Positions 1 through 14,468 are shown, counted from the first letter of the stretch. The stretch is 14,468 nt of DNA from Candidatus Hodarchaeota archaeon (GCA_029856365.1 JAHQWW010000095.1:1-14468), one strand, 5' to 3'. Numbers and translations: made by a program. The notes: generated by a model from the sequence alone, not told the origin.

Positions 1-63
1 CCTAATCGTCATAAAAGTGATAATTTTGAAGACCGACCCGTCCATCGTCGTCACAATTGGTAA
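1..63 (+). CDS. Possible 3' end of an upstream gene entering the window (…PNRHKSDNFEDRPVHRRHNW*)
   Basis: Frame 1 is open from base 1 to TAA at 61-63, is more GC-rich than the AT-rich DNA that follows, and encodes a charged R/H-rich tail. Too short to assign a product. Confidence 0.4.
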   Translation, partial: PNRHKSDNFEDRPVHRRHNW

Positions 64-487
64 AATTATTACTTTAGCTACTGATTATTCTTATTCCATG
101 ATCTTAATGTACTCTGTATTCAGAAAAAGATGACTAGATTGATCCCATCACTTACATTTAGGATTAAGTGGTGATCTGTAAGTCACTCCTGAATAGCTTT
201 CTGATCATAAGAATCTTATTTCTATACAGGCCTCTCAGGATTACTTTTTTGTGTAGACCACATTCTATTGTATCAATAATAGTTACCTCAAAGGATTTTA
301 TTTTATTTTTTCGGTTTCTTCCAATGAAAAGACCACAAAACAGGATTTACTGTTACTTGTCTCCAAAATTAACAGAAAAACGTATTAAATCCTAAAATTA
401 AGAAAATGAACGTGTTTTAAAGATTTGAAATTCGGAATTTTGTGGATTATACGTAGGAAGTTGGATGTTAAATCCTAGCAGGGACAA

Positions 488-874
488 TTAAAAGCTGATG
501 AACGAGTCCACAACTTCCTGATTCTTAATTGAGAGAAAATTCCTTTTTCCTTCTCGGGTTCGAGATATTAAACCCGCATCCTCCAACAGTGAGAGATGAT
601 GAGACACCGTTGCTTGAGCAAGATTCGTTAGATATTCAAGTTCACAATGACATTTTACTCCGTTATTTATAGCAGTTAGAATTTGAATTCTAACTGTATG
701 ATTCAAAGCTTTTATTTGCTTTCTGAATTCTTTGAACTTTGTTTGTTCCTCTAAGGTATTTAGCTTGCTTTTAAGGAGCCTTAATTCCTCTATTCGATTC
801 GAAACAGACTTCCAGTCTACCAATTCTGAGTCTAGCAGATCTTTTAATTTTTCTTTCAGTATAGAGACACTCAT
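488..874 (-). CDS. arsR: ArsR/SmtB-family metalloregulatory transcriptional repressor
   Basis: Winged-HTH signature KALNHTVRIQIL…KCHCELEYLTNLAQATVSHHLSLLEDAGLISRTREG. CHCEL corresponds to the ELCVCDL As(III)-binding box. Divergent from arsP/acr3. Has an ~45-aa N-terminal helical extension. Confidence 0.93.
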   Translation of the reverse strand: MSVSILKEKLKDLLDSELVDWKSVSNRIEELRLLKSKLNTLEEQTKFKEFRKQIKALNHTVRIQILTAINNGVKCHCELEYLTNLAQATVSHHLSLLEDAGLISRTREGKRNFLSIKNQEVVDSFISF

Positions 875-973
875 TTTAGAATAGGCCTCAATTCATTTCT
901 AAATATCATAATTCGCTCCAAACAGATATCCTGATGATTATATCAAAAAATTTTTGCCTCTTTATAATTTTAA

Positions 974-1019
974 ATATTTCGATATTTCGATATGTTTATA
1001 TATCGAAGATTATCGATAT
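974..1019. promoter_or_regulatory. Putative ArsR operator(s) overlapping an archaeal TATA box of the ars operon
   Basis: Perfect inverted repeat ATATCGA-N6-TCGATAT at 1000-1019, an interlocking one TTCGATAT-N6-ATATCGAA at 986-1007, an extra TCGATAT half-site at 979-985, and TATA-like TTTATATA at 995-1002. Lies between the divergent arsR and arsP. Confidence 0.72.
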
Positions 1020-1052
1020 GATATGAAAAAACACCTGAAGAAGGACGAACAC

Positions 1053-2432
1053 ATGGTTGAGTTTGTTAGAATGATTCAAGGAGCACTAGAGAGTGCTATA
1101 GGAACTCTACTGGATTACCTCTCTCTTCATGTGTTGCTTTGTCTTGTTCCTGCTTTCTTTATTGCAGGAGCTATGGCTTATTTTATTCCTAAAGACTTAA
1201 TTACACGATATATAGGAAAAGATGCTGACCCAAAAATAGCCTATCCTATGGCCATGGCTGGCGGTTTCCTGTTAGCAGTCTGTAGTTGTACAGTTCTCCC
1301 GTTATTTGTGAGTATTTGGAAACGGGGAGCAGGGTTGGGGCCAGCGATAACTTTCTTGTTTGTTGCACCTGCAATTAACATTCTCGCACTGACCTACACA
1401 GGAACCCTTGTAGGAATGGACATTGCCATAGCACGAGGAATTCTAGCTATCTTTTTTTCGATCTTGATAGGGTTAATTATGGCGAATGTTTTTGGAAAGG
1501 AAATAGATCAAAATAAGAGTCATATAAATAATCCAGTCAGTATCACTACAGATCCAACAATACAGGAACCCAATATTATCAATAAAATGGAGGTTTCTAA
1601 ATCAAACATTCTTTTAATTATTGGACTAGGAATCGCTTCGATATCTTTAGCTACCTTAGATTCTAATACAATTAGCACTATGGGTAATACTCTTTTCTCG
1701 GGTTTGACCATAATACTTCCATTTCTTCAGACCCCTCCTCTTCTTCAAACCATCATCTTTCTCTTGGGCCTGTTGATTCTCATTATTCTAACTTTCAAAA
1801 TTCCTAGTAAGGAATTAGTACTGTTTCTCTGGTTAGTCTATATATTAATGACAGGCACATCTCAAATCACATATTTTTCTGAGGATCTTAATCTATTAGG
1901 TGTTGTCATAAGCCCCGTTATAAGTAATATGATGATCAAACTCCTCTTGACAGGCCTGGTGGTTCTTGGATTACTTCTTTTCGTATGGAACAAGTTTGAT
2001 AAAGATGATATTAATGCTTGGCTCTTCGAGACGTGGATCTTTATAAAATCCATCTTTCCTTTAATTATAGTGGGAGTGGTCATTGCTGGTTTTGTTAAAT
2101 TCTTTATTCCTCCTGAATTAGTAGTAACGTTGGTAGGACGTAATAGTCTTCTTGCAAATCTGATTGGAGTCCTATTTGGCGTGTTTATGTACTTTCCCAC
2201 ATTGATGGAGGTGCCTATTGCCCGAATATTTTTAGACCTTGGTATGACTCGTGGGCCATTGTTAGCATATTTATTAGCGGACCCAGAATTGTCCTTACAG
2301 AGTATTCTTGTTACTCGGAAATATCTAGGTGACAAAAGAAATACTTTCTACATTATCCTGGTAACAATATTTACAACTCTTGCAGGATTAATTTTTGGAT
2401 TGGTTTTAGGTCAGGGAATAAGTTTATGGTGA
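1053..2432 (+). CDS. arsP: ArsP/DUF318-family permease (organoarsenical/arsenic efflux)
   Basis: Motifs HVLLCLVPAFFIAGA, LAVCSCTVLPLF, GAGLGPAITFLFVAPAINILA, FMYFPTLMEVPI and GPLLAYLLADPELSL; many TM helices; ars context. The ORF-track start (954) runs through the operator/TATA. ATG 1053 follows GAAGGA and is preferred; ATG 1023 is an alternative. Confidence 0.85.
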   Translation: MVEFVRMIQGALESAIGTLLDYLSLHVLLCLVPAFFIAGAMAYFIPKDLITRYIGKDADPKIAYPMAMAGGFLLAVCSCTVLPLFVSIWKRGAGLGPAITFLFVAPAINILALTYTGTLVGMDIAIARGILAIFFSILIGLIMANVFGKEIDQNKSHINNPVSITTDPTIQEPNIINKMEVSKSNILLIIGLGIASISLATLDSNTISTMGNTLFSGLTIILPFLQTPPLLQTIIFLLGLLILIILTFKIPSKELVLFLWLVYILMTGTSQITYFSEDLNLLGVVISPVISNMMIKLLLTGLVVLGLLLFVWNKFDKDDINAWLFETWIFIKSIFPLIIVGVVIAGFVKFFIPPELVVTLVGRNSLLANLIGVLFGVFMYFPTLMEVPIARIFLDLGMTRGPLLAYLLADPELSLQSILVTRKYLGDKRNTFYIILVTIFTTLAGLIFGLVLGQGISLW

Positions 2433-2468
2433 ATATTTGTTACAAGATTGTTAATTGAGGTTTAATAA

Positions 2469-3521
2469 ATGAGTAAAACAAAAACTGCGACAGAAAAAAT
2501 GTCAGTATTAGATAAATTTCTCCCTGGGTTCATTATTGCAGGCATGGTTCTAGGACTATTCATGAATCGGCTAGTACCTAACATTCAGGATATTTTCAGT
2601 CAAGTACAAATTGACACCGTCTCGCTCCCTATTGCTATTGGACTGCTTTGGATGATGTACCCGATATTGGCTAAGGTGCAATACGAGAAGATTCCTCAGG
2701 CACTCCAAGAATATAAGCTCTTTGGCACATCTGTTGTTCAGAACTGGATCATTGGCCCGATTTTCATGACACTACTTGCGTGGATATTTTTGGCGGATTA
2801 TCCTGGGTATCGAGAGGGAATAATACTAGTTGGGTTAGCTCGGTGTATCGCGATGGTTCTAATATGGAATATGCTTGCAGGAGGAGACGCAGAGAAATGT
2901 GCCATCCTAGTAGCTCTTAACAGTGTCTTTCAAATCTTCTTCTATGCCATTTATGCGTGGATTTTCATTGGGATTACGAATATCGACATTTTAGATATTG
3001 TGCGAAGTGTCTTTATTTTCTTAGGCATACCTTTAATTGCTGGATTTTTAACAAGAGAAGTATTCCGTCGTCGAAAGGGTGATGATTGGTACACCAGTGT
3101 CTTCATTCCGAAACTTGGCCCAACTGCTATAATTGGTTTGTTATTCACGGTGGTAGCGATGTTTTCTATGCAGGGTGAAAAAATAATTGGCCAACCATTA
3201 GATATCTTGATTATTGCTGTTCCTCTCTTCATCTACTTCATCGGGATGTTCATGATAAGCTTTCTACTCTCCTTTTTCTTAAAGTTCAGATATCCCGAAA
3301 CGGTTACCCTATCGTTTACAGCAGCCTCAAATAATTTTGAACTCGCTATTGCAGTTGCTATCGCCACTTTCGGGATCGATTCAGATCAGGCGTTAGCCAC
3401 CGTTGTTGGGCCTCTGATCGAGGTGCCTGTATTATTATTATTGGTGTATCTGGCTCTTTGGCTTAAGCAATATCTTTTCAAAAGTGAAATACTAAGTACA
3501 GAGCCAAATAGTGTTTCGTGA
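2469..3521 (+). CDS. acr3: Acr3-family arsenite efflux transporter
   Basis: Hallmark motifs GLLWMMYPILAKV, QNWIIGP, GLARCIAMVLIWN (essential Cys), VALNSVFQ, TAASNNFELAIAVA and VGPLIEVPVL; about 10 TM helices; GAGG upstream of the ATG. Confidence 0.96.
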   Translation: MSKTKTATEKMSVLDKFLPGFIIAGMVLGLFMNRLVPNIQDIFSQVQIDTVSLPIAIGLLWMMYPILAKVQYEKIPQALQEYKLFGTSVVQNWIIGPIFMTLLAWIFLADYPGYREGIILVGLARCIAMVLIWNMLAGGDAEKCAILVALNSVFQIFFYAIYAWIFIGITNIDILDIVRSVFIFLGIPLIAGFLTREVFRRRKGDDWYTSVFIPKLGPTAIIGLLFTVVAMFSMQGEKIIGQPLDILIIAVPLFIYFIGMFMISFLLSFFLKFRYPETVTLSFTAASNNFELAIAVAIATFGIDSDQALATVVGPLIEVPVLLLLVYLALWLKQYLFKSEILSTEPNSVS

Positions 3522-3560
3522 AAATACAAGGTGAAATATAAAACAAATGACGGAGGTTTA

Positions 3561-3815
3561 ATGGATATGACAAGAGTATTAGAAGTTTTCGGACTAGGTT
3601 GTGCAAAATGCAAGGCTTTGAAAAGAAGTACTGAAGAAGCGGTTGAAAAATTAGGCTGGCAAGATGTAAAAATTCTCTATACCACTGATATGGCTGAAGT
3701 AATCCAAAGGGGAATTACTGCTACCCCAGCATTAGCCATTGATGGGAAAATAGTGTTATCTGGTCGGTATCTTTCTGCAAATAAACTTGTAGAACTACTT
3801 CAAGAAATTGTATGA
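3561..3815 (+). CDS. Small redox-active disulfide protein (MTH895/Thioredoxin_3-like, CxxC)
   Basis: LEVFGLGCAKC…GITATPALAIDGKIVLSGR matches the small thioredoxin-like family commonly encoded beside arsP. SD GGAGG at 3552-3556 favours ATG 3561 or 3567 over the track start 3531. Confidence 0.88.
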   Translation: MDMTRVLEVFGLGCAKCKALKRSTEEAVEKLGWQDVKILYTTDMAEVIQRGITATPALAIDGKIVLSGRYLSANKLVELLQEIV

Positions 3816-3824
3816 AACTCTCAA

Positions 3825-4082
3825 GTGAAAGAGATTAAAATGACATGTCCTAAAGTTGAAGTGTTCTCTCCTACAGGAGCTTGTAGTTGTTCATTTGCTG
3901 TGTGGATTGGAAAGGTCTGGGATATTCTTATGAAATATAAAAATCGGCTTGAAATTGTGAGTCTGACCTCAGATTCTCCCCGAGCACACGAGCTTGGAGT
4001 AGGGGGTCGAACTGTTGTGATTAACGGCGAAGTCACCCCAGTTTTCTTACTTGAGCGAAAAATCCAAGAACTACTCTGTTGA
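3825..4082 (+). CDS. Small thioredoxin-fold protein with CxC motif, ArsD-like (putative As/metal chaperone)
   Basis: KVEVFSPTGACSCS at the N-terminus and GVGGRTVVINGE near the C-terminus follow the thioredoxin/ArsD layout. Lies 9 bp after the preceding gene. ATG at 3840 is an alternative start. Confidence 0.6.
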   Translation: MKEIKMTCPKVEVFSPTGACSCSFAVWIGKVWDILMKYKNRLEIVSLTSDSPRAHELGVGGRTVVINGEVTPVFLLERKIQELLC

Positions 4083-4110
4083 AATTATTAATTTAAGATG
4101 ATGCCACTTA

Positions 4111-5607
4111 ATGGAGATAATTACAAAGACCACTAGTTTCCTCCTTTATCTTCCACATAAAATCCTGTACAGAAATCAGGAACATCTTCACTTGATACGC
4201 TACCAAAACTTTAATTATTCCCTAGATTTTATCTTCTTAGTTTATTCTTATTTTTTGGTTGGACTCATCTTGTTGAATCACTCTCCCGTAATTCGAAGTT
4301 TTATTCCTTATCTCCTGCTTATATCGTCATTTATACTTGTCATCATTCTTTCTGGTTGCATTCAACCTTTGGACCAACAACAGACTCAGGAAAACATTCC
4401 TCCTACCGCTCCTGAGGTTTTTATCAAACCAGATCCTGCGTACAGTAATACCTCCCTCACATGTATTATTATAGTCCCAAGTTATGATGCGAATAACGAT
4501 ACTGTTTCATATAATTATGAATGGTTCCTGAATGAAAGCTTTACGGGTTTAATAAGCGACTCTGTGTTATCAACGCTTACTTCCGTCGGAGATGTATGGA
4601 CATGTGTGGTTACTCCCTATGATGGGACTGATTACGGCCCTCCAGGGAACGATACCATTATGATTTCACAAGTTGAAGAACCTGCACCTGAAAATACCCC
4701 TCCATCGGCTCCTACGGTCCTTATTGAACCTGATCCTGCATATTGTAATGATACGCTTACATGCATAATCCTTATTTCGAGCTATGATGCGGATAATGAC
4801 ACTGTCACCTATTTTTATGAGTGGTTTCGGAATGGGAGTACAACTGGTTTGATGGAGGAGACAGTTTCTCCTACTCAGACTTCAATTGGAGATGAATGGA
4901 CATGTGTGATCACCCCGTATGATGGGACTGATTATGGCTCTCCAGGGAACGATACTATTGTGATTTCACAAGTTGAAGAACCTGAAAACACCCCTCCGAC
5001 TGCTCCAGTTGTCCTTATCTCTCCTGACCCAGTTTATAGTAACGATACGCTTATGTGCATCATCACAAGTCCCAGCAATGACATTGATAATGATACTATT
5101 AGTTACGTCATCGCGTGGTATTGCAACGAGGAATTAATTTACCAAAATGTCTGGGTTATTTTAGCCAATGACACCTCGGTAATGGACGTTTGGAAATGTG
5201 TGGTTACTCCTTATGATGGGAGCGATTTTGGGCCTTCTGGAAATGACAGCATTACAATTAAGGTCTTTGTTTCTGGTACTTATACTCTCAATCCGTCTAT
5301 CTCTTATACATGTGCTTATGGTTTGGTTGATTTACAATATACGCAGTTTACCTTTGTAGACGATGATACAACCCTGGTTATCCATCCAGCTATGAATGCT
5401 GAAGGTTATATGACGGGTTCTTCGGCATTAAATGGTAATATCTACGCTAGTTATTATTCACCTGGATCCTGTTCTTATCTGTTCACCTTACAGGGGAACT
5501 TTATTGATAATGAAACCTGGCAGGCCGTATTTACAGTAGAATTTACAGGTAGCACATGTTTTGATTGTTATTCTCAATCGTGGGAAATCACAGGAACCAG
5601 AGTATGA
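4111..5607 (+). CDS. Secreted lipoprotein with three tandem Ig-like repeats and a Cys-containing C-terminal domain
   Basis: Hydrophobic stretch ending in lipobox-like ILSG|C (Cys codon 4357). Three ~98-100-aa repeats ENxPPxAPxVxIxPDP…LxC…DxDND…W…W(T/K)CVxTPYDGxDxG. Many N-x-S/T sequons. The true start is probably downstream of 4111 (TTG at 4270 or 4273). Confidence 0.8.
   Translation: MEIITKTTSFLLYLPHKILYRNQEHLHLIRYQNFNYSLDFIFLVYSYFLVGLILLNHSPVIRSFIPYLLLISSFILVIILSGCIQPLDQQQTQENIPPTAPEVFIKPDPAYSNTSLTCIIIVPSYDANNDTVSYNYEWFLNESFTGLISDSVLSTLTSVGDVWTCVVTPYDGTDYGPPGNDTIMISQVEEPAPENTPPSAPTVLIEPDPAYCNDTLTCIILISSYDADNDTVTYFYEWFRNGSTTGLMEETVSPTQTSIGDEWTCVITPYDGTDYGSPGNDTIVISQVEEPENTPPTAPVVLISPDPVYSNDTLMCIITSPSNDIDNDTISYVIAWYCNEELIYQNVWVILANDTSVMDVWKCVVTPYDGSDFGPSGNDSITIKVFVSGTYTLNPSISYTCAYGLVDLQYTQFTFVDDDTTLVIHPAMNAEGYMTGSSALNGNIYASYYSPGSCSYLFTLQGNFIDNETWQAVFTVEFTGSTCFDCYSQSWEITGTRV
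4390..5262 (+). repeat. Three intragenic tandem repeats (units start at 4390, 4690, 4984)
   Basis: Periods of 300 and 294 bp. 4621-4684 and 4921-4984 match at 60 of 64 nt. Confidence 0.92.
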
Positions 5608-5691
5608 GCAATTCCTCAATCCAGTGAGAGCTGCTGAATTATTTACAGCACAGAATCTTAATTTGAAGATTTATCCTTGAAAATCGGTGAC

Positions 5692-7977
5692 TTAGGAATG
5701 TTTTTTTCTTCTCTTGTTTGTAAATAGATATAATACTGCTATTATTACGAATGTAGTGAAAGAGAACCCTGGAGAAGATATAGAAGAAGTGATCGAAGAT
5801 GTGCTAAAACTTGGAGTGGTTGTCAGATCTGCTGTAGATGTTGAGACTGAGGTTGTATCTGTAGGAATGGTTGTACTTGGTGGAATATCAATCGTGAACC
5901 AAATAACTGGGGATGCACCCATATTTCCAATAGTATCGTTTGCGAAGATAATTATTCTATGAGAGCCTTCTGAAACTTTTGCTATTATCAAGCTTTCCGC
6001 TATCGTAATATTTTCAGCACTATCGAGAGAATAGCCAATCCAAGAGGTAGGTTCGTTAACCGTAAAGTTCAACCAAATATCACTCTCTGAATAGGTAATA
6101 TTTGATGGGTGAGTAAGAATTATCGTGGGAGAATTCGTATCTATAGTGAACCAAATAAGTGCTGAATGCCCTATATTTCCTTCTGAATCATTTGCATAAA
6201 CAATAATGGAATGGTTTCCCTCTGTAAGCGAGTTTAACGAAATATTTCCTGTGATAGTTATATTAGAAGTGCCATCAAGAGAATAACCAATCCAGCAGGT
6301 AGGTTCATTAACCGTAAAGTTTAACCAAATGTTTTTTGTAGAATATGTGATGTTAGTAGGATTAATCATCAAAATACTGGGTGAAGAGGTATCAATAACT
6401 GTGACTCTTACCATATCAGTCGCATTGTTCCCATCTTCATCATAAACTGCGCAAACATATATGAATATTCCTACATTCAAACCTTTTATGTCTATAACGA
6501 TTTTATCACCCGTCCATGATCCATTGTCTATTAAAGTATCATTTTTGGTCACATTATAGAAATAAGGGTTATCGTCGGTAGGGCTCCACGTGATATTTTG
6601 GTCTATTACCCCTTTTTCATAAGTAATATTATCAGGACTATCGATGACTGGACCTTGAAGAGTTATCACACCTATTGTATCAGGAACACTAGCAATAAAG
6701 CCATCACTGACGGTTAGATTGAAAACATACTCACCTATTAAATCTGGGATTAAGCTAGGGCTAGGAGATAACGTGTCATCTAGTAGTGCAGTGCTTCCTA
6801 TAGGATTTGAAATAATTTCCCAGTTATAAAACAATTCATCTTCATCTAAATCATAACTTCTGCTCGCATCTAGATTTATGGTATTTCCAAGAAGGATTGT
6901 ATGATTAGCACCTGCATCAGCAATAGGTGCCCGATTCTGTTTGCGATTTATTAAGGGATAATTGTCGCTATTGTCTCCTCCAGGAATATTATATGGACTA
7001 TCACCTATTCCGTCACCGTCATTATCAATATCACCATAATCTGACCAATAATTCCCTCCAGAAGGGTAGCTATTATCCCAATAATTTACACAACTATCGT
7101 TAACGTTTTGCCAATTGTCAAGAATGTTATTATGATAAATGGAATTGTTGTGTGACTCATCATAAATCCATATACCATATTGCGTGCTATTTGCAATTGT
7201 ATTATTCTTAATTATATTCCCCTGAGATTGATCTCTTATAATAACACCATAAGAATTATTATTATATATGTTATTCTTGATTTTATTACCATTTGCTTGC
7301 TGAAAAATCATACCTGCAAAAAATGTTGAGTTAGAAACAATATTATTCGTGAATATATTATCATTAACTAAAGAAAGATAAAAGCCATACCTAGAGGAGT
7401 TATATATTATGTTATTTGAAAAAAAATTGTTGTTAGAACCACTGCGAATATACATACCATAATCGCTATTAATGATCGAGTTGTTACAAAGACTATTATC
7501 TATTCCAAAAGTTAGGTAAACACCAATGTTTAATGTATCCCCAAAATTCCCAATGATATTGCATTTAGAAATGTTACAATCATCACCCGTGATATAAATT
7601 CCATAATGTTGAAATCCTTTATGATGTATTGTGAAGTTTGAGATTGTTATAGCGTCAGCATTTATTGATACTACATGACTAGAATCATTAGTTATTATAG
7701 TATCTTGATTACTCTCACCGATTATTGTTAAATTGTTTTTATTAATGAGAATACTTTCAGTATAAATCCCGTTGGAAACAATAATAATGTCCTCCGAAGT
7801 AGCTGCATCAATTGCTGCTTGAATGGTTTTATAATCACCCTCAGGACCAACATACCATATAGTTCCCCCTCCTCTAACCTTAGTAATTGATAAAAAAGAA
7901 TTCTCCGTTCCTGAAATAAAGGAATTAAACATTATAAGACAAATAACAATTATAAATAGATGTTTTTTACTCCACAT
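5692..7977 (-). CDS. Cell-surface glycoprotein: NosD/CASH parallel beta-helix + PKD-like + Ig-like repeats + S/T linker + PGF-CTERM-like anchor
   Basis: Signal peptide; YVGPEGDYKTIQAAID…GIYTESI beta-helix cap; Asn-rich PbH repeats; WDNSYPSGGNYWSDY…DGDGIGDSPY; NRAPIADAG…LDASRSYDLD (PKD-like); three Ig-like units; Thr/Ser-rich linker; SPGF + TM helix + KRRKK. Confidence 0.88.
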   Translation of the reverse strand: MWSKKHLFIIVICLIMFNSFISGTENSFLSITKVRGGGTIWYVGPEGDYKTIQAAIDAATSEDIIIVSNGIYTESILINKNNLTIIGESNQDTIITNDSSHVVSINADAITISNFTIHHKGFQHYGIYITGDDCNISKCNIIGNFGDTLNIGVYLTFGIDNSLCNNSIINSDYGMYIRSGSNNNFFSNNIIYNSSRYGFYLSLVNDNIFTNNIVSNSTFFAGMIFQQANGNKIKNNIYNNNSYGVIIRDQSQGNIIKNNTIANSTQYGIWIYDESHNNSIYHNNILDNWQNVNDSCVNYWDNSYPSGGNYWSDYGDIDNDGDGIGDSPYNIPGGDNSDNYPLINRKQNRAPIADAGANHTILLGNTINLDASRSYDLDEDELFYNWEIISNPIGSTALLDDTLSPSPSLIPDLIGEYVFNLTVSDGFIASVPDTIGVITLQGPVIDSPDNITYEKGVIDQNITWSPTDDNPYFYNVTKNDTLIDNGSWTGDKIVIDIKGLNVGIFIYVCAVYDEDGNNATDMVRVTVIDTSSPSILMINPTNITYSTKNIWLNFTVNEPTCWIGYSLDGTSNITITGNISLNSLTEGNHSIIVYANDSEGNIGHSALIWFTIDTNSPTIILTHPSNITYSESDIWLNFTVNEPTSWIGYSLDSAENITIAESLIIAKVSEGSHRIIIFANDTIGNMGASPVIWFTIDIPPSTTIPTDTTSVSTSTADLTTTPSFSTSSITSSISSPGFSFTTFVIIAVLYLFTNKRRKKHS
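5885..6395 (-). repeat. Two tandem 84-aa Ig-like repeats (252-bp period)
   Basis: 6026-6078 and 6278-6330 match at 48 of 53 nt. Both encode IWLNFTVNEPTxWIGYSLD…EGxHxIIxxANDxxGNxG…IWFTID. Boundaries are approximate. Confidence 0.88.
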
Positions 7978-8204
7978 TATTTCATCTTCTTCGTCAGATT
8001 GAAATCCTTGAAGTGTTTAGTTGAAATTTTAATCATCAATTATAGGAGAAGTTACTCGTTTCTCTTTAGCTTTTAAATTTATAAAATAGTACTATTGACA
8101 GAAAATCATTGCTAAAAATCAACAAACGTAGAAAATCATATTAGAGACTTAAATGACTCACTGATTTGTTTTAGTGATCAGTTATAGAATTCTGAACTTC
8201 AAGT

Positions 8205-8798
8205 TCAGATGGTATATCGGATCTGAGTGTCTCGAATGTAGATCGATATTTCTGCTGATAGTTTTGTTAAAAGTGTATGAGCTTGAGCAGTTAACCCCAG
8301 TCTAGTTATTATATTGAGAGCAAGACTATTTAATAGATCTGTCACGAAAAATTCATTTAAAATAGTTTCTAACCAGTGTAAGAAGAAAAGCTGGAAAGGG
8401 GGGATCTTATTAGAAGTAAACCAAACAGCATTTCTGTGTTCCATTTTATATAATTGCCTCATCATATGTAATCGCAGCAAACGGTTTTTCCCAAAATGAG
8501 TGTGATAATCTTGAGCATGTTCAAGATATCTTTGTTGAAGATTTGAAAGCTCAATATTCAATTCACCTGCTATTCCCCTTACAACATCAGATATCTTGAA
8601 ACGAATTAAATATGCTTGTTCGATGGAATCAAGTAGGCTTCGGAAAAGTTTTTTTAAGTCATGAATTGCTTCACTGGTTGAATCAGCATTATTTTGATAA
8701 ATACATCCTCCAAATAAAATAAGGGGCTCGCGATCAGGAAATTGATTTTGATAATATAAAAAAGTTCTTGGTTCTTCAATGATACCCATCTTGCTCAA
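8205..8798 (-). CDS. Hypothetical soluble, mostly alpha-helical protein
   Basis: 197-aa ORF with a strong SD (AAGGAG, 6 nt before TTG). No signal peptide or clear TM helix, and no recognised family. Confidence 0.7.
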   Translation of the reverse strand: MSKMGIIEEPRTFLYYQNQFPDREPLILFGGCIYQNNADSTSEAIHDLKKLFRSLLDSIEQAYLIRFKISDVVRGIAGELNIELSNLQQRYLEHAQDYHTHFGKNRLLRLHMMRQLYKMEHRNAVWFTSNKIPPFQLFFLHWLETILNEFFVTDLLNSLALNIITRLGLTAQAHTLLTKLSAEISIYIRDTQIRYTI

Positions 8799-9245
8799 TT
8801 TTTACTCCTTACTTATACTTTTGAAGCTATCTAAATAATTCATTAGCAATTTTCCAGATTATGAGAAAATAATTCGTTTTTCAGAATAAAATGCTAAAAA
8901 AGGAGTTAAACGATTATATATAGATAGGTATATCGAGAAGGCATTAACCTATCCAACGATCAACGATATTGTTTGACTTTTCTACTCTTCAGGTTCAAGA
9001 ATCTTGATTCTTCCTCAAATACACATAACTTGGGTTATTTTTCTCTCTTTCATTAATGTATAATAAAATTAAATTCATAGTAAAAAGATATATTAATTAA
9101 ATATTATATATAAAACTACTTATATAATAAATTCTAGATTACTAAGAAATGACACATTTCTAGAATATTTGACACAATATCATATCTTTGTGTTTTATTA
9201 AACATCACACATCTAACAAATTCAAAATACTATTTCATACACGAA

Positions 9246-12200
9246 TTGAGAAATTTTGGAGTATTATTGGTGGATCAGCACAATAATATTATTTCGTCTC
9301 TTGTAGTTATCATTACTTTATCTTGCATTATATTGTTCTATTTCTCGTTTTATTCTGGGGTTAAAGAAGAAGTAAGTAGTTACCTAAATCTTTCTTTAAG
9401 AAATTTGGGAGATGTAAAAAACAATGGATCTTTTTCTTATTCATTTCCAATTGATAGGGATTTTTTGTCGAAAGAGGCTAAAAAAGATGGAATAAATTAT
9501 AAATTAGAAAATGAATCCAATTTAATTGTACTAAAACCAAATGGTAATGGTAATAAATCCGAAATTCCTTCAGAAACACCTATCGGTGGAATTCATTGGC
9601 AATTGGTATCAGATAACAATGATAGTAGTTACATAATTGAGAATATAGCAACAGCAACATCCTTTACGGATACATATCAAGTCCAAAATGTAAGTAGTAT
9701 CCCGGGTGTAATTCTTTCCGTATCTGTAAATGTCCGTGCTCGTACAAGTATAGCTTTTTCTAATGGACGAGTAATGACGATATTACGTACATATGATAAT
9801 GAATATATAGGATCTACAAATGAGCCCACAGATAATTGGAAAAACTATTCGGATATCTTTTTCTCCAATCCCATTACTTTGTCAAATTGGACATGGAGTG
9901 AAGTAAATTCAATGGAGGTCGGAGTAACATTACGAGCATTACCACAACAAAATAGAGAATGTTGGTGTTCTGAAGTTTGGGTAGAGGTCAATTATACCCA
10001 AATAGACGATAATATTCCTCCCATGGTTAATGATTTTGGAATAAATGATTATGGTAATGGTAGTGGAACTTTTTGGGCAGATATTAAAGACCCCCTATCA
10101 GGTGTGGAAACAGTATTAATCTCAATTAATGGGTCTGAATATTCGATGATTAATAACGGATCTCATTGGATTTATCCTGTTTTAGGCGAATATAATGCTT
10201 GTTATGATTATCAGATAACGAATTCTTCGGATTTAAGTGGAAATTATCTCAACTCCACTTCCAATATTAAGGGTTATACTTTCAACAAAGATATTGTTAA
10301 TCCAAAAGTAGGATTACCTGTTTATGATCCAGAGTTTGGAAATAATGGAACCTTCAGGGTAAATGTAACTGATTCTTGGGGAGAAATTGACATTGTCTTG
10401 GTAAGTATTACTGAATCTCAAGGAGTTCCCAAAAATGATCTCTGGACTGTAATGGTTCACACTGACACTGAGTTCATTACTGATAACTTATTAATAGATA
10501 AAGGTAGTTTTAAATATGTTATTATCGCAAATGATACGGCTGGAAATTTAAATTCATCCGTTGAAATGAGTTCCAATTCTCCAAATCATATTCCTGAAAT
10601 ATTTGATTTATTTCTTTCGAGGGACCAGGATAATCGAAATTTTTCTATTGATAGCAATTGTACCCTATATGCACATTATTCATTTTTTGATATTGATAAT
10701 GATAGCGAAATAGGAAGTGAAATCCGTTGGTATAGGAATGGGATTATACAACCAGCTCATAACAATTCCTTCCAAATCTCATCTACTTATCTTTTGAAAA
10801 ATGATGTGTGGTATGTCACCGTTAAACCAAAAGATGGTCAAAACTTTGGGTTTTTACAAGTGTCTGATTTAATTACAGTGAGGAATATTCACCCCTTTGT
10901 AAACAATTATTACTATGTCTTTGAAATGAATCAAAGTCAAGTTTTACCAGATCTCAGATCAAATTTAGCTACTCAGATATTTTTTGTAGAAGATGAAAAC
11001 ATTTCCATTTCCTATAAGTTTGAAGATTATGATGAACCTATCGATTTTGATCAATCAAAGATTCAATGGTTTTATCAATCTAATTCTGGTCCATGGGTCG
11101 AAGCTATTCCTTATCAAAACAAAACTTACATACCCTCATCTGTAACATCATCAGGAGATTATTGGAAATGCATTCTTACTCCCTTTGATGGCATGGATAT
11201 TGGCAGAAGTGTGGATTTTGGAGTGATATATATCGAAAGCCGCCCTACTATCTTAATGTACTCAGTGTCATCTGTTATTGTTAACAATATAGGATTATAT
11301 TATAATGAAGGTAATTATGAGTTTCAAATAGTAGCTAACAATCTTAGACCAATTAGTAGTGTGGAATTTCTAATTAATGATACCTATAATAGTCCTTATT
11401 ACGCAATAAAAAGCAATGAAAACGATTCTAACTGGATTCTAGATTACAGAATACCACTTGAAGAATTTCAAGAAGTTTTTTTGAATAATGTTCTTACATC
11501 AGAAGTTAGAGTTTGTAGTTTAGTTGAATATGAAGGCAAAGAATTTACAATATACGCTAAATGTATATTTTCTATTACTATTGAAGATGAAACTCCCCCA
11601 CGGGTTGTAGGAACCCCCATTTTCGAATTAAATGATGAAGTGAATCCAAGTTCTATTACATTTTATACAAATGTCGTAGACTATGGTTCTGAAATTACAA
11701 ATGTATCCCTCTATTACTATTATAAAAGAGTCACTGAAAATGAGAAGAGTATCAGTGGGGGAGGAGCAGGTTATCAACAAGAAAATAAACCAAGTTGGAA
11801 TATTGCTGATATGTCCTTTTTATCATTTGACGCGACCAATAAAATTCACACTTATTCTGTTACTGTTCCATTTAATTATAATGGGTCATCCAGAGCAATA
11901 ATTTTCTATATTGAAACTACTGATAGTAGCGGAAACAAAGGGATTACGTATGATGTAACCAATAATCCTGAGATGATAAGAGAAATACGTTTTGTCCATC
12001 TACCCGTAGAATTTGATCCTTCTATAATGATAATATTTTTTGCCGTTGGAATTTTGTTGTCATTTTTTGGATCAATTGTCTACACGAAATTCATCAGGAA
12101 ACCTGAAATTATAGGATTTGATAAAGAATTAGTTATTACCAAGATTTCTGAAATCAAAGAAGTAGAAATACTGGAAATACTAGATGTTCATACTTTAGGA

Positions 12201-12713
12201 GTGGTTACTTCTTTTTTTGATCAACTTCATGGTCCAGTTCCGATTATTGTCACCCCCGAGATATTGAAGGATAATATTACTAAGTTAATAGAATTATCTG
12301 ATCGCTCTTTTGCAACTACAGGTTTTAAAGATGATACTGAAGGAGAAATTTGCTCATTTTTTGACTTTCTAATATCTGAGGATGTTCGGATAATATCATT
12401 ATCTTTTGGTTTTGCTTTGAAACGCCCCAAAGCCAGAGGTGGTGTAGAAAATCTATCGTTGAACATTCTGATATATCATGATTTATTTAAGGTCATTTCT
12501 CATTTTCTTGACGAAATTCAGCAAAAAGTCCATAGTTTGCATGAACTTATGAACGAACATGGTTCAGAAAAAGAAATAATAGTATCAAAAGTAATTGAAC
12601 TCAGAAAATTCATCTCTTATATTATCTTAGCATATGAAAAAACTTATGATAATACTGATCTTATAATACAAAGCATGACCAATTTAGAGAGAGAAATTAA
12701 ATCCCAAAACTAA
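9246..12713 (+). CDS. Large receptor-like membrane protein: N-terminal signal/anchor, multi-Ig ectodomain, TM helix, cytoplasmic FLCN/SMCR8-type longin (uDENN)-like domain
   Basis: N-terminal hydrophobic helix; beta-rich, sequon-rich ectodomain with two W-x-x-(NG)…W…P-x-DG repeats; TM at aa 927-946 followed by KFIRK; cytoplasmic GVVTSFFDQLHGPVP and RPKARGGVENLSLNILI. GTG at 9270, after GGAGT, is a likely alternative start. Confidence 0.8.
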   Translation: MRNFGVLLVDQHNNIISSLVVIITLSCIILFYFSFYSGVKEEVSSYLNLSLRNLGDVKNNGSFSYSFPIDRDFLSKEAKKDGINYKLENESNLIVLKPNGNGNKSEIPSETPIGGIHWQLVSDNNDSSYIIENIATATSFTDTYQVQNVSSIPGVILSVSVNVRARTSIAFSNGRVMTILRTYDNEYIGSTNEPTDNWKNYSDIFFSNPITLSNWTWSEVNSMEVGVTLRALPQQNRECWCSEVWVEVNYTQIDDNIPPMVNDFGINDYGNGSGTFWADIKDPLSGVETVLISINGSEYSMINNGSHWIYPVLGEYNACYDYQITNSSDLSGNYLNSTSNIKGYTFNKDIVNPKVGLPVYDPEFGNNGTFRVNVTDSWGEIDIVLVSITESQGVPKNDLWTVMVHTDTEFITDNLLIDKGSFKYVIIANDTAGNLNSSVEMSSNSPNHIPEIFDLFLSRDQDNRNFSIDSNCTLYAHYSFFDIDNDSEIGSEIRWYRNGIIQPAHNNSFQISSTYLLKNDVWYVTVKPKDGQNFGFLQVSDLITVRNIHPFVNNYYYVFEMNQSQVLPDLRSNLATQIFFVEDENISISYKFEDYDEPIDFDQSKIQWFYQSNSGPWVEAIPYQNKTYIPSSVTSSGDYWKCILTPFDGMDIGRSVDFGVIYIESRPTILMYSVSSVIVNNIGLYYNEGNYEFQIVANNLRPISSVEFLINDTYNSPYYAIKSNENDSNWILDYRIPLEEFQEVFLNNVLTSEVRVCSLVEYEGKEFTIYAKCIFSITIEDETPPRVVGTPIFELNDEVNPSSITFYTNVVDYGSEITNVSLYYYYKRVTENEKSISGGGAGYQQENKPSWNIADMSFLSFDATNKIHTYSVTVPFNYNGSSRAIIFYIETTDSSGNKGITYDVTNNPEMIREIRFVHLPVEFDPSIMIIFFAVGILLSFFGSIVYTKFIRKPEIIGFDKELVITKISEIKEVEILEILDVHTLGVVTSFFDQLHGPVPIIVTPEILKDNITKLIELSDRSFATTGFKDDTEGEICSFFDFLISEDVRIISLSFGFALKRPKARGGVENLSLNILIYHDLFKVISHFLDEIQQKVHSLHELMNEHGSEKEIIVSKVIELRKFISYIILAYEKTYDNTDLIIQSMTNLEREIKSQN

Positions 12714-12731
12714 GAAACTGAATTTGGGATT
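12700..12731. terminator. Possible hairpin between convergent genes
   Basis: AATCCCAAA (12700-12708) and TTTGGGATT (12723-12731) form a 9-bp inverted repeat with a 14-nt loop spanning the stop codon. Archaeal terminators are often only oligo-T, so the role is uncertain. Confidence 0.3.
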
Positions 12732-12772
12732 CAAATGAATAAACTTCTTACTCAACTGTCAAAAATACATTC

Positions 12773-13390
12773 CTACTGTCTTTTTTTATGTTGATACACG
12801 ATACCCAAAACTATCGATGTGATTACTAACCACACTTCAAAACCTGGGGTTATATCTGGAGTGGAAGAACTACTAAAATTTTGAGGATTAGAAATCCACC
12901 CCTTGGTTACAAAAGCTGCTATAATTGAGATTTCAACAGTTAATTCGGCTTCCCATATACTACTATCCCCTGTGGAGGCTAGAAAATCTAGCTTCTGCAT
13001 ACTGCCTGCTAATGATGGAGAAATGATGTTATACCAGCTGACATCAAGAGGATCGCTACTCCCCCCTTTTGTGGACCAATTAAGTTCCCCATAGCTAGCC
13101 CAGTTACCATCACTATTCTTTTCCCAAAGACGAAGATATAGAATCACTAAATCAGCTCCTGTTAATGTTGAAACATCAAATTCAACTATAAAGTCGTCAT
13201 CGGAAGGATCAACTTCTCCTTTCCAAAGATCGTAGGAATAAGTAAGACTCTGGTCTTTAGTATAAATATCTCGAGCAGCTATTCCCAGATTAAAGATTGA
13301 GGATTCTTTAGCAGCAGTGATAGGATGAATGGTAAGAAAAAGTAGTATAAGCAAAAATTCATATAGAATATATTTAGACTTAATGTGCAT
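12773..13390 (-). CDS. Small secreted surface protein with PGF-CTERM-like anchor
   Basis: Signal peptide (…HPITA|A), single beta-rich domain, SSSST linker, TPGFE + TM helix + HKKRQ. SD GGAGG lies inside the end of the upstream gene, whose stop is 3 bp away. Confidence 0.82.
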   Translation of the reverse strand: MHIKSKYILYEFLLILLFLTIHPITAAKESSIFNLGIAARDIYTKDQSLTYSYDLWKGEVDPSDDDFIVEFDVSTLTGADLVILYLRLWEKNSDGNWASYGELNWSTKGGSSDPLDVSWYNIISPSLAGSMQKLDFLASTGDSSIWEAELTVEISIIAAFVTKGWISNPQNFSSSSTPDITPGFEVWLVITSIVLGIVYQHKKRQ

Positions 13391-13393
13391 AAT

Positions 13394-14468
13394 TTATTCC
13401 TCCTTTTTAATAGAAAAAATTAAACGTCGCCTCAGTAGCAAACCAAAAGCAATCAAAGACAATAGGGGAAAGATAACCGAGAATCCTGTAGAAGTATCTG
13501 ATTTATCTGTTCCTGTCTCTGGGGACTCTATCAGAACAGTTATCATTGCACTTCCACGATTGCCTGCAAGATCGTACACTACAACTTCAATGTTATGGAG
13601 ACCCTCAGGTAAAGTAATCTCAACTATACAACATGGGAAGAGAACTCGAGTAACAATAGATCCATTAACAAGTACTTCTGCTTCTGAAAAACTAGAGGAA
13701 TCAACAACACTCCAAACAATCTTAATTGATTCACTCTGCATTGGTTTTTCAAGGTTATTACTGGGCCTTATAATTGTAACAATTGGTGGGGTCGCGTCAA
13801 CAGTGAAAGAAATTGTTTCATGTGCAATATTACCTGCACTATCAGAACTGTAAGCATGCAGGAGATGATGACCATCTGATAAGCTGACATTCACTGGTTT
13901 TAACCATGACTGATTTTGTATGTTAACCCCTTCGATATTGTATATCAACCATATAGTATCGTTGTCACCAGAAAGATCGATAAGAATCTCTGTTCCATAG
14001 AGCGCATTGGTGGGACTAAGAATGATTAATTCGGGAGGAGTAGTATCAACATTGAATCTAGATTGAGCATGAATGGTATTACCAGCTGAATCATTCCCAT
14101 AAGCATGAAATACATATGTGCCATCATTGATTATTCGATCCAAACTAGCAGTCCAGCTCTGATTCACAGTGTCTAACCCCTCGATGAAGTACCAATAATG
14201 CTCCACGTTGCCAGAGAGATTGATGGAAATAGTTGGAGTTGAATAGGTTGTGTTGGTAGGACTTTCAATATTTAAAACGAGAAGTGAGGTGCCAATGACG
14301 ACATGAGGAGAAATCTCTAGTGTACTGTTACTTGTTCCATCACTTAATTGAATAGTAAAATACCAATCTTCTCCATCAGCAGTTTCACTTGAGGGGATAA
14401 TAACTAGGTTCATATACACCGATTGTTCAACTCCATTTTTATACCAGGTAATAAATGAGATAGTTTCT
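13394..14468 (-). CDS. C-terminal part of a large Ig-repeat surface protein with CTERM-type anchor (5' end outside the window)
   Basis: The frame is open to the window edge (ETISFITWYKNGVEQSVYMN…), so 14419 is not the real start. Contains one WYKNG…GEDW…SDG repeat, three SPxN…DG-x-H/Y…D-x-AGN Ig units, then STGF + TM helix + RRR. Confidence 0.85.
   Translation of the reverse strand, partial: ETISFITWYKNGVEQSVYMNLVIIPSSETADGEDWYFTIQLSDGTSNSTLEISPHVVIGTSLLVLNIESPTNTTYSTPTISINLSGNVEHYWYFIEGLDTVNQSWTASLDRIINDGTYVFHAYGNDSAGNTIHAQSRFNVDTTPPELIILSPTNALYGTEILIDLSGDNDTIWLIYNIEGVNIQNQSWLKPVNVSLSDGHHLLHAYSSDSAGNIAHETISFTVDATPPIVTIIRPSNNLEKPMQSESIKIVWSVVDSSSFSEAEVLVNGSIVTRVLFPCCIVEITLPEGLHNIEVVVYDLAGNRGSAMITVLIESPETGTDKSDTSTGFSVIFPLLSLIAFGLLLRRRLIFSIKKEE

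Follow-up and report, generated by a model that had tools for sequence, protein, structure and literature searches.

At the eukaryotic lysosome, Rag and Arf GTPases are controlled by the longin GAP complexes FLCN, GATOR1 and C9orf72-SMCR8, whose longin-bearing members FLCN, SMCR8 and NPRL2 are soluble subunits of heterodimers, have a further domain at the C-terminus (a DENN or another) and reach the lysosome by recruitment through adaptors. The question raised by the locus described here is whether an archaeal protein can combine a longin of this class with a transmembrane helix and a large extracellular part, and what such a longin would do at the membrane. The window, by which we mean the whole stretch of DNA that was analysed (14,468 nucleotides), belongs to a Hodarchaeales-type Asgard archaeon of the Heimdall class, which more often than any other group is placed nearest eukaryotes, and an initial annotation made from its sequence had proposed that one of its genes encodes an adhesin-like ectodomain wired directly to a cytoplasmic longin domain.

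Gene architecture and membrane topology

The annotated reading frame is real and runs without interruption, encoding 1155 amino acids. Because the database copy of the protein (P0002) has 1147 aa, the start may instead be the alternative codon GTG 9270, which yields a protein of that length. The gene and its parts have the following positions in the window:

9246..12713, + strand: whole gene, an uninterrupted ORF of 1155 aa from TTG 9246
9288..9356, + strand: N-terminal hydrophobic segment, aa 15-37 (hydropathy; helix 5-37 in the AF2 model)
9363..10007, + strand: distal ectodomain, aa 40-254 (pLDDT <50; alignment to orthologues only)
10008..12005, + strand: about seven Ig/FN3-like beta-sandwich domains, aa 255-920, sequon-rich (AF2, Foldseek)
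10593..11273, + strand: a repeat of about 100 aa, present twice (about aa 450-558 and 575-676; blastp between the ORFs of the window)
12024..12083, + strand: single transmembrane helix, aa 927-946, followed by T-KFIRK (hydropathy, AF2 model)
12084..12710, + strand: longin domain, predicted to be cytoplasmic, aa 947-1155 (209 aa; AF2, VIA)

The host genome is a fragmented MAG of 204 contigs that is 84% complete, and a source assembly in pieces lends some initial weight to the explanation that the architecture is an artefact, in which an assembly chimera or a mis-called fusion has joined a surface-protein gene to a separate longin gene. Against this explanation, genomes and metagenomes obtained independently contain orthologues with the identical full-length architecture, which share 53-77% identity along about 1130 aa, and the same architecture is found in more than 100 cluster representatives, including some from single-contig genome assemblies. 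The artefact explanation is effectively refuted, with next to no probability left to it.

The ectodomain was correctly described as rich in sequons, since it contains 29 N-x-S/T sequons compared to about 15 expected from its composition. The description of all of its approximately 890 aa as beta-sandwich modules holds only in part. Blocks of beta-sandwich cover aa 255-920 in the full-length AF2 model, with pLDDT 75-93, and their Foldseek matches are strings of Ig/FN3 domains such as those of titin, contactin and GhpA, but aa 40-255 have pLDDT below 50, and the modules are thus shown for about 665 aa. This distal region (aa 40-254) is, as judged from sequence comparison, specific to the orthologue group. 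The repeat of about 100 aa is characterized by the motif W-x-C/x-x-x-P-x-DG, with the invariant residues W522/D530 and W640/D648 in its two copies; it occurs three times in ORF 4111-5607 and is also present in the partial ORF 13394-14467 (- strand).

Exactly two segments of the 1155-aa protein are hydrophobic according to their hydropathy, namely aa 15-37, a signal peptide or else a signal anchor, and aa 927-946, which agrees with the annotated transmembrane helix at about nt 12024-12083 and the KFIRK after it, and which corresponds to a helix at aa 925-949 in the full-length AF2 model. The tail that follows the second segment is predicted to be cytoplasmic because both sequons and charges are distributed asymmetrically across the transmembrane helix. 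There are two sequons in the tail of the window protein, and in 90 family members the sequon density is 2.87 per 100 aa in the ectodomain (twice the expectation) compared to 0.86 per 100 aa in the tail. The net charge flanking the helix, summed over the family, comes to +205 next to the tail and to -60 at the opposite end. This predicted topology agrees with the proposals that the tail lies inside the cell and that positive charge lies on the inner side of the helix, and it gives the protein a single-pass, type-I-like layout, with the ectodomain outside, one transmembrane helix and a folded domain inside.

Fold and signature residues of the tail

The longin fold is a beta-beta-alpha-beta-beta-beta-alpha(-alpha) arrangement with a five-stranded sheet. 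The AF2 model of the tail (pLDDT 92.3, pTM 0.84) has this topology: it begins with two short helices, continues as beta-beta-alpha-beta-beta-beta and ends in a long helical hairpin, the order of elements being E37-46, E50-57, H59-79, E88-98, E101-113, E121-131, H132-158 and H163-208 in tail numbering. In an unbiased VIA search of 48,161 chains with the tail model, the best matches have Z scores from 14.4 to 10.1, and the first seven rows comprise one Asgard longin and eukaryotic longin-GAP complexes, including a Lokiarchaeial longin (14.4), FLCN in the folliculin complex 6nzd (12.1), the C9orf72-SMCR8 entry 7o2w (11.8), Lst4 (11.5) and GATOR1 (8fw5; 11.2). Other longins score lower, with DENND1A at 9.2 and the longins of TRAPP, AP sigma and SNAREs at about 7-8.5 (6.5-7.5 for the longin SNAREs), and roadblock domains are found at 6.0-6.3. 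According to the title of entry 8yqg, a Lokiarchaeial longin has been crystallised as a dimer.

The tail might alternatively be a small-molecule sensor domain resembling PAS, LOV or GAF, since by E-value its best Foldseek match is a LOV protein, and since GAF and LuxR-type ligand-binding domains appear in the VIA results at Z of about 6. The LOV/PAS matches were discarded because their rmsd is 10-35 Å (TM 0.3), and no PAS/LOV entries are present in the VIA list for the tail, where longins reach Z 10-14 compared to at most 6.4 for PAS/GAF-like folds; the succession of strands and helices in the tail also fits a longin. A sensor domain is therefore very improbable.

The Pfam search gave no match at E<=1 for either the whole protein or the tail, and the window tail does not reach the gathering cut-off of PF11704 Folliculin (23.3 bits), a model which produces weak sub-threshold matches in 5 of 32 family members (best E 5e-4). 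Sequence searches of the PDB using the tail profile and a soluble member returned de novo helical designs only, or nothing. Since the protein stops after the helical hairpin of the longin, no DENN domain follows it.

The arginine finger of GAP longins is located in the loop before the last strand, and is represented by R164 in FLCN, R147 in SMCR8 and R78 in NPRL2. GAP-type longins are reported to be specifically marked by a GP motif where the beta1-beta2 loop ends or beta2 begins (PMC12290439), and the combination of GP and Arg finger has previously been found in soluble Asgard longins of the FLCN/SMCR8 type (PMC12290439, Traffic 2025). The tail has both the GP motif and an arginine before the last strand:

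12231..12236, + strand: GP motif, residues G996 and P997 of the stretch FDQLHGPVP, at the beta1-beta2 turn that joins strands 37-46 and 50-57
12435..12437, + strand: candidate arginine finger, R1064 of the stretch RPKARGG, in the loop that connects beta4 and beta5 (tail 114-120)

Conservation was counted in 119 family cluster representatives, in which G996 is present in 119, P997 and R1064 in 117 each, and E1068 in 115; the two exceptions at R1064 are both TM-less proteins. Motif and position make R1064 a candidate equivalent of FLCN R164, and the conservation of the arginine and the GP motif does not prove catalysis. When the tail profile is compared using hhalign with a soluble ORF of the host's own genome (G000:C9, 443 aa), which scores 31.4 bits with the Pfam Folliculin model and is thus above the cut-off, the probability is 89.8%, and it is 95.6% for a Lokiarchaeial longin-Gtr1/RagA fusion; GP and Arg are in register in both alignments, and the counterparts of the RPKARGG loop in Folliculin-type longins are DPKARG and DPEARG. 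When the search is reversed and the Lokiarchaeial longin serves as the query, the window tail is the first match. The Z scores of 11-14, the near-invariant GP and Arg and the profile alignment to the Folliculin-positive ORF support the proposed assignment of the tail to the FLCN/SMCR8/NPRL2-type longins. A soluble paralogue of 184 aa in the host genome (G000:C49, L015:980-1534), in which the GP is kept and the Arg is absent, is a candidate only for the role of partner longin.

Family distribution and linkage to Rag-type GTPase genes

The tail family consists of about 150 clusters and is essentially restricted to the Heimdall class, with about 10 copies in the host genome and 7-10 per genome within the genus. 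The tail occupies the extreme C-terminus, within 25 aa of the end, in 110 of 110 relatives, and a transmembrane helix lies just upstream in 102 of 108 full tails, in proteins that range from 200 to more than 5,800 aa. The expectation that a constant tail would be found fused to variable ectodomains is thus borne out, the tail being a C-terminal module that stands behind a transmembrane helix on very different ectodomains, with the amendment that the constant part extends beyond the tail, because the membrane-proximal 450 aa or so of the ectodomain are also common to many paralogues.

Small GTPases that could serve as partners are available in the host genome, as the proposal demands: there are 56 above-cut-off matches to the Pfam Arf model, which also catches small GTPases of other kinds, and about 8 strong matches of the Rag type. 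None of the three findings that the initial annotation had named as refuting its proposal was made. Of the 14 tail genes in five genomes from other Heimdall-class families, 11 are linked to Rag-type genes; for nine of these the distance to a Gtr1/RagA-type gene is at most 250 bp, the two genes mostly sharing a strand, and the remaining two sit one gene upstream in tandem. Linkage is also present within the same genus, where 7 of 35 tail genes in five genomes lie at most 3 kb from a Rag-type gene, compared to an expectation of about 0.5. One linked pair, which was directly verified, consists of a 3704-aa gene and a 300-aa Rag gene separated by a gap of 57 bp.

No GTPase gene is found near the window gene or its three orthologues; the nearest is at least 296 kb away in one genome, and in the others the contigs, 410 kb and 113 kb long, contain none. 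The contigs of the host genome that carry tail paralogues likewise contain no GTPase matches. The gene-neighbourhood check suggested by the initial annotation thus has a divided outcome, in that relatives lie directly beside Rag-type GTPase genes but the window gene and its three orthologues do not. The window gene is a dispersed, Rag-unlinked paralogue in a surface-protein island, and because it sits in this island its partner GTPase must be encoded elsewhere. Three of its neighbours in the window end in PGF or TGF followed by a transmembrane segment and basic residues, which is a PGF-CTERM-like arrangement. The divergent neighbour of the gene is the following:

8205..8798, - strand: P0160, 197 aa, without a transmembrane segment and without a family match

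P0160 is kept beside the orthologue in two of the three genomes examined. As a possible partner longin it finds no support, with a probability of 0.5% in the hhalign comparison to the tail profile and no usable match in the ESM Atlas.

Proposed function and relation to known systems

The interpretation that we favour, with moderate confidence, is that an adhesin-like protein carries, anchored at the membrane, a folliculin-type longin which regulates Rag-type GTPases, probably as a GAP. Outside the cell, a glycosylated stalk of Ig/FN3-like domains would support a variable distal region in the manner of an adhesin, and the chain after the N-terminal segment is predicted to pass the membrane once, N-out and C-in. 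Inside, the tail would bind a Rag-type small GTPase at the membrane and would probably speed GTP hydrolysis with R1064 as the arginine finger, most likely as a longin homo- or heterodimer of the kind formed in FLCN-FNIP, NPRL2-NPRL3 and SMCR8-C9orf72, and the state of the GTPase would be set locally, where the surface protein sits. More speculatively, clustering or contact of the ectodomains might bring the tails together and change their activity; this outside-in "receptor" coupling of ectodomain to tail we only infer. A eukaryote-style GTPase switch may in this way be wired to the archaeal cell surface. A farther-reaching version, which we consider rather unlikely, is that in Heimdall-class archaea giant adhesin-like ectodomains clustered by contact or ligand dimerise folliculin-type longin Arg-finger GAPs acting on Rag GTPases, in a pre-eukaryotic receptor-to-Rag switch that would be ancestral to the lysosomal FLCN, GATOR1 and C9orf72-SMCR8 systems, with the 7-10 receptors of a Hodarchaeales-type cell sharing a common Rag pool. 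Several points count against the favoured interpretation: the window tail has no Pfam match, the window gene has no GTPase neighbour, there is no DENN domain, and longin domains in general serve as GEF platforms or adaptors more often than as GAPs.

The tail could instead dock a Rag-type GTPase without catalysis, as an effector site, GEF platform or adaptor, and with no outside-in signalling, in which case it would govern the placement, clustering or turnover of the adhesin from the inside out. The longin/roadblock dimers characterised so far are for the most part platforms or GEFs (PMC10933270). The presence of 7-10 copies per genome on diverse adhesin-like ectodomains would suit a generic anchoring or sorting module, and the Rag linkage of the relatives fits noncatalytic docking equally well. 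Docking of this kind is possible, if on the unlikely side, since the GP and Arg which set GAP longins apart from GEF and adaptor longins are almost invariant, and since the longins of GAP complexes outrank those of TRAPP, AP and SNAREs structurally. An improbable alternative is that the tail has a purely structural role that involves no GTPase, in which it would dimerise or oligomerise surface proteins or tie them to a cytoplasmic lattice or cytoskeleton, as an alternative to the PGF-CTERM anchoring of the neighbouring proteins. Such a role would be consistent with the different anchor signal of the island neighbours, with the lack of a GTPase neighbour of the window gene and with the Lokiarchaeial dimer of 8yqg; it leaves unexplained, however, the invariant surface-loop arginine and GP, the tight cross-family synteny of relatives with Rag-type genes, and the fusions of related longins to Rag GTPases in Lokiarchaeia.

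The preferred reading, that of a membrane-anchored Rag regulator, relates the protein to several known systems. FLCN, SMCR8 and NPRL2, which belong to FLCN-FNIP, C9orf72-SMCR8-WDR41 and GATOR1 (Lst7-Lst4 and Npr2-Npr3 in yeast), have the same longin fold as the tail (Z 11.2-12.1), and the tail resembles them further in its GP before beta2, in its conserved Arg in an xP/xARG loop before the last strand, and in the genetic linkage of its relatives to Rag-type GTPases. It differs from this class in that the longin stands alone (209 aa) and is covalently joined to a transmembrane helix, with an ectodomain of about 890 aa beyond it. The plexins offer an analogy in the way they work, with no homology: they are single-pass proteins with a large Ig/IPT-type ectodomain, one transmembrane segment and a cytoplasmic Rap-GAP domain that is activated by induced dimerisation, and they occur, to our knowledge, in animals only, but their GAP fold is RasGAP-like and not a longin, and the GTPase family is another one. 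The longin SNAREs (VAMP7, Sec22, Ykt6) are also membrane-anchored and have a cytosolic longin, which in their case is N-terminal and is followed by a SNARE motif and a C-terminal transmembrane tail anchor, with no ectodomain; they match the fold of the tail more weakly and, unlike the tail, lack the GP/Arg signature. Archaeal surface proteins anchored by PGF-CTERM and archaeosortase have similar glycosylated Ig-like ectodomains and a short basic stub, whereas the window protein lacks the PGF motif and has a folded cytoplasmic domain of 209 aa instead.

The closest published relatives are the soluble Asgard longins of the Folliculin/SMCR8 type (PMC12290439), which have the same domain type and signature residues as the tail, and the longin-Rag-roadblock fusions that occur in Lokiarchaeia (PMC10933270). 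These proteins are cytosolic or fused to a GTPase, whereas the members of the tail family stand behind a transmembrane helix on giant surface proteins. The word "transmembrane" has no occurrences in either PMC12290439 or PMC10933270, neither of which mentions an extracellular part, the terms longin and folliculin are absent from the main text of Eme et al. 2023 and Köstlbacher et al. 2026, and our literature search found no published description of a TM-fused Asgard longin. The remark of the initial annotation that it knew of no characterised example needs a correction, in that Asgard FLCN-type longins with GP and Arg finger have been described before, in PMC12290439, which covers 15 Asgard longin sequences. 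It is the membrane-receptor architecture alone that appears to be undescribed.

In the family described here a longin with the signature of the longin-type GAP complexes is fixed at the plasma membrane by its own polypeptide chain, which continues outside as a large glycosylated ectodomain. The window gene is a less informative paralogue, and its tail is short, soluble and well suited to expression for assays. If the tail is active, it would provide a concrete, testable archaeal Rag-regulator pair and a prokaryotic mode of signalling that uses neither kinases nor two-component relays, and it would hint that Rag control was tied to the surface or the membrane at its beginnings, before there were internal organelles.

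Fold and signature residues of the cytoplasmic tail

A Pfam search returned no match for the cytoplasmic tail (aa 947-1155 of the 1155-aa protein encoded at 9246-12713, +) or for the protein as a whole. The tail structure was predicted from a 32-sequence alignment (pLDDT 92.3, pTM 0.84), and in the model the elements follow the order helix-helix-beta-beta-alpha-beta-beta-beta-alpha-alpha. An unbiased structural comparison of this model with 48,161 PDB chains bears out the proposal of the initial annotation that a longin domain lies behind the TM helix, since the top longins have Z scores of 14.4 to 10.1; as modelled, the tail is a longin domain nearest to the longins of GAP complexes.

Structural matches to the tail model
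Lokiarchaeial longin domain (8yqg): Z 14.4
Folliculin complex (6nzd): Z 12.1
C9orf72-SMCR8 entry (7o2w): Z 11.8
Lst4 longin: Z 11.5
GATOR1 entry (8fw5): Z 11.2
SEA complex: Z 10.4
FLCN-FNIP2 entry (6ulg): Z 10.1
DENND1A: Z 9.2
TRAPP, AP sigma and SNARE longins: Z about 7-8.5
Roadblock: Z about 6

A LOV/PAS identity came first by E-value in Foldseek, yet its rmsd of 10-35 A marks it as spurious, and the reading of the tail as a PAS-like sensor was rejected.

What reportedly sets FLCN, NPRL2, SMCR8 and C9orf72 apart from other longins is a GP motif where beta2 begins, adjoining the arginine finger, and some Asgard longins have both features (PMC12290439, Traffic 2025). In the tail model, G996-P997 falls exactly at the beta1-beta2 turn and the beta4-beta5 loop contains R1064, as part of RPKARGG. 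Conservation was counted over 119 cluster representatives of the tail family: G996 and P999 are found in 119/119, P997 and R1064 in 117/119, E1068 in 115/119 and N1069 in 111/119, and the sole two representatives that lack the arginine at 1064 are soluble proteins with no TM helix.

The Pfam Folliculin model gives sub-threshold matches in 5/32 tail-family members. It passes its cut-off (PF11704, 31.4 bits) in a soluble 443-aa ORF on contig C9 of the source genome, G000 (L021:625-1956, -), which has an N-terminal Folliculin-type longin with GP and DPKARG followed by about 280 aa of other sequence, and which represents, in this genome, the canonical soluble FLCN-like protein of Asgard archaea. 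The tail profile matches this ORF with 89.8% probability, placing GP on GP and RPxARGG on DPKARGK, and it matches a Lokiarchaeial 480-aa protein, in which such a longin is fused to a Gtr1/RagA GTPase (Pfam E 7.9e-24), with 95.6% probability and the GP/Arg register unchanged. When the Lokiarchaeial longin is used as a reverse query against the source genome, the first match is the tail itself. Longin-GTPase fusions of this kind are already on record (PMC10933270). The source genome also encodes a soluble 184-aa tail paralogue (G000:C49, L015:980-1534, +; cluster representative P0142) that keeps GP and has lost the ARGG arginine loop; judged by sequence, it may serve as a non-catalytic partner longin or may be a copy in decay.

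Architecture and distribution of the tail-gene family

The ORF is uninterrupted over its 1155 aa (the database copy uses a GTG start 8 codons in, giving 1147 aa), and hydropathy finds two hydrophobic segments only, at aa 15-37 and aa 927-946. The latter (nt 12024-12083) is followed by T-KFIRK, in agreement with the single TM helix and positively charged flank first described, and net charge summed over 90 relatives is +205 on the tail side of the helix and -60 on the opposite side. Between the two segments there are 29 N-x-S/T sequons, where composition would predict about 15, and the 209-aa tail has 2; in the 90 relatives the densities are 2.87 per 100 aa of ectodomain and 0.86 per 100 aa of tail. 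Because of this asymmetry of sequons and charge in the protein and its relatives, the ectodomain is predicted to lie outside the cell and the tail inside.

The full-length AF2 model (32 homologues as input, mean pLDDT 72.8) contains about seven all-beta domains in a chain at aa 255-920 (block pLDDT 75-93), a TM helix at 925-949 and a folded tail, with no confident model for aa 40-255. The original description of ectodomain, helix and tail therefore stands with respect to the ORF, the hydrophobic segments, the sequons and the folded tail, while the beta-sandwich modules are modelled only for aa 255-920. In Foldseek the ectodomain matches proteins built of serial Ig/FN3 domains, among them titin, contactin, Robo and the GhpA grappling hook.

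When 1.84 billion representatives were searched exhaustively with HMMER, 149 clusters were recovered; the match sits at the extreme C-terminus in every one, and the proteins range from about 200 to 5,809 aa. In 110/110 cases no more than 25 aa separate the end of the tail from the C-terminus, and of the 108 proteins that have the whole tail and sufficient sequence ahead of it, 102 have a hydrophobic helix directly upstream. The fusion behind a TM helix recurs in homologues with varying distal ectodomains, and an assembly artefact was rejected as its source. Similarity to many paralogues extends beyond the tail over about 450 aa of the ectodomain next to the membrane, so that the constant part of the family, as judged from alignment, is larger than the tail alone; the distal ectodomains are different from one another, some of them with Laminin_G_3/ConA-like and DUF2341 domains.

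The tail occurs about 10 times in the source genome, nearly always where an open frame (956-2971 aa) ends, and contig ends truncate many of these frames. In a sample of 300 genomes across the phylum, strong matches occur in 19/20 genomes of the same genus, with up to at least 7 per genome and open frames reaching 10,431 aa, and matches also turn up in two other families of the class, in 20/29 and 8/11 genomes (1-4 copies each, frames of about 1,450-1,640 aa). Outside the class there are weak matches alone (E 1e-6 to 1e-10), one of which on inspection is a longin-Rag fusion, apart from two strong matches (best E 1.4e-98) in G025, a genome listed under another family. The source names of the relatives are Hodarchaeales and Heimdallarchaeota. 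A tandem cluster of tail genes is kept in several genomes of the genus (G118:C87, G210:C52, G061:C193, G129:C14 and the source genome's own G000:C52). It has two or three members, varying between genomes: a giant of about 8,800-10,400 aa, a second gene of about 1,540 aa and sometimes a third of about 1,000 aa.

Gene neighbourhoods and Rag-type GTPases

Within the window the gene belongs to an island of secreted proteins (4111-14468); an arsenic-resistance-like cluster occupies 488-4082.

Neighbouring features in the window
488-874 (-): ArsR-type HTH
954-2432: ArsP-type permease
2469-3521: ACR3/SBF-family transporter
3531-3815: thioredoxin-like protein
3825-4082: 85-aa protein with no Pfam match
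4111-5607 (+): 498 aa, N-terminal membrane segment, no Pfam match
5692-7977 (-): NosD/beta-helix, PKD and Big protein
8205-8798 (-): P0160, 197 aa, no TM helix
12773-13390 (-): secreted protein
13394-14467 (-): secreted protein, partial ORF

The products of 5692-7977, 12773-13390 and 13394-14467 close with PGF/TGF, then a TM segment and basic residues, which by sequence are PGF-CTERM-like archaeosortase signals. Together with the 4111-5607 product and the longin-tailed protein they make up a surface-protein island with two or more modes of anchoring. The 4111-5607 product has three tandem repeats of ~95-100 aa with the motif WxCVxTPYDGxDxG, and the repeat recurs twice in the longin-tailed protein (aa ~450-676) and in the partial ORF. 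P0160, which is transcribed divergently from the longin-tailed gene, has no detectable family match and no similarity to the tail. It lies beside the orthologue in 2/3 genomes examined, where it is 85-89% identical and the longin-tailed protein only 53-54%. P0160 is single-copy and present in 11/22 genomes of the genus, the source genome counted; it is absent beside the orthologue in G255, and in G101 it is present but there is no orthologue-sized tail gene.

Candidate small-GTPase partners for the tail are encoded in the source genome, with 56 matches above the cut-off of the Pfam Arf model, which also picks up other small GTPases, and about eight strong Gtr1/RagA-type matches. None lies on the contigs with a tail paralogue, which are short. 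Across five genomes of the genus, 7/35 tail genes have a strong Rag-type match no more than 3 kb away (three of them no more than 500 bp away) against a rough chance expectation of about 0.5, the cases being partly orthologous and hence not all independent; in one, verified by listing the ORFs and by Pfam, 57 bp separate a 3704-aa tail gene from the gene of a 300-aa Gtr1/RagA protein that comes next on the same strand. In five genomes of other Heimdall-class families, linkage to Rag-type genes holds for 11/14 tail genes: in nine the distance is at most about 250 bp, mostly with both genes on the same strand, and the remaining two stand one gene upstream, in tandem.

In these families (G132:C13, G026:C1, G195:C97, G126:C85, G234:C8) an ORF of 470-670 aa that begins with a Gtr1/RagA domain comes after the tail genes, at a distance of up to about 200 bp, and a convergent Rag-type gene of ~411 aa is nearby in 4/5 genomes. 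The arrangement looks like a conserved module. A conserved pair of divergent Rag-type genes, whose products have about 300 aa and, with a long C-terminal extension, about 740 aa (G000:C12:7507-9122, G255:C1:2894146-2895736, G210:C28:59573-61038, G101:C4:50080-51423), adjoins a tail-bearing gene in several genomes.

The three orthologues of the gene studied here have no Rag-type gene nearby: the nearest is 296 kb off in one genome, and the other two have none on their whole contigs of 410 kb and 113 kb. Because its relatives are often Rag-linked and its orthologues are not, the gene looks like a dispersed paralogue within a family whose linkage to Rag-type genes is common and crosses family boundaries.

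A proposed role at the membrane

Both the GAP-type longins of Asgard archaea and the longin-Rag fusions are already published (PMC12290439, PMC10933270); a full-text literature search found no description of giant single-pass surface proteins that end in the cytoplasm with a GAP-type longin.

The analysis establishes the architecture of the protein, its topology as predicted, the longin fold with GAP-class residues, their conservation across the family and the Rag linkage of the relatives. On the proposed mechanism, the tail would bind a Rag-type GTPase at the membrane, probably supplying R1064 as an arginine finger and probably acting as a longin dimer, for which the GP-positive, Arg-negative paralogue on G000:C49 is a candidate non-catalytic partner. 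The rival explanations dispense with catalysis, taking the tail as a docking site or landmark, or as purely structural. If the tail is catalytic, it may, more speculatively, be the contact of the ectodomain that regulates its GTPase-directed activity. Plexins are animal receptors with an intrinsic GAP domain, and although their fold is unrelated to that of the longin tail, they would provide the closest functional analogy to this protein.
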